Shown piece by piece: positions 1 to 64,000 of a DNA stretch of 64,000 bases. Made by a program: the position numbers and the translations under genes. How positions within the stretch are numbered: position 1 is the first letter of the stretch; each line of letters begins with the position of its first letter. The notes under the pieces are model-generated. The model was not told the DNA's origin and did not search any database. It worked only from the letters and a program-made list of their open reading frames with translations. Source of the stretch: Escherichia phage UoN_LDJ77_1; sequence record OK570375; one strand, given 5' to 3'.

Positions 1-2314
<2,314 letters not shown>

Positions 2315-2342
2315 TATTAAAGCATATTAAAGAGGATTAAAA

Positions 2343-4322
2343 ATGACTTTATTATCTCCGGGCATTGAGCTCAAAGAAACTACGGTTCAAAGCACCGTGG
2401 TTAATAACTCTACTGGTACAGCAGCTTTGGCCGGTAAATTCCAGTGGGGTCCTGCTTTTCAGATTAAACAGGTTACAAATGAAGTAGATTTAGTTAATAC
2501 TTTTGGTCAACCAACCGCTGAAACTGCTGACTATTTTATGTCTGCGATGAATTTCTTGCAGTATGGAAATGACTTACGAGTTGTTCGTGCTGTTGATAGA
2601 GATACCGCTAAAAACTCATCGCCAATTGCTGGTAATATTGAATACACAATTTCTACCCCAGGTAGTAACTATGCAGTTGGAGATAAAATCACGGTCAAAT
2701 ATGTTTCAGATGATATTGAAACTGAAGGTAAAATTACCGAAGTAGACGCAGATGGAAAAATTAAGAAAATTAATATTCCTACTGCAAAAATTATCGCTAA
2801 AGCGAAAGAAGTCGGTGAATACCCAACATTAGGTTCTAACTGGACTGCAGAAATTTCTTCGTCTTCCTCTGGTTTAGCCGCAGTAATAACTCTTGGAAAA
2901 ATTATTACTGATTCTGGTATTTTATTAGCTGAAATTGAAAATGCTGAAGCTGCTATGACAGCGGTTGACTTTCAAGCAAATCTTAAAAAATACGGAATTC
3001 CAGGAGTAGTAGCTCTTTATCCAGGCGAATTAGGCGATAAAATTGAAATTGAAATCGTATCTAAAGCTGACTATGCAAAAGGAGCTTCTGCATTACTGCC
3101 AATTTATCCAGGTGGTGGTACTCGTGCATCTACTGCCAAGGCAGTGTTTGGATATGGACCGCAAACTGATTCACAGTACGCTATTATAGTTCGTCGTAAT
3201 GATGCTATTGTTCAAAGCGTTGTTCTTTCAACTAAGCGTGGTGAAAAAGATATTTACGATAGTAACATCTATATCGATGACTTTTTCGCAAAAGGTGGTT
3301 CAGAATATATTTTTGCAACTGCACAAAACTGGCCAGAAGGCTTCTCTGGAATTTTAACTCTGTCTGGTGGATTATCATCAAATGCTGAAGTAACAGCAGG
3401 AGATTTGATGGAAGCTTGGGACTTCTTTGCTGACCGTGAATCTGTTGACGTTCAACTGTTTATTGCGGGTTCTTGTGCCGGTGAATCTTTAGAAACAGCA
3501 TCTACTGTCCAAAAACACGTCGTTTCAATTGGGGATGCTCGTCAAGATTGCTTAGTATTGTGCTCACCACCACGTGAAACTGTAGTTGGAATTCCTGTAA
3601 CTCGCGCAGTAGATAATTTAGTTAACTGGAGAACTGCGACAGGTTCATACACTGATAATAACTTTAATATCAGTTCAACCTACGCAGCAATTGATGGTAA
3701 CTATAAGTATCAGTATGACAAATATAATGATGTGAATCGTTGGGTTCCATTAGCAGCTGATATTGCTGGTTTATGCGCAAGAACTGATAACGTATCTCAG
3801 ACTTGGATGTCTCCAGCTGGTTATAATCGTGGCCAGATTCTTAACGTTATTAAACTTGCTATTGAAACTCGCCAGGCTCAGCGCGACCGTTTATATCAAG
3901 AAGCTATCAACCCGGTAACTGGTACAGGTGGTGATGGTTACGTATTGTATGGTGATAAAACAGCTACTTCTGTTCCTTCTCCGTTTGATCGTATTAACGT
4001 TCGTCGTCTGTTTAATATGTTGAAAACGAATATCGGACGTAGTTCAAAATATCGTTTGTTCGAATTAAACAACGCGTTTACTCGTTCATCATTCCGCACA
4101 GAAACTGCCCAGTACTTACAGGGAATTAAAGCTCTCGGTGGAATTTATGAATATCGTGTAGTTTGCGATACAACAAATAATACTCCGTCAGTAATTGATA
4201 GAAATGAGTTTGTTGCAACATTCTACATCCAACCGGCGCGCAGTATAAATTATATCCAGCTTAACTTCGTTGCGACTGCTACTGGTGCAGATTTCGATGA
4301 GTTAACTGGTCTTGCAGGTTAA
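2343..4322 (+). CDS. 18: tail sheath protein (gp18)
   Basis: 659-aa ORF, T4 gp18 length; TATAAATA late promoter 29 nt upstream. Confidence 0.95.
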   Translation: MTLLSPGIELKETTVQSTVVNNSTGTAALAGKFQWGPAFQIKQVTNEVDLVNTFGQPTAETADYFMSAMNFLQYGNDLRVVRAVDRDTAKNSSPIAGNIEYTISTPGSNYAVGDKITVKYVSDDIETEGKITEVDADGKIKKINIPTAKIIAKAKEVGEYPTLGSNWTAEISSSSSGLAAVITLGKIITDSGILLAEIENAEAAMTAVDFQANLKKYGIPGVVALYPGELGDKIEIEIVSKADYAKGASALLPIYPGGGTRASTAKAVFGYGPQTDSQYAIIVRRNDAIVQSVVLSTKRGEKDIYDSNIYIDDFFAKGGSEYIFATAQNWPEGFSGILTLSGGLSSNAEVTAGDLMEAWDFFADRESVDVQLFIAGSCAGESLETASTVQKHVVSIGDARQDCLVLCSPPRETVVGIPVTRAVDNLVNWRTATGSYTDNNFNISSTYAAIDGNYKYQYDKYNDVNRWVPLAADIAGLCARTDNVSQTWMSPAGYNRGQILNVIKLAIETRQAQRDRLYQEAINPVTGTGGDGYVLYGDKTATSVPSPFDRINVRRLFNMLKTNIGRSSKYRLFELNNAFTRSSFRTETAQYLQGIKALGGIYEYRVVCDTTNNTPSVIDRNEFVATFYIQPARSINYIQLNFVATATGADFDELTGLAG

Positions 4323-4416
4323 TACGGTGCATTCTAAAGGCCTGTTTCGGCAGGCCATATAAATACACTATATCCTTAATTCTTTAATTCTATATGCCCT
4401 AGGTTAAACATAGGGA

Positions 4417-4424
4417 TATAAATA
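4417..4424 (+). promoter_or_regulatory. late promoter TATAAATA (gene 19); second copy at 4358-4365
   Basis: Exact TATAAATA upstream of gene 19. Confidence 0.65.
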
Positions 4425-4438
4425 CTACAGAGGCTAAT

Positions 4439-4930
4439 ATGTTTGTAGATGATGTAACACGAGCGTTTGAATCTGGTGATTTTGCTCGACCTAACTTATT
4501 CCAAGTAGAAATTTCTTATCTTGGACAAAATTTTACGTTTCAATGTAAAGCCACTGCTTTACCAGCTGGTATTGTAGAAAAAATTCCAGTCGGATTTATG
4601 AACCGTAAAATTAACGTAGCAGGCGATCGTACATTCGATGACTGGACTGTTACAGTAATGAACGATGAGGCACATGATGCTCGCCAGAAGTTTGTTGATT
4701 GGCAAAGCATTGCTGCGGGGCAAGGAAACGAAATTACTGGTGGAAAACCTGCAGAGTATAAAAAGAGCGCTATCGTTCGTCAATATGCTCGTGACGCTAA
4801 AACAGTAACAAAAGAAATTGAAATTAAAGGTCTGTGGCCTACTAACGTGGGTGAACTTCAATTAGATTGGGATTCAAACAATGAAATCCAAACCTTTGAA
4901 GTAACTCTTGCTCTCGATTATTGGGAATAA
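4439..4930 (+). CDS. 19: tail tube protein (gp19)
   Basis: 163-aa ORF following sheath gene; late promoter upstream. Confidence 0.95.
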   Translation: MFVDDVTRAFESGDFARPNLFQVEISYLGQNFTFQCKATALPAGIVEKIPVGFMNRKINVAGDRTFDDWTVTVMNDEAHDARQKFVDWQSIAAGQGNEITGGKPAEYKKSAIVRQYARDAKTVTKEIEIKGLWPTNVGELQLDWDSNNEIQTFEVTLALDYWE

Positions 4931-4962
4931 AATGAATGGGGAGAAATCCCCATCCTGCTTAA

Positions 4963-6587
<1,625 letters not shown>

Positions 6588-6588
<1 letters not shown>

Positions 6589-6827
6589 TGGAAGGTTTAA
6601 TTGAAGCTATTAAATCAAACGACCTCGTAGCCGCTCGTAAATTATTTGCTGAAGCTATGGCTGCAAGAACGACTGATTTAATTAAAGAAGAACAAATCGC
6701 TATCGCTCGTAATTTCTTAATCGAAGGTGAAGAACCTGATGACGAGGATGATGACGAAGACGAAGATAGTGATGATAAAGACGACAAAAAAGACAAAGAC
6801 TCTGACGAAGACGAGGATGATGAATAA
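6588..6827 (+). CDS. 67: prohead core protein (gp67)
   Basis: 79-aa ORF with poly-acidic C-terminus; TAATG overlap with gene 20. Confidence 0.85.
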
Positions 6828-7252
6828 TGCTTCTGATCCCTGAAACTCATGAATTAGTTCTCGAGAATGTCGAAGCACTTATTCCTGAAGCACAGGGTCG
6901 CTTTGACGAATTGTCTTCCGCTTTAAATAAAGACGATATAAATACAATTGTCGAGAATATGCTTGATGATGAAACTGATTTAGCGGTTGCATTAGCTTCT
7001 ATTAATGAAAATATGCCGTTAAATGAATTTATCGTTAAACATGTTTCTGCCCGTGGTGAAATTACTCGCACTAAAGATCGCAAAACCCGCGAACGTAATG
7101 CATTTCAAACTACCGGGTTGTCTAAAGCAAAACGTAGACAAATTGCTCGTAAAGCTACCAAAACGAAGATTGCCAATCCAGCAGGTCAATCTCGTGCTCA
7201 GCGTAAGCGTAAAAAAGCTCTTAAACGCCGTAAAGCATTAGGATTAAGCTAA
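6827..7252 (+). CDS. 68: prohead core protein (gp68)
   Basis: 141-aa ORF with basic C-terminus; position between 67 and 21. Confidence 0.85.
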
Positions 7253-7890
7253 TGAATGAACCCCAATTACTAATTGAAACTTGGGGTCAACCTGGCGAAA
7301 TTATTGATGGCGTACCAATGCTTGAATCTCATGATGGAAAAGACTTAGGTTTAAAACCTGGTTTATACATCGAAGGAATATTCATGCAAGCGGAAGTCGT
7401 CAATAGAAATAAACGTCTTTATCCAAAACGTATATTAGAAAAAGCGGTAAAAGACTATATTAATGAGCAAGTTTTAACTAAACAAGCTCTCGGAGAATTA
7501 AATCATCCTCCACGCGCTAATGTTGACCCGATGCAAGCCGCTATCATTATAGAAGATATGTGGTGGAAAGGAAATGACGTATACGGACGAGCTCGTGTTA
7601 TTGAAGGTGACCATGGTCCTGGAGATAAATTAGCAGCTAATATTCGTGCCGGATGGATTCCAGGAGTTTCTTCTCGTGGATTAGGTTCATTGACTGACAC
7701 AAATAAAGGTTATCGTATCGTAAACGAAGGATTCAAATTAACTGTAGGTGTTGATGCAGTATGGGGTCCAAGTGCTCCAGATGCATGGGTAACTCCTAAG
7801 GAAATTACCGAATCACAGACGGCGGAAGCCGATACAAGTGCCGATGACGCCTATATGGCTCTCGCAGAGGCCATGAAAAAAGCGTTATAA
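7252..7890 (+). CDS. 21: prohead core scaffold/protease (gp21)
   Basis: 212-aa ORF, T4 gp21 length and position. Confidence 0.9.
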   Translation: MNEPQLLIETWGQPGEIIDGVPMLESHDGKDLGLKPGLYIEGIFMQAEVVNRNKRLYPKRILEKAVKDYINEQVLTKQALGELNHPPRANVDPMQAAIIIEDMWWKGNDVYGRARVIEGDHGPGDKLAANIRAGWIPGVSSRGLGSLTDTNKGYRIVNEGFKLTVGVDAVWGPSAPDAWVTPKEITESQTAEADTSADDAYMALAEAMKKAL

Positions 7891-7893
7891 ATA
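7886..7893 (+). promoter_or_regulatory. late promoter TATAAATA (gene 22)
   Basis: Exact motif overlapping gene 21 stop. Confidence 0.7.
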
Positions 7894-7920
7894 TTATTAT
7901 CTAAACAACAGGACTACAAA

Positions 7921-8730
7921 ATGCTTAAAGAACAACTGATTGCCGAAGCGCAGAAAATTGATGCTTCCGTTGCTCTTGATAGTATTTTCGAATCAGTTAA
8001 TATTTCTCCGGAAGCAAAAGAAACTTTCGGCACTGTATTCGAAGCTACCGTCAAGCAGCACGCCGTTAAATTAGCTGAATCTCATATCGCTAAAATTGCT
8101 GAAAAAGCAGAAGAAGAAGTAGAAAAAAATAAAGAAGAAGCCGAAGAAAAAGCTGAGAAGAAAATCGCTGAGCAAGCTTCTAAATTCATTGACCATCTTG
8201 CAAAAGAATGGCTCGCTGAAAATAAATTAGCAGTTGATAAAGGCATCAAAGCCGAACTGTTTGAATCCATGCTTGGTGGATTAAAAGAGCTCTTTGTTGA
8301 ACACAACGTTGTTGTTCCAGAAGAATCAGTTGATATTGTAGCTGAAATGGAAGAAGAGCTGCAAGAACATAAAGAAGAATCAGCTCGTCTGTTCGAAGAA
8401 CTCAATAAGCGTGACGCATATATCAATTATGTGCAGCGTGAAGTGGCATTGAGCGAAAGTACTAAAGATCTGACTGAGTCTCAAAAAGAAAAAGTCTCTG
8501 CTCTGGTCGAAGGTATGGATTATTCAGATGCATTCTCAAGTAAATTGAGTGCAATCGTAGAAATGGTGAAGAAATCTAATAAAGATGAAAGCACTATTAC
8601 TGAGAGTATAAATACTCCTGATACTGAAGCAGCCGGACTGAATTTCGTCACTGAAGCTGTAGAAGATAAAGCTGCACCTGGTGCAGAAGATATTGTAAGT
8701 GTATATGCGAAAGTCGCATCTCGTTTCTAA
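7921..8730 (+). CDS. 22: prohead scaffold protein (gp22)
   Basis: 269-aa E/K-rich coiled-coil ORF; late promoter at 7886. Confidence 0.9.
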   Translation: MLKEQLIAEAQKIDASVALDSIFESVNISPEAKETFGTVFEATVKQHAVKLAESHIAKIAEKAEEEVEKNKEEAEEKAEKKIAEQASKFIDHLAKEWLAENKLAVDKGIKAELFESMLGGLKELFVEHNVVVPEESVDIVAEMEEELQEHKEESARLFEELNKRDAYINYVQREVALSESTKDLTESQKEKVSALVEGMDYSDAFSSKLSAIVEMVKKSNKDESTITESINTPDTEAAGLNFVTEAVEDKAAPGAEDIVSVYAKVASRF

Positions 8731-8748
8731 TTTTAAAGGTTAACACAA

Positions 8749-10314
8749 ATGACTATCAAAACTAAAGCTGAACTTTTGAACAAATGGAAGCCATTACTGG
8801 AAGGTGAAGGTTTACCGGAAATTGCTAATAGCAAACAAGCGATTATCGCTAAAATCTTTGAAAACCAGGAAAAAGATTTCCAGACAGCTCCAGAGTACAA
8901 AGACGAAAAAATCGCTCAGGCGTTCGGTTCTTTCTTAACAGAAGCTGAAATCGGTGGTGACCACGGTTACAACGCTACTAACATCGCTGCTGGTCAGACT
9001 TCTGGCGCAGTAACTCAGATTGGCCCAGCTGTTATGGGTATGGTACGTCGTGCTATTCCTAACCTGATTGCTTTCGATATTTGCGGTGTTCAGCCGATGA
9101 ACAGCCCGACTGGCCAGGTATTCGCACTGCGCGCAGTATATGGTAAAGACCCAATCGCTTCCGGTGCTAAAGAAGCATTCCACCCAATGTATGGTCCAGA
9201 TGCAATGTTCTCTGGTCAGGGTGCTGCTAAGAAATTCGCTGCTTTGAAAGCAAATGATACTCTTGAAGTCGGAACTATTTACACTCACTTCTTCCAGGAA
9301 ACTGGTACAGTATATCTGCAAGCTACAGAAGCTAAACAAATTGATTCTACTGCATCTGACGCAGCTAAATTAGATGCTGAAATTAAGAAACAAATGGAAG
9401 CAGGTGTACTGGTAGAAATCGCTGAAGGTATGGCTACTTCTATCGCTGAACTTCAGGAAGGTTTTAACGGTTCTACCGATAACCCATGGAATGAAATGGG
9501 CTTCCGTATCGATAAGCAAGTTATCGAAGCTAAATCTCGTCAGCTGAAAGCTGCTTACTCTATTGAATTAGCACAAGACCTTCGCGCTGTTCACGGTATG
9601 GATGCTGATGCTGAACTGTCTGGTATTCTGGCTACCGAAATTATGCTGGAAATCAACCGCGAAGTTGTTGATTGGATTAACTACTCCGCTCAGGTTGGTA
9701 AATCTGGTATGACCCTGACTCCGGGTTCTAAAGCTGGTGTATTTGACTTCCAGGACCCAATCGATATTCGTGGTGCTCGCTGGGCAGGTGAATCCTTTAA
9801 AGCTTTGTTGTTCCAGATTGACAAAGAAGCAGTTGAAATTGCTCGTCAGACCGGTCGTGGTGAAGGTAACTTCATTATCGCTTCCCGTAACGTAGTTAAC
9901 GTTCTGGCTTCAGTTGATACCGGCATTTCTTATGCTGCACAAGGTCTGGCTACCGGCTTTAACACTGATACTACCAAGTCAGTATTTGCTGGTGTTCTGG
10001 GTGGTAAATACCGCGTATATATCGACCAGTATGCTAAACAGGATTATTTCACTGTAGGTTATAAAGGTCCTAACGAAATGGATGCTGGTATTTACTATGC
10101 TCCATATGTAGCTCTGACTCCGCTGCGTGGTTCCGATCCGAAGAACTTCCAACCGGTAATGGGATTCAAAACTCGTTACGGTATCGGTATCAACCCATTT
10201 GCAGAATCCGCTGCTCAGGCTCCGGCTTCTCGCATCCAGAGCGGTATGCCTTCTATTCTGAATAGCCTTGGTAAAAACGCTTACTTCCGCCGTGTATATG
10301 TTAAAGGTATCTAA
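8749..10314 (+). CDS. 23: major capsid protein (gp23)
   Basis: 521-aa ORF, T4 gp23 length; strong hairpin terminator downstream. Confidence 0.95.
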   Translation: MTIKTKAELLNKWKPLLEGEGLPEIANSKQAIIAKIFENQEKDFQTAPEYKDEKIAQAFGSFLTEAEIGGDHGYNATNIAAGQTSGAVTQIGPAVMGMVRRAIPNLIAFDICGVQPMNSPTGQVFALRAVYGKDPIASGAKEAFHPMYGPDAMFSGQGAAKKFAALKANDTLEVGTIYTHFFQETGTVYLQATEAKQIDSTASDAAKLDAEIKKQMEAGVLVEIAEGMATSIAELQEGFNGSTDNPWNEMGFRIDKQVIEAKSRQLKAAYSIELAQDLRAVHGMDADAELSGILATEIMLEINREVVDWINYSAQVGKSGMTLTPGSKAGVFDFQDPIDIRGARWAGESFKALLFQIDKEAVEIARQTGRGEGNFIIASRNVVNVLASVDTGISYAAQGLATGFNTDTTKSVFAGVLGGKYRVYIDQYAKQDYFTVGYKGPNEMDAGIYYAPYVALTPLRGSDPKNFQPVMGFKTRYGIGINPFAESAAQAPASRIQSGMPSILNSLGKNAYFRRVYVKGI

Positions 10315-10327
10315 TCTTTGACGATTT

Positions 10328-10350
10328 AAGGGACCTTCGGGTCCCTTTAG
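10328..10350 (+). terminator. intrinsic terminator after gene 23
   Basis: GGGACC-UUCG-GGUCCC hairpin followed by T-run. Confidence 0.75.
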
Positions 10351-10362
10351 TTGTTTTTATGG

Positions 10363-10370
10363 TATAAATA
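10363..10370 (+). promoter_or_regulatory. late promoter TATAAATA (gene 24)
   Basis: Exact motif 28 nt upstream of gene 24. Confidence 0.7.
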
Positions 10371-10397
10371 AATCATATAAACCAAAAGGAAAGCGCA

Positions 10398-11681
10398 ATG
10401 GCTAAAATCAACGAACTTCTGCGCGAATCAACCACAACGAATAGCAACTCAATCGGTCGCCCAAATCTCGTTGCTTTGACTCGCGCTACCACTAAATTAA
10501 TATATTCTGACATTGTAGCAACGCAAAGAACTAATCAACCTGTTGCTGCTTTTTATGGTATCAAATACCTTAACCCAGATAACGAATTTACATTTAAAAC
10601 TGGTGCTACTTATGCTGGCGAAGCTGGATATGTAGACCGAGAACAAATCACAGAATTAACAGAAGAGTCTAAATTAACTCTCAATAAAGGCGATTTATTC
10701 AAATATAATAATATCGTTTATAAAGTATTAGAAGATACACCATTTGCTGATATTGAAGAAAGTGATTTAGAATTAGCTCTTCAGATTGCAATTGTTCTTT
10801 TAAAGGTTCGTCTATTTTCTGATGCTGCAGTAACAAGCAAATTTGAAAGCTCTGATAGTGAAATTGCGGATGCTAGATTCCAGATTAATAAATGGCAAAC
10901 CGCAGTTAAATCTCGCAAACTTAAAACTGGTATCACAGTTGAATTAGCACAAGATTTAGAAGCAAATGGATTCGATGCTCCTAATTTCTTGGAAGATTTG
11001 CTTGCAACCGAAATGGCAGATGAAATCAATAAAGATATTCTGCAGTCTTTGATTACAGTGTCAAAACGTTATAAAGTTACAGGAATTACTGATACTGGAT
11101 TCATTGATTTGAGTTATGCATCTGCACCTGAAGCGGGTCGTTCATTATATCGAATGGTATGTGAAATGGTTTCACATATCCAAAAAGAATCAACTTATAC
11201 AGCAACGTTCTGTGTTGCTTCAGCTCGTGCTGCTGCGATTCTTGCTGCATCAGGTTGGTTAAAACATAAACCAGAAGATGATAAATATCTTTCACAAAAT
11301 GCCTACGGGTTCTTAGCTAATGGTTTACCGCTTTATTGCGATACTAACAGCCCATTAGATTATGTAATCGTTGGTGTAGTAGAAAATATCGGTGAAAAAG
11401 AAATTGTTGGATCAATTTTCTATGCTCCGTATACAGAAGGTCTCGACTTAGATGACCCTGAACATGTAGGTGCATTTAAAGTTGTTGTTGACCCAGAAAG
11501 TTTGCAGCCATCTATCGGTTTATTAGTTAGATATGCTTTATCAGCAAATCCTTACACCGTAGCAAAAGATGAAAAAGAAGCAAGAGTAATTGATGGTGGA
11601 GACATGGATAAAATGGCGGGTCGTTCAGATTTGTCTGTTTTATTAGGTGTTAAGCTACCAAAAATTATCATTGATGAATAA
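10398..11681 (+). CDS. 24: head vertex protein (gp24)
   Basis: 427-aa ORF, gp23 paralog pattern; late promoter at 10363. Confidence 0.9.
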   Translation: MAKINELLRESTTTNSNSIGRPNLVALTRATTKLIYSDIVATQRTNQPVAAFYGIKYLNPDNEFTFKTGATYAGEAGYVDREQITELTEESKLTLNKGDLFKYNNIVYKVLEDTPFADIEESDLELALQIAIVLLKVRLFSDAAVTSKFESSDSEIADARFQINKWQTAVKSRKLKTGITVELAQDLEANGFDAPNFLEDLLATEMADEINKDILQSLITVSKRYKVTGITDTGFIDLSYASAPEAGRSLYRMVCEMVSHIQKESTYTATFCVASARAAAILAASGWLKHKPEDDKYLSQNAYGFLANGLPLYCDTNSPLDYVIVGVVENIGEKEIVGSIFYAPYTEGLDLDDPEHVGAFKVVVDPESLQPSIGLLVRYALSANPYTVAKDEKEARVIDGGDMDKMAGRSDLSVLLGVKLPKIIIDE

Positions 11682-11684
11682 AAC

Positions 11685-11708
11685 AAAGGGACCTTTCGGT
11701 CCCTTTTT
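11685..11708. terminator. bidirectional terminator between gene 24 and rnlB
   Basis: AAAGGGACC-UUUC-GGUCCCUUUUU, A/T runs on both sides. Confidence 0.75.
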
Positions 11709-11710
11709 AT

Positions 11711-12715
11711 TTAACTTACCAATTCAATCCAAGCCGGACGAAGTACATCTTGTACCATTTTAACTAATTCCTTTTTAATCAAAGAAGGATTATCCGCTTG
11801 AGTTAGAGTAATACCTTCACGAGAAGTTTCTTCCAAAATATCTTGAACAGTTAGTCCCATCACCTTTCCAAAATCTTTTGGACCAATTTCGCCAATTTTA
11901 GAAATAACGTTATTTACTCGGTTTAGTGTAACGTAACAAGCTAAAATCCCCACCAATTTGTTATCAGCTTCTGACAGTTCAACTTTAGCTTTAATAGGCT
12001 TATCAGACTTTTTCTTTTCACTAAATTTAGAATTCTTGCATTTGATGGCTACACGATTGCGATTAGGCAGCCAAGAAGGATAACAAGGTTTCAATACATA
12101 TCCTTCAGCGGTAAATACTTCGCCTTTGGCTTCAGCTTTCCAAACACATTTGTTAGCGTCAATTAAACCTGCATTATATACGGTAAAATTATAAGACGGA
12201 ACAACAGAATCCAAATCATTTGGAAGTTTAATAAGATCTTCAAATTTACCACGACCCAAAAGTGGAGCGATTTTAAACCCAAATGAATTACAAAACGATT
12301 CCATCATGTAATCATCAACATAAGTTACATCACCACTTTCGGTAGTGACAATAATGTCAAATACATAAAAATCTTTATCGCCATAATCAACATTCTTCTG
12401 AATGCCAGGTCCAGCGAATTCGCCAAAAACTTGATAAGTCACAACAGCTGAAGTTTCCATAATTTCTTGGACAGCTTTAATAGAATCTTCGTAATTCTTT
12501 AAAATAATTTCATAACCGAAGAAATCTTCAGCAGGAAGAATTGGTCCAGTACGTTTAGCGCAAGTTACTTTATCACGCTCAATAATCAATGAGAAATTTG
12601 TGCCGTGAATCTTTTCACGAGCTACCCATTCGCCGCCAGTCAATCCCAAGCTATAAAGTTTTTCAATAAATTTAGAGTTGTAATGATTTTCAAGACTGCT
12701 ATACTTTTTAAACAT
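11711..12715 (-). CDS. rnlB: RNA ligase 2
   Basis: 334-aa ORF with nucleotidyltransferase motif KIHGTN; position after gene 24 as in T4. Confidence 0.9.
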
Positions 12716-12724
12716 AATTAATCC

Positions 12725-13003
12725 TCAAAATGTAATTTCTAACCAATCACCATCACGCTGATCACTATTAACTTTAAAGCTGAATCCTTCTTTTCTCAGC
12801 CAATCACCAATTTCTTCAGTAATCAATTTATCGCGAGCAGTACAATAATAATTAAAATGTGTTTTACCTTGTTCAGCTGCTTTATTAGCAAGTTCCGAAA
12901 AATCTTTAATAAAACACTCTAGCTTAAACTGTTTACTTTTGAATGCTTTTTCGCGTAATTGATTAGCAAAAGATTCATTTTCATAAAGATCATACTGTTC
13001 CAT
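12725..13003 (-). CDS. hypothetical protein (24.2-like position)
   Basis: 92-aa ORF in operon with rnlB. Confidence 0.6.
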   Translation of the reverse strand: MEQYDLYENESFANQLREKAFKSKQFKLECFIKDFSELANKAAEQGKTHFNYYCTARDKLITEEIGDWLRKEGFSFKVNSDQRDGDWLEITF

Positions 13004-13205
13004 TTTTCACCTTTTTATTAATATGTCTTTTTCTATAGACAACTTTTTCTCGAGTTTCAAATTTATTCTTAGCAGTCATAGCTCGAGCCCATAATACAGC
13101 CACTTCTTTTGCCTGTAAGTTCAATTCACGAGCAATTTCAATGAATGACTTTCCAGACTCATGGAGAGTAAACACCACAACCTCAGTTCTCATAATCAAT
13201 CTCAT
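12990..13205 (-). CDS. hypothetical small basic protein with helix-turn-helix-like segment (24.3-like position)
   Basis: 71-aa ORF, ATG start, overlaps downstream ORF. Confidence 0.55.
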   Translation of the reverse strand: MRLIMRTEVVVFTLHESGKSFIEIARELNLQAKEVAVLWARAMTAKNKFETREKVVYRKRHINKKVKNGTV

Positions 13206-13273
13206 GTTATCGAGTTGGTGCCATTATATACATCATTTTCTGAGTGTGTTTTGTGTGCTTTCAAAATGAAGAA

Positions 13274-13290
13274 AGGGGCCGAAGCCCCTT
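13274..13290 (-). terminator. terminator after hoc
   Basis: GGGGC-UUCG-GCCCC hairpin on minus strand followed by U-rich tract. Confidence 0.65.
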
Positions 13291-13294
13291 ATGA

Positions 13295-14713
13295 TTATGG
13301 ATAGGTATAGATGATACCAGTTTCTAAAGCAGTTTTATGAATGATGTATCCATTACGCGATTCTTGGACATCAACTTCTGGATAGTCTTTCATCATCTTC
13401 TGAAGAGTGTAACGATGCAGGTAGTATTTACTATCTGGATCTTCAGTTTTCCAATCTTTACCTTCTTCAGTCATTTTTTGGATTTCATCCATAACCCACC
13501 AACCGCACCAGATGTAAGCTGAAGTGCGATGTGGAAGAGGATGAACATAAGGCAATTCACCTTCTGGTTCTGGAGCAACTTTATCAGTTACCTGAACTTG
13601 ACCTTCTGCTGTGATAGTTTTGCTATCATAATCAGTAGCAGTAACAGTTGCAGTAACTTCAATAGTTTGACTTCCAATAGATGATGTATCAACAGTGTAT
13701 ACATTAGTTGACCCTTCTACTGGAGAAGAATCTTTCTTCCATGAATATTCGATTTGTGCTTCTTCTGGAGCATCCGTAACATTAGCAGTAAATGTAGCCG
13801 AAGCATCTTGCTGAACGTTAATAGAAGGAGGAGTCAATGTAACCCGTGGATTCATTGTTTTCTTATTAACAGTCAATGATACTTCATTAGAAGTAACTTC
13901 CTTTTCATTGTAATTTTCTGCAGTTACTTGCGCTACACACTTAACTGTTTTAGCTCCAACTGTGGTAGGAGTATAGTTAAATGTAGTAGTAGTTTCTCCA
14001 TCGACCAGAGAACCGTCAACATACCACTGATACGTAGCAGACGCTCCTGGTGGCTGTGAAGCTAAGGCAGCAGTAAATTCAACGGCTGTTCCAATTACTC
14101 CGGCAGCAGGATTAGCAGGAGTTACAGATAGGGTAGTCGTTTGTGTTTTCTTGTTAACAGTCAAAGATACTTCATTCGAAGTAACTTCCTTTTCATTGTA
14201 ATTTTCAGCAGTTACTTGGGCTACGCATTTAATTCTTTTAACCCCACTTGTAGTTGGAGTGTAATTGAACGTAGCATTAGTTTCTCCACCAACTTGTGAA
14301 TCATCTACATACCACTGATACGTAGCAGATGCTCCTAGCGGCTGCGAAGCTAAGGCAGCGGTAAATTGAACTGGGGTTCCAATCACTCCAGCATCAGGGC
14401 TACCAGGAGTTACTGCCAACGTAGTTGACTGAGTTTTATTTTGAACTGTGATAGTTGTACTAATTTCAGCTGTTTCAGGTTCAGATTCTGCAACTTGATT
14501 GGTTGCAACTACTTTAATAGTCTTTTGACCGGCAGGTCCTTTTAGTACATAACTAAAAGTTGCTGACGTTTCTTCCTGTGGAGCGTCGTCTACAGTCCAA
14601 GCATATGTAATAGGTCCATCTCCAGTTTGACCACTGGGTGTAGCAGTAAACTGCTGAGTCTGATCTATAACTCCAGTAGGTGTTTTAGGAGTTATATCAA
14701 CTGTAAAAGTCAT
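13295..14713 (-). CDS. hoc: highly immunogenic outer capsid protein Hoc, 4 Ig-like domains
   Basis: 472-aa ORF; Ig-like repeats plus C-terminal capsid-binding region; one extra 96-aa Ig unit relative to 376-aa T4 Hoc. Confidence 0.85.
   Translation of the reverse strand: MTFTVDITPKTPTGVIDQTQQFTATPSGQTGDGPITYAWTVDDAPQEETSATFSYVLKGPAGQKTIKVVATNQVAESEPETAEISTTITVQNKTQSTTLAVTPGSPDAGVIGTPVQFTAALASQPLGASATYQWYVDDSQVGGETNATFNYTPTTSGVKRIKCVAQVTAENYNEKEVTSNEVSLTVNKKTQTTTLSVTPANPAAGVIGTAVEFTAALASQPPGASATYQWYVDGSLVDGETTTTFNYTPTTVGAKTVKCVAQVTAENYNEKEVTSNEVSLTVNKKTMNPRVTLTPPSINVQQDASATFTANVTDAPEEAQIEYSWKKDSSPVEGSTNVYTVDTSSIGSQTIEVTATVTATDYDSKTITAEGQVQVTDKVAPEPEGELPYVHPLPHRTSAYIWCGWWVMDEIQKMTEEGKDWKTEDPDSKYYLHRYTLQKMMKDYPEVDVQESRNGYIIHKTALETGIIYTYP
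13850..14425 (-). repeat. tandem direct repeat (2 x 288 bp) inside hoc encoding two near-identical Ig-like domains
   Basis: Units 13850-14137 and 14138-14425 visibly near-identical at DNA level with scattered mismatches; protein units nearly identical. Confidence 0.85.
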
Positions 14714-14722
14714 AAGTTATCC

Positions 14723-15403
14723 TTATTTTAATGTTACGAAAGAAGAATTGCGTGTTTCACGAATTAAAACTGATCCGTCACGGTTAATGTAATAAATTAA
14801 GCTAAATAAAGTTTGGTGTGCTGACGCATGCTCAAAACTAGTTGGGTGAGATTTCCAATCCGGAGTTTCAGCTATCCATTGATAAATCCACCAAGGAACA
14901 GTGCAGAATCCTGGATTTTTTCCAATCAGCTGAAGATTCGGACTAAAGTTTTCCGGAAGAGTAAATACAGACGGCTTTTCAGATTCAATAATCTCAGCTA
15001 CAGCCTGCTCGAATTTTTCTTCAACAAAAGGAGTATCTTCAATCAAAACATCGGTATTTTCAGGAATTTTATCCGTTTCTACTACTTCAATTTTAATGTC
15101 AGATTTAACCGGAGAATCAATCAGAAGTGCTGCTTCTGGATTGACTTCTTCATCGTCATATTTTAACCCCTCTGCAGCATCAGCAGCATCAATTAAGTCT
15201 TTAATAGATAACCCATCAGTCTCTGGCATAGGTTCACTAGCGAGCTTCTGGAGGGCTTCTTCAATATCAACAACGATATTATCAAAAGATTTATTCTTTT
15301 TGACTTTTATACCAAACTGTTCAGCATATTCAGCTAATTTAGCTTTAGCTTCTTTATTATCATCAAGAGCCTTCAGCTCTGCAATATAATCTTTATCTAT
15401 CAT
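14723..15403 (-). CDS. inh: inhibitor of prohead protease (Inh)
   Basis: 226-aa ORF adjacent to hoc as in T4. Confidence 0.8.
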   Translation of the reverse strand: MIDKDYIAELKALDDNKEAKAKLAEYAEQFGIKVKKNKSFDNIVVDIEEALQKLASEPMPETDGLSIKDLIDAADAAEGLKYDDEEVNPEAALLIDSPVKSDIKIEVVETDKIPENTDVLIEDTPFVEEKFEQAVAEIIESEKPSVFTLPENFSPNLQLIGKNPGFCTVPWWIYQWIAETPDWKSHPTSFEHASAHQTLFSLIYYINRDGSVLIRETRNSSFVTLK

Positions 15404-15416
15404 AATATTTCCTCAG

Positions 15417-15424
15417 TATAAATA
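15417..15424 (+). promoter_or_regulatory. late promoter TATAAATA (uvsW)
   Basis: Exact motif 30 nt upstream of uvsW. Confidence 0.65.
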
Positions 15425-15453
15425 TAGATATATTTATTACATGGTATTTAGAC

Positions 15454-16965
15454 ATGACTGACATTAAAGTACATTTTTATGATTTTAGTCACGTGAGAAT
15501 TGATTGTGAAGAAAGTACATTTCATGAACTCCGTGATTTCTTTAGCTTTGAAGCTGATGGGTATCGTTTTAATCCGAAGTACAGATATGGCCACTGGGAT
15601 GGACGAATCCGTCTTTTAGATTATAATCGTCTTCTTCCATTCGGCTTAGTCGGGCAAATTAAAAAGTTCTGTGATAACTTTGGCTATAAAGCCTGGATTG
15701 ACCCGCAAATTAACGAAAAAGAAGAATTATCAAGAAAAGATTTTGATGAATGGCTTTCTAAATTAGAAATCTATTCAGGAAATAAAAGAATTGAACCGCA
15801 CTGGTATCAAAAAGATGCAGTGTTCGAAGGATTAGTTAATCGTCGTAGAATTCTTAATCTTCCAACATCTGCAGGTAAATCGTTAATTCAAGCTTTGCTT
15901 GCGCGATATTATTTGGAAAATTATGAAGGTAAAATTCTTATCATTGTTCCAACAACTGCTCTGACAACTCAGATGGCTGATGACTTCGTCGACTATCGTC
16001 TATTCAGTCATGCAATGATAAAGAAAATTGGTGGCGGAGCATCAAAAGATGATAAATATAAAAATGATGCACCAGTCGTTGTTGGTACATGGCAAACTGT
16101 AGTAAAACAACCGAAAGAATGGTTCTCACAGTTTGGAATGATGATGAATGATGAATGCCATCTTGCTACAGGAAAAAGTATTTCATCTATCATATCAGGT
16201 TTAAATAACTGTATGTTTAAATTTGGTTTGTCTGGTTCATTACGTGACGGCAAAGCCAATATCATGCAGTATGTTGGAATGTTTGGTGAAATATTTAAGC
16301 CAGTAACGACCTCTAAATTAATGGAAGATGGACAAGTAACTGAGTTAAAAATTAATAGTATTTTTCTTCGCTATCCCGATGAGTTCACTACTAAATTAAA
16401 GGGAAAAACTTACCAAGAAGAAATAAAAATTATTACTGGGCTCAGTAAAAGAAATAAATGGATCGCTAAATTAGCTATTAAGCTTGCACAAAAAGATGAA
16501 AACGCTTTTGTCATGTTTAAACATGTATCGCATGGTAAAGCTATTTTCGATTTAATTAAAAATGAATACGATAAAGTTTATTACGTATCAGGGGAAGTTG
16601 ATACCGAAACCCGCAATATAATGAAAACCTTAGCTGAAAATGGTAAAGGAATAATTATAGTAGCTAGTTATGGTGTATTTTCTACTGGTATTTCAGTTAA
16701 AAATCTACATCACGTTGTTTTAGCGCACGGTGTTAAATCAAAAATCATTGTATTACAAACAATCGGTCGTGTATTACGTAAGCATGGTTCTAAGACAATA
16801 GCAACAGTCTGGGATCTTATAGATGACGCGGGCGTTAAGCCAAAATCTGCTAATACGAAAAAGAAATATGTTCATTTGAACTATCTTTTAAAACACGGCA
16901 TTGATCGTATTCAGCGCTACGCAGATGAAAAATTTAATTACGTAATGAAAACAGTTAATTTATAA
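15454..16965 (+). CDS. uvsW: UvsW RNA-DNA/DNA-DNA helicase
   Basis: 503-aa ORF; Walker A PTSAGKS and DECH box; late promoter at 15417. Confidence 0.9.
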   Translation: MTDIKVHFYDFSHVRIDCEESTFHELRDFFSFEADGYRFNPKYRYGHWDGRIRLLDYNRLLPFGLVGQIKKFCDNFGYKAWIDPQINEKEELSRKDFDEWLSKLEIYSGNKRIEPHWYQKDAVFEGLVNRRRILNLPTSAGKSLIQALLARYYLENYEGKILIIVPTTALTTQMADDFVDYRLFSHAMIKKIGGGASKDDKYKNDAPVVVGTWQTVVKQPKEWFSQFGMMMNDECHLATGKSISSIISGLNNCMFKFGLSGSLRDGKANIMQYVGMFGEIFKPVTTSKLMEDGQVTELKINSIFLRYPDEFTTKLKGKTYQEEIKIITGLSKRNKWIAKLAIKLAQKDENAFVMFKHVSHGKAIFDLIKNEYDKVYYVSGEVDTETRNIMKTLAENGKGIIIVASYGVFSTGISVKNLHHVVLAHGVKSKIIVLQTIGRVLRKHGSKTIATVWDLIDDAGVKPKSANTKKKYVHLNYLLKHGIDRIQRYADEKFNYVMKTVNL

Positions 16966-16990
16966 GGGCTTCGGCCCTTTGGAGAAAAAG

Positions 16991-17221
16991 ATGTTACTAG
17001 GATTTAAACAATTTCTTTATGAAGCTTCTATTGATGAATTTATGGGTAAAATTGCCTCTTGTCAAACATTAGAAGGTTTAGAAGAACTTGAAGCTTATTA
17101 TAAGAAAAGAGTCAAAGAAACTGAATTAAAAGATACTGATGACATCTCTGTAAGAGATGCTTTGGCAGGAAAAAGAGCTGAATTAGAAGATTCAGACGAT
17201 GAAGTAGAAGAAAGCTTTTAA
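16991..17221 (+). CDS. uvsW.1: UvsW.1
   Basis: ATG at 16991 gives 76 aa (track start 16979 is TTG); follows uvsW. Confidence 0.8.
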   Translation: MLLGFKQFLYEASIDEFMGKIASCQTLEGLEELEAYYKKRVKETELKDTDDISVRDALAGKRAELEDSDDEVEESF

Positions 17222-17230
17222 ATTAAAAAA

Positions 17231-17253
17231 GGCCCAACCAAAAAGGAAGGGCC
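17231..17253. terminator. hairpin between uvsW.1 and uvsY.-2 convergent genes
   Basis: GGCCC-13 nt loop-GGGCC flanked by A/T runs. Confidence 0.5.
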
Positions 17254-17276
17254 AAAACTATAGACTAAAGGTCACA

Positions 17277-17444
17277 CTATAGCAAAAGTTGTGTTTCATT
17301 TAATTGTTCTTCCGAACTTTCTGAAACTGGTAGTTCTTTAATGTAATTATAGCAAGGCCCAGGATGTACAGGACCTTTGTCTGTTTCAACAACCAATGCA
17401 GAATCGATTGGAGTTTTACAGACAACACAAATCTTATCTGACAT
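17277..17444 (-). CDS. small Cys-rich protein (uvsY.-2-like), 55 aa
   Basis: ATG at 17444 with GAGGAG SD; CVVC...C motif; below ORF-track length cutoff. Confidence 0.6.
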   Translation of the reverse strand: MSDKICVVCKTPIDSALVVETDKGPVHPGPCYNYIKELPVSESSEEQLNETQLLL

Positions 17445-17472
17445 GATTGTCTCCTCTGAATTATATATCTAT

Positions 17473-17697
17473 TTATACAACTCTCATATGCATATCAATG
17501 CCCATATCTTTAGAATAAAAATATTCATCAAGATATCCGGCAAATTTTCCTTTAATATAAAGGACATCTTCACCGCACGGGTGGTCGGCCAGGATACGAA
17601 TATCCTGACGCTTAAGATTATGCTTTTTCATTAAGAATTGAATTTCCGTTTCAAATTCTTCTTCATAATTAAAAGCATCATCAATGCTATATCTCAT
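17473..17697 (-). CDS. hypothetical protein (uvsY.-1-like)
   Basis: 74-aa ORF upstream-adjacent to uvsY operon. Confidence 0.65.
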   Translation of the reverse strand: MRYSIDDAFNYEEEFETEIQFLMKKHNLKRQDIRILADHPCGEDVLYIKGKFAGYLDEYFYSKDMGIDMHMRVV

Positions 17698-18110
17698 TAT
17701 TTTCCAGCCTCAAATGCCCGCATGTCTTGAATATGCTTAATAGCAAATCCGCGTGATTTGATAGCATCAAGAGCTCCGCTACAGAAATCTAATAAAATTC
17801 CCCAATATTGTAATGAAGTATCAACCTTTAAAACATCCTTATCAGCTGATAGAACTGTTTTCATTTCTGATTTCTCGTAACGATCCATACTAAATTCATC
17901 ACCGTCTCCTCGTCCCGAGTAGTAGTCTAATTTAGCTTTAAGAGCAACTTTTTTCTGTGCATCAATTCTAAGCATTTCCTTTTTAATACTTGAATGCTTA
18001 TTAAGCCATTTACTATATAACATCACATTATTAGCTGCTTCATACTGTAATTTAGTCGAATCTATAAACACATCTTTCTTCAATTCTTCTTGAAGATCTT
18101 CTAATCTCAT
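17697..18110 (-). CDS. uvsY: UvsY recombination mediator
   Basis: 137-aa ORF; MotA-type middle promoter upstream. Confidence 0.9.
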   Translation of the reverse strand: MRLEDLQEELKKDVFIDSTKLQYEAANNVMLYSKWLNKHSSIKKEMLRIDAQKKVALKAKLDYYSGRGDGDEFSMDRYEKSEMKTVLSADKDVLKVDTSLQYWGILLDFCSGALDAIKSRGFAIKHIQDMRAFEAGK

Positions 18111-18141
18111 ATTGTTCTCTATTCAATTGTTATTGGATGGA

Positions 18142-18180
18142 CTTAGATTCATTATACCACGTTTTAACGTGAAGCATTAT
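18142..18180 (-). promoter_or_regulatory. MotA-dependent middle promoter (uvsY)
   Basis: Minus strand reads TAATGCTTCA (MotA box) - 13 nt - TATAAT upstream of uvsY. Confidence 0.6.
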
Positions 18181-18575
18181 ACCCTATTACTCGAAGCCAG
18201 TTGCAGTTTTATCTGCTCAATATCATCAGGGTTATCGATGACCGAAAAGCGTATTTCTACTATCAGAGTATAATCATCATAAACTGGTATCACATTAACT
18301 GATAATTTATCAATACGTGGCTCATAGTTTCTTACTGCGCTTTCAATATTGCGCTCAACTGTGTCAGCAGTAAGAGGAGTCATATTTTCAAAAAGCTGGT
18401 CTGATAAATCACATCCAAATTCAGGGTCAAACGGTCTTGAACCTTTTCTTGTTGTAATAATTCCCAAAAGACTGTTTTTAATTGACCTTAATCCAAGTGA
18501 TCTGGAAACATCTTTGTTCCAATCCATTTTCATTTCCGGGTCAATATCAGAATAAAGCTTATTAATATTTGCCAT
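18177..18575 (-). CDS. 25: baseplate wedge protein gp25
   Basis: 132-aa ORF, T4 gp25 length and position. Confidence 0.9.
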   Translation of the reverse strand: MANINKLYSDIDPEMKMDWNKDVSRSLGLRSIKNSLLGIITTRKGSRPFDPEFGCDLSDQLFENMTPLTADTVERNIESAVRNYEPRIDKLSVNVIPVYDDYTLIVEIRFSVIDNPDDIEQIKLQLASSNRV

Positions 18576-19201
18576 TATAGTAACTCAAAGAACTCTTTGA
18601 GGCCTCTTATTACGTGAGCATGGGTTTTTCCACACTCTGGACACTTAATTGGAACAGCCAAATAAACGGTAGGTTTTAAAAGCATATCTTTTATAGCTAC
18701 AATATCTGACTCTGTGATGATAGAATATAAATCTTCTAGTTCCTTTTCATTTAAGTCTTCAACTGGAATGCTTTCCCCGTTAGCATGAATCGTTTCTATG
18801 CATGATACTATCATGTGGGCTATATTTTTATCATCAAAAATTTTAGGGTATCGGAATTTAATTTTAATGTCACCCAGTGTATACCAGAGGTCTTCTGATG
18901 CATCTATTTGTGTATGTAATAGATTTATATGGGTTGGTATTTCAGTTCCACAGGTGCACTTCCAGGAGTTTTCGTGATTAACTTCGCCGAGAGAATGTGC
19001 CCATAAATGAATCAGCAGTAGTTCTGATTCTTGGCGGTTTAAATCTTTTGCATTTGTGCAGTCTTTGATTAGCTTTTTAACAATTACTTCTACAGAACCA
19101 TTATTTTTGGCAGTAATAAGTTCTAGATATTCTTTAAGCGTGAATGCGCGACAATTGATTATTTTAGAACCAACTCTCACATCAAATTTGTATTCATACA
19201 T
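18575..19201 (-). CDS. 26: baseplate hub protein gp26
   Basis: 208-aa ORF; late promoter on minus strand at 19223. Confidence 0.85.
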
Positions 19202-19222
19202 ATTTAGCTCCTTTATTTATCA

Positions 19223-19234
19223 TATTTATAAATA
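19223..19234. promoter_or_regulatory. divergent overlapping late promoters (gene 26 leftward, gene 51 rightward)
   Basis: TATTTATA at 19223-19230 (TATAAATA on minus strand) and TATAAATA at 19227-19234 on plus strand. Confidence 0.65.
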
Positions 19235-19251
19235 GAATAAAAGGAGCATCT

Positions 19252-20001
19252 ATGGCAAACATTATTCGTTGTAAATTACCAGATGGTGTTCATCGTTTTA
19301 AACCATTTACGGTAGAAGATTATCGAGATTTTTTGTTAGTTCGAAACGATATAGAACATCGGTCACCACAAGAACAAAAAGAAATAATTGCTGATTTAAT
19401 TGCTGATTATTTTGGAGACTATCCGAAGACTTGGCAACCATTTATATTTTTGCAGGTATTTGTAGGGTCGATAGGTAAAACTAAAGTACCGGTCACATTT
19501 GTATGTCCAAAATGTAAAAAAGAAAAGACAGTTCCATTTGAAATATACCAAAAAGAATTAAAGGAACCTGTTTTTGATGTAGCTAATGTTAAAATTAAAT
19601 TAAAGTTTCCTTCTGAGTTTTATGAAAATAAAGCAAAGATGATTACTGAAAATATTCATTCTGTTCAAGTAGATGAAATGTGGTATGATTGGAATGAAAT
19701 TAGCGAATCAAGTCAAATAGAACTTGTTGATGCCATCGAGATAGAAACATTAGAAAAAATTCTCGATGCAATGAATCCTATTAATTTAACATTGCATATG
19801 TCATGCTGTAATAAGTATGTAAAAAAATACACTGATATAGTAGATGTGTTTAAGCTATTAGTTAACCCAGATGAAATATTTACTTTTTATCAAATCAATC
19901 ACACGCTCGTAAAAAGTAATTATAGCTTAAATTCAATAATGAAAATGATTCCTGCTGAGCGCGGATTCGTATTAAAACTGATTGAGAAGGATAAACAATA
20001 A
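19252..20001 (+). CDS. 51: baseplate hub assembly protein gp51
   Basis: 249-aa ORF; late promoter at 19227. Confidence 0.85.
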
Positions 20002-21176
20002 TGAGTATGTTGCAACGCCCCGGATATCCAAATCTCAGCGTTAAATTATTTGATAGCTACGACGCTTGGAGTAATAATAGATTTGTTGAATTAGCTGCTA
20101 CTATTACCACATTAACTATGCGGGATTCTCTTTATGGCCGAAATGAAGGAATGCTGCAGTTTTATGATTCTAAAAATATCCATACAAAAATGGATGGAAA
20201 TGAAATAATTCAGATTTCTGTAGCTAATGCAAACGATATTAATAATGTTAAAACACGAATTTATGGATGTAAGCATTTTTCCGTGTCAGTAGATTCAAAA
20301 GGTGATAACATCATTGCTATTGAATTGGGAACTATTCATTCTATAGAAAATCTTAAATTTGGTAGACCATTTTTCCCTGATGCAGGCGAATCTATAAAAG
20401 AAATGCTTGGTGTCATTTATCAGGACCGCACATTATTAACTCCAGCAATAAATGCTATAAATGCTTATGTTCCTGATATTCCATGGACTAGCACATTTGA
20501 AAACTATTTGTCGTATGTTAGAGAAGTTGCTCTAGCTGTAGGAAGTGACAAATTTGTATTTGTGTGGCAAGACATCATGGGAGTTAACATGATGGACTAT
20601 GATATGATGATAAATCAAGAACCGTATCCAATGATTGTCGGTGAGCCATCTTTAATAGGTCAATTCATCCAAGAATTAAAATATCCATTAGCATATGATT
20701 TCGTTTGGTTGACTAAATCGAATCCTCATAAACGCGACCCAATGAAAAACGCTACTATCTATGCTCATTCATTTTTAGATTCTTCATTGCCAATGATTAC
20801 TACAGGAAAGGGAGAAAACTCTATTGTAGTGTCAAGGTCAGGTGCTTATTCTGAAATGACTTATAGGAATGGATATGAAGAAGCTATTCGTCTTCAAACT
20901 ATGGCGCAATATGATGGCTATGCTAAATGTTCTACTGTCGGTAATTTTAACTTGACTCCTGGTGTTAAAATTATTTTTAATGATAGTAAAAACCAATTTA
21001 AAACAGAATTTTACGTTGATGAAGTTATCCATGAATTATCCAATAATAATTCAGTAACTCATCTATATATGTTCACTAATGCAACGAAACTGGAAACAAT
21101 AGACCCAGTTAAGGTTAAAAATGAATTTAAATCTGATACTACCACTGAAGAAAGTAGTTCTTCCAATAAGCAATAA
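20001..21176 (+). CDS. 27: baseplate hub protein gp27
   Basis: 391-aa ORF, T4 gp27 length. Confidence 0.9.
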
Positions 21177-21654
21177 AGAAGTTTCTATTCCTAAAATGGG
21201 TCTTAAACATTATAATATTTTAAAAGATGTTAAAGGTCCTGATGAAAATTTAAAACTTCTTATTGATTCTATTTGTCCGAATTTATCACCGGCAGAAGTT
21301 GATTTCGTTTCTATTCATTTATTGGAATTTAATGGAAAGATTAAATCTCGTAAAGAAATAGATGGCTATACTTATGACATAAATGATGTTTATGTATGCC
21401 AAAGATTAGAGTTTCAATACCAAGGAAATACATTTTATTTTAGACCTCCTGGAAAATTTGAACAATTTTTAACGGTGAGCGATATGTTATCCAAATGCTT
21501 GCTTAAGGTCAATGATGAAGTTAAAGAAATTAATTTTCTTGAGATGCCAGCATTCGTTTTAAAATGGGCAAATGATATTTTTACAACTTTAGCAATTCCT
21601 GGCCCTAATGGTCCAATAACTGGAATTGGCAATATTATTGGATTATTTGAATGA
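21121..21654 (+). CDS. 28: baseplate hub protein gp28
   Basis: 177-aa ORF, ATG start, overlaps 3' end of gene 27 by 56 nt. Confidence 0.8.
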
Positions 21655-23423
21655 AAAAGCCACAAGAAATGCAAACGATGCGTAGAAAAGTTATTTCAGA
21701 TAATAAACCAACACAGGAAGCGGCTAAATCCGCTTCTAATACTTTATCTGGGCTTAATGACATTTCTACGAAATTGGATGATGCTCAAGCTGCTTCTGAA
21801 TTAATAGCTCAAACTGTCGAAGAAAAATCGAATGAAATAATTGGAGCAATTGATAACGTAGAAAGCGCAGTGAGTGATACTACTGCTGGTTCTGAGTTAA
21901 TTGCTGAAACTGTCGAAATTGGCAACAATATTAATAAAGAAATCGGTGAATCACTCGGAAGCAAATTAGATAAATTAACAAGTTTACTAGAGCAAAAAAT
22001 TCAGACAGCTGGAATTCAACAGACGGGAACTAGTTTAGCCACGGTTGAAAGCGCTATTCCTGTTAAAGTCGTTGAGGATGATACTGCCGAATCTGTGGGT
22101 CCTTTATTACCAGCTCCCGAAGCAGTTAATAATGATCCTGACGCTGATTTTTTCCCTACCCCTCAACCAGTTGAACCCAAACAAGAATCACCAGAAGAAA
22201 AACAGAAAAAAGAAGCATTTAACTTAAAATTATCTCAAGCTTTAGATAAATTAACAAAGACAGTTGATTTTGGATTTAAGAAATCTATTTCAATTACTGA
22301 TAAAATATCAAGCATGCTATTTAAGTATACCGTTAGTGCTGCTATTGAAGCTGCTAAAATGACTGCAATGATATTGGCTGTTGTTGTTGGAATAGACCTG
22401 TTGATGGTTCATTTTAAATACTGGTCAGATAAATTTTCAAAAGCCTGGGATTTATATAGTACTGATTTTACTAAATTCTCTAGCGAAACCGGAACATGGG
22501 GTCCTTTATTACAGAGCATCTTTGATTCTATTGATAAAATTAAACAACTTTGGGAAGCGGGAGATTGGGGTGGATTGACAACAGCTATCATAGAAGGACT
22601 TGGAAGTGTTCTTTTTAATTTAGGAGAGCTTATTCAATTAGGTATGGCTAAATTATCTGCAGCAATTCTTCGAGTCATTCCTGGTATGAAGGATACTGCT
22701 GATGAAGTAGAAGGAAGAGCATTGGAAAATTTCCAAAATTCTACTGGAGCATCTCTCAATAAAGAAGACCAAGAAAAAGTTGCAAATTATCAAGATAAAC
22801 GAATGAACGGAGACCTTGGTCCGATAGCAAAAGGATTAGATAAAATTGCTAATTGGAAAACTCGTGCATCTAATTGGATTCGTGGGGTTGATAATAAAGA
22901 AGCACTAACTACCGACGAAGAACGCGCAGCAGAAGAAGAAAAATTAAAGCAACTTTCACCTGAAGAAAGAAAAAATGCTTTAATGAAGGCTAATGAAGCC
23001 CGTGCCGCAATGATTCGCTTTGAAAAATATGCTGATTCAGCTGATATGAGTAAAGACTCAACGGTTAAATCTGTTGAATCTGCCTATGAAGACCTTAAAA
23101 AACGGATGGATGACCCGGATTTAAACAATTCACCGGCAGTTAAAAAAGAACTTGCTGCTAGATTTTCTAAAATTGATGCTACTTATCAAGAGCTCAAGAA
23201 AAATCAGCCTAATGCCAAACCTGAAACTTCTGCTAAATCGCCAGAAGCGAAACAGGTCCAGGTTATTGAAAAGAACAAAGCACAGCAAGTTCCTGTTCAG
23301 CAAGCATCTCCTTCAATCAATAATACTAATAATGTTATTAAGAAAAATACTGTCGTTCATAATATGACACCCGTAACGAGCACGACTGCTCCTGGTGTAT
23401 TTGATGCGACTGGAGTTAATTAA
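21651..23423 (+). CDS. 29: baseplate hub / tail length determinator gp29
   Basis: 590-aa ORF, T4 gp29 length. Confidence 0.9.
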   Translation: MKKPQEMQTMRRKVISDNKPTQEAAKSASNTLSGLNDISTKLDDAQAASELIAQTVEEKSNEIIGAIDNVESAVSDTTAGSELIAETVEIGNNINKEIGESLGSKLDKLTSLLEQKIQTAGIQQTGTSLATVESAIPVKVVEDDTAESVGPLLPAPEAVNNDPDADFFPTPQPVEPKQESPEEKQKKEAFNLKLSQALDKLTKTVDFGFKKSISITDKISSMLFKYTVSAAIEAAKMTAMILAVVVGIDLLMVHFKYWSDKFSKAWDLYSTDFTKFSSETGTWGPLLQSIFDSIDKIKQLWEAGDWGGLTTAIIEGLGSVLFNLGELIQLGMAKLSAAILRVIPGMKDTADEVEGRALENFQNSTGASLNKEDQEKVANYQDKRMNGDLGPIAKGLDKIANWKTRASNWIRGVDNKEALTTDEERAAEEEKLKQLSPEERKNALMKANEARAAMIRFEKYADSADMSKDSTVKSVESAYEDLKKRMDDPDLNNSPAVKKELAARFSKIDATYQELKKNQPNAKPETSAKSPEAKQVQVIEKNKAQQVPVQQASPSINNTNNVIKKNTVVHNMTPVTSTTAPGVFDATGVN

Positions 23424-23431
23424 GGAATAAT

Positions 23432-24526
23432 ATGGCAATTGTTAAAGAAATAACTACTGATTTAATTAAAAAGTCCGGTGAGAAAATTTCAGCCGGACAG
23501 AGCACTAAATCAGAAGTAGTAACTAAAACATACACTGCCCAGTTTCCAACTGGGCGTGCTAGTGGTAATGACACTACAGGGGACTTCCAGGTAACAGATC
23601 TATATAAGAATGGATTATTATTTACTGCATACAATATGTCATCTAGGGATTCTGGAAGTCTTAGATCGATGAGATCTAACTACTCTTCTTCATCTTCGAG
23701 TATTTTAAGTACAGCTAGAAACACTATTAGTAGTACAGTATCAAAACTATCAAATGGATTAATATCAAATAATAATTCAGGAACAATAAGTAAAGCTCCT
23801 GTCGCAAACATTCTTTTACCGAGATCTAAATCTGATGTTGACACATCATCACATAGATTTAATGATGTTCAAGAAAGCCTTATCAGTAGAGGCGGAGGTA
23901 CTGCTACTGGTGTGCTAAGTAATGTTGCTTCAACTGCAGTATTTGGGGCACTGGAAAGTATAACACAAGGTATAATGGCTGATAATAATGAGCAGATTTA
24001 TACGACAGCCAGAAGTATGTACGGTGGTGCTGAAAATAGAACTAAAGTGTTTACATGGGATTTGACTCCACGTTCAACAGAAGATTTAATGGCTATTATT
24101 AATATCTATCAGTATTTTAACTATTTTTCTTATGGTGAAACAGGTAAATCTCAATATGCTGCTGAAATAAAGGGGTATTTAGATGATTGGTATCGTTCTA
24201 CATTAATTGAACCTTTATCTCCGGAAGACGCAGCTAAAAATAAAACACTATTTGAGAAAATGACAGCAAGTTTAACGAACGTTCTTGTAGTTTCAAACCC
24301 GACAGTTTGGATGGTGAAAAACTTTGGTGCAACATCTAAGTTTGATGGAAAAACGGAAATATTTGGTCCATGCCAAATACAGAGCATTAGATTTGATAAA
24401 ACACCTAATGGTAACTTTAACGGATTAGCTATTGCTCCAAACCTCCCTAGTACATTTACTCTCGAGATTACTATGAGAGAAATTATCACGTTAAACCGTG
24501 CTTCTTTATATGCGGGGACTTTTTAA
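23432..24526 (+). CDS. 48: baseplate-tail tube junction protein gp48
   Basis: 364-aa ORF. Confidence 0.9.
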   Translation: MAIVKEITTDLIKKSGEKISAGQSTKSEVVTKTYTAQFPTGRASGNDTTGDFQVTDLYKNGLLFTAYNMSSRDSGSLRSMRSNYSSSSSSILSTARNTISSTVSKLSNGLISNNNSGTISKAPVANILLPRSKSDVDTSSHRFNDVQESLISRGGGTATGVLSNVASTAVFGALESITQGIMADNNEQIYTTARSMYGGAENRTKVFTWDLTPRSTEDLMAIINIYQYFNYFSYGETGKSQYAAEIKGYLDDWYRSTLIEPLSPEDAAKNKTLFEKMTASLTNVLVVSNPTVWMVKNFGATSKFDGKTEIFGPCQIQSIRFDKTPNGNFNGLAIAPNLPSTFTLEITMREIITLNRASLYAGTF

Positions 24527-25491
24527 TGTATTCTTTAGAGGAATTTAATAATCAAGCAATAAACGCAGATTTCCAACGTAATAATATGTTTAGCTGCGTT
24601 TTTGCAACAACTCCATCAACTAAAAGCTCTTCGTTGATAAGTTCAATTAGCAACTTTTCTTATAATAACTTGGGCCTAAATTCAAATTGGTTAGGATTAA
24701 CTCAAGGTGATATTAATCAGGGAATTACCACGCTAATTACAGCTGGCACACAAAAACTGATAAGAAAATCAGGGATTAGTAAATATCTTATTGGTGCCAT
24801 GAGTCAACGTACAGTTCAAAGTTTATTAGGCTCATTTACAGTTGGTACATATTTAATTGACTTCTTTAACATGGCATATAACTCATCTGGATTGATGATA
24901 TACTCTGTAAAAATGCCAGAGAATAGATTATCCTATGAAACTGACTGGAACTATAATTCTCCTAATATTCGTATAACTGGGAGAGAATTAGACCCTTTGG
25001 TTATTTCATTTAGAATGGATTCAGAAGCTTGTAACTATCGTGCAATGCAAGACTGGGTTAACTCTGTTCAAGACCCAGTAACTGGACTACGTGCTTTGCC
25101 GCAAGATGTCGAGGCAGATATTCAGGTTAATCTTCATTCTCGCAATGGATTGCCTCATACTGCGGTGATGTTCACCGGATGCATTCCAGTATCAGTGAGC
25201 GCTCCTGAGCTATCATATGATGGAGATAACCAAATAACTACATTTGATGTTACTTTTGCGTATAGAGTGATGCAGGCTGGAGCAGTTGATAGGCAAGCTG
25301 CGCTTGAATGGCTTGAATCTGCTGCTATAAATGGTATTCAAAGCGTTCTCGGAAATAGTGGAGGTGTTACTGGACTATCTAATTCGCTTTCACGACTCAG
25401 TAGATTAGGTGGAACTGCAGGAAGCATTTCAAACATTAATACTATGACAGGAATTGTCAATTCGCAAAGTAAAATATTAGGAGCAATATAA
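24526..25491 (+). CDS. 54: baseplate-tail tube initiator gp54
   Basis: 321-aa ORF; hairpin terminator follows. Confidence 0.9.
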   Translation: MYSLEEFNNQAINADFQRNNMFSCVFATTPSTKSSSLISSISNFSYNNLGLNSNWLGLTQGDINQGITTLITAGTQKLIRKSGISKYLIGAMSQRTVQSLLGSFTVGTYLIDFFNMAYNSSGLMIYSVKMPENRLSYETDWNYNSPNIRITGRELDPLVISFRMDSEACNYRAMQDWVNSVQDPVTGLRALPQDVEADIQVNLHSRNGLPHTAVMFTGCIPVSVSAPELSYDGDNQITTFDVTFAYRVMQAGAVDRQAALEWLESAAINGIQSVLGNSGGVTGLSNSLSRLSRLGGTAGSISNINTMTGIVNSQSKILGAI

Positions 25492-25495
25492 CAAC

Positions 25496-25512
25496 GGGGA
25501 CCTTTCGGTCCC
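25496..25512 (+). terminator. terminator after gene 54
   Basis: GGGGACC-UUUC-GGUCCCC followed by T-rich tract. Confidence 0.7.
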
Positions 25513-25519
25513 CATATTT

Positions 25520-25810
25520 TTATTTGCGGAATGAAATGAAAGCAGAAACTGAAGCAACTAAACTGTCTTCAATATAAACTTCAATTTTTACCGGAGCTTC
25601 TGACTCAAATTTACCTGTTACTACACCCTGAAAAATACTTTCAGTCTGTTCTGGCTTTGAAAAATTTTCAGAAGGAAAAATTCCGAACTTTTTATCTGTT
25701 CCAAAAATTTTAATAAATTCATCGTAAACCGCTTCGTTAAAAGCATTATCAGCAGGAATAACGCCTTCAACTACAAGTTCTTGACCTAAAAAGCGTAAAG
25801 AAGATTTCAT
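25520..25810 (-). CDS. hypothetical protein (alt.-3-like position)
   Basis: 96-aa ORF with GAGGA SD; early promoter cassette upstream. Confidence 0.65.
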   Translation of the reverse strand: MKSSLRFLGQELVVEGVIPADNAFNEAVYDEFIKIFGTDKKFGIFPSENFSKPEQTESIFQGVVTGKFESEAPVKIEVYIEDSLVASVSAFISFRK

Positions 25811-25837
25811 TTTGTGTTCCTCATGTTATGTCAGTAA

Positions 25838-25871
25838 GACTACTATAACACAACACGAGGGACTTGTAAAC
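25838..25871 (-). promoter_or_regulatory. early promoter (GTTTAC-17-TATAGT) upstream of alt.-3-like ORF
   Basis: Minus strand GTTTACAAGTCCCTCGTGTTGTGTTATAGT; part of a 54-bp duplicated cassette. Confidence 0.55.
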
Positions 25872-26228
25872 TACATTTTGAACTTTTTAGTACGCGGAAT
25901 AGGCATGCGTCGATTTTATACTGTTTCATTGTTTGAAGAGCAGTATCAAAAACAGCATTAATGACACCAATTGGATTTCCACTCAAGTTTTTAAGCTTAA
26001 CTAATGATAGTTTCTCATTAACACCTATCATTACGATATGCATCATTTTATCGCCTGGTTTAACGTTTTATTTGTATCACCGTCAGAGGTGTATGTACAA
26101 AATCTAAATCCAGGAAGTACGCTTTCTTCACCGGCTTGAATAGCAAAAATTTGAGGTATTTTATGCTTAGGATTTAAGTTAACAACCGGCGCCGAAGCGC
26201 CGTCAAATAATTCTGTAATAAGTTCCAT
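25843..26228 (-). pseudogene. frameshifted remnant of an alt N-terminal paralog
   Basis: Two short ORFs (61 and 67 aa) in different frames that together align with Alt residues 1-130 (MELITELFD...; MMHIV...KQYKIDAC). Confidence 0.7.
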
Positions 26229-26231
26229 GAT

Positions 26232-28328
26232 TTATCCTTGAACGAACTTGTAAGGCATGTTTGTAATATCTATGCAAGACGCAATAATTCCAAGAGATGA
26301 TTCTACTTTCTGTTTAACGTTTGATGAAACAAATGATGCAAAGTCAACTCTGTCTTCTATTTCAATATCACCTGTCATTGCAACCAATTCACCAGTTTCC
26401 ATTAAATGGTCTCCATCATAGATTACCGATTCGGTGAGCTCTTCCGTGGTCATAACTTCAGCTTGAATGAGTTTTGTATTATTAGATGTTGTTCCGTCAT
26501 TATTAGAAGCATCAGTTATTTTATTAACTTTGACCATCAATCCACGCGGTAGAATAACTTCAGCTTCTGTTGCTATTCCGAGACTTCCTGGATATACAAC
26601 ATTAACTTTATGAGCTCCATCAATTGCCCATCCTATTTGAACTTTAACGTATTCAGGATTTTCTTTATACGCTCTTATTTCGTTTGGATTAATAGTTATT
26701 CCTTCTTCATTTTTATCAACTGTTAATTCATTGCGAGCTTCTGGTTCTAAAAGACCAATACCAGCATGTGTAATTCCAAAACGTCCAAAAATGATAGGAG
26801 TTAAAGAAGTAGATACAAAATTTCTGAAATAGAATACTTTATTTTTAACTAGTGCTTCGTATATAGGAGCAGTCATACTTTGAGCACGATAAACTGTAAT
26901 GCCTTCTGGTATACGATCACCATTTTCAAAAGCAGAATCTAAATTAGTTATAGCAGCTTCAATTTCTTTTTCACTCATTACTTCATAACGTTCTGGATCA
27001 TAACGACCCAAAAGAAGATTATTGATGTCAGTATATCCTGAACCGCAATACTCTCTAATGCCACGCTTTTGTGATGGAGTATATTTAGAACCATCACGGG
27101 CAATAGTAATATCAATCATTGGACCTGCACCAATTCCAGAGAAACTATAAATCATTCTTTTGAGGAATTTAGTTTTTGTCGCGTTCCAGGAATTTTTAGT
27201 TATTTCTTCCCAGACTTCATCTGGCTGTCCTTTACGGGTTTTATTATGTTTATCAAGCCAAGTATCTTTATATTCTTCAAATAATTGATTAACAGCTGCT
27301 GCGTATTTCTCTAAACATTTTATTGAAGTAGTCGGTTCATTTTTAATCGCATTAAGAATTACATCTTTAATTTTTTCAGAAACTTCATTAACCTCACTTT
27401 TTGAAAAGAATTTATAGTCATAATGAAGTTCATCTGCAGTTCCTTCGGCAATGATTTTTGCTGCCTTAGTTTTAGAAGCTAATGAATTAATTCCAATTTT
27501 CATTTCTTCTGCTTCGGGAATTAAAGGTGCAGTAGCTGGTTTATTAAAATTAGCTGCTGTAGATTCATACTTCTGGAATAATTCACTTTCAAATCTAGAA
27601 GACTCTAATGATTGACTTTGTGCAATTGCTCTACGGGAAATTTTAACTTTAACGATTACAGCTTGGTCAGAACGTTTATCATTTTCTTGTGCAATAGATG
27701 CTGCAATTGCCCCATTTTTAGTTACTTGAGCTCCAGTATCTTTATTGATATAAACATCACCGACCTTCGATTCAACTTTAGTAAAGAGCTCGGTACTAAT
27801 TTCCGGAACCCCTGGAATGTCTTCTAGTGATACATTTTTGCGATGTATAAGAATATATGCATACTTTTTATCATAATCCCAGAGTTCCTTAAGAAGGACG
27901 TATCTGCCACCTGAACGACTACGGATAAGTCTATCAGCAATAACTTGAATTTGTCGAGCTTGACCAGCAGTTTTAGACTTAAGAATACGGAGCATACAGG
28001 CATCAATTTTATACTGACGCATTGTTTGCATTGCAACAGTAAAAACCGAATTGATATAATTAATTGGGCTTGGACCAAGACCTTTCAATTTAGCAATTGA
28101 ACCTTTAGCGGTTAATGTAAAAGGAACAATATGCATCATTTTATCGCCCATCTTTAAATCACGATTAGTATCACCTCCAGATGTATAGGTACATAAACGA
28201 AAGCCTGGTTGTTCAATTGCATCATCAACATGAACTGAAAAAATTTGTGGTATTTTCTTCTTTGGATTTAAGTTTGTAATCGGAAGAGTAGTATCTTCGT
28301 CAAATAATTCTGTAATTAGTTCCATCAT
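26232..28328 (-). CDS. alt: Alt ADP-ribosyltransferase (packaged)
   Basis: 698-aa ORF, T4 Alt-like; late promoter on minus strand at 28349. Confidence 0.9.
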   Translation of the reverse strand: MMELITELFDEDTTLPITNLNPKKKIPQIFSVHVDDAIEQPGFRLCTYTSGGDTNRDLKMGDKMMHIVPFTLTAKGSIAKLKGLGPSPINYINSVFTVAMQTMRQYKIDACMLRILKSKTAGQARQIQVIADRLIRSRSGGRYVLLKELWDYDKKYAYILIHRKNVSLEDIPGVPEISTELFTKVESKVGDVYINKDTGAQVTKNGAIAASIAQENDKRSDQAVIVKVKISRRAIAQSQSLESSRFESELFQKYESTAANFNKPATAPLIPEAEEMKIGINSLASKTKAAKIIAEGTADELHYDYKFFSKSEVNEVSEKIKDVILNAIKNEPTTSIKCLEKYAAAVNQLFEEYKDTWLDKHNKTRKGQPDEVWEEITKNSWNATKTKFLKRMIYSFSGIGAGPMIDITIARDGSKYTPSQKRGIREYCGSGYTDINNLLLGRYDPERYEVMSEKEIEAAITNLDSAFENGDRIPEGITVYRAQSMTAPIYEALVKNKVFYFRNFVSTSLTPIIFGRFGITHAGIGLLEPEARNELTVDKNEEGITINPNEIRAYKENPEYVKVQIGWAIDGAHKVNVVYPGSLGIATEAEVILPRGLMVKVNKITDASNNDGTTSNNTKLIQAEVMTTEELTESVIYDGDHLMETGELVAMTGDIEIEDRVDFASFVSSNVKQKVESSLGIIASCIDITNMPYKFVQG

Positions 28329-28348
28329 ATCCTCTCTAGTGTTTATTC

Positions 28349-28356
28349 TATTTATA
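28349..28356 (-). promoter_or_regulatory. late promoter TATAAATA (alt)
   Basis: Minus-strand TATAAATA about 20 nt upstream of alt start; alt encodes a virion-packaged protein. Confidence 0.65.
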
Positions 28357-28361
28357 AAATT

Positions 28362-28379
28362 AAAGGCCCGAAGGCCTTT
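28362..28379 (-). terminator. terminator upstream of alt late promoter
   Basis: AAAGGCC-UUCG-GGCCUUU on minus strand then U-rich. Confidence 0.6.
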
Positions 28380-28566
28380 AGTAATCTAGTGGTAAGAGAG
28401 TACGATATATTTCAAACTTTGGTCCTTTTTCATAGGCATCAAATGTTTCTGTAAATTTATTATAAGCGTATGCATCTACAAATTCGAGAATGACTTGTGA
28501 TACAGAAGTAGAAACATCTCCACCTTCTTTTTGAGCAATGACAATTGTTTCTAAGTAAGCTTTCAT
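28378..28566 (-). CDS. hypothetical protein
   Basis: 62-aa ORF overlapping stop of ligase gene (ATGA); terminator hairpin follows. Confidence 0.55.
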   Translation of the reverse strand: MKAYLETIVIAQKEGGDVSTSVSQVILEFVDAYAYNKFTETFDAYEKGPKFEIYRTLLPLDY

Positions 28567-30026
28567 AGACCAGTTACCTCATGAAAATCACCAAATACAT
28601 CCTCGAATGTATTAGCTTTAGTTTTATCTTCACGTAAACGAATCGCAATCGGAAGAAATAATTTAACGTAATCAGTGCGGCCATCAGATTTTAACCAACC
28701 GTTGCATTCGCACTCTAGAATTTTTCCAATATAATAATTTTGGTTTTCTATAATGCGAGTACGGTCAAGTTCATGTGATTTTACACCGGCTTTATCTTTT
28801 AAGCCTGAACCAGCATTTACCTTAATTTTTCCACACTCTGACTCAAGAATAAATCCACCCGCTTTAGTAGGGTCTTTACGGTGAGGATAAATTCCTACAA
28901 TTTTTAAATCAACATCAATTACTTCTTTAAATTTATAGAGATTTTTTGAACGAGCATTTTCCCATAATCCATCGATATTTTTGAGAATAATACCTTCAAG
29001 ACCTTGGTCAATATACTTTTTATAAATTACCTTAGCTTCATCTAGGTTATTTACTACCTGGTTTTCAATTAAAATTACTTTATCATAGCCTGATGTCATT
29101 TGTTCTAGTTTAGAAAAACGTACATCATATTTTAAACGAAACGCCGGAAGACCGTATATTTCTACCAACGGGACATAATCCCAGACCTGAAACTTCATGC
29201 ATTGAGCTTCTTTTTCGGAAATGGTTCCCTTTAAAGATTTATTAGCGATTCCATTAGAAGTAGTACGTGATTCAGCTACTTCGGCGAATTCTTTAGCTTT
29301 ACTAATTTCAGGATAAGCATCAAAAAGAAAATCTAGGCCTTCTGGCTCCTTTTTAACCTGCTCATGGTATACCAATTCGCCATCAATTAACACACCTTCT
29401 GGATGAATCTGGCGAGCTTCTGCAGTCATTTTGATTAACTCTTCCTTGAGAAGATCTAATCCTAGATATTCATTACCAGCTCGTGATAAAAGACGAACAT
29501 CATCTAATTCATCACCTCTGACTTCAGCAAAGCACCGAGCTCCATCAGCTTTTAACTGGGCAAAAGCTGGAAATTTGATATTCTTATTAATGCCTTTTTC
29601 ATCATAAGAACTTGCCAGCATTTGAGGTTGTTCAGGAATTAAACCTGGCCAAACTTTATTTGCAATAGATACAGAAGCACCACATTCAAGGTCTCGCATC
29701 ATTACTCGACGTAATACTTCAACATCATCTTTTTTACCATCGGTGATATATCCGATTAATTCCTCAATTGCCGCATTTCCAGTCAATTTCCGAGTAGCTA
29801 ACGTGAATTCAATGAAGTCAAGCATATCGGTAAGAGTCAACATTCCAAAACTCTGGGTAGTAATACCCGGTTTAGGCCATTTCTTGATATAATACTGTAA
29901 CCCACGAGAATAAGTCAGACGATATACTCGTTTAAGCAATTCATTATCTTTATTCTTTTCAAGAATTGCTTGCTTCTGCTTAGTTGAACCAATAGATGCT
30001 ATTTCGTTCAGAATTTTAAGAATCAT
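28563..30026 (-). CDS. 30: ATP-dependent DNA ligase gp30
   Basis: 487-aa ORF; adenylation motif KADG. Confidence 0.95.
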   Translation of the reverse strand: MILKILNEIASIGSTKQKQAILEKNKDNELLKRVYRLTYSRGLQYYIKKWPKPGITTQSFGMLTLTDMLDFIEFTLATRKLTGNAAIEELIGYITDGKKDDVEVLRRVMMRDLECGASVSIANKVWPGLIPEQPQMLASSYDEKGINKNIKFPAFAQLKADGARCFAEVRGDELDDVRLLSRAGNEYLGLDLLKEELIKMTAEARQIHPEGVLIDGELVYHEQVKKEPEGLDFLFDAYPEISKAKEFAEVAESRTTSNGIANKSLKGTISEKEAQCMKFQVWDYVPLVEIYGLPAFRLKYDVRFSKLEQMTSGYDKVILIENQVVNNLDEAKVIYKKYIDQGLEGIILKNIDGLWENARSKNLYKFKEVIDVDLKIVGIYPHRKDPTKAGGFILESECGKIKVNAGSGLKDKAGVKSHELDRTRIIENQNYYIGKILECECNGWLKSDGRTDYVKLFLPIAIRLREDKTKANTFEDVFGDFHEVTGL

Positions 30027-30292
30027 TGTTCATCCTTTAGAGTTTGGTTTACAGCTCTATTATAAATCAATTCATCATTAAGCTCAGTCAAAGACCTGTG
30101 GTACGTGGTTCTAACTTTATTTCCTTGCATCCAGTGCTTGACGTAAATGAAACCTTGCTCTACACATTTTTTAAAAATTCGTTCGTCTTTTTGAGCTCGG
30201 AATTCTGGATTGCATCTAAAAAATTGATTTACGTGACCGTAATCACGTGTAGTATTACCTTCATTTTCATAAATAGTGTGAACAACAAACAT
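30023..30292 (-). CDS. hypothetical protein (30.1 position)
   Basis: 89-aa ORF overlapping neighbours. Confidence 0.6.
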   Translation of the reverse strand: MFVVHTIYENEGNTTRDYGHVNQFFRCNPEFRAQKDERIFKKCVEQGFIYVKHWMQGNKVRTTYHRSLTELNDELIYNRAVNQTLKDEQ

Positions 30293-31134
30293 TAGAATGC
30301 TCCTTGGAAAATATTATCACCGCTAGTAGGTCTATTATACAAATACTCTATGCCACCAGGTTTAATATAGTTCCATGTATGAAATGGATGCACATGATAT
30401 GGATGTGTATAATATGGATGGTATGGATTTAATCCAGGGGTTCTCCAGGTAGTATTCCAACGAAAAGAATCGTTTTTAATCATCTTTTCAATTACATCTT
30501 TTATAGCTTTTTCACTATCAAAACTTTCTTTATTTTCCTTCGATGGAAAAAGCTTATTCTCTACATCATTCCATGTATAAACTCGCTGTGCAGTTTTTGG
30601 AATACTATCACGCTCCCCTCGAGCCATCCAATAAACAGGAACATTTAATATTTCACTCGCGTGATCGCAGTGGTGAGCGAGATCGTCAATATAACAAATT
30701 ACGTTATATTTCTCTTTTGCCTTTTTGAACAACTCTTCTTTTGAAGAATCATGACCACACATCAATACTTCTGAAAAGGCACCAGGAAAAAGAGCATTCA
30801 AATTAAATTGACGATTCAGCAGAGCGTCAATAGAATCACCCAATGCTGTAACAGCTACAAAATTATAATCTTCTTTTAATTTGTTAATTACACACAGGGC
30901 ATCTTTATATGGAGACAAATATCGAATAAAATCTGAGCGATTATACTTTTCGATTAATTTAACACCAAGTTCTTCATCGCAATTAAAGAGCTTACCAGGA
31001 GAAATAAATTTTTCATCCTGAATCATTTTTAAAATATGTTCTAACGGAAGATTATATTTTTGGGCAAAATAAGGAAGGCCTGATTGCCAGCTTAAACATA
31101 CACCATCAATATCAGTCAAAATAGTAGGCTTCAT
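30292..31134 (-). CDS. HAD-like hydrolase (30.2 position)
   Basis: 280-aa ORF with N-terminal DIDGV (HAD motif I) and P/H/Y-rich C-terminal tail. Confidence 0.7.
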   Translation of the reverse strand: MKPTILTDIDGVCLSWQSGLPYFAQKYNLPLEHILKMIQDEKFISPGKLFNCDEELGVKLIEKYNRSDFIRYLSPYKDALCVINKLKEDYNFVAVTALGDSIDALLNRQFNLNALFPGAFSEVLMCGHDSSKEELFKKAKEKYNVICYIDDLAHHCDHASEILNVPVYWMARGERDSIPKTAQRVYTWNDVENKLFPSKENKESFDSEKAIKDVIEKMIKNDSFRWNTTWRTPGLNPYHPYYTHPYHVHPFHTWNYIKPGGIEYLYNRPTSGDNIFQGAF

Positions 31135-31595
31135 AGAGAGTCTCTTAATAGGTTTAACACATCAATAAATTCAGCTTCGGTTAGTATTGTATCATCTTTT
31201 GTTAGACCACTAGCCATGCTATGCTTCAAAATTTTTCCTTTAGAGGCTTGTAAGGCATCACGAAACCCCTTGTTTTGGATCGCTGCTTCAAAATATGCAT
31301 TTGTGTACAATTCTTTCCACGCTGGGGAGTATCTTGAAAACGGAACTCCGAGCCAGAAGAGGGTCCCACGGTCCTGAGCTCTTGCATAAGACCTTCCAGC
31401 TTGTTGGGCGGCAAGCCCGGATAACCCAAATATACGTCTTTGCTGCTCAACATTTTTCACCTTGCATCCTTGGAGGAATCCTTCGAGACCTCCAAATTGA
31501 ATACCATCCATGACGAAAGGCCATTGGGCGAAATTACTTAATGCGCATGATGGCCATCTAAAATTGCTTCTAATCTCTAACTCAGACATTTTCAA
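31131..31595 (-). CDS. NADAR/YbiA-like (DUF1768) protein (30.3 position)
   Basis: 154-aa ORF; LSNF-x2-PF-x2-DG-x2F...E...Q..K pattern characteristic of NADAR domain. Confidence 0.7.
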   Translation of the reverse strand: MKMSELEIRSNFRWPSCALSNFAQWPFVMDGIQFGGLEGFLQGCKVKNVEQQRRIFGLSGLAAQQAGRSYARAQDRGTLFWLGVPFSRYSPAWKELYTNAYFEAAIQNKGFRDALQASKGKILKHSMASGLTKDDTILTEAEFIDVLNLLRDSL

Positions 31596-31788
31596 TACTT
31601 ATAATTTCAACATCAGCCCAATGACCATAGCAAGGAAGACGAAATTCAACTGGCCAGTTAGGGTCCTTTTCTAATATAATAGACTCAACTTGTGGTTCTT
31701 CATGTTCATCAGTATATGGATTTTTATCTGTTACTTTATATGTGACCTTAATGTATTGAATTCCAAAAATCTTATTAATTATATTCAT
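31582..31788 (-). CDS. hypothetical protein
   Basis: 68-aa ORF in tightly packed operon. Confidence 0.5.
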   Translation of the reverse strand: MNIINKIFGIQYIKVTYKVTDKNPYTDEHEEPQVESIILEKDPNWPVEFRLPCYGHWADVEIISIENV

Positions 31789-31982
31789 ACTAATTCCTTT
31801 AATCCATAGATAGGAGATAATTCATCACCCATACGAAGGTCTTCATTTCCATCTACCCAGGAAACAATATAAGCCTCTTTTATTTGAATACCACTCCATT
31901 TAAATGGAGGTAGAACCTTAGAAATTAATCCAGGTATACCAACTCCCTTTAATTCAACAGTTTGACCTAAAAAGAATTTCAT
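31785..31982 (-). CDS. hypothetical protein
   Basis: 65-aa ORF in tightly packed operon. Confidence 0.5.
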   Translation of the reverse strand: MKFFLGQTVELKGVGIPGLISKVLPPFKWSGIQIKEAYIVSWVDGNEDLRMGDELSPIYGLKELV

Positions 31983-32269
31983 TAGAACCTCATCTGAAAA
32001 CCATGCGATTTAACATTACCGCCGCCAATATCAGAAATGTTAATTTCACGCGCAATCGAAGGATCGATGTCAATTTCACGATTAAGTTTAGCGATAGCTA
32101 AAGTATCACGCCCATTTACAGTACGGAACTCTAAAGGACAAACCACATCAACGTAATTTTTAATCGATTCACTGGTAGGTTGCAAATGAGCAGGAAGGTC
32201 TTTAGGCGCCTTTGAGAAAACCACTTCACAGAAATTTTTACGGGTATCAAAATAAGTAGTCATAAACAT
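31982..32269 (-). CDS. hypothetical protein
   Basis: 95-aa ORF. Confidence 0.55.
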   Translation of the reverse strand: MFMTTYFDTRKNFCEVVFSKAPKDLPAHLQPTSESIKNYVDVVCPLEFRTVNGRDTLAIAKLNREIDIDPSIAREINISDIGGGNVKSHGFQMRF

Positions 32270-32310
32270 AGTATTTTCCTCAGTAAGGGGCCGAAGCCCC
32301 TCATTTTATT

Positions 32311-32676
32311 TTAAATATCAAATTCGTTAAGAACTACATCAAAGATTGCTTCAAGATGCTCAGGTTTAGCTCTGTTACTCAAAATATGACGAATCCAAGT
32401 TTTAACCAGAAGCTTACGATTGACGCCATTCCAGCAAGGATGAGTACCTAAATCACGTTGACGGAAATCATCATCTAAAGCGATTTTAAAAGAAGAACCT
32501 TCTTTCGTGATTGAAACCGTGATGCCATTTTCAAATCGCATATAAACGTAGTTAGGAGTCATATACTGTTCAATTTCGCATACTGATCCATTTTGATGTT
32601 TCCAAAGGCAGATAGTATCAATAGAACCTGCAATACCGTTAGAAACATATTTACGTTCAAAGTTGATGTAGTTCAT
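32311..32676 (-). CDS. hypothetical protein
   Basis: 121-aa ORF. Confidence 0.55.
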   Translation of the reverse strand: MNYINFERKYVSNGIAGSIDTICLWKHQNGSVCEIEQYMTPNYVYMRFENGITVSITKEGSSFKIALDDDFRQRDLGTHPCWNGVNRKLLVKTWIRHILSNRAKPEHLEAIFDVVLNEFDI

Positions 32677-32744
32677 TTTTATTCTCCGAGATGTTTAATT
32701 GCGGTACAGGTATATAATATCATATCCTGTACCAAAGTAAACAA

Positions 32745-33077
32745 TTATTTTACTACTTTCCAGTGCTTCATGTCAAGTTTACCGACTTTTTTCATCTTCT
32801 CAATTAAGCGTTCGGCACGTTGGCGAGCTGTAACATAATACCATTCACCTAATTCATTTTGTTCAATTTTTCCAACGATTACTGTATTCAATTCATAAAT
32901 CCAACCAGTAAAGAAATTATGAACTTGAATTGTAAAGGTGAAATCTGTTCCCATACCTTCTGTTGTTTCTACTTCAATAATATCACCTTCAACTGCCATT
33001 AAGAACCACATAGTTTCGTTATATTCACCATTGAAGCATTTAGCTTTAACTGAAGCGTTCAGATTAATCGTTTTCAT
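32745..33077 (-). CDS. hypothetical protein
   Basis: 110-aa ORF; early promoter-like element upstream. Confidence 0.55.
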   Translation of the reverse strand: MKTINLNASVKAKCFNGEYNETMWFLMAVEGDIIEVETTEGMGTDFTFTIQVHNFFTGWIYELNTVIVGKIEQNELGEWYYVTARQRAERLIEKMKKVGKLDMKHWKVVK

Positions 33078-33104
33078 TTTATTCTCCTTTGTTTGTGTAA
33101 GATA

Positions 33105-33134
33105 ATACTATCACAAAGGAACCATACTGTAAAC
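33105..33134 (-). promoter_or_regulatory. early promoter-like element upstream of ORF 32745-33077
   Basis: Minus strand GTTTAC-17/18-ATAGTAT. Confidence 0.45.
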
Positions 33135-33164
33135 AACTTTATGCAATCGTTGGAAAATAAAAAA

Positions 33165-33184
33165 GGACTCCCGAAGGAGTCCTC
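33165..33184 (-). terminator. terminator after 30.9-like ORF
   Basis: GGACUCC-UUCG-GGAGUCC followed by UUUUUU on minus strand. Confidence 0.7.
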
Positions 33185-33187
33185 AAC

Positions 33188-33364
33188 TTATGCTTTCTGC
33201 TTACCAAAACGAGAAGCATCATCTCGAAGAACCGCACGTGCTCGGCGCATGATCTTCTCAACAGTTTGATTGATACGAGAGTTCGACCCACGCTTGTAGC
33301 CAGCGCGTTTAGAATCACCAACTTTCTTTTCAACTGCTTTCTTTGCTTTAACTTGTTTTGCCAT
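33188..33364 (-). CDS. small basic protein (30.9-like position)
   Basis: Start taken at the second in-frame Met of the track ORF (MAKQVKAKK..., 58 aa); terminator hairpin follows. Confidence 0.5.
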   Translation of the reverse strand: MAKQVKAKKAVEKKVGDSKRAGYKRGSNSRINQTVEKIMRRARAVLRDDASRFGKQKA

Positions 33365-33608
33365 TATAAATTCTCTTTTAAATGAAAATGCAGGACTTAT
33401 TGGCATTGCCTGCGCAAGCCCTCAAGGGGAACATAGGTTTTTGGATATTTAACGACCAGGATAACCATAAACCCGTCATCATTCACATTCAAGAGGTACA
33501 CCATAAAACTGCCGGGGTCTTAAAACTATAATGATTCGCAAATCATTAATCAGACAGTTCGATGGCTCCTCGATTTAGCTCACACTAAGGCAGTGAATCT
33601 CCAATAAA

Positions 33609-33857
33609 TTACTTCAATGTTACCACAAAGTGACGAACTGCTTTTCGTGCAGCAGAAGCCAGAGGCTTAGCATACTTAAGTTCATCTTTTTCCTGAAGCT
33701 CAGCAGCTAATGCAGTTTGAGCAGGATTCAGATGTTTGAAATAACGCAGGATTTCAAGAGCTTCGGCTTCAACATCAATAGATGCGCCATAGTTTTCGTG
33801 ACCATTATTCCATGCGTTTCGTTGCAGTTCAAGAGCGTGTTGTAATTGTTTAATCAT
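33609..33857 (-). CDS. rIII: RIII lysis inhibition accessory protein
   Basis: 82-aa ORF, T4 rIII length and position next to gene 31. Confidence 0.85.
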   Translation of the reverse strand: MIKQLQHALELQRNAWNNGHENYGASIDVEAEALEILRYFKHLNPAQTALAAELQEKDELKYAKPLASAARKAVRHFVVTLK

Positions 33858-34004
33858 TTAAAAATTCTCGTTAGAGATTAAAACTCGGTAGTCACGTTCT
33901 TCTGAATTTCATCTTCTTTCGACAGATCTCTCAGTTGTAGACTACCACGTAGAATCGTTCGGTTAACTTATTATTCCGACACCCAATTCATATTATTATT
34001 TATA

Positions 34005-34340
34005 TCACTTATAAAGACACGGAATAGCTTTATAGTGACAAGTAACGAATTTTTGTTTAATTTCTTTTGGCTGCTTAAGACCCAGAGCTACAAAAGGATG
34101 CGGAACATTTCGAATTTGACCAACTGGAAGAGAAGTCAAATCACCGACTTCGCAGAAACCTTCAGGAACATCAGGACCAACAGAGTGAACTACACACAGT
34201 TCAGGAACTTCACCTTGAACACGTTTACCGATAATAAGTCCTGATTCTGTAACTTCTTCATCACCAGCTTGTGCAGGTTCAGAAACTAAAATAACATATT
34301 CACCGACAGCACGAATTGGTAGCTGTTGTACTTCAGACAT
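34005..34340 (-). CDS. 31: GroES-like co-chaperonin gp31
   Basis: 111-aa ORF, T4 gp31-like. Confidence 0.9.
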
Positions 34341-34396
34341 CGTTTTTCCTTTTTGTTAACAGATGAATTAATAATAACAAATAATTCTTAAAGCAT

Positions 34397-34705
34397 TTAT
34401 TTACCAATAAATTGGAGTAAATGCTCAACTTTCATACCATTAACAGAAATCAATTTGTCAATAGAAAAACCTCGCCATGCACCGAGTTCAACATCAAATA
34501 TCGGAATCATATCAGTAGATTCTTTCCGAGTAGATTCAGTCAATTTACCGGTTTGCATAGTTGGCATAAAGTCAGCATCACGAGTGCCTTTCATAGTACG
34601 AATAGTACCATCAGACTTTTCAAAAACCACGTTTGAAATACCCATGGACAATTTAGTTTTCAAAATTTCACGAATTGCTACTTTCTGTTCAGTTGTCAAT
34701 TTCAT
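34397..34705 (-). CDS. hypothetical protein (31.1 position)
   Basis: 102-aa ORF. Confidence 0.6.
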   Translation of the reverse strand: MKLTTEQKVAIREILKTKLSMGISNVVFEKSDGTIRTMKGTRDADFMPTMQTGKLTESTRKESTDMIPIFDVELGAWRGFSIDKLISVNGMKVEHLLQFIGK

Positions 34706-34942
34706 TTATTTACCTATTACAGTTTTAATATGGGTTGTTCCACGTTCTTTAAGAGTGGAAAGCAATTTTTGGCATTTTTCTAAATCAGATTTCCAACTAT
34801 ACGGTCTATCAATACAAACCCATTCTGACTTATAATACTGCTTCCATTTAGAGAAAAAATATTTCTTATACTCTACAGCAAATGAAATGTTCTCGTTAGA
34901 ATAAGAACTAATTGCTGTGAGCTGTACCAAACGAAATTTCAT
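34706..34942 (-). CDS. hypothetical protein (31.2 position)
   Basis: 78-aa ORF. Confidence 0.55.
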   Translation of the reverse strand: MKFRLVQLTAISSYSNENISFAVEYKKYFFSKWKQYYKSEWVCIDRPYSWKSDLEKCQKLLSTLKERGTTHIKTVIGK

Positions 34943-35523
34943 TATTCACCACAGAATTCGTTGATATTTTCCCAATTTAACTTATTTAAGTTTTTCTTAG
35001 GAACATTAAACACTTCAATACCCGCATTTCGCAGAATATCATCCCAGCCAGGTTTATTTTTATCGTATGTTTCGCAATAAACCAACTTTTTAATTCCAGA
35101 TTGAGCTATCGCTTTTGCACAATCTGGGCAAGGAGAAAGTGTTACATACATAGTAGCACCTTCAATTGAAGAACCATTTCGCGCAGCAAACAAAATCGCA
35201 TTTTGTTCAGCATGAATTTCATTTTTAGACGACCATTCAGAGTGAGCGCTACGGTGTTCTTTCGCCAAGACAAAGCGATCAGTTGAACCAAATGATACGC
35301 ATTCAGGCTTATGGCCTTGAATGATAGTGTGTTTAGGCTTATTCAACAACCAACCTTGCTCAGCAGCATAATCACAACAGTTCACACCTCCTGCGGGTGA
35401 ACCATTATATCCGGTAGAAATAATACGTCCATTCTTTTCAATTACTGCTCCTACCTTCCAGGAGCAACATTTTGATTCTTGTGATACTAAATATGCAATT
35501 TGAAGTACTGTACTCGCTTTCAT
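34942..35523 (-). CDS. cd: dCMP deaminase
   Basis: 193-aa ORF; zinc-deaminase motifs HAEQNAI and PCPDCAKAI. Confidence 0.95.
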   Translation of the reverse strand: MKASTVLQIAYLVSQESKCCSWKVGAVIEKNGRIISTGYNGSPAGGVNCCDYAAEQGWLLNKPKHTIIQGHKPECVSFGSTDRFVLAKEHRSAHSEWSSKNEIHAEQNAILFAARNGSSIEGATMYVTLSPCPDCAKAIAQSGIKKLVYCETYDKNKPGWDDILRNAGIEVFNVPKKNLNKLNWENINEFCGE

Positions 35524-35858
35524 TTCATAATCACCAGATAAGCAGATTTAGCAGTTTCAACACGATAAATTTCGTGACGAAGTTTAGTTATACTTTTAAT
35601 AACAGAACTAATTATATTCTGCCCATCTTTAAAGCGGTTTTTCTTATCAATAAAAATTGCGCCAACCATCTTTTTGTGAAGCTCAACTGGATACTTCGTC
35701 ACAATAATAGCATCATATACAGAAGGATGAATACTATTTACTAGAGTGTCATTCATTAAAGTTATTCTAATGAACTGTGCTGTTTCAGAGTCAAGCGCTC
35801 TATGATCGCCAGTATCATTTTCAAGACAATTATCAATTATATCAGTTAAATTCATCAT
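35520..35858 (-). CDS. hypothetical protein
   Basis: 112-aa ORF overlapping cd start. Confidence 0.55.
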   Translation of the reverse strand: MMNLTDIIDNCLENDTGDHRALDSETAQFIRITLMNDTLVNSIHPSVYDAIIVTKYPVELHKKMVGAIFIDKKNRFKDGQNIISSVIKSITKLRHEIYRVETAKSAYLVIMK

Positions 35859-36091
35859 AGTACGCCATACACCCTTTGTGCTTCAACTAATCCATCAAAA
35901 TCCAATTTGAGATGTGTTATTTGATCACCATCACCTGGATTCACAATTACTAATACTGAACGAGGAGTTTCGGTAATAACACGAACCGATGTTTCAGGAA
36001 ATCGTTCAGAAACCTTATTTACCAATTCCTGAGCAAATAGTTTAACTTTTTCTTGGAATTCTTTAACAGTAATTGGTTTTTCACTTAGCAT
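35855..36091 (-). CDS. hypothetical protein
   Basis: 78-aa ORF. Confidence 0.55.
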   Translation of the reverse strand: MLSEKPITVKEFQEKVKLFAQELVNKVSERFPETSVRVITETPRSVLVIVNPGDGDQITHLKLDFDGLVEAQRVYGVL

Positions 36092-36153
36092 TTCAATTTC
36101 CTCATTTGTTTTGGTAGAGCTATAATATCACAACTCTACCAAAAAGTAAACTA

Positions 36154-36435
36154 TTAAATTGCCTTGAATTCTGATGTCTGTGATTCAAAGCGAATATCGC
36201 CTTTGATGACTAGCTCAGCATCAAGACCAAATACGACAATGATATGCGCGGAACCCGGATACAGCGTAATTGCAATAGAATCCACCTGGTCTGGAAGCAA
36301 AGTATTCAATACATGAGTCACTTGAGCATGAATTCGAAGCTCGGCTGCGTTATCAAGCTTTTCAAACATATTATTAGCGATAATTTGACTAAACACTACT
36401 TCTACGATTTTAGAATAAGTCGGAAACATATTCAC
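36154..36435 (-). CDS. hypothetical protein
   Basis: 93-aa ORF. Confidence 0.55.
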   Translation of the reverse strand: MNMFPTYSKIVEVVFSQIIANNMFEKLDNAAELRIHAQVTHVLNTLLPDQVDSIAITLYPGSAHIIVVFGLDAELVIKGDIRFESQTSEFKAI

Positions 36436-36624
36436 CTCACATAATTTTCTTCAAGCCAATTAATAACATCCAACGCATTATCAAAAGTTGAACCATCTAC
36501 TATTTCTTCTGTTTCATAATCAAGAATATCTAAGTCTACTCTTCCATCAACAATAGGCCATAAACAAAATAGATATTTCTTTTCTTTTTCAATTTTATCA
36601 CAAAGTTGATAAATCTTTTCTATG

Positions 36625-36632
<8 letters not shown>
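36432..36632 (-). CDS. hypothetical protein
   Basis: 66-aa ORF. Confidence 0.5.
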
Positions 36633-38043
<1,411 letters not shown>

Positions 38044-38047
<4 letters not shown>

Positions 38048-38280
38048 TTATTTTTCTCAACTAATGATTGAATATAATCATGCAGATCTTTAGACGCCTT
38101 AGCCCAATTATTTTGATATTCATTTTTAAGATTAGCACGAGATTGAGCTAATAAAACATCATTAGTTGGAGGTAAAGATTCTAACCGCTGAATCTGGCGT
38201 CCGTAAATCATTGCAGCCATCTCGGATTCATAAATCAATCCTTTTAAATGTTCAAATTGATGCCATGAAATCATTTGCAT
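38044..38280 (-). CDS. hypothetical protein
   Basis: 78-aa ORF. Confidence 0.55.
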
Positions 38281-38570
38281 TTATCCTCTTTTAACTCTTT
38301 ACGATAATAACATATCATAGTTTTTTGATCATGTACATATCGTTTTACATCATTAAGCCAAATACGAAATTCCTGGGAATCTTCAAATGGCATACCGACC
38401 CAAGCTTTACCATCAATAACTTTAACTTGCCAGGATAGTTTAGCTTCGTCATATGACTTTATTTGTACAGGCCAATTAGGATGAACTGTTTCTTTCTTTA
38501 CTTCTAGAGGCTTTGTCGAACAACCAACTAGAAGACCAATAGATAATATTACTGCTGATAGTTTAATCAT
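38271..38570 (-). CDS. outer-membrane spanin (Rz1-like lipoprotein)
   Basis: 99-aa ORF with signal peptide and lipobox LLVGC; overlaps upstream i-spanin. Confidence 0.7.
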   Translation of the reverse strand: MIKLSAVILSIGLLVGCSTKPLEVKKETVHPNWPVQIKSYDEAKLSWQVKVIDGKAWVGMPFEDSQEFRIWLNDVKRYVHDQKTMICYYRKELKEDKCK

Positions 38571-38920
38571 TTAGAAAGGTCCTGGATGTCTTCTGCGAAC
38601 TTGTTGAAGGAGTTGTTGATTTGTTTTTCAACCAATCCTGGCTTACGAGCCACCACATCCGCCTTCTTTACGTCTTTGCGCAGTTTTTCATTTTCACGCT
38701 CAATAGCAGCAATCGCCTCACGATTTTTATTATTCATCGCATCAATATAATTATACTGAATTCGCAAATTATTTAATGCTAAAGCGTTTTCATTGGCCGT
38801 TTTTGTAATTTCAGTAACTGATGTTTCTAATCTTTCTACCTTATTTTTTAAAATAATAGATGTTCCGCCTAATGCTATTACAATTAATAGCAAACCTGCT
38901 GTAGTATTACTTAATTGCAT
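38567..38920 (-). CDS. inner-membrane spanin (Rz-like)
   Basis: 117-aa ORF; N-terminal TM helix then coiled-coil periplasmic domain. Confidence 0.7.
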   Translation of the reverse strand: MQLSNTTAGLLLIVIALGGTSIILKNKVERLETSVTEITKTANENALALNNLRIQYNYIDAMNNKNREAIAAIERENEKLRKDVKKADVVARKPGLVEKQINNSFNKFAEDIQDLSK

Positions 38921-39417
38921 AAAGTTTTAATAACCTCTACAATATCATCTTGAGAAAGACCGTTAATTAAAATATGATGTTCAGCCGGAGATTTAGAAAT
39001 TTTAAAGCATGCCTCAACATCTTCTGCCATATCCGATGCACTACGATTTGGATTACTAATTCCAAGACGATGCTTTCCAGTCAAAGGATTAACGATGATA
39101 TAGCATTTACAGCTATTGATATGAACATTGGGCTGAGTCTGATTAATGAACACTTCACAATCATACTTAGCGAGTTGATTTTCTAAAAAGACTTTCATCT
39201 CCTCAACCGCATCAGGAAGCATATCACGGGCTTGCTCAAGACGACGATTTCGATATTCTTTAATGGTAGTTTTCCGCTTGACTTGCTTAGCTAAATCTTT
39301 CTTAAGATCGGTGATATATCCAACTCGACGATTTCCTTTGAATACAGAAATCCCATCTGTAGTATCACCGTATGCTTCAACGACCATCTCAGTAGTAATA
39401 AGCTGCAAATCCATCAT
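38911..39417 (-). CDS. alc: Alc transcription unfolding/termination protein
   Basis: 168-aa ORF; early promoter cassette upstream. Confidence 0.85.
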   Translation of the reverse strand: MMDLQLITTEMVVEAYGDTTDGISVFKGNRRVGYITDLKKDLAKQVKRKTTIKEYRNRRLEQARDMLPDAVEEMKVFLENQLAKYDCEVFINQTQPNVHINSCKCYIIVNPLTGKHRLGISNPNRSASDMAEDVEACFKISKSPAEHHILINGLSQDDIVEVIKTLCN

Positions 39418-39440
39418 AAAGTCCTCATGTTATGTCAGTA

Positions 39441-39474
39441 AGACTACTATAACACAACATGAGGGACTTGTAAA
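39441..39474 (-). promoter_or_regulatory. early promoter (GTTTAC-17-TATAGT) upstream of alc
   Basis: Second copy of the 54-bp cassette, one mismatch. Confidence 0.55.
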
Positions 39475-39478
39475 CAGC

Positions 39479-41066
<1,588 letters not shown>

Positions 41067-41096
41067 AATAAAATGGGCCTTGCGGCCCACTCCTTA
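41067..41096 (-). promoter_or_regulatory. split ribosome-binding site of denA: AAGGAG, 14-nt hairpin, AUG
   Basis: Minus strand AAGGAG-UG-GGCCGCAAGGCCC-AUUUUAUU-AUG; GNRA-type hairpin between SD and ATG 41066. Confidence 0.5.
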
Positions 41097-41597
41097 AAAA
41101 TATTTTTTAAAACTCATCATAACTTTATCATCAACATCATTATCAATCTGTGCAACAAGATAAGATGACAGTTCTACTTCTTGTGGCGCGGATTGAACAT
41201 TATCAGAATTAAGGTATTCACGAATCCAAGGATATGGATGTTTAACCGGAGCATCGGTAATTGGGCATGGAAGACCGCACTGTTTCATACGAGATACAGT
41301 TAAATAATCAATAAAGCTCCACATGCTATTTGTATTTAATCCAGGAACATCGCCGTCTTTAAATAAATGAATTGCCCAATCTTTTTCTTGGCGGTTAACT
41401 TCCATGAAAATATCAACTGCTTCTTGTTCACACTCTTGAGCAATTTTAACCCATTCATCGCCATCAGTGCCAAGTTGAAGTTGACGAATAATATATTGGG
41501 TGCCTTTAAGGTGAAGCTGCTCATCACGTGCAATGAACTTCATAATCTTGGCATTACCTTCCATGATTTCCATATTCTTGTGGAAGTTAAAGGTACC
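41094..41597 (-). CDS. nrdB: ribonucleotide reductase beta subunit NrdB, exon 2 (5' boundary approximate)
   Basis: Aligns with NrdB C-terminal half (MEGNAK...ARDEQLH iron ligand); reading frame open upstream only to 41624. Confidence 0.85.
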   Translation of the reverse strand, partial: GTFNFHKNMEIMEGNAKIMKFIARDEQLHLKGTQYIIRQLQLGTDGDEWVKIAQECEQEAVDIFMEVNRQEKDWAIHLFKDGDVPGLNTNSMWSFIDYLTVSRMKQCGLPCPITDAPVKHPYPWIREYLNSDNVQSAPQEVELSSYLVAQIDNDVDDKVMMSFKKYF

Positions 41598-41732
41598 GTT
41601 ATGTTCGATTGAGCTCGCTAATTCTCAACCCGTTCTCTTATGAACTGCTACATATTACTATGCAGACCAGACTATATCACAATCCCAGAGGGATTCTCCC
41701 CATTTCGAGTCGCTTGACCCTACGTCCGAAGA

Positions 41733-42542
41733 CTAGTCGTTGAACCTTGCTTTACAATTGTCGCCGTGCCATCGTTTATATGTTGATGGTGATAAATCTT
41801 TCTTATCACAATATGGACAATTCAATTGAATTCTATTTGGATTTAATTTACATCTGTCATTATGTTTTAGATAAAATCCAGGACCTTTACCAATGTGACC
41901 GCAGAAATCACATGTGATTTCTTTTTGTGCAGGATGGGTCCCGTTCTTAACCATTTCTAATGTTTTTGCTGATGTTCTTTTCTTATGGTCTTCTGACAAG
42001 AAATGATGTGAACCGTCATTTACCCGTTTTGATTGAGTTTCTGACTGCATTTTACCACCGCAAAATACATGAGTACCTTCTTTTATAGCTGCAATATTGC
42101 GTTCTTTAACTTTTGCAATATGCTCAGCTTGTTGAAAATTATGTATACCTAATGCAACTCTATTTAAATTAGATTTACGCTGTATTTCACCGTCTAAAAG
42201 ATGAAATGTACCATTTTCTATCTTAGATTTAATAGAGGCAATATTTTTAGCTCGTACTTCAGGGATATTAAAAATCTGGATTTCTCTAGATTTTGCGGCT
42301 TTAGAAGCTAATTCAGAAATTTCTTCAGGAGAATATTTCATTCTAAGCTTTATAGCATGACAAGCCTGGTAATCTTTTTGAGCTAAATGTATATCATAAT
42401 GTTCCTGTATAGAAAGGCACATCAAATTATCTAAATCATTATTTTCACGGTTACCGTCTTTATGATGGATTTCGTATGTTCTTCCATCAGAATCTTTAGG
42501 TATAGGTCCGTTAGCATCTATCCAAATTTTTCTATAGTTCAA
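41733..42542 (-). CDS. I-TevIII-like HNH homing endonuclease with C-terminal zinc finger
   Basis: 269-aa ORF inside intron; HNH motif EIHHKDGNRENN...QEH; CDFCGH/CPYCDK zinc finger; apparent TTG start preceded by AAGAGGA. Confidence 0.8.
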   Translation of the reverse strand: MNYRKIWIDANGPIPKDSDGRTYEIHHKDGNRENNDLDNLMCLSIQEHYDIHLAQKDYQACHAIKLRMKYSPEEISELASKAAKSREIQIFNIPEVRAKNIASIKSKIENGTFHLLDGEIQRKSNLNRVALGIHNFQQAEHIAKVKERNIAAIKEGTHVFCGGKMQSETQSKRVNDGSHHFLSEDHKKRTSAKTLEMVKNGTHPAQKEITCDFCGHIGKGPGFYLKHNDRCKLNPNRIQLNCPYCDKKDLSPSTYKRWHGDNCKARFND

Positions 42543-42569
42543 TTGTGCATCCTCTTAAAAGTATAATCA

Positions 42570-42577
42570 TATTTATA
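42570..42577 (-). promoter_or_regulatory. late promoter TATAAATA inside nrdB intron (I-TevIII-like ORF)
   Basis: Minus-strand TATAAATA 28 nt upstream of endonuclease ORF start. Confidence 0.6.
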
Positions 42578-42688
42578 TTATACTAATTAAAGGTGCAAGC
42601 AAAACCTTGGCTGCTAGTTTTCCTATAAAGGACTTTCCAGCAATTAAAGGAGTTTTCGATAAACGTTACCGTTTAAAGGCGCATTTTA

Positions 42689-43363
42689 CGCAAAAGATAC
42701 ATAAAAACGAATAGCTTCTAAGGCATTAATAACGTGTAAACAGAGGTAAAGAGACTTCATTAAAGCACGTTTAGCTTCGGCTTCTTGTTTAATAGCTCGG
42801 TTTAAACGAAAGTCGGCATCAGGAGATTCTTTAGCTAGTTCTACAAATTCTTTAGCATTTTCCCATTCACGGGTTTTAACCAAGACATCATCATAATAGC
42901 GACCGATAGATTCAGCACGTTTCATGATAGCTTCATCTAATACAATCTCATCAAATACCTTCGATGGATCAGTATAAAGATTTCGCATGATATGAGTATA
43001 TGAACGACTGTGAATAGTTTCACTAAAAGTCCATGTAGCAACCCATGTATCAAGGCTTGGGTCTGAAATTAATGACATAAGTACAGCAGACGGCGCACGG
43101 CCCTGAATGCTATCCAAAAGTGATTGATACTTCAGGTTGTTAGTAAAAATATTTTGCTGATACTGAGGAAGCTTATTAAACTGTGCAGCATCCATCATTA
43201 AGTTTACTTCTTCGGGACGCCAGAAAAATGATAAGGACTTCTCTGTAAGTTCTTCAAATACTCGATGCCGTTGAATATCATAACGCGCAATACCAAGACC
43301 TGAACCAAAAAACATAGGTTCTTTTAAAACATCAACTGGATTTGTATTAAAAACTGTGCTCAT
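42689..43363 (-). CDS. nrdB: ribonucleotide reductase beta subunit NrdB, exon 1
   Basis: 225 codons ending ...RFYVSFA then in-frame stop inside the intron. Confidence 0.85.
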
Positions 43364-43414
43364 AAATTTTCCGCTTAGTTAATAGTTGGTGACTCGTCCA
43401 TGAGTCAAATTATA

Positions 43415-44404
43415 TCATAATTTACAGGATGAACAATCTTCAGCTTTTGGAGTTTCTATTTCATAATCATCAGTACCAGAACCATCACGGGTATTATGAT
43501 AATAGAAATTTTTTCCGCCAAAATACCAAAAATACAAAAGGTCATCAATCATTATTGACATTGGAACCTTGCCTTTAGGGAAGATTTGGGGGTCATAATA
43601 TGTATTCGCTGAAGCTGATTGACACACCCATTTCAGCATAATAGCTACCTGCGTAAGATAAGGTTTATTACCTTTCTTAGCTAATTTCCATGTATAGTCG
43701 TAAAGGTCTATGTTATGCTCAATATTGGGCACGACCTGATTAAAGGAGCCCTCTTTTGATTCTTTAACAGAGACTGGTCCACGTGGAGGCTCGATACCGT
43801 TTGTACTGTTAGAAACTTGGGAAGATGACTCACATGGCATAAGTGCTGATAATGTGCTATTACGGATGCCAAAGAGCTTAAGGTCTTCCCGCAGCGACGA
43901 CCAGTCACAAACGTATTTTGGAGCTGCGATTTGGTCAATCTTTTTATTGTACCAGTCGATAGGTAATTCGCCTCGAGACCAACGAGTGTCTGAATAATAT
44001 TCGCAAGGTCCTTTTTCTTTGGCGAGCTTAATGGATGCTTTAATGAGTCCATACTGTAATCTCTCAAATAGTTCATGTGTTAAATCGTTAGCATCTTCAT
44101 AAGAAGCAAAGTTACTTGCCAGCCAAGCTGCATAGTTAGTAACACCTACACCGAGGTTACGACGCTTTTTAGCTTTTTCTGCTTCAGGAACCGGATATCC
44201 TTGGTAATCCAAAAGATTATCAAGAGCACGAACTTGAACTTCTGCTAATTCATTAATTTTATCTTGGTCTTGCCAGTCAAAATTATCTAGTACGAATGCA
44301 GAGAGAGTACAAAGCCCCACTTCTCCCTTGTTTTCAATAACTTTTATTGTAGTATACTCATCATCTTCGTAAAATTCATCTACAAATTCATAATCAATAT
44401 TCAT
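43415..44404 (-). CDS. nrdA: ribonucleotide reductase alpha subunit, C-terminal part (NrdA-b or exon 2)
   Basis: 329-aa ORF; NrdA homology from GEVGLCTLSAF to C-terminal CSSCKL; first ~26 residues are acidic and not NrdA-like. Confidence 0.85.
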   Translation of the reverse strand: MNIDYEFVDEFYEDDEYTTIKVIENKGEVGLCTLSAFVLDNFDWQDQDKINELAEVQVRALDNLLDYQGYPVPEAEKAKKRRNLGVGVTNYAAWLASNFASYEDANDLTHELFERLQYGLIKASIKLAKEKGPCEYYSDTRWSRGELPIDWYNKKIDQIAAPKYVCDWSSLREDLKLFGIRNSTLSALMPCESSSQVSNSTNGIEPPRGPVSVKESKEGSFNQVVPNIEHNIDLYDYTWKLAKKGNKPYLTQVAIMLKWVCQSASANTYYDPQIFPKGKVPMSIMIDDLLYFWYFGGKNFYYHNTRDGSGTDDYEIETPKAEDCSSCKL

Positions 44405-45104
44405 TTAATTCTTTTACCTTTTTTCTAGTAATTCCTAAAGTTTTAGATGCTCGATGTATTGATTGATATTCTATACCGTTTATTTTTACAGCAATTAAGT
44501 TATGGGGTTTTAATCCCTTTGGATGAGGTTTACTGACGAAAACTAAATTATCAAGTTCTGAAATCTTATCCAATTTCTTACACTTAAATCCTTTGTGATG
44601 CGACCGTTTACCTTTACAAACGGCTGACATTGCAGATGGATTTAAATTATGCTCTTTACAAAATTCGTTAAGACCTCGATGAATTTCCTCATGACCATCC
44701 GGAAATGTAAACACCCAAGATGTTTGAAGTCGAGATTTAACTTCTGGAGACATAGGAATACCTTTGTTCCAAGCTGGTTTTCCTTTATTATTTTCAGATA
44801 CAGAAATAGCCAATTTTCTTCTAAGCCACCCATGGCGTTTATTGGTGTTCTTTCGTTCAATATTATCTTCAGAATAAACACACATCATATTAGCGGCAAA
44901 TATCAATTTATGATTATTTGGATATATCTTTACTAATAATTGATGAGCTATGTAATGCTCTTCTGGTGTCAAATCTACCAGGTTTTCCTTTGTATCAGAA
45001 CCACCAATACACAGAGGTATAATATGGTGTGATTCGGTATAGCAATCTAATTTTCTATTCTTAGCTTTAGAAATAAGGTTATTGTAAATTTTAAAATAAT
45101 CCAT
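44394..45104 (-). CDS. HNH endonuclease inserted within nrdA
   Basis: 236-aa ORF; HNH motif ESHHIIPLCIGGSDTKENLV...EEHYIAHQ; strong SD (AGAGGA) upstream. Confidence 0.85.
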   Translation of the reverse strand: MDYFKIYNNLISKAKNRKLDCYTESHHIIPLCIGGSDTKENLVDLTPEEHYIAHQLLVKIYPNNHKLIFAANMMCVYSEDNIERKNTNKRHGWLRRKLAISVSENNKGKPAWNKGIPMSPEVKSRLQTSWVFTFPDGHEEIHRGLNEFCKEHNLNPSAMSAVCKGKRSHHKGFKCKKLDKISELDNLVFVSKPHPKGLKPHNLIAVKINGIEYQSIHRASKTLGITRKKVKELNEY

Positions 45105-45149
45105 AACTTTTCCTCTTGTTATGGATTATTTATTAACGGTCTGTGTACT

Positions 45150-46583
45150 TTATTTGCTTTGAATTATACCGCCAGGATTAGCTTCATAAAACTTAGCTAC
45201 ATCCGACTTCTTAATTTTGATTAAACGAGTTTGTTGGCTATTCACATCATTTGTTGGAATAGCAATTTCACAACATAAGTTACTCTGACGAATAGGTGCC
45301 TTTTCACGAATAAACGGAGTATAGTTATTCGTATTATCAATGAACTGTACATAAATCCTTGCTGTTCCTGAACGTTCAGTCATGAGCAATTCAAATAGTT
45401 CACGGGCTTTAATACGCTTTTTACGAATATTAGGGTCTTTTTCTGCTGCTTCGTATAATTCACGGAAACGGTCTTGGTCTTTAAAATAAGAATAATAAAG
45501 CTCGCCACCCATTTCATGCGGACTGAACAAAGTAATGTAATCGTTCTTTCCGAATCGTTCCATCATCAAATCATTCAGCTGAACACCATAATCCATATGA
45601 CGGATACGGTTTTCTTCTACGCCTTTGTTATTTTTCAAAACGAGAAGATTTTCAACTTCCAAATGCCAAATAGGATAATAAGCAGTAGCAGCGCCGCCAC
45701 GAATTCCGCCCTGTGAGCATGATTTAACAGCAGTCTGAAAATGTTTCCAAAAAGGAATAACCCCAGTATGGCGTACTTCACCCATGCCAATCTTAGAACC
45801 TTCGGCACGAATCATACCAACGTTAATACCAATTCCAGCGCGTTTAGAGATATATTCAACAATTGAAGCGGAAGCCTTATTGATAGACTTCAGCGAATCA
45901 CCTGCCTCAATAACAACACATGAACTAAACTGTCGAGTCGGAGTACGACAACCAGCCATAATAGGAGTTGGCAGTGAAATCTGTCGAGTAGATACTGCTT
46001 CATAAAAACGGATAACATGTTTTAATCTATCAACAGGTTCATCTTGATGCAATGCCATTCCAATAGCCATAAATGCAAACTGTGGAGTTTCATAAATTTG
46101 ACCAGTGGTTTTATCTTTAACTAGATATTTTTCTTTTAATTGCATCGCCCCAGAATAAGTAAATTCCATATCCCGTTCATGCTTAATTTTTGATTCTAAA
46201 AATGTAATTTCTTCTGCTGAATATTTTGACAATAATTCAGGGTCATATTTACCTTCATTTACACAGTAAGAAATATGGTCAATAAATGAACGTGGTTCAT
46301 ACTGCCCATAAACATGCTTACGAAGAGCGAACATTAAACAGCGTGCAGCTACATATTGATAATCAGGCTCTTCAACCGAAATAGAATTCGCAGCAGCCTT
46401 AATGACAATAGTCTGAATGTCATCAGTTGTCATTCCATCACGGAGATATGATTTAATATTTTCATATAATTCATAAGGATCTACTGATGTTCCCTCAGAT
46501 GCCCAAGATAAAACTTTAATAATTTTTTGCGGGTCAAAGCTCTGAGAAACACCACTACTTTTGATAACATTAATTAATTGCAT
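45150..46583 (-). CDS. nrdA: ribonucleotide reductase alpha subunit, N-terminal part (NrdA-a or exon 1)
   Basis: 477-aa ORF; NrdA homology through active-site motif SNLCCEIAIPTNDVN; last ~30 residues not NrdA-like. Confidence 0.85.
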   Translation of the reverse strand: MQLINVIKSSGVSQSFDPQKIIKVLSWASEGTSVDPYELYENIKSYLRDGMTTDDIQTIVIKAAANSISVEEPDYQYVAARCLMFALRKHVYGQYEPRSFIDHISYCVNEGKYDPELLSKYSAEEITFLESKIKHERDMEFTYSGAMQLKEKYLVKDKTTGQIYETPQFAFMAIGMALHQDEPVDRLKHVIRFYEAVSTRQISLPTPIMAGCRTPTRQFSSCVVIEAGDSLKSINKASASIVEYISKRAGIGINVGMIRAEGSKIGMGEVRHTGVIPFWKHFQTAVKSCSQGGIRGGAATAYYPIWHLEVENLLVLKNNKGVEENRIRHMDYGVQLNDLMMERFGKNDYITLFSPHEMGGELYYSYFKDQDRFRELYEAAEKDPNIRKKRIKARELFELLMTERSGTARIYVQFIDNTNNYTPFIREKAPIRQSNLCCEIAIPTNDVNSQQTRLIKIKKSDVAKFYEANPGGIIQSK

Positions 46584-46900
46584 AAGTCCTCAACTTGAAA
46601 ATCGTCTTTAAACAGTCGGTTAACTATATGAGCTATTATATCACCATGACACGGCTTTGGTTTACATGTGCATCCTAGCCTCATTCCACGTAAAGGCTCT
46701 AAATGTGCTTTAGTTATTTCTCCGGATTTAATTCGACGTATAAAATCTTTTTTGAATAATTCAATGGCAGCCTCCCGGCTGCCAGCATCTTTACCGACGT
46801 AATTTCCCCAAAATGTACCACGGTGAATATTAACATCAAAGTCGGATTTGTATTTATTCACTACCCGACATAGACGGCCCGCGCGGTGATAATTCGGCAT
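46574..46900 (-). CDS. DUF4326-like Cys/His protein
   Basis: 108-aa ORF; motifs HRGTFWGN and [13 protein letters not shown]. Confidence 0.6.
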
Positions 46901-47117
46901 ATTGTTTTTCCGTTAAAACAGTAATATCGTAGTAACAGTCAGAAGAAGTTTTAACTGTGGAAATTTTATTATCAAAATACTCACGAGTCATTTTATGAGT
47001 ATAGTATTTTTTACCATAAATGATAATAGGCTGTTCTGGTCCTGGAACTTCTAACTCGCTTGGGTTAGGAAGTGTAAAAAGAACAACGCCAGAAGTATCT
47101 TTAAATCGTAAAATCAT
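46854..47117 (-). CDS. hypothetical protein
   Basis: 87-aa ORF overlapping downstream ORF by 47 nt in a different frame. Confidence 0.45.
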
Positions 47118-47974
47118 ATTGCCATTTTCCCTTTAATTGCTGGATGCGATTCATAATTTTCAAGGATAAAATCTTTCGGTTTCATGTATTCAGTTAACCA
47201 GTAAAGCTGTGTTTCGGTGTCACAATTTCCAAACTCTATAGGCCAATCAATTTTAAGTTCACACAGTTCTTTAGGCTCACGACGTAAAATTTCTTTACAT
47301 TGTTCTACGTGATTCATATAGATATGAGTATTACCACCAGAAAATATCAAATCTCCTGGGATAAGATTACACATCTTAGCTACAATATGAACTAGTGCAG
47401 CATATGATGCAATATTAAATGGAAGACCGAGGAAAACATCTACTGATCGTTGATACCACTGAAGGTCAAGGTATCCATTACGAACATTAAATTGATAAAA
47501 CATATGACAAGGCGGTAATGCCATCTGCTTGAGTTCAGCTGGATTCCATGCTGAAACAATTTGACGCCTATCATTTGGCAGTTTTTTAATACGATCAATA
47601 ACTTCTATAATTTGGTCTACACCACCAAAATCACGCCACTGTTTTCCATAAATTGGACCAAGTTCACCACTATGGTATCCTAAATCTTTTGCTTGATTTT
47701 CGTAATTTTCATCCCAGACTGTTTTGCCTTGGATTAACGAATCATGCTGAATTAATCGTAAATCATTGACATTTGTGCTTCCTGATAAGAACCACAATAA
47801 CTCAGAAATGCAAGCTTTCCAGGCGAGCTTTTTAGTTGTTACTGCAGGAAAACCTTTGGTTAAATCCCAACGCAATTTAGTACCGAACAAAGCAATTGTT
47901 CCTGTGCCTGTTCGGTCATCAGTTTCATAACCATTTTCAAAAATGTCTTTAATTAAATCTTGGTATTGTTTCAT
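47114..47974 (-). CDS. td: thymidylate synthase (uninterrupted)
   Basis: Contiguous 286-aa ORF with active-site LPPCH; no intron. Confidence 0.95.
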
Positions 47975-48018
47975 TTAGTACCTTATATAAATTATAATAC
48001 ATTTTATGAAGCTAATAA

Positions 48019-48366
48019 TTAATATGGTTTAGCAACAAATTTTCTCTCAATTTCAGGTGTGAAATATAATTCTTTACCGCGTTTAGAAAAGCGACCAATA
48101 ATATGATAATTATTCTCATCAAACGTGATATTACCAATATCCATAGCTTTCAACCAAATATCGATATTTCTATCCAGCTTTATGTCAAAATTCCAATACG
48201 GAGAACTATTACCGAAAATACTGCAAGCGGATTCAGTGAAACAACTGCTATAAATCTTGTCTTTAGGAACTACTAATTGATAGACGCCTTTAATAAACTG
48301 AGGACCCTGCCATTTAGGTTGTTTCACGTCTTTTTCTAATAGAATAGGGTAATAATTAAAATTCAT
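48019..48366 (-). CDS. hypothetical protein between frd and td
   Basis: 115-aa ORF; no recognisable motif. Confidence 0.5.
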   Translation of the reverse strand: MNFNYYPILLEKDVKQPKWQGPQFIKGVYQLVVPKDKIYSSCFTESACSIFGNSSPYWNFDIKLDRNIDIWLKAMDIGNITFDENNYHIIGRFSKRGKELYFTPEIERKFVAKPY

Positions 48367-48385
48367 ATTTCCGCCACGCGTTATT

Positions 48386-49212
<827 letters not shown>

Positions 49213-49223
49213 ATTATCTCCTA

Positions 49224-49556
49224 TTAAAAAGGATCAGGAACATATCCGCTAGCTTTAATCATTTTAATTAACGTTAACATTCCTTTGTTAACTGCTCGTG
49301 AGATTTCATCAAAAACTTCATCACTAAAAAGTTCTAACACGCCCTTCTGAACTTTTAATTTACAGCCAACAATTTCGTCATCGCCTATAGTAAATTCGTT
49401 TCCGCCAATTCCACCGAAAAACTTAATTACACCAGTTAACTGTCTTCCACGAGAATATGGGTCGTGTGATAAAGTAATATGAGTCACCCCGGGTACAGTT
49501 TTAAATTGGCAGCGAATATTTACTTGTGAAATTCCAGTTACATGAATGTCAGACAT
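49224..49556 (-). CDS. hypothetical protein (frd.2 position)
   Basis: 110-aa ORF. Confidence 0.55.
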   Translation of the reverse strand: MSDIHVTGISQVNIRCQFKTVPGVTHITLSHDPYSRGRQLTGVIKFFGGIGGNEFTIGDDEIVGCKLKVQKGVLELFSDEVFDEISRAVNKGMLTLIKMIKASGYVPDPF

Positions 49557-49566
49557 AATATTTTCC

Positions 49567-49809
49567 TCAAATAGACTTTTTCACAATTTTCCAATCAGCT
49601 TTAAACTGATCGACGTCAGAGTGATAAATCCAAAATCCTGCGCTTTCACCGTCTTCATAAAGCGGACACCCATCACATTCATCTTCCCATCCCATGCCAC
49701 GTAAAAGGTGTTCAGCTTTTTCAACAAGTTCAGAATCTTTACCGATGATATTAAAATACCATTTACCTCTAACTTCTGAATCTTTGATGCTCTGGCGTTG
49801 TAATCTCAT
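49567..49809 (-). CDS. hypothetical protein (frd.3 position)
   Basis: 80-aa ORF. Confidence 0.55.
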   Translation of the reverse strand: MRLQRQSIKDSEVRGKWYFNIIGKDSELVEKAEHLLRGMGWEDECDGCPLYEDGESAGFWIYHSDVDQFKADWKIVKKSI

Positions 49810-49947
49810 TTTATTCTCCTTAGCAAGCTTTAATCAAAAGATATAAACAGACCAACATAACTGCTGCCATAATATAAGGTGCGAACATTTTCTTTTCTCC
49901 ATTAGTTTTGATAGGGTAATAGTATCACACTACTACCCTTCTGTAAA

Positions 49948-50310
49948 CTACTTTTTGAAAGTTTTTCGCAAAAGTTCAATGATTTCATCTACATTGTTTT
50001 CGTCTACAATGCAGTGAATTTTTGTTACGCCAGAAACCTTGTCTTCTATTTCATCTTCAGAAGTCGGTTCTTTATACTCACGAAAACAATGAAATTCATC
50101 TTCGCAGACGTTGAAGTAAAAATGCTTTCCATTGGCGCATTCTACGTGTTTTACTACTTTAAATCCATCAGCAAAGAAAACTTCTTTAACTTCAAACCAT
50201 CCGCCATTTTCTTGAATAGCTTTAACTATTAATGAATTAGAACGCGGGCGATAATTAATAAATGTATCAATAAGTCTTGGAACAAGTTCGTACTTTTTAT
50301 CAATATACAT
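49948..50310 (-). CDS. hypothetical protein
   Basis: 120-aa ORF. Confidence 0.55.
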   Translation of the reverse strand: MYIDKKYELVPRLIDTFINYRPRSNSLIVKAIQENGGWFEVKEVFFADGFKVVKHVECANGKHFYFNVCEDEFHCFREYKEPTSEDEIEDKVSGVTKIHCIVDENNVDEIIELLRKTFKK

Positions 50311-50354
50311 TATGTTTTCCTCATTTTAATAGAGGCTTGATAGCCCCTCGATAA

Positions 50355-50606
50355 TTACTGTTCAATCAATCCCATGTAAAATTCTGCATCTTCAGCATCC
50401 ATACCATCACAGTATTCATTAGCCATAAATCGTTCAAGAACTTCTAAAGGACCTTCAATAACAATAGAAAAATTGCAATAATTGGGATCATCATGAATAC
50501 TTGTGATACTAAGTTCAGGATAACGATTACGAATAATTTCTTCAATATATTCAAAATCAACGATGTCAATATCAACTTTAGCCATATTGTTTTCCTCTTT
50601 AATCAT
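50355..50606 (-). CDS. hypothetical protein
   Basis: 83-aa ORF; early promoter-like element upstream. Confidence 0.55.
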
Positions 50607-50628
50607 CAGCAGTATTGCCGATAGTTGT

Positions 50629-50658
50629 ATAGTACCATAAAGCTTTATGCTTGTAAAC
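50629..50658 (-). promoter_or_regulatory. early promoter-like element upstream of ORF 50355-50606
   Basis: Minus strand GTTTAC-18-TACTAT. Confidence 0.45.
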
Positions 50659-50689
50659 CGTTTTGTGAAAAAATTTTTGAAATAAAAAA

Positions 50690-50708
50690 GGGGACCTCTA
50701 GGGTCCCC
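50690..50708 (-). terminator. terminator after gene 32
   Basis: GGGGACCC-UAGA-GGUCCCC followed by U-run on minus strand. Confidence 0.7.
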
Positions 50709-50730
50709 AATTAATTAGTAATATAATCTA

Positions 50731-51639
50731 TTAAAGGTCATTCAAAAGGTCATCCAGGTCCGTGTCATCAGCACTAGATGAACTGCCAGAGCTTGAGCTC
50801 ATAAAATCATCTTCAGTTTTTGTATTGAAGTCATCAACATTGAATGCATCCAAATCATCAGCAACTTTATCAGCTTTCTTAGCAGCAGTTGCTGCGGCAC
50901 CACCCATAGCAGCAGTTCCCATAACTTGACTGAACTTAGTGCTCAGTTCTTCAAACGATTTGAATTTATCTTTAGAAGTCATTTCAGAAAGGTCAACCAT
51001 TTGTTCGAACAGTTCTTTCTGGAAAGATTCATCATCAATGTTTGGAATCGCAGATTGATTCAGGAATTTAGATTCGTCGTAGTTACTAAAACCAGAAACT
51101 TGTTTAACTTTCAGTACAAAGTTAGCACCTTCCCACGGACAAGTTACATCAACTGGAGTTTCACCCATTTCAACATCAACTGCAATCATTGCATTGATTT
51201 TATCCCAGATTTTCTTACCGAAACGATATTTAAATACTTTACCTTCGTTTTCTGGGGCAGCTGGGTCTTTTACAACAAGAATGTTAGCCCAGTAAGAAGT
51301 TTTGCGTTTAACAAGACTGTACTCTTTATTGTCAGTGTTGTACAAATCATTTTTACTGATGTACTGACATACTGGACAAGAATCGTAATCACCGTGGGTA
51401 GATGAACAATTTTCGATATACCATTTACCGTTTTTCTTGAAACCGTGATTTACAAGAATTGCGAACGGTGCTTGTTCATCATTTTTAGACGGAAGAAAAC
51501 GAATTACTGCTTGACCGTTACCCGCATTGTCGAGTTTCAGTTTCCACTCGCCTTTATCTTCAGAAGAAAAACCACCTTTATTTCCAGCCAGTTTAGCCAT
51601 TTGTGCAGCGAGTTCAGCAGTAGATTTACGTTTAAACAT
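50731..51639 (-). CDS. 32: single-stranded DNA-binding protein gp32
   Basis: 302-aa ORF; zinc site [14 protein letters not shown]; acidic C-terminal tail. Confidence 0.95.
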
Positions 51640-51700
51640 TTTTATTTCCTTTTTAATTTAATTAACAGTTGGTGCTATGACGATGTATGACCTCATAGCT
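51640..51700 (-). promoter_or_regulatory. gene 32 translational operator (autoregulatory leader)
   Basis: Minus-strand leader UUAAUUAAAUUAAAAAGGAAAUAAAAAUG, A/U-rich with UUAAA repeats immediately 5' of the start. Confidence 0.6.
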
Positions 51701-51722
51701 GGTCAGTGAGATAATTATAATC

Positions 51723-51730
51723 TATTTATA
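51723..51730 (-). promoter_or_regulatory. late promoter TATAAATA upstream of gene 32
   Basis: Minus-strand TATAAATA about 85 nt upstream of gene 32 start. Confidence 0.55.
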
Positions 51731-51738
51731 ATAAGCAA

Positions 51739-52392
51739 TTAATACTTGCAAGATTTCACAGTTTCAATAAAAACATTTTTAGCTTTCTGTGAATCAATAT
51801 TTAAAATTTTTCTATAAGCCTTTAACTTTATAGAATAATTATTCCAGACTAAATTATCAGTCTGTTCATCATGTTTATCAATTATATTTAAAAACGAATC
51901 AAGCAAGATAAACGTTTCAAACGAAATTATATTCGACTGAAGCAGTTTAAAAATATAACTTGATTGAACCTTTGGATTATATTCAAAGATTTCTTTAAAA
52001 GCAGAAACTTCAACTTTTTTACTAAAATAATAAATGTTGCGAATATCTTCTTCAAACTTAAATTTAATTTGCTTTAAGCGTCCGATATATTCACGATAAA
52101 ACACAAGTGCATCAGCGTCAGAGATGTCACCAATCCAAGCATCTTGGTTAGCAACAAGATTGCTTATAAAGATTAAAGCAAGTTCCTTTAATTTATATTT
52201 TTCTGATAACTTCTGGAAAAAATACTTATCCCTTCGCTTTTGATAAGCGGCATCAGACACCCGCATGCACCAATTATACTTAATTACATCATACTTTCCA
52301 TTCATATGTTGTTTTATCATTAAGTATAATTTATAAACTGATTTACCATCAATGTATCTTTCACCACCAGCAGGCATGCGGAGTTTAATCAT
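51739..52392 (-). CDS. 59: helicase loader gp59
   Basis: 217-aa ORF. Confidence 0.9.
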   Translation of the reverse strand: MIKLRMPAGGERYIDGKSVYKLYLMIKQHMNGKYDVIKYNWCMRVSDAAYQKRRDKYFFQKLSEKYKLKELALIFISNLVANQDAWIGDISDADALVFYREYIGRLKQIKFKFEEDIRNIYYFSKKVEVSAFKEIFEYNPKVQSSYIFKLLQSNIISFETFILLDSFLNIIDKHDEQTDNLVWNNYSIKLKAYRKILNIDSQKAKNVFIETVKSCKY

Positions 52393-52727
52393 AGTAGAAA
52401 ATCTAATGTATTAGTTTTTTCACAACGAACAACAGAAGGACGTAAAAGATTTTCGTCGATAGCTTCTGACTGAATTTTTTCAATTATACCCGAAGGAATA
52501 AATTTAGCAAATTGAGTTTCAGGAATAGAGTTTTCTTCCAAGAATGCTGTCGTAGCTTCAAGATAACTCATTCCAAACTCTTCTACCATTTTTTCAATAA
52601 TAAATCCATTTTCTTGACGATCAAGAAGCTTTGCTATTTCATCCTTTTCTTTCTTGATTGAAAGTTCTTTTTCTGAAAGATCGGTCTCATCGACCGGACG
52701 AATATCATTTAGAGAAAACTGTGTCAT
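52389..52727 (-). CDS. 33: late transcription co-activator gp33
   Basis: 112 aa from internal Met (MTQFSLNDIRP...). Confidence 0.85.
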   Translation of the reverse strand: MTQFSLNDIRPVDETDLSEKELSIKKEKDEIAKLLDRQENGFIIEKMVEEFGMSYLEATTAFLEENSIPETQFAKFIPSGIIEKIQSEAIDENLLRPSVVRCEKTNTLDFLL

Positions 52728-52974
52728 AAAGTTCAACTACCTCTTCAGTTTCAGCTTCAAACACATCACGATTATCTTTATGATACAAAGCTAATAGACG
52801 ATTAAACATCTTACCATCAACGCCAAGTTCATCTTTGGCACGAATTCGAATATCTTTAATCAATTCATTATAACCAGAAATTTTCAGTTTATGATCAGAT
52901 GCTTCTTTAATAAATTTAGCCAAGTCTTCGCCATGGATAGCTTCATCAAATTCAACCATTTCTTTTTTAGCCAT
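52705..52974 (-). CDS. dsbA: dsDNA-binding protein DsbA
   Basis: 89-aa ORF. Confidence 0.85.
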   Translation of the reverse strand: MAKKEMVEFDEAIHGEDLAKFIKEASDHKLKISGYNELIKDIRIRAKDELGVDGKMFNRLLALYHKDNRDVFEAETEEVVELYDTVFSK

Positions 52975-52982
52975 TATTCACC

Positions 52983-53900
52983 TCAAAATTCATTAATGCT
53001 ATTAGTTAATTTAGAAAGACCCGCTTTTACAAAATATGAATAAATTTTGCCACGCGGTGGTAATTTATATGAATTATAGTAATTCACAATGTTTGAAGCA
53101 ATATTATCAGGAATATAATCAAAATCAATTAGAACTAAATTTTCTTTATATCGATTATATTCAGATTCAGTGAGAAGCACCTTAGCTTGCTCACGGTCAT
53201 TAGCAATAGCTTCAACGATTGAAGTTTTCATTGAAGGAGTTCGTTCACCTTCAACTCTGGTAAACCAGAAGTCAGATCGTACTTTAACTGAAGCAACGTT
53301 ATCCTTTTTGTCACCTTTAAGGATTTTAGTCATACAGTCAATTTCAGCAGAACCGCTTTTAATTTTAACCCATTTCTTATGCATCGGTGACCATTGCTTA
53401 ACATTTGGATATTTATGAAGCTGTGTAAAGTCACCATCCGATGAAATGATTAAAATCTTATGTCCTTCTAAAGAGAACTTTTTAACAAGAACAGCAATAT
53501 GGTCATCTGCTTCATACTTATCAATATCCATAACAATGTATGGCATATAAGCTTTCAATTCATCTATAACTTTATGGCTGGATTCAAAATAACCTTCCCA
53601 GTCCCAAGTCGATTCTTCTCGTGCCTTTCCACGGTTTTTCTTGTAATAATACGCGAAATCACGACGCCAATATCCAGATTTCGCGTTATCAATACACAGT
53701 ACAATTTTAGTGTATCCAAGAGCTTTTGCTTTTTTGACATTAAACTTAATTGAGTTCAATATCAAATGACGAACCATTGATAAATTAATTTTTTCTTTAT
53801 CTGGGAAGTTTACCAAAGCAGTTGAAAGCGCAATTTGACTAAAGTCAATTAAGCAAATTCCTTCTTTGTAATCTTCATCCAGCATCATTTCTAAATCCAT
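52983..53900 (-). CDS. rnh: RNase H (5'-3' exonuclease)
   Basis: 305 aa from internal Met (MDLEMMLDED...). Confidence 0.9.
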   Translation of the reverse strand: MDLEMMLDEDYKEGICLIDFSQIALSTALVNFPDKEKINLSMVRHLILNSIKFNVKKAKALGYTKIVLCIDNAKSGYWRRDFAYYYKKNRGKAREESTWDWEGYFESSHKVIDELKAYMPYIVMDIDKYEADDHIAVLVKKFSLEGHKILIISSDGDFTQLHKYPNVKQWSPMHKKWVKIKSGSAEIDCMTKILKGDKKDNVASVKVRSDFWFTRVEGERTPSMKTSIVEAIANDREQAKVLLTESEYNRYKENLVLIDFDYIPDNIASNIVNYYNSYKLPPRGKIYSYFVKAGLSKLTNSINEF

Positions 53901-53929
53901 ATGAACCTCGTTCAATTAGTGAGATTTCT

Positions 53930-53959
53930 ATTATATACTATCCAAATCTTAAAGTAAAC
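53930..53959 (-). promoter_or_regulatory. early promoter-like element upstream of rnh
   Basis: Minus strand GTTTAC-18-TATAAT. Confidence 0.5.
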
Positions 53960-53962
53960 AAG

Positions 53963-53970
53963 TATAAATA
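53963..53970 (+). promoter_or_regulatory. late promoter TATAAATA (gene 34)
   Basis: Exact motif 35 nt upstream of gene 34. Confidence 0.7.
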
Positions 53971-54004
53971 CTTATTATTGAAAACACAATAGGAGCCCGG
54001 GAGA

Positions 54005-57000
54005 ATGGCCGAGATTAAAAGAAAGTTCAGAGCAGAAGACGGTCTGGACGCAGGTGGCGATAAAATAATCAACGTAGCTTTAGCTGATCGTACCGTAGGA
54101 ACTGACGGTGTCAACGTTGATTACTTAATTCAAGAAAACACAGTTCAACAATACGATCCAACTCGTGGATATTTAAAAGATTTTGTAATCATTTATGATA
54201 ACCGCTTTTGGGCTGCTATAAATGATATTCCAAAACCAGCAGGAGCTTTTAATAGCGTACGCTGGAGAGCATTACGTACTGATGCTAATTGGACAACTGT
54301 TTCATCAGGACCTTATCAATTAAAGTCAGGCGAATCAATTTCAGTTAACACCGCAGCTGGAAATGACATCACGTTTACTTTACCATCTACTCCAATTGAT
54401 GGTGATACTATCGTTCTCCAAGATATTGGAGGAAAACCTGGAGTTAACCAAGTTTTAATTGTAGCTCCAGTGCAAAGTATTGTAAACTTCAGAGGCGAGC
54501 AAGTACGATCAGTACTAATGACTCATCCAAAATCGCAGATAGTTTTAATTTTTAGTAATCGTCTGTGGCAAATGTACGTTGCTGATTATAGCAGAGAAGC
54601 TGCAATTGTAACACCGGCAAGTCTTTATCAGGCGCAATCTAACGATTTTATCGTGCGTAGATTTACTTCCGCTGCGCCGATTAATATTAAACTTCCGAGA
54701 TTTGCTAATCACGGCGATATTATTAATTTCGTCGATTTGGACAAATTAAATCCACTTTATCATACAATTGTTACTACATACGATGAAACAACTTCAGTGC
54801 AAGAAGTTGGAACTCATTCCATTGAAGGCCGTACGTCGATTGATGGTTTCTTAATGTATGATGATAATGAAAAATTGTGGAGATTGTTTGACGGGGATAG
54901 TAAAGCACGTTTACGTATTATAACAACTAATTCTAGTATTCGTCCAAATGAAGAAGTTATGGTATTTGGAGCGAATAACGGAACAACCCAAACAATTGAA
55001 CTTCAGCTTCCAACCGATATTTCCATTGGTGATACTGTTAAAATTTCCATGAATTATATGAGAAAAGGACAAACAGTTAAAATCAAAGCTGCCGGTGAAG
55101 ATAAAATTGCTTCTTCAGTTCAATTGCTGCAATTCCCAAAACGTTCAGAATATCCACCTGAAGCTGAATGGGTGACTGTTCAAGAATTAGTTTTTAACGG
55201 CGAAACTAATTATGTTCCAGTTTTACAGCTTGCTTATATAGAAGATTCTGATGGAAAATACTGGGTGGTACAACAAAACGTTCCAACAGTTGAAAGAGTT
55301 GATTCTTTAAATGATTCTACTAGAGCAAGATTAGGCGTAATTGCTTTAGCTACACAAGCTCAAGCAAATGCTGATTTAGAAAATTCTCCGCAAAAAGAAT
55401 TAGCAATTACACCAGAAACATTAGCTAACCGTACTGCTACAGAAACTCGTAGAGGTATCGCAAGAATAGCAACTACTGCCCAAGTGAACCAGGATACTAC
55501 ATTCTCTTTTGCTGATGATATTATCGTCACTCCTAAAAAGCTGAATGAAAGAACTGCCACAGAAACTCGTAGAGGTGTTGCTGAAATTGCGACGCAGCAA
55601 GAAACTAACGCAGGTACTGATGATACTGCAATCATCACTCCTAAAAAGCTTCAAGCTCGTCAAGGTTCTGAATCATTATCTGGTATTGTAACCTTTGTAT
55701 CTACTGCAGGAGCTACTCCAGCTTTTAGTCGTGAATTAAATGGTACAAACGTTTATAATAAAAACACTAATAATTTAGTTGTTTCGCCTAAAGCTTTGGA
55801 TCAGTATAAAGCTACTCCAACACAACAAGGTGCAGTAATTCTAGCAGTCGAAAGTGAAGTAATTGCTGGACAAAGCCAAGAAGGATGGGCAAATGCGGTT
55901 GTAACGCCAGAAACGTTACATAAAAAGACATCAACTGATGCAAGAATTGGTTTAATTGAAATTGCTACGCAAAGTGAAGTTAATACAGGAACTGATTATA
56001 CTCGTGCAGTCACTCCTAAAACTTTAAATGACCGTAAAGCAACTGAAAGTTTAAGTGGTATAGCTGAAATTGCTACGCAAGTTGAATTCGACGCAGGCGT
56101 CGACGATACTCGTATCTCTACACCATTAAAAATTAAAACCAGATTTAATAGTACTGATCGTACTTCTGTTGTTGCTCTGTCTGGATTAGTTGAATCAGGA
56201 ACTCTCTGGGACCATTATACCCTTAATATTCTTGAAGCAAATGAGACACAACGTGGTACACTTCGTGTGGCTACACAAGTTGAAGCTGCTGCAGGAACAT
56301 TGGATAATGTTCTAATAACTCCTAAAAAGCTTTTAGGTACTAAATCTACTGAAGCACAGGAAGGTGTTATTAAAGTTGCAACTCAGTCTGAAACTGTGGC
56401 TGGAACGTCAGCAAATACTGCTGTATCTCCAAAAAATTTAAAATGGATTGTGCAGAGTGAACCAACTTGGGCAGCAACTACTCTGATAAGAGGGTTTGTT
56501 AAAACTTCATCTGGTTCAATTACATTCGTTGGTAATGATACCGTTGGTTCAACGCAGTCATTAGAATTATACGAGAAAAATAGTTATGCAGTATCGCCAT
56601 ACGAATTAAACCGTGTATTAGCAAATTATTTGCCGTTAAAAGCAAAAGCTGTAGATAGTAATTTACTGGATGGTCTAGATTCATCTCAGTTCATTCGTAG
56701 GGATATTGCACAAACGGTTAATGGTTCACTAACCTTAACACAACAAACGAATCTGAGTGCCCCTCTTGTATCATCTAGTACTGCTACGTTTGGTGGTTCA
56801 GTTTCGGCAAATAGTGTACTAACTATTTCTAATACTGGAACAGAAACTCATCTGATTTTTGAGAAAGGACCTCAAACTGGAACTAACCAAGCGCAGACGG
56901 TGACTATTAGAGTGTGGGGTAATCAATTTAGTGGGGAATCAGACACAACACGTTCTACTGTATTTGAAGTTGGTGATGAAACGTCTAATCATTTTTATTC

Positions 57001-57874
57001 TCAGCGCAATAAAGCTGGAAATATAACATTTAATATCAACGGTACGGTAACACCTATAAATGTTAATGCTTCAGGAACATTGAATGCAAATGGTGTAGCA
57101 ACATTTGGTAATTCAGTCACTGCAACTGGTGAAATTATTTCTCGAAGCGCAAATGCTTTCCGTGCTATTAGCGGAAATTATGGTTTCATTGTTCGCAATG
57201 ACGGGTCAGTAACGAATTTTATGCTTACTGCATCGGGTGATCAGACTGGCGGATTTAATGGATTGCGTCCTTTAGCTATCAATAATGCATCTGGTCAAGT
57301 AACGATTGGCGAAAGCTTAATCATTGCCAAAGGTGCTACTATAAATTCAGGCGGTTTGACTGTTAACTCGAGAATTCGTTCTCAGGGTACTAAAACATCT
57401 GATTTATATACCCGCGCACCAACAACTGATACTGTAGGATTCTGGTCAATTGATATTAACGATTCAGCCACTTATAATCAGTTCCCGGGTTATTTTAAAA
57501 TGGTTGAAAAAACTAATGAAGTGACTGGACTTCCATACTTAGAACGTGGTGAAGAGGTTAAATCTCCTGGTACACTGACTCAGTTTGGTAACACACTTGA
57601 TTCGCTTTACCAAGATTGGATTACTTATCCAACAACTCCAGAAGCGCGTACCACTCGCTGGACACGTACATGGCAGAAAACCAAAAACTCTTGGTCAAGT
57701 TTTGTTCAGGTATTTGACGGAGGTAACCCTCCTCAACCGTCTGATATTGGTGCTTTACCATCTGATAATGCTATAATGGGTAATCTTACTATTCGTGATT
57801 TCTTACGAATTGGTAATGTTCGCATTATTCCTGACCCAGTGAATAAAACGGTTAAATTTGAATGGGTTGAATAA
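54005..57874 (+). CDS. 34: long tail fibre proximal subunit gp34
   Basis: 1289-aa ORF; late promoter at 53963. Confidence 0.95.
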   Translation: MAEIKRKFRAEDGLDAGGDKIINVALADRTVGTDGVNVDYLIQENTVQQYDPTRGYLKDFVIIYDNRFWAAINDIPKPAGAFNSVRWRALRTDANWTTVSSGPYQLKSGESISVNTAAGNDITFTLPSTPIDGDTIVLQDIGGKPGVNQVLIVAPVQSIVNFRGEQVRSVLMTHPKSQIVLIFSNRLWQMYVADYSREAAIVTPASLYQAQSNDFIVRRFTSAAPINIKLPRFANHGDIINFVDLDKLNPLYHTIVTTYDETTSVQEVGTHSIEGRTSIDGFLMYDDNEKLWRLFDGDSKARLRIITTNSSIRPNEEVMVFGANNGTTQTIELQLPTDISIGDTVKISMNYMRKGQTVKIKAAGEDKIASSVQLLQFPKRSEYPPEAEWVTVQELVFNGETNYVPVLQLAYIEDSDGKYWVVQQNVPTVERVDSLNDSTRARLGVIALATQAQANADLENSPQKELAITPETLANRTATETRRGIARIATTAQVNQDTTFSFADDIIVTPKKLNERTATETRRGVAEIATQQETNAGTDDTAIITPKKLQARQGSESLSGIVTFVSTAGATPAFSRELNGTNVYNKNTNNLVVSPKALDQYKATPTQQGAVILAVESEVIAGQSQEGWANAVVTPETLHKKTSTDARIGLIEIATQSEVNTGTDYTRAVTPKTLNDRKATESLSGIAEIATQVEFDAGVDDTRISTPLKIKTRFNSTDRTSVVALSGLVESGTLWDHYTLNILEANETQRGTLRVATQVEAAAGTLDNVLITPKKLLGTKSTEAQEGVIKVATQSETVAGTSANTAVSPKNLKWIVQSEPTWAATTLIRGFVKTSSGSITFVGNDTVGSTQSLELYEKNSYAVSPYELNRVLANYLPLKAKAVDSNLLDGLDSSQFIRRDIAQTVNGSLTLTQQTNLSAPLVSSSTATFGGSVSANSVLTISNTGTETHLIFEKGPQTGTNQAQTVTIRVWGNQFSGESDTTRSTVFEVGDETSNHFYSQRNKAGNITFNINGTVTPINVNASGTLNANGVATFGNSVTATGEIISRSANAFRAISGNYGFIVRNDGSVTNFMLTASGDQTGGFNGLRPLAINNASGQVTIGESLIIAKGATINSGGLTVNSRIRSQGTKTSDLYTRAPTTDTVGFWSIDINDSATYNQFPGYFKMVEKTNEVTGLPYLERGEEVKSPGTLTQFGNTLDSLYQDWITYPTTPEARTTRWTRTWQKTKNSWSSFVQVFDGGNPPQPSDIGALPSDNAIMGNLTIRDFLRIGNVRIIPDPVNKTVKFEWVE

Positions 57875-57882
57875 GAGGTATT

Positions 57883-59001
57883 ATGGAAAAATTTATGGCA
57901 GAGTTTGGACAAGGATATGTCCAAACGCCATTTTTATCGGAAAGCAATTCAGTAAGATATAAAATAAGTATAGCGGGTTCTTGCCCGCTTTCTACTGCAG
58001 AAGGACCATACGTTAAATTTCAGGATAATCCTGTAGGAAGTCAAACATTTAGCGCAGGCCTTCATTTAAGAGTTTTTGACCCTTCCACCGGAGCATTAGT
58101 TGATAGTAAGTCATATGCTTTTTCGACTTCAAATGATACTACATCAGCTGCCTTTGTTAGTTTCATGAATTCTTTGATGAATAATCGAATTGTTGCTATA
58201 TTAACTAACGGAAAGGTTAATTTTCCTCCTGAAGTAGCATCTTGGCTAAGAGCCGCGGGAACGTCTGCTTTTCCATCTGACTCTGTATTGTCAAGATTCG
58301 ACGTATCATATGCTGCTTTTTATACTTCTTCTAAAAGAGCTATCGCATTAGAGCATGTTAAATTAAGTAATAGAAAAAGCACAGATGATTATCAAACTGT
58401 TTTAGATGTTGTATTTGACAGTTTAGAAGACGTCGGAGCTACCGGGTTTCCAAGAAGAACATATGAAAGCGTTGAGCAGTTTATGTCAGCGGTTGGTGGA
58501 ACTAATAACGAAATTGCACGTCTACCAACTTCAGCTGCTATAAGTAAATTATCTGATTATAATTTAATTCCAGGCGATGTTCTTTATCTTAAAGCACAAC
58601 TATATGCTGATGCCGATTTACTTGCTCTTGGAACTACGAATATATCCATTAGATTTTATAATGAATCGGATGGATATATTTCTTCAACACATGCTGAGTT
58701 TACTGGTCAAGCTGGGTCATGGGAATTAAAGGAAGATTATGTAGTTGTTCCTGAAAATGCGGTAGGATTTACGATATATGCGCAAAGAACTGCCCAAGCA
58801 GGTCAAGGAGGCATGAGAAATTTAAGCTTTTCTGAAGTATCAAGAAATGGCGGCATTTCAAAACCTGCTGAATTTGGCGTCAACGGTATTCGCGTTAATT
58901 ATGTCTGTGAATCTGCTTCGCCTCCAGATATAATGGTACTTCCTACACAAGCATCGTCTAAAACTGGTAAAGTGTTTGGACAAGAATTTAGAGAAGTTTA
59001 A
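57883..59001 (+). CDS. 35: long tail fibre hinge connector gp35
   Basis: 372-aa ORF. Confidence 0.9.
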   Translation: MEKFMAEFGQGYVQTPFLSESNSVRYKISIAGSCPLSTAEGPYVKFQDNPVGSQTFSAGLHLRVFDPSTGALVDSKSYAFSTSNDTTSAAFVSFMNSLMNNRIVAILTNGKVNFPPEVASWLRAAGTSAFPSDSVLSRFDVSYAAFYTSSKRAIALEHVKLSNRKSTDDYQTVLDVVFDSLEDVGATGFPRRTYESVEQFMSAVGGTNNEIARLPTSAAISKLSDYNLIPGDVLYLKAQLYADADLLALGTTNISIRFYNESDGYISSTHAEFTGQAGSWELKEDYVVVPENAVGFTIYAQRTAQAGQGGMRNLSFSEVSRNGGISKPAEFGVNGIRVNYVCESASPPDIMVLPTQASSKTGKVFGQEFREV

Positions 59002-59006
59002 ATTGA

Positions 59007-59030
59007 GGGAGCCTTCGGGTTCCCTTTTTC
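59007..59030 (+). terminator. terminator after gene 35
   Basis: GGGAGCC-UUCG-GGUUCCC followed by TTTTTCTTT. Confidence 0.7.
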
Positions 59031-59032
59031 TT

Positions 59033-59040
59033 TATAAATA
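59033..59040 (+). promoter_or_regulatory. late promoter TATAAATA (gene 36)
   Basis: Exact motif 24 nt upstream of gene 36. Confidence 0.7.
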
Positions 59041-59063
59041 CTATTAAAATAAAGGGGCATACA

Positions 59064-59720
59064 ATGGCTGATTTAAAAGTAGGTTCAACAACAGGAGGCT
59101 CTGTCATTTGGCATCAAGGAAATTTTCCATTGAATCCAGCCGGTGACGATGTACTCTATAAATCATTTAAAATATATTCAGAATACAATAAACCACAAGC
59201 TGCAGATAACGATTTCGTTTCTAAAGCTAATGGTGGTACTTATTTAAATAAAGTAATTTTTAATAAAGGAATGACTGTTCCCGGCGCGGGGTCAGGTGAT
59301 AATGGTATTTTTGCTGGTCCTGGTGATAGTGCCACGTATGATACTACAAATATGGATATTGTTTCGTGGTATGGTATTGGTTTTAAATCATCACAGGGTT
59401 CAGCGGGTAGAACTGTAGTAATTAACACGCGAAATGGAGATATTAGCTCAAAGGGTGTAATTGAAGCATCACAAATACGCGCAACTTCATTATCTCCAGT
59501 AAATAATTATGACCTTACACGGAAAGATTATGTTGATGGAGCAATAAATATTGTTACAGCAAACGCAAACTCTAGGGTATTACGCTCTGGAGACACTATG
59601 ACAGGAAATTTAACTGCGCCAAACCTTTTTTCACAGAATCCTGCATCTCAACCCTCACATGTTCCACGATTTGATCAAATTGTTATTAAGGATTCTGTTC
59701 AAGATTTCGGCTATTATTAA
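59064..59720 (+). CDS. 36: long tail fibre proximal connector gp36
   Basis: 218-aa ORF; late promoter at 59033. Confidence 0.9.
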   Translation: MADLKVGSTTGGSVIWHQGNFPLNPAGDDVLYKSFKIYSEYNKPQAADNDFVSKANGGTYLNKVIFNKGMTVPGAGSGDNGIFAGPGDSATYDTTNMDIVSWYGIGFKSSQGSAGRTVVINTRNGDISSKGVIEASQIRATSLSPVNNYDLTRKDYVDGAINIVTANANSRVLRSGDTMTGNLTAPNLFSQNPASQPSHVPRFDQIVIKDSVQDFGYY

Positions 59721-59728
59721 GAGGACTT

Positions 59729-62700
59729 ATGGCTACTTTAAAACAAATACAATTTAAAAGAAGCAAAACTGCAGGAGCACGTCCTGCCGCTTCAGTATTA
59801 GCCGAAGGTGAATTGGCTATAAACTTAAAAGACCGTGTACTTTTTACTAAAGATGACCAAGGAAATATTATTGATCTTGGTTTTGCTAAGGGCGGTAGTA
59901 TTGACGGGAATGTTATTCATATAGGAAATTATAATCAAACTGGTGATTATACTTTAAATGGCACCTTCACTCAGACAGGTAATTTTAATTTAACTGGTAT
60001 TGCTCGAGTAACTCGCGATATTATTGCCGCCGGGCAAATTATGACTGAGGGCGGAGAACTTATTACAAAAAGCTCAGGTACATCACATGTTCGTTTTTTC
60101 GATAACAATAGCCGCGAACGTGGAATCATTTATGCCCCGGCTAATGATGGTTTAACTACACAAGTACTTAATATCAGGGTTCAAGACTACGCCGCTGGTG
60201 ATGAAAGCACCTATGCATTTTCGGGCAGTGGCCTATTTACTTCACCTGAAGTATCAGCATGGAAATCTATTTCGTCTCCACAAATTCTGACCGATAAAGT
60301 TATTACAAATGGGAAGAAGACAGGCGATTATGATATCTATTCATTATCAAATAACACTCCATTGGCAGAAAGCGAAACGGCTATTAACCACCTCCGTGTT
60401 ATGCGAAATGCTGTAGGAGCAGGTATTTTCCACGAAGTTAATGTTAATGACGGAATAACCTGGTATTCCGGAGATGGCTTAGACACTTATCTTTGGTCGT
60501 TTACCTGGTCCGGTGGGTTGAAAGCGGGTCATTCTATTTCTATAGGTACCCCAGGCGGTCCAAAAGGATATTCTGAATTAGGAACTGCTTCGATTACTCT
60601 TGGTGATAATGACACCGGGTTAAAATGGCATCAGGACGGATATTATTTCAGCGTTAATAATGGAACAAAAACATTTTTATTTAGTCCTAGTGAAACAACT
60701 AGTCTAAGAAAATTTGTAGCTGGATATTCTACTAACGGAACCGATTTAACGACTCCTCCAACTGAAAACTATGCTCTTGCTACTGTCGTGACATATCACG
60801 ATAATAACGCGTTTGGAGATGGTCAGACTCTTTTAGGATATTATCAAGGCGGTAATTATCATCACTATTTCCGCGGTAAAGGTACTACAAACATTAATAC
60901 TCACGGCGGTTTGTTAGTTACTCCTGGTAATATTGACGTTATTGGTGGTTCTGTTAATATCGATGGTAGAAATAATGCTTCTACACTGATGTTTAGAGGT
61001 AACACGACCGGAGCTAGTTCAGTTGATAATATGACAATTTCTGTGTGGGGCAATACGTTTACTAATCCTAGTGTAGGTAATCGTAAAAACGTCATGGAAA
61101 TTTCTGATGCAACTAGTTGGATGAGCTATATTCAAAGACTTACAACAGGTGAAGTAGAAATGAACGTTAACGGTTCATTTGAATCATCTGGTGTTACTGC
61201 TGGAAATAGAGGAGTTCACACAACAGGCGAAATTTCATCTGGGGCTGTGAATGCACTTCGCATTTGGAATGCAGATTATGGAGCCATTTTTAGACGTTCA
61301 GAAGGTAGTCTTCATATTATTCCAACTGCTTATGGTGAAGGCAAAAATGGTGATATCGGTCCACTTCGCCCGTTTAGTATGGCTTTAGATACCGGTAAAG
61401 TTACTATTCCAGATTTACAATCAAGTTATAACACGTTTGCTGCAAATGGCTACATTAAATTTGCTGGTCATGGGGCTGGTGCCGGTGGTTATGATATTCA
61501 GTATTCACAAGCTGCTCCTATTTTCCAAGAAATCGATGATGCTGCTGTAAGCAAATATTATCCTATTGTTAAACAGAAGTTTTTAAACGGTAAAGCCGTT
61601 TGGTCTTTAGGTACTGAAATTAATTCAGGTACTTTTGTTTTACATCATTTGAAAGAAGATGGTTCACAAGGCCATACATCAAGATTTAATGCTGATGGTA
61701 CAGTTAATTTCCCCGATAACGTTCAGGTCGGCGGCGGTGAAGCTACTATTGCTCGTAATGGTAATATTTTCTCAGATATTTGGAAATCGTTTACTTCTGC
61801 GGGAGAAATCACAAATATTCGCGATGCAATAGCTACTCGTGTTTCTAAAGAAGGCGACACGATGACTGGTAAATTGACTTTATCGGCAGGCAATGATGCT
61901 CTCATTTTAACTGCGGGCGAAGGTGCTTCATCACATATCCGTAGTGATGTAGGTGGTACAGGTAACTGGTATATAGGCAAAGGCGGCGGCGACAATGGTC
62001 TAGGTTTTTATAGTTACATTACACAAGGCGGTGTATACATAACAAATAACGGCGAAATATCGCTTTCTCCTCAAGGTCAAGGAACATTTAATTTTAATAG
62101 AGACCGCCTTCATATAAACGGTACACAATGGGTTGCGCACCAAGCTGGTGATTGGGGAAACCAATGGCGACAAGAAGCGCCAATATTTGTAGATTTTGGC
62201 AATGTCGGTAATGATAGTTATTACCCGATTATCAAAGGAAAATCTGGTATTACTAATGAAGGATACATATCTGGTGTTGATTTTGGTATGCGACGCACTA
62301 CTAACCAATGGGCTCAGGCTATTATCCGTGTTGGTAACCAGGAAAATGGTTCTGACCCACAAGCTATCTATGAATTTCACCACAATGGAGTTCTGTATGC
62401 TCCTAATATGGTTCAAGCTGGAGCAAGATTATCAGCTGGTGGAGGTGATCCGGTATGGCAAGGCGCATGCGTTGTTATTGGTGATAATGATACTGGATTA
62501 GTTCATGGCGGTGATGGACGAATTAACATGGTTGCAAATGGAATGCATATTGCTTCATGGTCTTCATCCCATCATGAACACACTGGGCTTTGGGGTACCG
62601 ACGGCGCGTTTTGGACTGAAACCGGAAGAGCTATTATTTCATTTGGACATTTAATTCAACAGAATGACAGTTATTCAACATATGTCCGCGATGTTTATGT

Positions 62701-63040
62701 CCGCTCTGATATTCGTGTCAAAAAGGACCTAGTTAAATTTGAAAATGCTTCTGAGAAGCTTTCAAAAATTAACGGTTACACTTATATGCAGAAGCGAGGC
62801 CTAGATGAAGAAGGTAATCAAAAATGGGAACCTAACGCAGGTTTAATTGCTCAAGAAGTTCAAGCTATTTTGCCAGAATTAGTTGAAGGTGACCCGGATG
62901 GTGAAGCTTTACTTCGTTTGAATTACAACGGTGTAATCGGTTTAAATACAGCTGCAATCAATGAGCATACTGCAGAAATTGCAGAACTTAAGTCAGAGAT
63001 TGAAGAGCTTAAAAAGTTAGTCAAATCATTGTTAAAATAA
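59729..63040 (+). CDS. 37: long tail fibre distal subunit gp37 with C-terminal intramolecular chaperone domain
   Basis: 1103-aa ORF; C-terminal ~111 aa starts at SDIRVKKDL (S74-type autoproteolysis motif) and ends in a coiled coil. Confidence 0.9.
62705..63037 (+). other. gp37 C-terminal intramolecular chaperone / autoproteolysis domain
   Basis: Motif [10 protein letters not shown] followed by ~100 aa and a terminal coiled coil. Confidence 0.65.
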
Positions 63041-63044
63041 TAAG

Positions 63045-63060
63045 AGGGGCTTCGGCCCCT
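63045..63060 (+). other. intercistronic hairpin between genes 37 and 38
   Basis: AGGGGC-UUCG-GCCCCU without T-run, directly before gp38 SD. Confidence 0.5.
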
Positions 63061-63071
63061 TGGAGGTTTAT

Positions 63072-63845
63072 ATGGCAGTTGAAGGACCGTGGGTAGGATG
63101 GTCTGCGAGGGTACAAACTGGAGACCCTTGGATGGGTGGTGCCGCACAGAGATTGAGAATGGGAATTCCGTTTTGGATGAGTAATATGATAGGTCGATCT
63201 GTTGAAGTAATTCACACACTTGGAGCAGACCATAACTTCAATGGTCAATGGTTCCGAGATAGATGTTTTGAGGCAGGTAGTACACCTATAGTGTTTAATA
63301 TCACTGGAGATTTAGTATCATATTCTAAAGATGTTCCTTTATTCTTCATGTACGGAGATACACCGAATGAATATGTTCAACTGAATATACATGGTGTAAC
63401 GATGTATGGCCGTGGCGGGAATGGCGGTAGCAATAGTCCTGGCTCAGCTGGGGGTCATTGTATTCAAAATGATATTGGTGGGAGACTAAGAATTAATAAT
63501 GGTGGAGCTATTGCAGGCGGCGGTGGCGGTGGCGGCGGCGGTAACTACGGTAGACTATCATTTGGTGGTGGTGGTGGTCGCCCATTCGGTGCTGGCGGGT
63601 CTTCCTCTCATATGGGTGCTGGTGCAACCGCTGGCACCATTTCCGCTCCGGGTGCAGGATCTGTCGGTGAGGGGTCTCTTTGGGTATATACAGGCGGGAA
63701 TGGCGGTGAAGTTGGCTCAGCAGGAGGTAGATGTAATATTCATGGGAACGGTACAGAATATAACGGTGGTGCTGCTGGTTATGCCGTCATAGGGTCTACA
63801 CCGACATGGCAAAACGTTGGAGCAATATATGGTCCAAGAGTATAA
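63072..63845 (+). CDS. 38: T2-type tail fibre adhesin gp38 with glycine-rich motifs
   Basis: ATG at 63072 with GGAGG SD (track start 63060 is TTG); four poly-Gly motifs. Confidence 0.85.
63516..63542 (+). repeat. (GGN)9 glycine-codon microsatellite in gp38
   Basis: ggcggcggtggcggtggcggcggcggt encoding G9. Confidence 0.85.
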
Positions 63846-63875
63846 TTTGAATAAATATCCTTAAAAGGAGGGTCT

Positions 63876-64000
63876 ATGGCAGCACCTAGAATATCATTTT
63901 CGCCCTCTGATATTCTGTTGGGTGTTCTAGATCGCTTGTTCAAAGATAACGCTACCGGGAAGGTTCTTGCTTCCCGAGTAGCTGTCGTAATTCTTTTATT
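63876..64000 (+). CDS. t: holin t (3'-truncated by window edge)
   Basis: MAAPRISFSPSDIL... N-terminus with AAGGAGG SD. Confidence 0.85.
   Translation, partial: MAAPRISFSPSDILLGVLDRLFKDNATGKVLASRVAVVILL

Follow-up and report, generated by a model that had tools for sequence, protein, structure and literature searches.

The hoc gene of Escherichia phage UoN_LDJ77_1 contains two head-to-tail units of 288 nt within the 64,000-nt stretch of DNA analysed here (sequence record OK570375; hereafter the window). The comparisons described below make it highly probable that these are old and distinct units, that they belong to an array of one to four units which changes by out-of-register recombination, and that the window allele is itself a product of such events.

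The hoc gene and the domains of its product

The hoc coding sequence is located at 13295..14713 on the minus strand and comprises 472 codons plus a stop in the list of open reading frames. In a phmmer search its product matched T4 Hoc (PDB 5vf3_Z, E 1e-217), and it is predicted from its sequence to be Hoc, the highly immunogenic outer capsid (head decoration) protein of T4-like phages. The 472-aa protein is 100% identical to a deposited NCBI protein of Escherichia phage UoN_LDJ77_1 that is labelled as a hypothetical protein. The ORFs around hoc, namely an RNA ligase (11711-12715), a 92-aa and a 71-aa ORF, a 226-aa Inh-like ORF and a 503-aa helicase, give the gene order uvsW/inh/hoc/24.3/24.2/rnlB, with hoc downstream of inh and upstream of 24.3, 24.2 and rnlB, as annotated in phages ime09, slur03 and YUEEL01; the identities of these neighbours agree with their Pfam labels. 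T4 Hoc (376 aa; PDB 5vf3, 8t1x and others) is encoded at the same gene position, in this late-gene neighbourhood. The phage records closest to window positions 1-25000 are those of vB_Eco_Geo (98.7%) and vB_Eco_BGP (98.5%), hereafter Geo and BGP, both of Tequatrovirus type, and the source of the window is a Tequatrovirus (T4-like coliphage).

Inspection of the flanking sequence revealed a strong intrinsic-terminator-like hairpin, AAGGGGCTTCGGCCCCTT with a T-rich tail, on the minus strand at 13273..13290, 5 nt past the hoc stop codon; Yersinia phage fPS-65 has an annotated terminator at the equivalent position. On the minus strand upstream of inh and hoc, the canonical T4 late promoter TATAAATA had no exact match, the only related sequence there being AATAAATA at 15438-15431.

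In T4, Hoc forms a 180-Å fibre in which a capsid-binding domain carries three Ig-like domains (Fokine et al. 2023, PMC10385173); one copy sits at the centre of each gp23* hexamer of the mature capsid, and the protein is dispensable for growth (PMC10385173). The Hoc of the window aligns to T4 Hoc in two stretches, residues 1-190 with T4 1-190 and residues 257-472 with T4 161-376, the latter being near-identical (423 bits). Therefore, the extra 96 aa correspond to a second copy of T4 domain 2: T4 Hoc has one domain-2 unit, whereas the window Hoc has two, 82% identical to each other, and is 96 aa longer.

Along the protein, and all on the minus strand, Ig-like domain 1 (aa 1-92; 14438..14713) aligns to T4 Hoc 1-92 and is predicted to be all-beta by AlphaFold2 with a pLDDT of about 90. 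It is followed by two units delimited by the repeat finders as domain-2-type Ig/PKD modules, unit 1 (aa 93-188; 14150..14437), which has Pfam matches to PKD, PKD_3 and PKD_4, and unit 2 (aa 189-284; 13862..14149), in which the best PKD stretch covers residues 195-265. The Ig-like domain equivalent to T4 domain 3 (aa 285-378; 13580..13861) aligns to T4 Hoc residues of about 189-282, is modelled as a beta domain and has only sub-threshold Pfam matches to Ig_3 and I-set (aa 289-373). The putative capsid-binding domain at the C-terminus (aa 379-472 plus the stop; 13295..13579) is near-identical to T4 Hoc 283-376. It retains the HPLPHR motif, in which H395 and R396 are the equivalents of T4 His299 and Arg300, residues with a role in the gp23* contact (PMC10385173). 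For the whole protein, Pfam returned PKD at 38.9 bits (cutoff 23.5), with PKD_3 and BiPBP_C also above their cutoffs.

An AlphaFold2 model built with 48 homologues showed four all-beta domains over residues 1-376 at a pLDDT of about 90; the C-terminal domain was modelled poorly and with low confidence. The best PDB matches of this model in Foldseek were Sidekick-2 Ig1-4, Dscam1 and ICAM-5 D1-D4 (E 1e-12 to 1e-13), all of them crystal structures of four consecutive Ig domains. RB49 Hoc was not retrieved by the PDB sequence search (E <= 0.001) and was not among the top 50 Foldseek matches; the domains are therefore called Ig-like on the strength of generic multi-Ig structures, the Pfam matches and homology to T4 Hoc. 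From the alignment to T4 Hoc, the Pfam matches, the AlphaFold2 model and the Foldseek search, the Hoc of the window is predicted to consist of four Ig-like domains and a capsid-binding domain, against three Ig-like domains in the 376-aa T4 Hoc, as a sequence-only reading of this DNA had proposed. The same architecture of four Ig-like domains and a C-terminal domain is found in ime09 (JN202312), HP3 (NC_041919), pSs-1, BGP, ECP2301 and several BASEL phages. The other 472-aa Hocs are likewise encoded by 1419-nt genes with 92-94% nucleotide identity to the window gene over the full length, but differ from it in the mosaic of unit types.

In domain 2 of PNJ-9 Hoc, MUC2 binding was mapped to S183/L184/T185 (PMC11853027). 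The motif holding these residues, NEVSLT, was found by inspection in both window units, at aa 180-185 (14159..14176, minus strand) in unit 1 and at aa 276-281 (13871..13888, minus strand) in unit 2. By analogy with PNJ-9, the window Hoc may thus bind mucin via NEVSLT, as a BAM-type mucus adhesin does through its Ig-like domains.

Divergence and prevalence of the 288-nt units

Tandem Repeats Finder reported one array in hoc, at 13856-14413, with a period of 288, 1.9 copies, 83% matches, no indels and a score of 808, and this is the sole tandem repeat with a score of at least 100 in the 64-kb window. A separate repeat search found a pair of 288-nt copies that lie in register at a spacing of 288 nt and are 82% identical. 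When the protein was compared with itself, 79 of 96 residues were identical at an offset of 96 aa, and all other offsets from 80 to 109 gave 26% or less; the other Ig domains of the protein share 23-37 identical residues per ~98 aligned in pairwise comparison. The likeness of unit 1 and unit 2 is thus far above chance. The 288-nt repeat described in the sequence-only reading is real, in frame and head-to-tail, and both peptides quoted there occur in the 472-aa ORF; the span given for it, 13850-14425, is the same repeat with its phase shifted by four codons (aa 97-288).

The description of the units as nearly identical in protein and DNA, and of the repeat as perfect, did not survive measurement. 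The two units share 235 of 288 nt (81.6%) and differ at the other 53, and their longest identical run is 29 nt. At the protein level, 17 of 96 residues differ (82% identity). The codon differences comprise 29 synonymous and 17 non-synonymous ones, and the Nei-Gojobori method gave a dS of 0.77, a dN of 0.089 and a dN/dS of 0.115. These values indicate that the divergence between the units is old and under purifying selection. The low dN/dS could have accrued while the unit types were the sole units of different phages, and it is no proof of selection on the two-unit state. Variable unit positions tended to fall in predicted loops, a trend that was not significant (mean entropy 0.60 against 0.27, p = 0.09).

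We examined how common the two-unit form is among related phages. Megablast with the window hoc matched 656 phage records, many of them over the full-length 1419 nt, including ime09, pSs-1, HP3, JK08 and U115. Unit number was then read from a census in which the four-unit slur03 hoc was the query, so that the matched span in a record equals its hoc length. From 60 evenly spread records, 50 could be judged: 31 had one unit (span of about 1131 nt), including T4 at 110187-111317; 17 had two (about 1419 nt); one, ESh34, had three (1707 nt); and one had four (1995 nt), which is slur03, the query itself. A 160-nt query across the junction of unit 1 and unit 2 matched as one contiguous piece in 24 of 60 spread rows; carriers were counted in this way by contiguous pieces, since coverage is uninformative because half-matches in single-unit phages get joined. 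In the best 120 protein clusters of a large protein collection, Hoc length was 376 aa in 81 clusters, 472 aa in 29 and 568 aa in 7; YUEEL01 Hoc (568 aa) has three units and slur03 Hoc (664 aa) has four. Therefore, the two-unit hoc is not rare but a common, ordinary and already deposited variant.

For comparison at the level of single units, we split 122 Hocs, namely the best 120 clusters plus slur03 and YUEEL01, leaving out three (570, 468 and 375 aa) that do not fit the 96-aa unit frame. The 48 pairs of adjacent units in the multi-unit proteins are 56-85% identical at the amino acid level, and the window pair, at 82%, is typical of them. No fresh duplicate was found among these 48 pairs, none being more than 85% identical.

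The sequence-only reading had taken the repeat for the result of a recent duplication, in which domain 2 would have been doubled in situ and in tandem within this phage lineage, leaving young and nearly identical paralogues. The repeat is exactly head-to-tail, keeps the reading frame and has no spacer, no non-synonymous change separates the two units over their last 72 nt, and Geo, the closest genome in the phage collection, has one unit, all of which would fit such an event. However, DNA identity of 81.6% and a dS of 0.77 argue against youth, as do the occurrence of the two-unit form in about a third of the Tequatrovirus-type relatives and the finding that 0 of 48 adjacent pairs exceed 85% identity. 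Moreover, tracts of 201-210 nt in the two units are identical to units 2 and 4 of slur03, unlike the neighbouring unit in the window. The Hocs of other T-even phages such as ime09 and HP3 already have four Ig-like domains with similarly diverged units, an observation that the sequence-only reading itself had named as speaking against it. We consider a recent duplication very improbable.

We regard it as equally hard to credit that the array is an assembly artefact, in which a single unit was expanded or a longer array collapsed in a short-read assembly. Tandem repeats are a classic source of assembly errors, array length differs between very close genomes, and a search of the contig collection gave no gene on record for exactly this protein. 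In contrast, the reading frame is intact, the same 1419-nt architecture occurs in many independently assembled genomes and in metagenomes, with recurrences numbering in the hundreds, and the exact protein is deposited in NCBI. Ordinary reads would also be placed unambiguously, given 53 differences between the units and a longest shared run of 29 nt.

Mosaic units and probable out-of-register recombination

Comparison with individual units of other phages showed that both window units are mosaics. Unit 1 is a chimera, in which nt 1-92 are identical to unit 1 of BGP and nt 79-288 are identical to unit 2 of slur03. In unit 2, nt 88-288 are identical to unit 4 of slur03 and the first ~80 nt resemble slur03 unit 3; nt 90-288 are also identical to unit 3 of YUEEL01 and to the sole unit of fPS-65. 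More generally, the Hocs of YUEEL01, ESh34 and UGKSEcP1 (568 aa), of slur03 (664 aa) and of the metagenomic allele L035 are built of units from this 288-nt family and share identical tracts with the window units, but carry one or two more units than the window Hoc.

The three-unit allele L035 is related to the window gene by the removal of 288 nt at within-unit nt 79-93. After this removal, the two genes match exactly at gene nt 1-626 and 844-1419; the residual mismatches, 36 in number, all fall within unit 2. The one-unit hoc of Geo is in turn related to the window gene by the removal of 288 nt at within-unit nt 79-93, with 13 residual mismatches near the breakpoint. In the window, the inferred crossover interval corresponds to 14345..14359 in unit 1 (minus strand), within the block coding for FTAALASQP, and its partner site for an out-of-register crossover would be the conserved block at the same within-unit nt 79-93 of unit 2 (14057..14071, minus strand). 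The FTAALASQP block contains a 14-nt run that is identical in both window units and starts at 0-based unit position 78. The within-unit interval of nt 79-93 was thus obtained for both the three-to-two-unit and the two-to-one-unit relationship. We infer the direction of each event, contraction or expansion, by parsimony, and the comparisons suggest that the window allele itself is a contraction product.

The window gene comes close to a one-step deletion of a known three- or four-unit allele but does not match one exactly: 36 mismatches remain against L035, 91 against YUEEL01 and, with two deletions, 44 against slur03. For the other one-unit genes, the best fit was given by deletions at within-unit nt 1-6 or 262-273, with 25-42 residual mismatches. 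At the protein level, three single-unit Hocs approximate three distinct 96-aa deletions of the window Hoc.

The flanks of the array are unchanged between the closest genomes. Outside the array, the hoc genes of the window, Geo and BGP agree at every position (276 + 567 = 843 nt), and their 681-nt inh genes show 6-8 mismatches. The three are 98.5-98.7% identical over 25 kb, yet their unit number and composition differ. Copy-number polymorphism, chimeric units with breakpoints in conserved blocks and unchanged flanks, the features that define a variable-number tandem array, are all observed at this locus. The relationships to L035 and Geo, the mosaic tracts and the identical flanks therefore support expansion and contraction by recombination, for which the sequence-only reading had already suggested the repeat as a substrate.

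Across sequenced Tequatroviruses, the domain-2 position of Hoc holds one to four 288-nt units in tandem, and the protein accordingly measures 376, 472, 568 or 664 aa. In the mechanism that we propose, the length and composition of the array would change by homologous recombination between units paired out of register, either within one genome or between co-infecting genomes, with the crossovers placed in blocks that are conserved among the units. Window unit 1 would then have arisen from a crossover between unit 1 and unit 2 of an allele with three units; window unit 2 would have been exchanged with another allele.

The two-unit state could also have been founded directly, if two co-infecting phages, each with a single, divergent domain-2 allele, recombined out of register through an illegitimate or microhomology-mediated crossover. 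Under this alternative, the divergence of the units reflects allelic diversity and not the age of a duplication, and there was no ancestral multi-unit array. The unit types of the arrays do occur as the sole unit of 376-aa Hocs, allelic divergence is high elsewhere in hoc (in domain 1, the window and slur03 differ at 39 of 276 nt), and T4-type phages recombine very often on co-infection (PMC9271167). However, the unit types in the arrays are biased to first, middle or last position, which fits descent from ordered multi-unit arrays, and window unit 1 is exactly what a crossover between the first and second units of a three-unit allele gives. Moreover, the junctions between domain 1 and the unit and between the unit and domain 3 share just a few nucleotides of homology, and a founding crossover of this kind would therefore be rare. 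Such an origin appears improbable to us, less so than a recent duplication or an assembly artefact. The two scenarios, crossover of single units and descent from an array, are not mutually exclusive, and out-of-register recombination takes part in both. The unit combination of the window, type 15 followed by type 12, occurs only in its own protein cluster among the best 120 clusters.

Returning to the array of old units changed by out-of-register recombination, a further-reaching reading is that the domain-2 array is a VNTR-like hypervariable locus, which is reshuffled faster than the genome diverges and whose polymorphism is perhaps kept by selection. We put this forward tentatively and lean somewhat against it. 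The selection in question would be for mucus or glycan adherence, or for escape from anti-Hoc antibodies. This reading concerns a population-level observation and not a property of the window. Selection could also act on the ~18% divergence of neighbouring units itself, since 288-nt repeats without such differences would soon be lost at the recombination rate of T4.

Possible consequences of unit number, and Hoc variation in other phages

Each added unit would lengthen the Hoc fibre by about one quarter of the 180 Å of T4 Hoc, or roughly 4-5 nm. With 155 Hoc fibres per capsid, each fibre would also gain one more exposed Ig module with NEVSLT. A longer fibre or an extra module might alter reach, mucin-glycan avidity or antigenicity; a point mutation in Hoc is reported to alter glycan binding (PMC9271167). 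Alternatively, the extra unit may be near selectively neutral, because T4 remains viable as a Δhoc mutant (PMC9271167) and frameshifts or truncations occur in several of the deposited hoc genes. The window hoc alone matters little, being a standard allele of a decoration protein with a documented variable domain number. Hoc is also a platform for T4 display and vaccine work and a proposed mucus-adherence factor of therapeutic coliphages, of which HP3, with its four-Ig Hoc, is an example. The range of three to six Ig domains in the fibres of near-identical phages, together with contraction of the array, bears on strain choice and quality control for therapeutic and display use. Natural unit-number variants could be used to test the effect of fibre length or domain number on mucin binding and immunogenicity.

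In the Rib/alpha-C proteins of group B Streptococcus, too, an exposed and immunogenic surface fibre carries a variable number of in-frame modules in tandem, and recombination changes that number. The repeats of these proteins are typically near-identical in DNA and change at high frequency. In contrast, the units of the window Hoc differ by about 18%, and changes in the array are seen only when isolates are compared.

Variable domain number in Hoc is already described in the literature. Among 650 Hoc homologues the string-of-Ig architecture is kept, and the number of domains rises to 10 in Serratia phage Muldoon (PMC10385173); the Hoc-like protein of Klebsiella phage PMBT63 has one additional Ig-like domain, and domain number varies widely among T4-like phages (PMC13435897); and PNJ-9 Hoc is without domain 3 (PMC11853027). 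In the searchable literature we found no explicit account of the one-to-four-unit polymorphism of the domain-2 array in Tequatrovirus. The Hocs of PMBT63, PNJ-9 and Muldoon, like those of the IMG/VR sequences L008, L009 and L014, resemble the window Hoc in being an Ig string on a conserved capsid-binding domain with gain or loss of whole domains, but they belong to other genera and the domain gained or lost is a different one. The search of IMG/VR gave just four close relatives of the window hoc. In a more distant Tevenvirinae clade from the same source, Hocs of about 280, 375 and 472 aa differ by whole Ig units. PNJ-9 and L014 are cases of domain loss, and L009 is a case of domain-3-type duplication: its 471-aa Hoc contains a tandem pair of domain-3-type units that are 81% identical at an offset of 94 aa.

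Whole-domain gain and loss in distant Hoc proteins

Whole-domain gain and loss of Hoc runs in parallel in a more distant T4-like clade, represented by the IMG/VR loci L008, L009, L011, L014 and L018, in which Hoc lengths fall at 279-282, 367-378 and 471-472 aa. In the 471-aa Hoc of L009, the extra unit repeats the domain-3 type in tandem, the two copies being 81% identical when offset by 94 aa; the equivalent pair in L008 is only 52% identical.

Deleted and interrupted hoc genes

In the laboratory T4 mutant clone T4_7t1 (L003, OL964745.1), hoc (2239-2683) consists of just two short CDS fragments of 198 and 306 nt, indicating a large internal deletion of the gene. Several hoc genes in deposited phage records are also broken or of odd length. 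The two-unit hoc of Escherichia phage FriedrichMiescher/Bas39 (L032, MZ501066.1; 1501-2920) measures 1420 nt and bears the annotation "Hoc part 1 / part 2", and the spans are 1418 nt in ZCEC14, 1430 nt in Ec_YwIITB1, 1132 nt in ACG-C40 and 1130 nt in CE1. Several of the last four records carry two CDS for hoc. The broken and off-length forms stem either from sequencing errors or from true frameshifts that hit a dispensable gene.

Nuclease genes near uvsW and late-promoter cores in the window

In the T4_7t1 record, uvsW and inh are separated by a GIY-YIG nuclease ORF. The window lacks this ORF, and the gap between inh and uvsW there is only ~50 nt (15404-15453). A putative homing endonuclease gene adjoins or lies inside the uvsW helicase region of Bas39 (L032, 144-761); by comparison, uvsW in the window is an unbroken 503-aa ORF (15454-16965). 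Over the whole window there are 19 copies of the T4 late-promoter core TATAAATA, versus 8.3 ± 2.7 expected from shuffles; 0 of 100 shuffled windows contained as many as 19. This excess is consistent with a structural region rich in late genes. No exact TATAAATA lies upstream of inh/hoc on the minus strand, where only AATAAATA occurs, at 15438-15431.

Genome start point and database labels

Since hoc starts at coordinate 13295 both in the window and in three BASEL-collection records (MZ501066, MZ501067 and MZ501096), the UoN_LDJ77_1 genome was evidently linearised at a start point common to those records. A further match is that of the NCBI locus tag LDJ77_00015 with bas39_0015. Some Hoc protein clusters bear the names "endonuclease [Shigella sonnei]" and "endonuclease [Bacillus cereus]", which probably reflect phage contigs within bacterial assemblies. 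For phage HP3, the taxonomy line in RefSeq reads "Rosemountvirus"; despite this line, its hoc region is collinear with that of the window Tequatrovirus at ~92.6% identity.

Follow-up and report, generated by a model that had tools for sequence, protein, structure and literature searches.

An RB3-type group IA intron with a full-length I-TevIII reading frame in nrdB of Escherichia phage UoN_LDJ77_1

What interrupts the nrdB gene of Escherichia phage UoN_LDJ77_1, and is the interrupting element intact? We addressed this question in a 64,000-nucleotide stretch of DNA (record OK570375; the whole stretch is called the window here), which is that of a Tequatrovirus (T4-like phage). Our results indicate, with a probability of about 0.95, that the insert is a full-length mobile group IA intron of the T4-family nrdB, of the RB3 type, which encodes an intact I-TevIII homing endonuclease. 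The RB3-type intron, I-TevIII, its TTG start and the internal promoter are all documented already. For this copy the analysis draws on sequence identity, structure and covariation, hairpin energetics, the conservation of residues and motifs, and the fixation of the TTG codon; the activity and homing of I-TevIII are carried over from RB3, the mapping of the promoters from T4 and the effect of translation on splicing from the td intron, and would hold here by analogy. All the features described below lie on the minus strand.

Splice junction and ribozyme of the nrdB intron

The nrdB gene begins 50 nt from nrdA, which lies upstream, and is split into exon 1 (43363..42688), the intron (42687..41597) and exon 2 (41596..41094). 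Exon 1, delimited by its reading frame and the splice junction, comprises 676 nt and ends in TTT GCG T, while exon 2, which starts with GT ACC TTT AAC, has the same length as exon 2 of T4 (503 nt). At the 5′ splice site, the final T of exon 1 (42688) supplies the U of the U.G wobble, and it is also the first base of a Cys codon that is divided between the exons (T|GT), with the GT supplied by exon 2. The intron has 1091 nt and 34.6% GC, starts with AAAATGCGCC and ends in CATAACG, with its terminal G at 41597. Its excision yields an unbroken NrdB of 392 aa that reads ...RFYVSFA-C-TFNFHKNMEIMEGNAK... across the predicted ligated junction 42688|41596 (...TTTTGCGT|GTACCTTT...). Once ligated, the exons align colinearly with the RB33 allele, which naturally has no intron, matching it in 77 of 80 nt over the junction, and the protein at the junction is the same as in RB33 (...FYVSFACTFNFHK). 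The first-pass annotation had placed the insert at 41598-42688; the length holds, but both ends are displaced by 1 nt because the split Cys codon was overlooked.

That the insert is a group I intron, as had been proposed, is borne out by its near identity to a known intron and by covariance and structural evidence. By megablast, it is 99.8% identical over the full 1091 nt to the nrdB intron of RB3 (KM606994, X59078, AY262130). In a permissive search of the local region, the 3′ core of the intron matched the Rfam family RF00028 with 29.8 bits (E = 2.4e-5), below the gathering threshold of 50 bits, because the 810-nt reading frame interrupts the covariance model. Naturally occurring alleles of this intron that have no ORF or are shortened, and that are 99%, 91% and 94% identical to it in the shared parts, scored 68.6, 74.1 and 57.9 bits, all above the threshold. 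Scans of the whole window against Rfam at the gathering threshold or at E <= 0.01 gave no match; as the intron is found only by the permissive local search or through its ORF-less alleles, a negative scan of this kind cannot exclude ORF-bearing introns. The assignment to RF00028 thus draws on the ORF-less alleles and on a structure that we built manually.

The manual IA structure spans P1 to P9.2 with 86 pairs, of which 99.8% are paired among the aligned alleles, and it contains nine compensatory pairs, a number reached in none of 500 shuffles; when the structure was slid along the alignment as a control, 35-45% of positions paired and the compensatory pairs fell to zero. In P1 (42679..42691), the exon sequence GCGU (42691..42688) forms four pairs with the guide sequence GCGC (42682..42679) across an AAAAU loop, and both the U(42688).G(42682) wobble and the terminal G of the intron at 41597 are invariant in six alleles. 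The 5′ half of the ribozyme (42599..42675), drawn from the Rfam alignment, RNAalifold and pair counts, holds P2 (42675..42660) and P4/P5 (42642..42612), with compensatory changes in P2 and P5, and the 5′ strands of P3 (42652..42649), P6 (42611..42609) and P6a (42605..42599). The 3′ half (41607..41755) carries the conserved core motifs GUUCAACGACUA and GAUAUAGUCU of the Rfam alignment. It contains the 3′ strands of P6a (41755..41749) and P6 (41746..41744), the 5′ strand of P7 (41738..41734), the 3′ strand of P3 (41699..41696), P8 (41694..41682), the 3′ strand of P7 (41674..41670) and P9.1 (41645..41632), and compensatory pairs are found in P9 (41665..41648) and P9.2 (41630..41607). Between P7 and the 3′ strand of P3 lie the extra helices P7.1 (41733..41724, GUC-UUCG-GAC) and P7.2 (41720..41707, GGGUC-AAGC-GACUC, with a U-A to C-G compensatory change in DCP80), whose presence places the intron in subgroup IA; the T4 record labels the same intron "group 1A intron".

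Besides P2, P5, P7.2, P9 and P9.2, the upper stem of the Shine-Dalgarno (SD) hairpin described below also contains a compensatory pair. P3, P4, P6, P7 and P7.1 are invariant, and P8 changes on one side only (C-G to U-G) and remains paired; these helices are consistent with the structure, and covariation gives them no independent support. By eye, P10 comprises at most two pairs (GU of the 3′ exon against the P1 loop AAAAU), too weak to fix the 3′ splice site. Some alternative pairings were discarded. The register UUGCUU/AAGCAA for P6a is broken by a G-to-A variant of T4 and DCP80, which in the adopted register converts a U.G into a U-A pair. Two helices proposed by RNAalifold, one between the two exons and the other pairing GGAUUGU with AUAGUCU, were dropped in favor of P8 and the P3/P7 pseudoknot of the Rfam alignment. 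The T4 nrdB intron reportedly splices autocatalytically in a guanosine-initiated reaction, as described in literature of 1986 that PMC2790892 cites. By the same route, the 1091-nt intron would fold into the P1-P9.2 ribozyme, excise itself and leave the exons joined to encode the 392-aa NrdB, with the 810-nt reading frame and its own expression signals housed in the P6a loop.

The I-TevIII reading frame, its start codon and its alleles

The reading frame (41733..42542) extends over 810 nt from a TTG to a TAG codon and encodes 269 aa; its final eight codons overlap the 3′ strands of P6a and P6, J6/7 and the 5′ strand of P7. The protein is identical in 268 of 269 residues to the biochemically characterized I-TevIII of RB3, the sole difference being D23Y, and it matches phrog_12324, "intron-like DNA endonuclease", over residues 1-269 of 269 (E = 1.9e-193). 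An HNH catalytic domain (42399..42533, aa 4-48) was identified with the Pfam profile HNH_3 (E = 6e-13, profile positions 5-44 of 46), and a regular expression located two zinc fingers of the form CX2CX12-13HX3C (41754..41912, aa 211-231 and 242-263), which constitute the DNA-binding and dimerization domain (PMC1865063). Counting from the TTG, residues H26, H27, N39, H48, C211, C214, C242 and C245 are at their published positions, and H26, H27, N39 and H48 are the residues at which catalytic mutants of I-TevIII were defined (Robbins 2007, PMC1865063). The claim of a full-length I-TevIII-like HNH and zinc-finger endonuclease is thereby upheld. For the RB3 protein, enzyme activity, dimerization, cleavage with a 2-nt 3′ overhang and intron homing have been demonstrated, and the recombinant proteins were produced from T7 vectors (PMC1865063). 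At the DNA level the enzyme encoded here would likewise act as a dimer, with its HNH nuclease domain at the N-terminus and its two zinc fingers at the C-terminus.

A search of the PDB with the I-TevIII sequence returned a chance match only (E = 0.29), with no solved relative recognizable by sequence. A Pfam match to FlgM at aa 74-114 (26.2 bits against a cutoff of 25) was discarded as spurious, the NCBIfam FlgM model giving 18 against a cutoff of 40.75. The same region, aa 74-114, is part of a series of short repeats ending in G-x-H.

The TTG (42542..42540) is the first start codon past an in-frame TAA located five codons upstream, and it is preceded by the SD sequence AAGAGGA (42550..42556) with a spacer of 7 nt. 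The nearby ATG opens an out-of-frame mini-ORF, ATG CAC AAT TGA (42539..42550), which lies within and beside the 3′ arm of the SD hairpin and is invariant in six of six aligned alleles; the SD directly adjoins its ATG, and its TGA shares bases with the TTG. In the RNA, the UUG contributes its first U to the end of the AAU codon and its UG to the start of the UGA stop. The TTG start, SD and out-of-frame ATG thus agree with what had been proposed, and I-TevIII is annotated from the same TTG in the GenBank records X59078 and KM606994. A literature search combining I-TevIII and a UUG start found no mention of it, in vivo initiation at UUG being undocumented there, and a review gives an "AUG initiation codon" for all three endonucleases (PMC2988022). 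In this phage, initiation at the UUG is what the sequence predicts.

Comparison of the alleles shows how the reading frame can be lost. The full-length form of the intron is present in 84 phage records (megablast). In T4, the same intron is reduced to 598 nt by a 491-nt deletion (window positions 42478..41988) and two 1-nt indels. A 7-nt direct repeat, ACAATTG, occurs at 42540..42546, where it includes the TTG start, and at 41761..41755, and recombination between the two copies yields exactly the ORF-less alleles of PD112 and DCP80. The proposal that T4 has a truncated I-TevIII and RB3 a 269-aa version proved correct in the records of both phages and in the sequence comparison.

Three other explanations of the locus were weighed against an intact intron that is read from the TTG. 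The insert might be no intron at all, with nrdB divided into genes in pieces by a free-standing endonuclease; nrdA, 50 nt upstream in the same window, has this arrangement, and many GenBank records annotate two separate nrdB coding sequences. We give this reading practically no weight, as the reading frame is flanked by non-coding sequence (~145 nt upstream and ~135 nt downstream) that forms a group I core supported by covariation, exon 1 terminates in a split codon with no stop-and-start logic, a C-terminal NrdB piece begun at its first ATG would be without its first nine residues, and the curators of T4 and RB3 annotated a join. It is also very improbable that the endonuclease starts at another codon or that the TTG is a sequencing error for ATG. 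TTG starts are rare and the truncated ORF of T4 is annotated from the nearby ATG, but that ATG is in another frame and is usable in T4 only because the 491-nt deletion shifts the frame. In paired megablast queries, the same 60-mer across the TTG was found in 90 independent GenBank records (identity of at least 99%), whereas no record matched its ATG variant at full coverage; a pattern scan of IMG/VR around the start gave a single contig. S16, which is 11% diverged, retains the TTG, the 7-nt SD spacing suits the TTG alone, the HNH_3 match begins already at residue 4, and a start at the next in-frame ATG (codon 41), downstream of the in-frame TAA, would delete H26, H27 and N39. Hardly more credible is a decaying relic as in T4, which still splices and encodes a nonfunctional endonuclease, for example through D23Y near the HNH histidines. 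Independent inactivating deletions of the ORF are common (T4 with 491 nt, SG1, PD112 and DCP80), and residue 23, three residues before the catalytic H26, differs from the RB3 enzyme that was tested. Against decay, the reading frame is full length with every catalytic and zinc-binding residue kept, Tyr23 is shared with the S16 allele, and the 57 synonymous against 28 non-synonymous codon differences from S16 argue for purifying selection. Moreover, this copy retains an intact promoter, SD and hairpin, whereas loss of TATAAATA has begun in alleles with a deleted ORF.

Expression signals upstream of the reading frame

Just upstream of the reading frame, a T4-type late promoter core, TATAAATA, occupies 42577..42570 and is separated from the TTG by 27 nt, as expected from the proposal of an internal late promoter. 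The window has 19 copies of this octamer, where 8.3 would be expected (2.3-fold enrichment), which alone is only modest evidence; it is conserved in S16, DCP80 and T4, and damaged or lost in the ORF-deleted PD112 and SG1. Just upstream of the late promoter and abutting it, we found a middle-promoter-like element (42577..42604) composed of the MotA-box-like sequence TTTTGCTTGC (42604..42595), a 12-nt spacer and TATAAT (42582..42577). TTTTGCTTGC fits 8 of 10 positions of the MotA-box consensus. In the fPS-2 record, the equivalent 25 nt are annotated as "predicted middle promoter", and, according to a review, primer extension has located both middle and late promoters in T4 (PMC2988022). Transcription of I-TevIII is thus probably middle and late and not strictly late.

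The region also contains a hairpin that sequesters the SD (42546..42597), in which the 5′ arm, UGCACCUUU...AGUAUAA, pairs with UUAUACU...AGAGGAUGCA. Most of the mini-ORF (AUG CAC AAU UGA) forms the 3′ arm of this regulatory hairpin. The apical part of the hairpin contains the late promoter, and RNA started internally is therefore without the 5′ arm. In silico, the hairpin in read-through RNA has a folding energy of −14.9 kcal/mol (z = −3.85, 0 of 200 shuffles), compared with −1.4 kcal/mol for RNA starting after TATAAATA. Its two helices (helices 8 and 9 of the alignment) are 100% and 97.6% paired in six alleles, with one compensatory pair. The hairpin had been overlooked in the first-pass annotation.

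A hairpin that hides the SD, together with internal promoters, is the published timing mechanism of the T4 intron ORFs (PMC2988022, PMC3014915), whose expression cassette was described by Gott et al. 1988 as summarized in PMC2988022. Applied to this phage, when transcription enters from early or middle promoters further upstream, the SD of the resulting pre-mRNA would be buried in the hairpin, while RNA from the internal promoters (TATAAATA, and the MotA-box-like sequence with TATAAT) would be without the 5′ arm and would expose the SD and the UUG. Expression of the reading frame would in this way be uncoupled from that of nrdB. As ribosomes would be kept off the reading frame on the precursor, the folding of the region from P6a to P7 would be protected as well; an effect of translation on splicing has been demonstrated for the td intron (PMC2988022, PMC3014915). 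We infer the timing of expression in this phage by analogy with these systems.

The endonuclease had been proposed to be restricted to late infection by the non-canonical TTG start and the late promoter. Delayed expression is supported, while the weak codon as its cause is not, the published reason being the SD hairpin, which is present here. That late restriction results mainly from the weak TTG and the late promoter, without a switch in RNA structure, is unlikely. In favor of this reading, the TTG does not vary between alleles and TATAAATA stands at the right position. A start codon, however, is unable to tell early from late transcripts, as the hairpin can: it folds stably when transcription reads through and is missing when RNA starts internally. 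The hairpin is also conserved with a compensatory change, the same mechanism has been described for all three T4 intron endonucleases (PMC2988022, PMC3014915), and the middle-promoter-like element that abuts the late promoter makes it probable that transcription is not only late. Only slightly less doubtful is the idea that initiation depends on the arrangement of UUG and mini-ORF, for example through termination-reinitiation or ribosome standby on the opened hairpin, and that the weak UUG was selected to keep ribosome traffic low between the 3′ strand of P6a and P7, so that even late precursor RNAs splice. Independently of the switch, the TTG may still reduce the overall yield of I-TevIII.

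Overlapping these signals is a putative I-TevIII operator, AGGTTTTGCTTGCACCTTTAA (42587..42607), which is identical in 17 of 21 positions to the homing site of intron-less nrdB, ATCTTTTGCGT|GTACCTTTAA. The match is modestly significant, 17/21 being reached by 2 of 200 shuffles. A homing-site-like sequence has been proposed as the I-TevIII operator (PMC2988022, Fig. 4B text), and the resemblance suggests that I-TevIII may repress its own expression at this site in the present phage.

Relation to known intron endonucleases and meaning of the locus

The closest known system is the nrdB intron of RB3 with its I-TevIII, reportedly described by Eddy & Gold 1991 and studied by Robbins et al. 2007 (PMC1865063). 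It shares the gene, the insertion site and the length of 1091 nt with the present intron, from which it differs in 2 nt: the change behind D23Y and one synonymous change (TGC to TGT, Cys265). Its 269-aa ORF also starts at this TTG, and the SD, hairpin and promoters are the same. The flanking nrdB exons are ~2-3% diverged from those of RB3, and RB3 has mobE between nrdA and nrdB, whereas UoN_LDJ77_1 is without mobE there.

The T4 nrdB intron (NC_000866) has the same ribozyme, splice sites, promoters, SD and hairpin, but the loss of 491 nt of its ORF takes away the HNH domain and causes a frameshift: the frame opened by the TTG ends after 22 codons, and the remnant annotated in T4, of 97 aa, begins at the out-of-frame ATG. 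Having no mobility of its own, the T4 intron relies on MobE (PMC2790892). The td intron of T4 with I-TevI is, like the element described here, a phage group IA intron with a looped-out endonuclease ORF and an internal late promoter. Its read-through RNA likewise forms a hairpin that hides the SD, its operator is similar to the homing site, as is the putative operator here, and in td delayed translation protects the folding of P6, P6a and P7 (PMC2988022, PMC3014915). Unlike I-TevIII, I-TevI is a monomeric GIY-YIG enzyme with an AUG start, and its host gene is different; the td gene of this window has no intron. I-HmuI and other HNH intron endonucleases of the Bacillus phage SPO1 family resemble I-TevIII: they too are encoded in a phage group I intron and combine an HNH module with modular DNA-binding repeats. 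HNH endonucleases known before I-TevIII made no double-strand break in this way, whereas I-TevIII dimerizes through its zinc-finger domain and cuts both strands (PMC1865063).

The main value of this analysis lies in annotation quality. In many deposited genomes, the same element appears as two "ribonucleotide reductase beta" coding sequences and a hypothetical protein; the correct gene model for this phage is nrdB = join(43363..42688, 41596..41094) on the minus strand, with an intron feature and with I-TevIII at 42542..41733, read from the TTG. The locus opens no new question. It adds one more natural example in which a textbook element is intact and presumably mobile, and it supports the picture of the laboratory allele of T4 as the degenerate one.

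The nrdB intron and its ribozyme

The first NrdB-like ORF (43363..42686, minus strand) runs into a TAA directly after ...RFYVSFA, and a second NrdB-homologous stretch begins ~1.09 kb downstream on the same strand. In-silico excision of 42687..41597 (1091 nt) produced an unbroken 392-aa NrdB reading ...RFYVSFA-C-TFNFHKNMEIMEGNAK..., which bears out the insert proposed in the first-pass annotation. Its limits of 41598-42688 had the right length, but each was one base off, because the Cys codon at the exon junction is divided T|GT. The predicted joined-exon sequence is found without interruption in many related phages, and the intron-less nrdB of phage RB33 matches the predicted junction at 77 of 80 nt, its protein reading ...FYVSFACTFNFHK.... 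At the end of exon 1 (42689, -2 from the splice site) the intron-containing alleles have GCG-U, which pairs perfectly with the guide GCGC, whereas RB33 has the synonymous GCA-U, which would give an A.C mismatch in helix P1; the exon beside the insertion site thus varies with intron presence.

An Rfam scan of the whole window returned no match. In a permissive local search, the group I model RF00028 gave 29.8 bits (E = 2.4e-5) over the 3' core, under the 50-bit threshold because the ORF interrupts the intron. The threshold was exceeded by natural alleles of this intron in which most or all of the ORF is gone: those of phages PD112 (304 nt), DCP80 (309 nt) and SG1 (420 nt) scored 68.6, 74.1 and 57.9 bits. 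We then aligned six alleles, with the ORF cut out identically from each, and drew a group IA structure manually, guided by the Rfam alignment and by RNAalifold. It contains 86 pairs with 99.8% of cells paired, and nine pairs (in P2, P5, the Shine-Dalgarno (SD) hairpin, P7.2, P9 and P9.2) show changes on both sides, a result reached by none of 500 shuffles; slid controls were 35-45% paired with zero compensatory changes. In P1, exon GCGU lies against intron GCGC, and the 5' splice site shows the canonical U.G pair; the terminal intron base is G, and P10 has two pairs at most, judged by eye. The intron belongs to subgroup IA, marked by P7.1 and P7.2, in agreement with the T4 record. The P6a loop holds the ORF plus its signals, and the final eight codons (TGT AAA GCA AGG TTC AAC GAC TAG) overlap P6a', P6', J6/7 and the 5' strand of P7.

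UoN_LDJ77_1 is a Tequatrovirus whose nrdB region is 97-99% identical to that of many T4-like phages. The insert is 99.8% identical to the nrdB intron of phage RB3 (KM606994; original deposit X59078; AY262130), from which it differs at two bases, 42476 and 41754, and 84 phage records carry this full-length form. The T4 intron is the same apart from two single-base indels and a 491-nt deletion (window 42478..41988), which account for its known length of 598 nt; as a result the TTG frame there ends after 22 codons, and an out-of-frame ATG begins the 97-aa ORF annotated as 'defective I-TevIII'. The truncated T4 and 269-aa RB3 versions named at first pass are correct. Separately, the last ~89 nt of the intron (41598..41687, P9.1-P9.2 region) match Pseudoalteromonas phage pYD6-A with 86.5% identity (NC_020849.1, 16993..17079) inside a gene annotated 'ATPase'; neither that phage nor the gene is related, and the match may mark a related group I intron there.

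The I-TevIII protein and its TTG start

The intron ORF (42542..41733, minus strand, 269 aa from a TTG) matches Pfam HNH_3 at residues 4-48 (E = 6e-13) and PHROG 12324 'intron-like DNA endonuclease' over 1-269 of the 269-position profile (E = 1.9e-193). RB3 I-TevIII belongs to the HNH enzymes, carries two CX2CX12-13HX3C zinc fingers, binds as a dimer and drives homing (Robbins et al. 2007, PMC1865063). The protein encoded here is identical to it at 268 of 269 residues, the sole difference being D23Y. Numbered from the TTG, all eight residues mutated in the RB3 enzyme (H26, H27, N39, H48, C211, C214, C242 and C245; PMC1865063) sit at exactly the published positions, congruent with the full-length HNH and zinc-finger endonuclease seen at first pass. 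Y23 also occurs in phage S16, whose ORF differs by 10.4% in protein sequence, with 57 synonymous vs 28 non-synonymous codon differences indicating purifying selection. Residues 74-114 (42200..42322) barely pass the Pfam cutoff for FlgM (anti-sigma-28; 26.2 vs 25 bits, E = 9e-6). This identity looks spurious: the NCBIfam FlgM model scores 18 against a cutoff of 40.75, and the region (aa 74-114 and 114-205) lies in an array of short repeats, each closing with G-(I/T/S)-H (aa 132, 156, 177 and 201), that are probably modular DNA-binding units.

The TTG is the first start codon following an in-frame TAA five codons upstream, and lies 7 nt from the SD AAGAGGA (42556..42550). As noted at first pass, the ATG adjoining the SD is out of frame (ATG CAC AAT TGA); in frame, no further ATG occurs before codon 41, which lies past three of the four catalytic residues. 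The same TTG is used in GenBank X59078 (CAA41802) and KM606994 (AIT72961), a 60-mer across it is at least 99% identical in 90 phage records, and the S16 allele keeps the TTG, the SD and the hairpin. A conventional in-frame ATG, the alternative raised in the first-pass annotation, found no support: the 60-mer with ATG replacing TTG had zero identical full-coverage matches, the best (98.3%) being the one engineered mismatch. Judged by the SD, the frame, the GenBank entries, the 60-mer and S16, the TTG start is real, fixed and already accepted annotation. Our literature search found no paper remarking on it and no direct proof of in-vivo UUG initiation; one review loosely ascribes an 'AUG initiation codon' to the three T4 intron endonucleases alike (PMC2988022).

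Promoters, expression timing and ORF loss

The late promoter TATAAATA (42577..42570, minus strand) lies inside the intron and is separated from the TTG by 27 nt. Immediately upstream we found TTTTGCTTGC, 12 nt and TATAAT (42604..42577, minus strand), sharing one base, the first of TATAAATA, with the late promoter. This arrangement resembles a MotA-dependent middle promoter. Exactly the same stretch is annotated as a predicted middle promoter in the fPS-2 record. For this class of gene, a review describes a stable RNA structure that hides the ribosome-binding site when transcription starts at promoters further upstream, and operator-like copies of the homing site that overlap the promoters (PMC2988022). 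By sequence and in-silico folding, the features stated there are present in the window. In read-through RNA a predicted hairpin pairs CCUUU with AGAGG (-14.9 kcal/mol, z = -3.85, 0/200 shuffles) and is conserved with one compensatory pair, while RNA beginning just after TATAAATA is unstructured (-1.4 kcal/mol); a putative operator at 42607..42587 matches the homing site at 17 of 21 positions (2/200 shuffles).

The first-pass annotation had proposed that the TTG and the late promoter together restrict expression to late infection. The promoter is there, but the hairpin and the middle-promoter evidence render this explanation incomplete: transcription of the ORF is probably middle and late, the discriminating device would be the SD hairpin, and the TTG can only lower yield. 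According to the part of PMC3014915 summarising Gibb & Edgell 2010, splicing of the td intron needs delayed translation because ribosomes disturb P6, P6a and P7. Since the 3' end of the I-TevIII ORF overlaps P6a' to P7, the same logic would apply to the nrdB intron.

ACAATTG repeats lie at both ends of the ORF, at 42546..42540 (containing the TTG) and 41761..41755 (near the ORF end), and the ORF-less introns of PD112 and DCP80 are the exact product expected from recombination between the two copies. Different internal deletions are found in SG1 and T4, which indicates that the endonuclease gene was lost independently several times. In PD112 and SG1 the late promoter is also damaged or lost, which fits a promoter serving the ORF.

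Neighbouring genes and annotation

Immediately upstream of nrdB, nrdA (43415..46583, minus strand) is in two pieces around a mob-type HNH endonuclease. The N-piece (46583..45150, minus strand, 477 aa) terminates in ...SNLCCEIAIPTNDVNS and a basic tail; the HNH/NUMOD ORF follows (45104..44394, minus strand, 236 aa), its N-terminal 99 aa 49% identical to RB3 MobE; the C-piece (44404..43415, minus strand, 329 aa) has an acidic tail, then GEVGLC32TLSAF. With only 45 nt before the endonuclease start and an 11-nt overlap with the C-piece, the interruption does not qualify as an intron or as an obvious intein. The gene is divided between the residues equivalent to Cys439 and Cys462, where the split also lies in Aeromonas phage Aeh1, whose nrdA-a/mobE/nrdA-b is a 'genes in pieces' case (PMC3045599), and the pieces have Aeh1-like oppositely charged tails. 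The arrangement occurs in 34 of 621 related GenBank phage records (e.g. vB_EcoM_112, HY01, fPS-2 and phiD1), and our literature search found no paper describing it in coliphages. The nrdA stop and the nrdB start are only 51 nt apart (43364..43414). The free-standing mobE that T4 and RB3 have between these genes is absent, the mob-type endonuclease lying inside nrdA instead. The thymidylate synthase gene td (47114..47974, minus strand) is an unbroken 286-aa ORF; the td intron and I-TevI of T4 are thus missing from UoN_LDJ77_1. The nrdB stop is followed directly by a GC-rich hairpin GGGCCGCAAGGCCC and then a T-rich run (41062..41100, minus strand), annotated as a terminator in fPS-2. When the downstream denA ORF is read from a GTG (144 aa), this hairpin lies inside it, which makes the ATG at 41066, giving the 136-aa form annotated in RB3, the more plausible start.

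The nrdB intron element was described in 1986-1991. The feature in the window is one more copy of this known element, biochemically characterised in 2007; the original observation is confirmed and its interpretation supported, subject to the corrections on limits and timing. Its practical value lies in the correct annotation, with nrdB joined and I-TevIII starting from the TTG, which is missing in many deposited genomes.

Follow-up and report, generated by a model that had tools for sequence, protein, structure and literature searches.

A MobE-type cassette divides nrdA of T4-like coliphages: a probable counterpart of the Aeh1 genes-in-pieces ribonucleotide reductase

The nrdA gene of the T4-like Escherichia phage UoN_LDJ77_1 (sequence record OK570375; the 64,000-nt stretch analysed is referred to below as the window) is interrupted by a mobile cassette harboring a MobE-family HNH endonuclease gene. 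Very probably, this locus encodes an Aeh1-type “genes-in-pieces” ribonucleotide reductase (RNR), i.e., two separately translated nrdA fragments reassembled as proteins. The prototype is the nrdA-a/mobE/nrdA-b locus of Aeromonas phage Aeh1 (Friedrich et al. 2007 PNAS; Crona et al. 2011 NAR, PMC3045599; Gibb & Edgell 2007, 2009). In the coliphages, the cassette is spreading horizontally among diverged nrdA alleles: the identities of the cassette and its flanks are discordant.

Anatomy of the interrupted gene

The interruption of nrdA by an HNH gene, proposed in a preliminary description of this DNA, is borne out: the minus strand carries, in this order, an nrdA N-fragment, the endonuclease gene, and an nrdA C-fragment (477/236/329 aa). 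The features of the locus are the following:

45150..46583, minus strand: nrdA N-fragment ORF (477 aa, 54.5 kDa)
45153..45236, minus strand: C-terminal extension (CTE) of the N-fragment, 28 codons QQTRLIKIKKSDVAKFYEANPGGIIQSK, pI 10.0; stop codon at 45152..45150
44312..45235, minus strand: mobile cassette, 924 nt, comprising the CTE, a spacer with a hairpin, mobE, the NTE, and the diverged target replacement
45094..45131, minus strand: RNA hairpin of 14 bp with GAGG in its loop and the mobE AUG (45104..45102) in its 3' arm
44394..45104, minus strand: mobE-like HNH homing endonuclease ORF (236 aa, 27.2 kDa, pI 9.6)
44336..44404, minus strand: N-terminal extension (NTE) of the C-fragment, MNIDYEFVDEFYEDDEYTTIKVI, acidic, pI 4.05
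44312..44335, minus strand: diverged target replacement, codons E24-L31 (ENKGEVGL) in place of PDAEIGL
43415..44404, minus strand: nrdA C-fragment ORF (329 aa, 37.7 kDa)

The ATP-cone and the all-alpha domain belong to the N-fragment, as does the first half of the RNR barrel; the fragment includes the catalytic residues Cys222 (E. coli C225) and N435/C437/E439 (E. coli N437/C439/E441). Over residues 1-449, it shows up to 100% identity to many uninterrupted 754-aa NrdA proteins of T4-like phages, and the alignment with E. coli R1 extends to approximately residue 455. The fragment ends with ...SNLCCEIAIPTNDVNS, followed by the non-NrdA tail QQTRLIKIKKSDVAKFYEANPGGIIQSK and a stop codon; this tail had been noticed earlier, its length being 28 codons and not about 30. 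The rest of the barrel is contributed by the C-fragment, which carries Cys32 (E. coli C462), Y301/Y302 (Y730/Y731), and the pair C324/C327 at its C-terminus. Its residues E24-C32 correspond to E. coli D454-C462, and the stretch ENKGEVGL, where NrdA homology begins, to D454-L461. The head of this fragment is indeed acidic, as initially described, and since the homology starts from E24, its unique part amounts to ca. 23 aa instead of 26. The Pfam RNR barrel domain is divided as well, the N-fragment matching profile positions 1-221 and the C-fragment positions 219-523. The split site separates the codon for the thiyl-radical Cys (E. coli C439) from that for the redox Cys (C462). All catalytic residues are present in the two fragments.

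The start of the C-fragment agrees with the preliminary description as well: its ATG at 44404 falls within the 3' end of the HNH ORF, the two overlapping by 11 nt (AAATGAATATTGA), and is directly preceded by an in-frame TAA stop. The Shine-Dalgarno-like element AAGGT (44420..44416), situated inside mobE, is weak and distant (-16). None of the three ORFs is disrupted in any of the 12 alleles examined, nor in Aeh1 or the lineages L052 and L054.

Pfam assigns residues 23-54 of the mobE product to an HNH motif and residues 135-173 to an I-HmuI NUMOD-like domain; the protein also matches PHROG 655 “homing endonuclease” (E = 1e-58). The comparison with MobE suggested in the preliminary description showed it to be 45% identical to that of Aeh1 along its entire length (233 aligned residues). 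When Aeh1 MobE was searched against 50,697 phage records, the nrdA-embedded genes ranked right after Aeh1, the next full-length relatives displaying 31% identity. The only split nrdA returned by an IMG/VR scan with the MobE alignment was Aeh1 itself; other IMG/VR loci showed short mobE-like genes 3' of intact nrdA or unrelated contexts. In the 12 alleles, mobE evolves with a pN/pS of 0.23. The free-standing mobE of T4 likewise belongs to the nrd operon and encodes a homologous HNH nuclease domain (46% identity, residues 1-133 alone), but it is situated in the nrdA-nrdB intergenic region and splits nothing, whereas the ORF described here lies inside nrdA, and the C-terminal half of its product has no match in T4 MobE. 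The nrdA-nrdB spacer in the window spans 51 nt and contains no ORF.

The endonuclease gene possesses its own Shine-Dalgarno sequence, as initially noted (GAGG at 45115..45112, 7 nt upstream of the ATG), with the qualification that GAGG is exposed in the loop of the hairpin and the AUG is sequestered in its stem. The hairpin is well supported (dG -14.5 kcal/mol, z = -5.3; equally good folds in 0/200 shuffles); it shows two compensatory pair changes relative to L054, and analogous hairpins are found in L052 and Aeh1. Its 5' arm overlaps AATAAATA (45134..45127), which matches the T4 late-promoter box TATAAATA at 7 of 8 positions and, judging by this similarity, may be the late promoter of mobE. 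Control by a hairpin together with a late promoter has been documented for Aeh1 mobE, I-TevI, I-TevII, and I-TevIII (PMC2988022). Coding-strand terminator-like sites within the cassette did not exceed the chance level; scans of the region for Sigma-70-type promoters and terminators were likewise at the chance level and hence uninformative on separate transcription of the C-fragment.

The resemblance to Aeh1 supports the earlier suggestion of two separately translated fragments. Both phages share the split site (the redox cysteine is Cys32 of the C-fragment here and Cys31 in Aeh1), the order of the parts, and nearly their sizes (473/237/323 aa in Aeh1). Their endonucleases are homologous, as are the basic CTE and the acidic NTE. 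In both, the end of mobE overlaps the start of the downstream fragment (14 nt in Aeh1), a Shine-Dalgarno-like element begins at -16 (AGGAG in Aeh1), a hairpin covers the translation start of mobE, and the cassette is AT-rich. At the same time, the hairpin sequences differ, the AUG rather than the Shine-Dalgarno being paired in the coliphage. Aeh1 is a Cinqassovirus with another host, whereas the present phages are Tequatrovirus/Mosigvirus coliphages, and the NrdA proteins are only 51-57% identical. The coliphage cassette, unlike that of Aeh1, is polymorphic (ca. 5% of related genomes), exists in two variants, and moves between diverged alleles.

Splicing of RNA or protein as alternatives

An obvious alternative is a group I intron carrying the endonuclease gene, whose splicing would restore a single nrdA mRNA. 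T4-like phages do possess introns in genes of nucleotide metabolism, and one resides in nrdB only 3 kb away in the window; the reading frames alone are compatible with a frame-preserving junction, and a hairpin over the start codon is typical of intron-borne endonuclease genes, too. Nevertheless, this reading, disfavored already in the preliminary description, is highly improbable and was rejected because the Rfam scan of 41000..48500 (E <= 10) returned no credible family in the insert, the only hit there being a chance-level snoRNA match (E = 2.3). The group I family RF00028 was absent from 44312..45235 even at this permissive threshold, whereas the nrdB group I intron, serving as a positive control, was found in the same scan (41888..41648, 29.9 bits, E = 1.3e-4). 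Merely ca. 210 nt lie outside the endonuclease ORF, and they are kept as in-frame amino-acid sequence across lineages with saturated synonymous sites (pN 0.16 vs. pS 0.73). The 5' junction follows C and not the usual U, and one relative (L057) keeps the tails after the apparent loss of the endonuclease gene. The homologous arrangement of Aeh1 yields two polypeptides with the tails retained (PMC3045599), and the non-splicing nature of Aeh1 nrdA was restated in PMC2988022 and, later, in PMC7344957. Thus, the group I introns of T4 (td, nrdB, and nrdD with I-TevI, I-TevII, and I-TevIII) share with the coliphage cassette a mobile endonuclease gene inside a nucleotide-metabolism gene and the arrangement of a hairpin and a late promoter, which controls the endonuclease there and has a candidate equivalent here; the cassette differs in lacking a ribozyme core, the interruption being seemingly neutralized at the level of protein and not of RNA.

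Protein splicing has to be considered as well: the tails could represent (degenerate) halves of a split intein ligating a full-length NrdA in trans, as in the “fractured genes” (Dassa et al. 2009, PMC2677866). Fractured genes display the same order of N-part, HNH endonuclease gene, and C-part; nrdA itself harbors a true split intein ca. 10 codons upstream in Yersinia phage TG1 (L058) and in many metagenomic sequences, and a possible intein origin was raised by Crona et al. (PMC3045599). However, TG1, which shares the gene order and the host gene, displays recognizable intein halves (CLSGES..., ...ILVHN|C), so that covalent ligation is expected there, whereas the tails described here are devoid of intein features. 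They total ca. 51 aa in comparison with roughly 130 aa for the TG1 halves; the CTE does not start in a Cys/Ser nucleophile context, and no terminal His-Asn precedes a Cys, Ser, or Thr. Pfam searches detected no Hint or intein family in seven isolated tails (E <= 10) or in the fragments, and profile-profile comparison (hhalign) gave a probability of 0.2% for the match of the NTE family with the C-intein family. In Aeh1, the tails persist in the mature proteins. Taken together, ligation by a split intein is extremely improbable.

A parallel to the preferred reading, non-covalent assembly of two fragments, is mobA in the topoisomerase genes 39/60 of T4, where a Mob-family HNH cassette also adds a CTE upstream and an NTE downstream and swaps the deleted target for a diverged homologous stretch, the split products assembling without splicing (bioRxiv 10.1101/2022.08.31.505936). 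The T4 mobA cassette differs in its host gene, in its longer extensions (ca. 44 aa), and in carrying a 50-nt translational bypass element, of which the coliphage cassette shows no equivalent.

The charged tails and the fate of the enzyme

The two tails are homologous to those of Aeh1: RLIKIKKSDVAKF corresponds to MLFKVKKSEVDKF in the CTE, and EFYEDDEYTTI to EVYEDEEYTTV in the NTE, the common motifs being L[IF]K[IV]KKS[DE]V.KF and [FV]YED[DE]EYTT[IV], respectively. The CTE is homologous to those of Aeh1, L052, and L054; its observed score was reached by 1 of 5000 shuffles for Aeh1 and by none of 5000 for L052. For the NTE, no shuffle out of 5000 attained the score observed with Aeh1, L052, or P0011. 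Similarity to the window is weak for the NTE of L056 and L057 (171/5000 and 430/5000 shuffles reach the score) and for the CTE of L057 (29/5000). The NTE motif [FV]YEDDEYTT[ILV] is kept in C-fragments whose overall identity is only 53-79%.

The tails hardly vary within the Tequatrovirus/Mosigvirus set (3-4 variable sites each), and their pN/pS within the 12 coliphage alleles is uninformative because of too few substitutions. Hence, the test for selection rests on deeper metagenomic lineages, with L054, L052, and Aeh1 compared. Comparison of the window with L054 gives pS 0.73 and pN 0.16 for the 53 tail codons, and pS 0.69-0.77 and pN 0.16-0.18 for the NrdA cores; the same residues in the tails of the window and Aeh1 often stem from different codons. 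In comparison with the diverged lineage, these values point to purifying selection on the tails at the protein level, equal to that on the enzyme core.

This bears on a third alternative, namely that the insertion inactivated nrdA and the phage depends on the RNR of its host along with a phage-encoded anaerobic NrdD, the fragments being recent pseudogene pieces. The aerobic RNR of T4 is dispensable in the laboratory. Moreover, the cassette arrived recently in the coliphage nrdA alleles, so the intact flanks alone prove no function; for the same reason, i.e., recent arrival in diverged nrdA genes, the low flank pN/pS among the 12 alleles is no proof of constraint after the split. Inactivation is nonetheless quite improbable in view of the selection on the tails, which make sense only with the fragments in use. 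In addition, every allele has intact fragments with all their catalytic residues, as do lineages with as little as ca. 50% NrdA identity. The split and the tails persist without the endonuclease gene in L057, a metagenomic relative whose nrdA is divided at this very site and specifies a basic tail and an acidic head; the endonuclease gene has apparently been lost there, and the tails retained. The split enzyme of Aeh1 is fully active (PMC3045599).

The role of the tails can be envisaged from Aeh1, where they were observed by mass spectrometry in the mature proteins, unprocessed (pI 10.4 for the basic and 3.8 for the acidic one). Their deletion lowered the activity ca. 2000-fold and abolished dimerization and holoenzyme formation; they are dispensable for the binding of the fragments to each other and required for dimerization of the heterodimer and binding of NrdB (PMC3045599). 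By analogy, the idea that the acidic head acts as an assembly tag gains support in a refined form, with dimerization and NrdB binding as the probable functions of the tails.

Spread of the cassette and its implications

Cassette boundaries were delineated by aligning the locus with the uninterrupted nrdA of phage Pu-Krd-SF4 (754 aa) and by the sharp fall and rise of diversity among the 12 alleles. In this alignment, the 924 nt replace 20 nt (CTGATGCTGAAATTGGATTG, coding for PDAEIGL). The G+C content of the cassette is 31.6% vs. 37-39% in the flanks. The target replacement, equivalent to E. coli R1 D454-L461, falls within the low-diversity cassette and probably represents a cleavage-resistant copy making the occupied allele uncuttable.

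The whole insert is present in 34 of ca. 630 related phage records (ca. 5%), and since these records are independent, an assembly artefact is ruled out. Between the window and JM17, the cassettes are 98.8% identical and the flanks only 77.7% and 79.4%; for HY01 and ZQ3, the respective figures are 99.8% vs. 76.8% and 78.6%. Conversely, the window and HY01 share 96% identity in the flanks and 90.6% in the cassette. Thus, there are two cassette variants, each residing in two diverged nrdA backgrounds.

The following mechanism can be proposed. At the DNA level, the cassette, built around the MobE-family HNH gene and placed inside nrdA between the C439 and C462 codons, supplies the upstream half with an in-frame basic tail and a stop codon. 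The downstream half receives from it a start codon and an acidic head, together with a diverged version of the eight codons displaced. Most likely, the cassette spreads when the endonuclease cleaves an uninterrupted nrdA in a mixed infection and the break is repaired by recombination from a cassette-bearing genome. At the RNA level, no splicing would occur and, as in Aeh1, the nrdA halves and mobE would share one message; judging by Aeh1 and T4, the start-codon hairpin would restrain translation of mobE in read-through transcripts, and the late-promoter-like box in its 5' arm may free mobE late in infection. At the protein level, the 54.5-kDa and 37.7-kDa fragments would join non-covalently into a composite active site, as their Aeh1 counterparts do, with the oppositely charged tails needed for dimerization of the heterodimer and binding of NrdB.

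The odds lean slightly towards a broader view of the cassette as a self-contained, still-spreading “cut, insert and re-stitch” module, which combines an endonuclease gene, a complementary pair of assembly peptides, and a cleavage-resistant target copy, moves between nrdA genes more than 20% different, and contains peptides outliving the endonuclease gene.

The split RNR of Aeh1 has long been regarded as a one-off. In 2010, no database matches to its tails existed, and none of ca. 1200 nrdA sequences was split likewise. Our literature searches found no paper describing the coliphage case beyond a passing remark on “MobE_split” cases and a supplementary alignment in a 2022 preprint (bioRxiv 10.1101/2022.08.31.505936). 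The Aeh1 device is now seen in ordinary T4-like coliphages, the additions being two variants in two backgrounds each, tail motifs conserved at ca. 50% NrdA identity, selection on the tails, and a relative without the endonuclease. These findings support the idea that an endonuclease gene can carry its own remedy for the damage it causes. For annotation, they imply that the two “nrdA” CDSs in cassette-bearing phages are very probably neither pseudogenes nor exons. They also provide an E. coli system for asking how a short pair of charged peptides restores a split active-site barrel. If the module view is true, there is a third, non-covalent route, beside introns and inteins, to neutralize the insertion of a mobile element in an essential gene; the coliphage version would open this route to genetic analysis in E. 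coli and T4-like phages, and could give a portable peptide pair for the reassembly of split proteins.

Organization and occurrence of the split nrdA

The interruption of nrdA by an HNH endonuclease gene, noted in the preliminary description as a three-ORF arrangement, was borne out with minor corrections by ORF analysis, Pfam profiles, alignment with an uninterrupted allele, and mapping onto E. coli R1. The locus comprises the following features:

46583..45150, minus strand: nrdA N-fragment ORF (477 aa), matching NrdA up to ...SNLCCEIAIPTNDVNS, then 28 unrelated codons and a stop
45131..45094, minus strand: 14-bp RNA hairpin with the mobE SD in the loop and the AUG in the stem (dG -14.5 kcal/mol, z = -5.3)
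45104..44394, minus strand: HNH ORF (mobE, 236 aa), with an HNH motif and an I-HmuI NUMOD-like domain (Pfam)
44404..43415, minus strand: nrdA C-fragment ORF (329 aa), its ATG inside the last codons of the HNH ORF and an in-frame stop upstream

The RNR barrel domain profile (Pfam) is divided between the fragments, positions 1-221 falling on the N-fragment and 219-523 on the C-fragment. The N-fragment core ends at ~D454 of E. coli R1, residues E24-C32 of the C-fragment correspond to R1 D454-C462, and the full set of catalytic residues is shared out between the two ORFs. Outside the insert, the uninterrupted 754-aa allele of phage Pu-Krd-SF4 is 97.4% identical; in the window, 20 nt of that allele are replaced by a 924-nt cassette (45235..44312).

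The whole insert was found in 34 phage records (GenBank/RefSeq duplicates counted in) of the ~615-630 carrying this nrdA at 90% identity or more. These phages belong to Tequatrovirus and Mosigvirus, were isolated on Escherichia, Yersinia, Salmonella, and Shigella, and are already annotated with two nrdA CDSs and one homing endonuclease; all three ORFs were intact in 12 of 12 alleles. The insert is thus neither an artefact nor rare. One cassette-bearing phage, Escherichia phage vB_Eco_F26, carries a further ORF of 522 aa, annotated "endonuclease", in the interval from the nrdA C-fragment to nrdB (locus L043, 4527..6095); in the window this interval is a 51-nt spacer.

Probable separate NrdA fragments and the Aeh1 precedent

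Four lines of evidence taken from sequence favor separate pieces over an intron. No group I core or other credible family was found in the insert by the Rfam scan (E <= 10), which detected the nrdB intron 3 kb away. Beyond the endonuclease ORF, the insert behaves like protein-coding sequence read in frame. The metagenomic relatives retrieved via the C-fragment, together with their contigs, show the identical split. The basic tail of the N-fragment (CTE) includes ...TRLIKIKKSDVPQF... in relative L054 and ...TLVKIRKSDVSKF... in relative L052, and the motif [FV]YEDDEYTT[ILV] in the acidic head of the C-fragment (NTE) is kept, although overall C-fragment identity is only 53-79%. Over the 53 tail codons, the window and L054 differ with pS 0.73 and pN 0.16, values that cannot be told apart from those of the NrdA cores. 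The tail homology score was reached by 0-1 of 5000 shuffles for Aeh1, L052, and the protein P0011; for the relatives L056 and L057 the shuffle support was weak. An SD-like element lies 9-16 nt upstream of the C-fragment ATG in each lineage. If nrdA is in separate pieces, its transcripts would all be unspliced.

In the metagenomic locus L057 (1978..4508 of ENA ERZ27315285 contig k141_73620) nrdA is divided at this site too; a basic tail ends the N-fragment and an acidic head begins the C-fragment, but just a 77-nt spacer separates the two and the endonuclease gene is missing. The locus resembles a cassette from which that gene was lost, the weak tail similarity making common origin uncertain. 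A split-intein origin or mechanism for the tails was unsupported by intein tests; a genuine split intein is present in nrdA of Yersinia phage TG1, ~10 codons upstream of this site.

Aeromonas phage Aeh1 shares this arrangement: nrdA-A (473 aa), mobE (237 aa), and nrdA-B (323 aa), with a 46-nt spacer and a 14-nt overlap. Direct comparison gave 57% and 51% identity for the NrdA halves and 45%, over the full length, for MobE; apart from the nrdA-embedded coliphage genes, no full-length relative of Aeh1 MobE in the phage collection exceeded ~31% identity. Both tails, basic and acidic (pI 10.0 and 4.05 in the window), are common to the two phages and homologous, with RLIKIKKSDVAKF in the window vs MLFKVKKSEVDKF in Aeh1 for the CTE, and EFYEDDEYTTI vs EVYEDEEYTTV for the NTE. 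Removal of the Aeh1 tails lowered activity ~2000-fold (Crona et al., PMC3045599). All sequence-level features of an Aeh1-type split nrdA are present in the window, the late promoter as a candidate box, and, judged by these, the locus is one; by analogy with Aeh1, splicing would be absent, the fragments would assemble, and the tails would be essential. The comparison and the evidence for separate pieces support the earlier suggestion of two separately translated NrdA fragments.

Cassette mobility and proposed control of mobE

Across the 12 alleles, diversity of ~0.1 per site in nrdA drops to 0.00-0.02 at 45235 and climbs again at 44312. Identity inside and outside the cassette is discordant in phages JM17, HY01, and ZQ3:

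Identity of the cassette and its flanks between phage pairs
Window / JM17: 5' flank 77.7%, 3' flank 79.4%, cassette 98.8%
HY01 / ZQ3: 5' flank 76.8%, 3' flank 78.6%, cassette 99.8%
Window / HY01: 5' flank 96.4%, 3' flank 96.1%, cassette 90.6%

This discordance demonstrates the spread of the cassette between genera, and repeated recent transfer or recombination follows from the presence of two cassette variants, each in two nrdA backgrounds. The cassette has a G+C content of 31.6% vs 37-39% in the flanks, and is AT-rich in Aeh1 as well. At its 3' end, ENKGEVGL is encoded in place of the displaced PDAEIGL; this diverged stretch differs at about half of its nucleotides and, by analogy with the mobA element, probably guards the occupied allele against cleavage. 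Uninterrupted nrdA around ...AATAGCCCTGATGCTGAAATTGGATTGTGTACT... would be cleaved by MobE; the cassette-bearing allele would not.

The central part of mobE (44750..44560; codons ~118-190, NUMOD-like domain) exists in two allelic types differing at 15-19% of nucleotides and by ~20 amino-acid changes, the nuclease domain and both ends being nearly identical; phage F2 mobE is a mosaic of both. DNA-binding specificity may have diversified here, or cassettes may have recombined with each other.

The window hairpin recurs in L054, where two of its pairs have changed in a compensatory way (A-U to G-C and C-G to U-A); the hairpins found at the equivalent place in L052 and Aeh1 are different ones (z -5.9 to -6.2). 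All four lineages carry an ATAAATA or CTAAATA box within or close to the 5' arm or loop. The hairpin and box match the hairpin/late-promoter arrangement documented for Aeh1 mobE and T4 intron endonucleases (PMC2988022), suggesting similar expression timing: a late transcript would start ~6-8 nt downstream of the box AATAAATA, near 45120. Scanning of the locus revealed no terminator-like site above chance on the coding strand.

The nrdA hot spot and the value of the coliphage system

In Yersinia phage vB_YenM_TG1 (KP202158; locus L058, 1418..5065), the split intein lies at the Cys439 codon, its halves (CLSGES... and ...ILVHN|C) flanking a 316-aa HNH gene. Intein splits ~10 codons upstream of the window site occur also in other T4-like phages and in metagenomes (proteins P0004, P0005, P0012, P0021, P0060, P0066, P0070, and P0102). 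Since the intein and mobE splits fall in the same short nrdA stretch, the latter is a hot spot where insertion has been neutralized in two different ways.

Elsewhere in the window, td is uninterrupted (47974..47114) and nrdB contains a group I intron (~42685..41649, minus strand), matching Rfam RF00028 at 41888..41648 with 29.9 bits, under the family gathering score. This intron holds a full-length 269-aa I-TevIII-like HNH ORF (42542..41733), preceded by an exact TATAAATA at 42577..42570.

The Aeh1-type split nrdA is already known (2007, 2011). The coliphage MobE is included, labelled Bacillus cereus, in a supplementary alignment (file 13) of bioRxiv 10.1101/2022.08.31.505936; the protein record probably owes its Bacillus label to contamination by a T4-like coliphage. 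Literature searches found no paper describing the coliphage case itself. The additions made here are the precise limits of the cassette, the discordant identities, a test for selection acting on the tails, covarying pairs in the hairpin, and the relative without the endonuclease gene. The locus is of value mainly as a tractable coliphage model and for correcting annotation.

What the first reader, a model, noticed from the sequence alone, without database searches (positions are those of the whole stretch)
46574..47117. Two extra ORFs between td and nrdA, one DUF4326-like
As far as I recall td and nrdA are adjacent in T4. Here there is a 108-aa ORF with motifs HRGTFWGN and [13 protein letters not shown], matching the DUF4326 signature of unknown function, and an 87-aa ORF overlapping it by 47 nt in another frame. 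This looks like an accessory insertion within the nucleotide-metabolism operon.
Basis: partly seen in the sequence, partly recalled or inferred. Interest (0 to 1): 0.5.

Follow-up and report, generated by a model that had tools for sequence, protein, structure and literature searches.

The report
T4's known nrdA.1 and nrdA.2 genes
The two small genes between the thymidylate synthase and ribonucleotide reductase genes are the ordinary nrdA.2 and nrdA.1 genes that phage T4 and its close relatives carry at this spot, so they are not an insertion, although what the DUF4326 protein NrdA.1 does has never been tested.

Summary
A 108-aa ORF (46574-46900, minus strand) and an 87-aa ORF (46854-47117, minus strand) lie between td and nrdA and overlap by 47 nt. 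The 108-aa protein is a clear Pfam DUF4326 member.

T4 has nrdA.2 and nrdA.1 at exactly this place, with the same lengths and the same 47-nt overlap (94% and 96% amino-acid identity). So do T2, T6, RB51 and more than 460 other phage records.

Both genes are under purifying selection, and both are detected as RNA and protein in published T4 omics data.

Across T4-like phages, the DUF4326 gene sits just after td or within the nrd/rnlA cluster in every genus sampled that carries it. It is missing from about 85% of RB69-like (Mosigvirus) genomes, so it is dispensable there. NrdA.2 (DUF5496) is confined to Tequatrovirus and Mosigvirus.

My best guess, at about 0.3, is a small cysteine-loop enzyme acting on a ribose-linked phosphate, as predicted in the literature. 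There is no experimental evidence.

Verdict: already known, low interest.

The parts
46574..46900 (-). nrdA.1: 108-aa stand-alone DUF4326 protein, orthologue of T4 NrdA.1 (NP_049846; UniProt P32279)
   Evidence: ORF; Pfam PF14216 E=5.5e-22; 96% identical to T4 NrdA.1 and 100% to T6 NrdA.1; pN about 0 outside the overlap; AF2 model pLDDT 89
46854..47117 (-). nrdA.2: 87-aa DUF5496 protein, orthologue of T4 NrdA.2 (NP_049847; UniProt P32280)
   Evidence: ORF; Pfam PF17600 E=4.9e-58; 94% identical to T4 NrdA.2; pN/pS about 0.1 outside the overlap; only 7 cluster representatives among 1.84 billion proteins
46854..46900 (-). 47-nt out-of-frame overlap: the last 15 codons plus stop of nrdA.2 and the first 16 codons of nrdA.1
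   Evidence: Coordinates; same overlap in T4 and T6; ATG and TAA conserved in 7 Tequatroviruses; most variable stretch of the interval in both frames
46640..46675 (-). Codons for G76[11 protein letters not shown]87 of NrdA.1: the Cys-rich loop between strand 74-77 and helix 85-96, proposed as the anion-binding or active-site loop
   Evidence: C77, C79, P81, C84 and H85 are invariant in 85 homologues; secondary structure; aligns with the RapZ GCTGGKHRS loop in hhalign, though without statistical significance
46802..46822 (-). Codons for R27-G-T-F-W-G-N33 of NrdA.1, the second conserved DUF4326 motif
   Evidence: G32 and N33 invariant; R27, G28 and W31 at 90% or more
47114..47974 (-). td (thymidylate synthase, 286 aa, intron-less); its TGA stop overlaps the nrdA.2 ATG by 4 nt (ATGA, 47114-47117)
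   Evidence: ORF; alignment with T4; annotations of matching records
45150..46583 (-). nrdA, N-terminal piece (477 aa); its ATG lies 10 nt inside the 3' end of nrdA.1 (46574-46583)
   Evidence: ORF; residues 1-449 are 99% identical to T4 NrdA

Best explanation
Identity (about 0.98). The two ORFs are the resident genes nrdA.2 and nrdA.1 of T-even phages, at their normal place in the frd-td-nrdA.2-nrdA.1-nrdA-nrdB block. All are on one strand with overlapping stops and starts: 4 nt for td/nrdA.2, 47 nt for nrdA.2/nrdA.1 and 10 nt for nrdA.1/nrdA. They are therefore made from the same early transcripts as the nucleotide-precursor enzymes and are probably translationally coupled to them. The geometry is shown here; the coupling is inferred.

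Mechanism for NrdA.1 (about 0.3, inferred). It is a roughly 95-residue stand-alone DUF4326 domain, a small alpha/beta fold. A beta-strand ends in Cys77, is followed by the loop C77-T-C79-K-P-K-P-C84-H85-G-D, and then by a helix. This is the strand, phosphate-binding loop, helix layout of cysteine phosphatases, rhodaneses and the RapZ C-terminal domain. I propose that the loop, together with the R27-G-T-x-W-G-N33 motif, binds a phosphate attached to a ribose or other sugar. Candidate substrates are a nucleotide, an ADP-ribose breakdown product, or an RNA or DNA end. A cysteine (C77 or C79), with H85 in the place of the usual arginine, would then remove or transfer that phosphate. This agrees with the published but untested prediction of Iyer, Burroughs and Aravind for DUF4326.

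NrdA.1 is dispensable in RB69-like phages. It is thus a conditionally useful accessory enzyme, not part of ribonucleotide reductase.

NrdA.2 is a small protein, probably beta-rich, confined to two genera. It has no enzyme motifs and I cannot assign it a mechanism beyond co-expression with td.
For: Identity:
- The T4 record has nrdA.2 and nrdA.1 between td and nrdA with the same lengths and overlap.
- Amino-acid identity to T4 is 96% and 94%. The DNA alignment is 95% identical.
- T6, T2, RB51, KIT03 and A2 have the same arrangement.
- 461 phage records hold 80% or more of the 1.1-kb interval.

Real, expressed genes:
- nrdA.1 body: pN 0-0.005 against pS 0.02-0.05. nrdA.2 body: pN 0.006-0.024 against pS 0.02-0.20.
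- In T4 both are detected as early RNA and as protein. NrdA.2 follows the kinetics of td; NrdA.1 follows those of NrdA and NrdB (PMC9697503 supplement files 4 and 6).

Family and fold:
- Pfam DUF4326 at E=5.5e-22.
- N15, D22, G32, N33, C77, C79, P81, C84 and H85 are invariant in 85 homologues.
- AF2 model pLDDT 89, with strand 74-77, loop, helix 85-96.
- hhalign against a RapZ-C profile aligns DV...NP and (I/L)GCT...H(R/G) in register over 94 columns.
- BFVD hits show the domain in phages, giant viruses and archaeal viruses, including fusions named DUF2493 and 'NADAR domain with protein tyrosine phosphatase'.

[quoted passage not shown] SLOG-DUF4326 fusions occur in amoeba viruses (bioRxiv 10.1101/2025.06.06.658234).

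Dispensability: about 130 of 155 Mosigvirus records lack nrdA.1 at this locus. The LH01 genome has no DUF4326 by tblastn or HMM.
Against: No biochemical or genetic experiment on any DUF4326 protein turned up in the literature searches.

The canonical C-X5-R signature is absent, with His where Arg should be.

Four invariant cysteines plus a histidine fit a structural zinc site just as well. I could not inspect the model coordinates to tell the two apart.

This copy is not fused to, or next to, any ADP-ribose-related domain. Outside T4-like phages the gene has no consistent neighbour, so genomic context does not point to a substrate.
Confidence: 0.85

Rival explanations
1. NrdA.1 is not an enzyme. 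It is a small zinc-stabilised binding module. The invariant C11, C77, C79, C84 and H85 hold a metal, and the domain binds a sugar-phosphate, nucleotide or nucleic acid. It would act as a sensor or adaptor, as the RapZ C-terminal domain does, perhaps modulating td or ribonucleotide reductase or the dNTP-synthesis complex.
For: Four invariant or nearly invariant cysteines plus a histidine. The closest solved fold is RapZ-C, a ligand- and RNA-binding domain rather than a proven enzyme. The canonical catalytic arginine is lacking. In T4-like phages the gene stays next to td, nrdA or nrdB. In T4 the protein accumulates with NrdA and NrdB.
Against: In other viruses the domain is fused to enzymatic ADP-ribose-processing domains, which suits a catalytic partner better. 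Outside T4-like phages it is not linked to RNR or td. RB69-like phages keep td and nrdAB without it.
Confidence: 0.25
2. NrdA.1 is a thiol-disulfide redox helper for the neighbouring ribonucleotide reductase, using its CxC...C motif to pass reducing equivalents.
For: C77-x-C79 and C84 lie close together in sequence. The gene overlaps the start of nrdA. The protein's kinetics match NrdA and NrdB.
Against: The predicted fold gives no thioredoxin or glutaredoxin match. Homologues occur in many phages away from any RNR gene, and in T4-like phages that have td-DUF4326-rnlA with no nrdAB at this locus. Mosigviruses run the same RNR without it. From my own knowledge, T4 already encodes its own RNR reductant, NrdC.
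Confidence: 0.05
3. One reading: the two ORFs are an accessory cassette inserted into an operon in which td and nrdA are otherwise adjacent, as in T4.
For: td and nrdA are directly adjacent in Pseudotevenvirus vB_EcRAM-01. nrdA.1 is missing in most Mosigviruses. nrdA.2 is limited to two genera.
Against: T4 itself has both genes here. So do T2, T6, RB51 and hundreds of Tequatroviruses. A DUF4326 gene follows td in Dhakavirus, Moonvirus, Jiaodavirus, Lazarusvirus and Tulanevirus and in metagenomic T4-like contigs. Loss in some lineages therefore explains the pattern better than gain in this one.
Confidence: 0.02
4. One or both ORFs are non-coding artefacts, or the overlap hides a single fused or frameshifted gene.
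For: The 47-nt overlap is unusually long. Some records annotate nrdA.1 from a downstream GTG, giving an 8-nt overlap.
Against: Both frames show purifying selection and both proteins are detected in T4. In Mosigvirus, Moonvirus and Jiaodavirus the two genes are separate, with overlaps of only 1-4 nt. The A-run before the nrdA.1 ATG is not conserved in RB51, KIT03 or A2, so there is no conserved slippery site. The only in-frame start upstream of the nearly invariant C11 is the annotated ATG.
Confidence: 0.01

Closest known systems
Phage T4 genes nrdA.1 (T4p235, NP_049846, UniProt P32279) and nrdA.2 (T4p236, NP_049847, UniProt P32280)
   Same: Same position between td and nrdA, same strand, same lengths (108 and 87 aa) and the same 47-nt overlap. 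Amino-acid identity is 96% and 94%. The window's NrdA.1 is 100% identical to T6 NrdA.1.
   Different: There are four substitutions in the NrdA.1 N-terminus and five in NrdA.2, four of the latter in its C-terminal tail; nearly all fall inside the overlap. Here the td stop overlaps the nrdA.2 start, whereas T4 has a 20-nt spacer with its own Shine-Dalgarno sequence.
[quoted passage not shown] That paper could not be opened here; its existence is confirmed by a reference list.
   Same: Full-length HMM match and all invariant residues. Layout of strand, Cys loop, helix. RapZ-C is the top structural neighbour.
   Different: This copy is stand-alone, not fused to Macro, NADAR or SLOG domains. The GNP motif reads GNY in Tequatroviruses. 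No function has been shown for any family member.
RapZ C-terminal domain (E. coli RapZ residues 154-284; PDB 5O5Q, 5O5S; Pfam PF22740)
Cysteine phosphatases and rhodaneses (C-X5-R enzymes such as PTEN, Cdc25 and ArsC-type reductases)
   Same: The nucleophile-bearing loop lies between a beta-strand and a helix, and C79-X5-H85 has the same spacing as C-X5-R.

Membership tests
T4 nrdA.1 orthologue group / Pfam PF14216 (DUF4326) | Full-length match to the family HMM above the gathering score | tested here: met
   78.7 bits against a cut-off of 25, E=5.5e-22, profile positions 1-81 of 82; PHROG 464 at E=4e-49
T4 nrdA.1 orthologue group / Pfam PF14216 (DUF4326) | Conserved residue set: N15, D22, R27-G28, W31-G32-N33, R74, G76-C77-x-C79-x-P81-x-x-C84-H85-G86-D87 | tested here: met
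   All are present in the window protein and invariant or at least 90% conserved in alignments of 38 and 85 homologues
T4 nrdA.1 orthologue group / Pfam PF14216 (DUF4326) | Orthologous position: same strand, between td and nrdA, stop overlapping the nrdA start | tested here: met
   T4 and T6 annotations; 96% identity to T4
T4 nrdA.2 / Pfam PF17600 (DUF5496) | Full-length HMM match and position directly after td | tested here: met
   193.6 bits against a cut-off of 27, E=4.9e-58; 94% identity to T4 NrdA.2; Mosigvirus homologues at the same position also score above the cut-off
Rhodanese-phosphatase superfamily (Cys-loop phosphatases and sulfurtransferases) | Beta-strand ending in a cysteine, followed by an anion-binding loop and an alpha-helix | tested here: met
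   Model pLDDT 89: strand 74-77 (ending at C77), loop 78-84, helix 85-96. This is shown at secondary-structure level only; the coordinates could not be inspected.
Rhodanese-phosphatase superfamily (Cys-loop phosphatases and sulfurtransferases) | Canonical C-X5-R(S/T) signature | tested here: not met
   The loop is C77-T-C79-K-P-K-P-C84-H85-G-D. C79-X5-H85 has the right spacing but His replaces Arg in all 85 sequences
Rhodanese-phosphatase superfamily (Cys-loop phosphatases and sulfurtransferases) | Significant fold similarity to a solved member | tested here: inconclusive
Rhodanese-phosphatase superfamily (Cys-loop phosphatases and sulfurtransferases) | Cysteine-dependent phosphate or sulfur transfer activity | not testable with these tools
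   Needs enzyme assays with C77S, C79S and H85A mutants
RapZ C-terminal domain-like clade (RapZ-C / DUF488 / DUF4326) | RapZ-C is the nearest solved structure | tested here: met
RapZ C-terminal domain-like clade (RapZ-C / DUF488 / DUF4326) | Profile-profile sequence similarity | tested here: inconclusive
   hhalign of the 85-sequence DUF4326 alignment against a 105-sequence RapZ-C alignment: E=0.16, probability 0.4%, although 94 columns align with the motifs in register
ADP-ribose / NAD-derivative processing or anti-defence modules (Macro, NADAR, SLOG partners) | Fusion to, or adjacency with, an ADP-ribose-processing domain at this locus | tested here: not met
   Single-domain protein with neighbours td, nrdA.2 and nrdA. 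Such fusions are seen only in other viruses.
ADP-ribose / NAD-derivative processing or anti-defence modules (Macro, NADAR, SLOG partners) | Demonstrated effect on a host defence system | not testable with these tools
   No experimental report found. There is no PADLOC match, though none is expected for a phage gene.

The most novel reading that the evidence does not exclude
NrdA.1 could be the first experimentally tractable member of DUF4326. It would be a minimal cysteine/histidine-loop enzyme with which T-even phages remove a ribose-linked phosphate from an NAD/ADP-ribose-derived molecule or from a damaged RNA end. In that role it would counter a host immune signal or toxin. This would explain why it is kept in most T4-like genera, lost in RB69-like phages, and fused to Macro, NADAR and SLOG domains in giant viruses and jumbo phages.
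Probability: 0.2. Interest if true: 0.6.

Novelty: already known. Interest (0 to 1): 0.12.

Why it matters
As a genome-scan finding it does not matter much. The ORFs are annotated T4 genes, and their presence says nothing unusual about this phage.

The residual value is twofold. First, DUF4326 is a very widespread viral domain: 1,962 of 50,697 phage records match, and more than 7,000 protein clusters. No function has been tested for it, and T4 NrdA.1 is its most convenient model. Second, the natural presence/absence polymorphism of nrdA.1 in Mosigvirus offers ready-made isogenic-like comparisons for finding the condition in which the gene pays.

Tried and rejected
- Single-sequence AlphaFold of NrdA.1 gave an unusable model (pLDDT 44). 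I replaced it with an alignment-based model.
- A sequence search of the PDB with the DUF4326 profile, and with NrdA.2, found nothing meaningful. NCBIfam and PADLOC gave no hits.
- Foldseek against the PDB found nothing. The AFDB library was unavailable.
- The Burroughs and Aravind 2023 paper could not be opened. What I say about the 'RapZ-C-DUF488-DUF4326 clade' is from memory. Only the paper's existence was verified.
- RNA-level explanations for the overlap do not hold up. The fold of the overlap region is no better than shuffled sequence (z=+0.45). The hairpin region inside nrdA.1 reaches only z=-1.6. No terminator-like site was found, and promoter-like sites are no more frequent than in shuffles.
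- Frameshift fusion of the two ORFs is rejected. There is no conserved slippery run, and the genes are separate in other genera.
- A functional link between DUF4326 and ribonucleotide reductase is rejected as a family-wide rule. The 'NrdA-like' names on PHROG 24867 and on a 128-aa phi92-like protein are annotation carry-over from the gene name nrdA.1. Non-T4 phages show no RNR neighbour, apart from VnaP, which has an anaerobic RNR gene 1.4 kb away.
- A DUF4326-RNA ligase link was considered. rnlA is adjacent in several T4-like contigs, and an RNA ligase lies three genes away in a Pakpunavirus. This is not separable from conserved T4-like gene order and is absent in the other phages sampled.
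- NrdA.2's similarity to SH3-like repeats of a cell-wall hydrolase (P0255) rests on summed repeat scores and was not pursued.
Full report
**Observation**

The window carries, on the minus strand, frd (48386-48994), a 115-aa ORF (48019-48366), td (47114-47974), an 87-aa ORF (46854-47117), a 108-aa ORF (46574-46900) and the start of nrdA (45150-46583).

The two small ORFs overlap by 47 nt (46854-46900) in different frames. The motifs HRGTFWGN and [13 protein letters not shown] are present in the 108-aa protein.

Pfam places the 108-aa protein in DUF4326 (PF14216, E=5.5e-22, full-length). It places the 87-aa protein in DUF5496 (PF17600, E=4.9e-58).

**Identity**

The premise that td and nrdA are adjacent in T4 is wrong. 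The T4 reference record annotates nrdA.2 (264 nt) and nrdA.1 (327 nt) between td and nrdA, overlapping by 47 nt (142951-142997).

The window proteins are 94% and 96% identical to them, and the DNA aligns at 95% identity. The window's NrdA.1 is 100% identical to that of T6, whose record names the genes td.1, td, nrdA.2, nrdA.1, nrdA, mobE and nrdB.

A 1.1-kb query across the interval finds 605 phage records, 461 of them covering at least 80% of it, mostly at 95-99% identity. One record even keeps the old names 'putative 12.4 kDa protein' and 'putative 10.1 kDa protein'. These are long-known T-even ORFs.

**Synteny across T4-like phages**

| Genus or source | Gene order |
|---|---|
| Tequatrovirus | td, nrdA.2, nrdA.1, nrdA |
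| Mosigvirus | td, nrdA.2 homologue (about 36% identity, still above the DUF5496 cut-off), then nrdA.1 in only about 24 of 155 records |
| Moonvirus, Jiaodavirus, Lazarusvirus | td, an unrelated or unrecognisable 63-70-aa ORF, nrdA.1, nrdA |
| Dhakavirus | td, nrdA.1, nrdA |
| Tulanevirus | td, nrdA.1, denA, rnlA, with no nrdAB there |
| Pseudotevenvirus | td, nrdA, nrdB, DUF4326, homing endonuclease, rnlA |
| Metagenomic T4-like contigs | td, DUF4326, one ORF, rnlA; or DUF4326 directly before rnlA |

In the Mosigviruses that lack nrdA.1, an 88-nt spacer with a hairpin replaces it, and no remnant of the gene is left. The complete LH01 genome has no DUF4326 gene by tblastn or by HMM search of all ORFs.

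The DUF4326 gene is therefore an old resident of this part of the Straboviridae genome that has been lost in some lineages. It is not an insertion in this phage. NrdA.2 is narrow in distribution. It has 672 phage records, all Tequatrovirus-like (80% identity or more) or Mosigvirus-like (below 60%). It has only 7 cluster representatives among 1.84 billion proteins.

**Are they real genes?**

I compared seven Tequatroviruses.

| Region | pN | pS |
|---|---|---|
| nrdA.1 outside the overlap | 0-0.005 | 0.02-0.05 |
| nrdA.2 outside the overlap | 0.006-0.024 | 0.02-0.20 |

Both patterns indicate purifying selection.

In the T4 time-course omics study of Wolfram-Schauerte et al., both genes are listed with early RNA. 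Both are also detected as protein. NrdA.2 is in the 'middle' protein class with Td. NrdA.1 is in the 'late' class with NrdA, NrdB and RnlA (PMC9697503 supplement files 4 and 6).

**The overlap**

The ATG of nrdA.1 and the TAA of nrdA.2 are conserved in all seven Tequatroviruses. This ATG is the only in-frame start codon upstream of C11, which is conserved in more than 90% of 85 homologues. Some records nonetheless annotate a downstream GTG.

The overlap is the most variable stretch of the interval. Between the window and the RB51 type, 10-11 of its 47 nt differ, and pN is 0.13-0.27 in both frames. This suggests that both protein termini are weakly constrained.

In other genera the corresponding genes overlap by only 1-4 nt. 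There is no conserved slippery site and no RNA structure beyond chance.

The td stop and the nrdA.2 start share ATGA, and the nrdA start lies 10 nt inside nrdA.1. The four genes thus form one tightly coupled translational block. The geometry is shown here; the coupling is inferred.

**What NrdA.1 looks like**

With an 85-sequence alignment, AlphaFold gives a confident model (pLDDT 89, pTM 0.81). Its elements are strand 12-15, helices 42-59 and 64-70, strand 74-77, a loop, helix 85-96 and a short C-terminal helix.

The invariant residues are N15, D22, G32, N33, C77, C79, P81, C84 and H85. Nearly invariant are C11, R27, G28, W31, R74, G76, G86 and D87.

An hhalign comparison with a RapZ-C profile that I built is not significant (E=0.16). 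It does, however, put FDV...NP..W opposite DV...WGN, and IGCTGGKHRS opposite [13 protein letters not shown].

Against predicted viral structures the domain recurs in phages, giant viruses and archaeal viruses. It often sits inside larger proteins, among them one named DUF2493 and one named 'NADAR domain with protein tyrosine phosphatase'.

**Literature**

Eight papers mention DUF4326 and none reports an experiment.

[quoted passage not shown] A 2025 preprint notes SLOG-like anti-Avs ORF83 homologues with a C-terminal DUF4326 in amoeba viruses.

**Mechanism**

The best-supported reading, which I put at about 0.3, is as follows. NrdA.1 is a minimal cysteine-loop enzyme. The loop C77-T-C79-K-P-K-P-C84-H85, at the N-terminus of helix 85-96, and the RGTxWGN motif would bind a sugar-linked phosphate. 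A cysteine would attack it, with H85 at the position of the arginine of C-X5-R enzymes.

A redox role for ribonucleotide reductase is unlikely, for three reasons:
- The fold gives no thioredoxin-like match.
- The family is not linked to RNR outside T4-like phages.
- Mosigviruses keep nrdAB without it.

Names such as 'NrdA-like ribonucleotide reductase' on some homologues are annotation carry-over from the gene name.

For NrdA.2 I can offer only that it is a small, expressed, lineage-restricted protein co-translated with Td.

**Verdict**

The ORFs are real and the DUF4326 call is right. They are the already-known T4 genes nrdA.1 and nrdA.2 in their normal place, and the 'insertion' reading is refuted. 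Interest is low. What remains of interest is that DUF4326 is widespread and biochemically untested, and that T4 would be the obvious system in which to test it.

Noticed in passing
window 43415-46583 (-): nrdA-N 45150-46583, HNH ORF 44394-45104, nrdA-C 43415-44404: nrdA is split in two by a roughly 924-bp insert. The insert carries a 236-aa I-HmuI-like HNH endonuclease (Pfam PF22083 and PF01844). The N-terminal half is T4 NrdA residues 1-449 plus a basic 28-aa tail (QQTRLIKIKKSDVAKFYEANPGGIIQSK). The C-terminal half is an acidic 26-aa leader (MNIDYEFVDEFYEDDEYTTIKVIENK) plus T4 residues 452-754. The break lies just after the active-site SNLCCEIAIPT motif. The charge-complementary extensions might re-associate the halves, as in the Aeh1 'genes in pieces' RNR (that comparison is from memory). 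34 phage records share the insert, including one Mosigvirus. Whether this is an intron or a split gene is not resolved, because the Rfam scan also missed the known nrdB intron.
   Followed up: partly
window 48019-48366 (-): A 115-aa ORF lies between frd and td and is absent from T4, where frd and td abut. It is 98% identical to T6 td.1 and has no Pfam family. This, not nrdA.1 or nrdA.2, is the ORF in this operon that is extra relative to T4.
   Followed up: partly
window 41094-43363 (-) and 47114-47974 (-): The mobile-element content differs from T4. td has no intron (single 286-aa ORF). nrdB appears interrupted (ORFs 42686-43363 and 41094-41573) by a segment carrying a full-length 269-aa HNH ORF (41733-42542), whereas T4's I-TevIII is annotated as truncated and defective. 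No mobE lies between nrdA and nrdB.
   Followed up: no
window 46854-46900: The 47-nt overlap is the most variable part of the td-nrdA interval among seven Tequatroviruses, with up to 11 of 47 nt differing. The adjoining nrdA.1 body is nearly invariant even at synonymous sites (pS 0.02-0.05). I could not decide between relaxed constraint on the termini and a recombination patch.
   Followed up: partly
window 46765-46784 (-): A perfect 8-bp GC-rich hairpin (UGGCAGCC-GGGA-GGCUGCCA) lies inside the nrdA.1 coding sequence of an AT-rich genome and is identical in T4. No U-tract follows it, and the local fold is not significantly better than shuffled sequence (z=-1.6).
   Followed up: partly
L006:2756-2842 (Mosigvirus LH01) compared with L010:1816-2121 (Mosigvirus moha): Within one genus, nrdA.1 is either present (about 24 records) or cleanly replaced by an 88-nt spacer (about 130 records). 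The spacer holds a terminator-like hairpin (ACGGGATAAATACTATCCCGTTT) and a separate nrdA ribosome-binding site. LH01 has no DUF4326 gene anywhere in its genome.
   Followed up: yes
window 47095-47200 compared with L001 (T4): The 3' end of td exists as two alleles among Tequatroviruses. In the window type the td stop overlaps the nrdA.2 ATG. In the T4 type the last roughly 80 nt of td differ and a 20-nt spacer with GAGGA precedes nrdA.2. About half of the sampled close matches align only from query position 82, which lies just before the nrdA.2 start, so their td 3' ends are of the other type.
   Followed up: no
L005:3881-4267 (Salmonella phage UAB_1); PHROG 24867: Small DUF4326-like proteins in phi92/rV5-type phages, and a whole PHROG family, are labelled 'ribonucleoside-diphosphate reductase alpha subunit' or 'NrdA-like'. 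This appears to be a name carried over from 'nrdA.1' and not a sign of RNR homology.
   Followed up: partly
P0255 (1172 aa, metagenome) compared with window 46854-47117: NrdA.2 residues 21-69 weakly match eight tandem SH3-like repeats of a putative cell-wall hydrolase (E=1.6e-4, summed over the repeats). This hints at a small beta-barrel fold for NrdA.2, which I did not verify.
   Followed up: no
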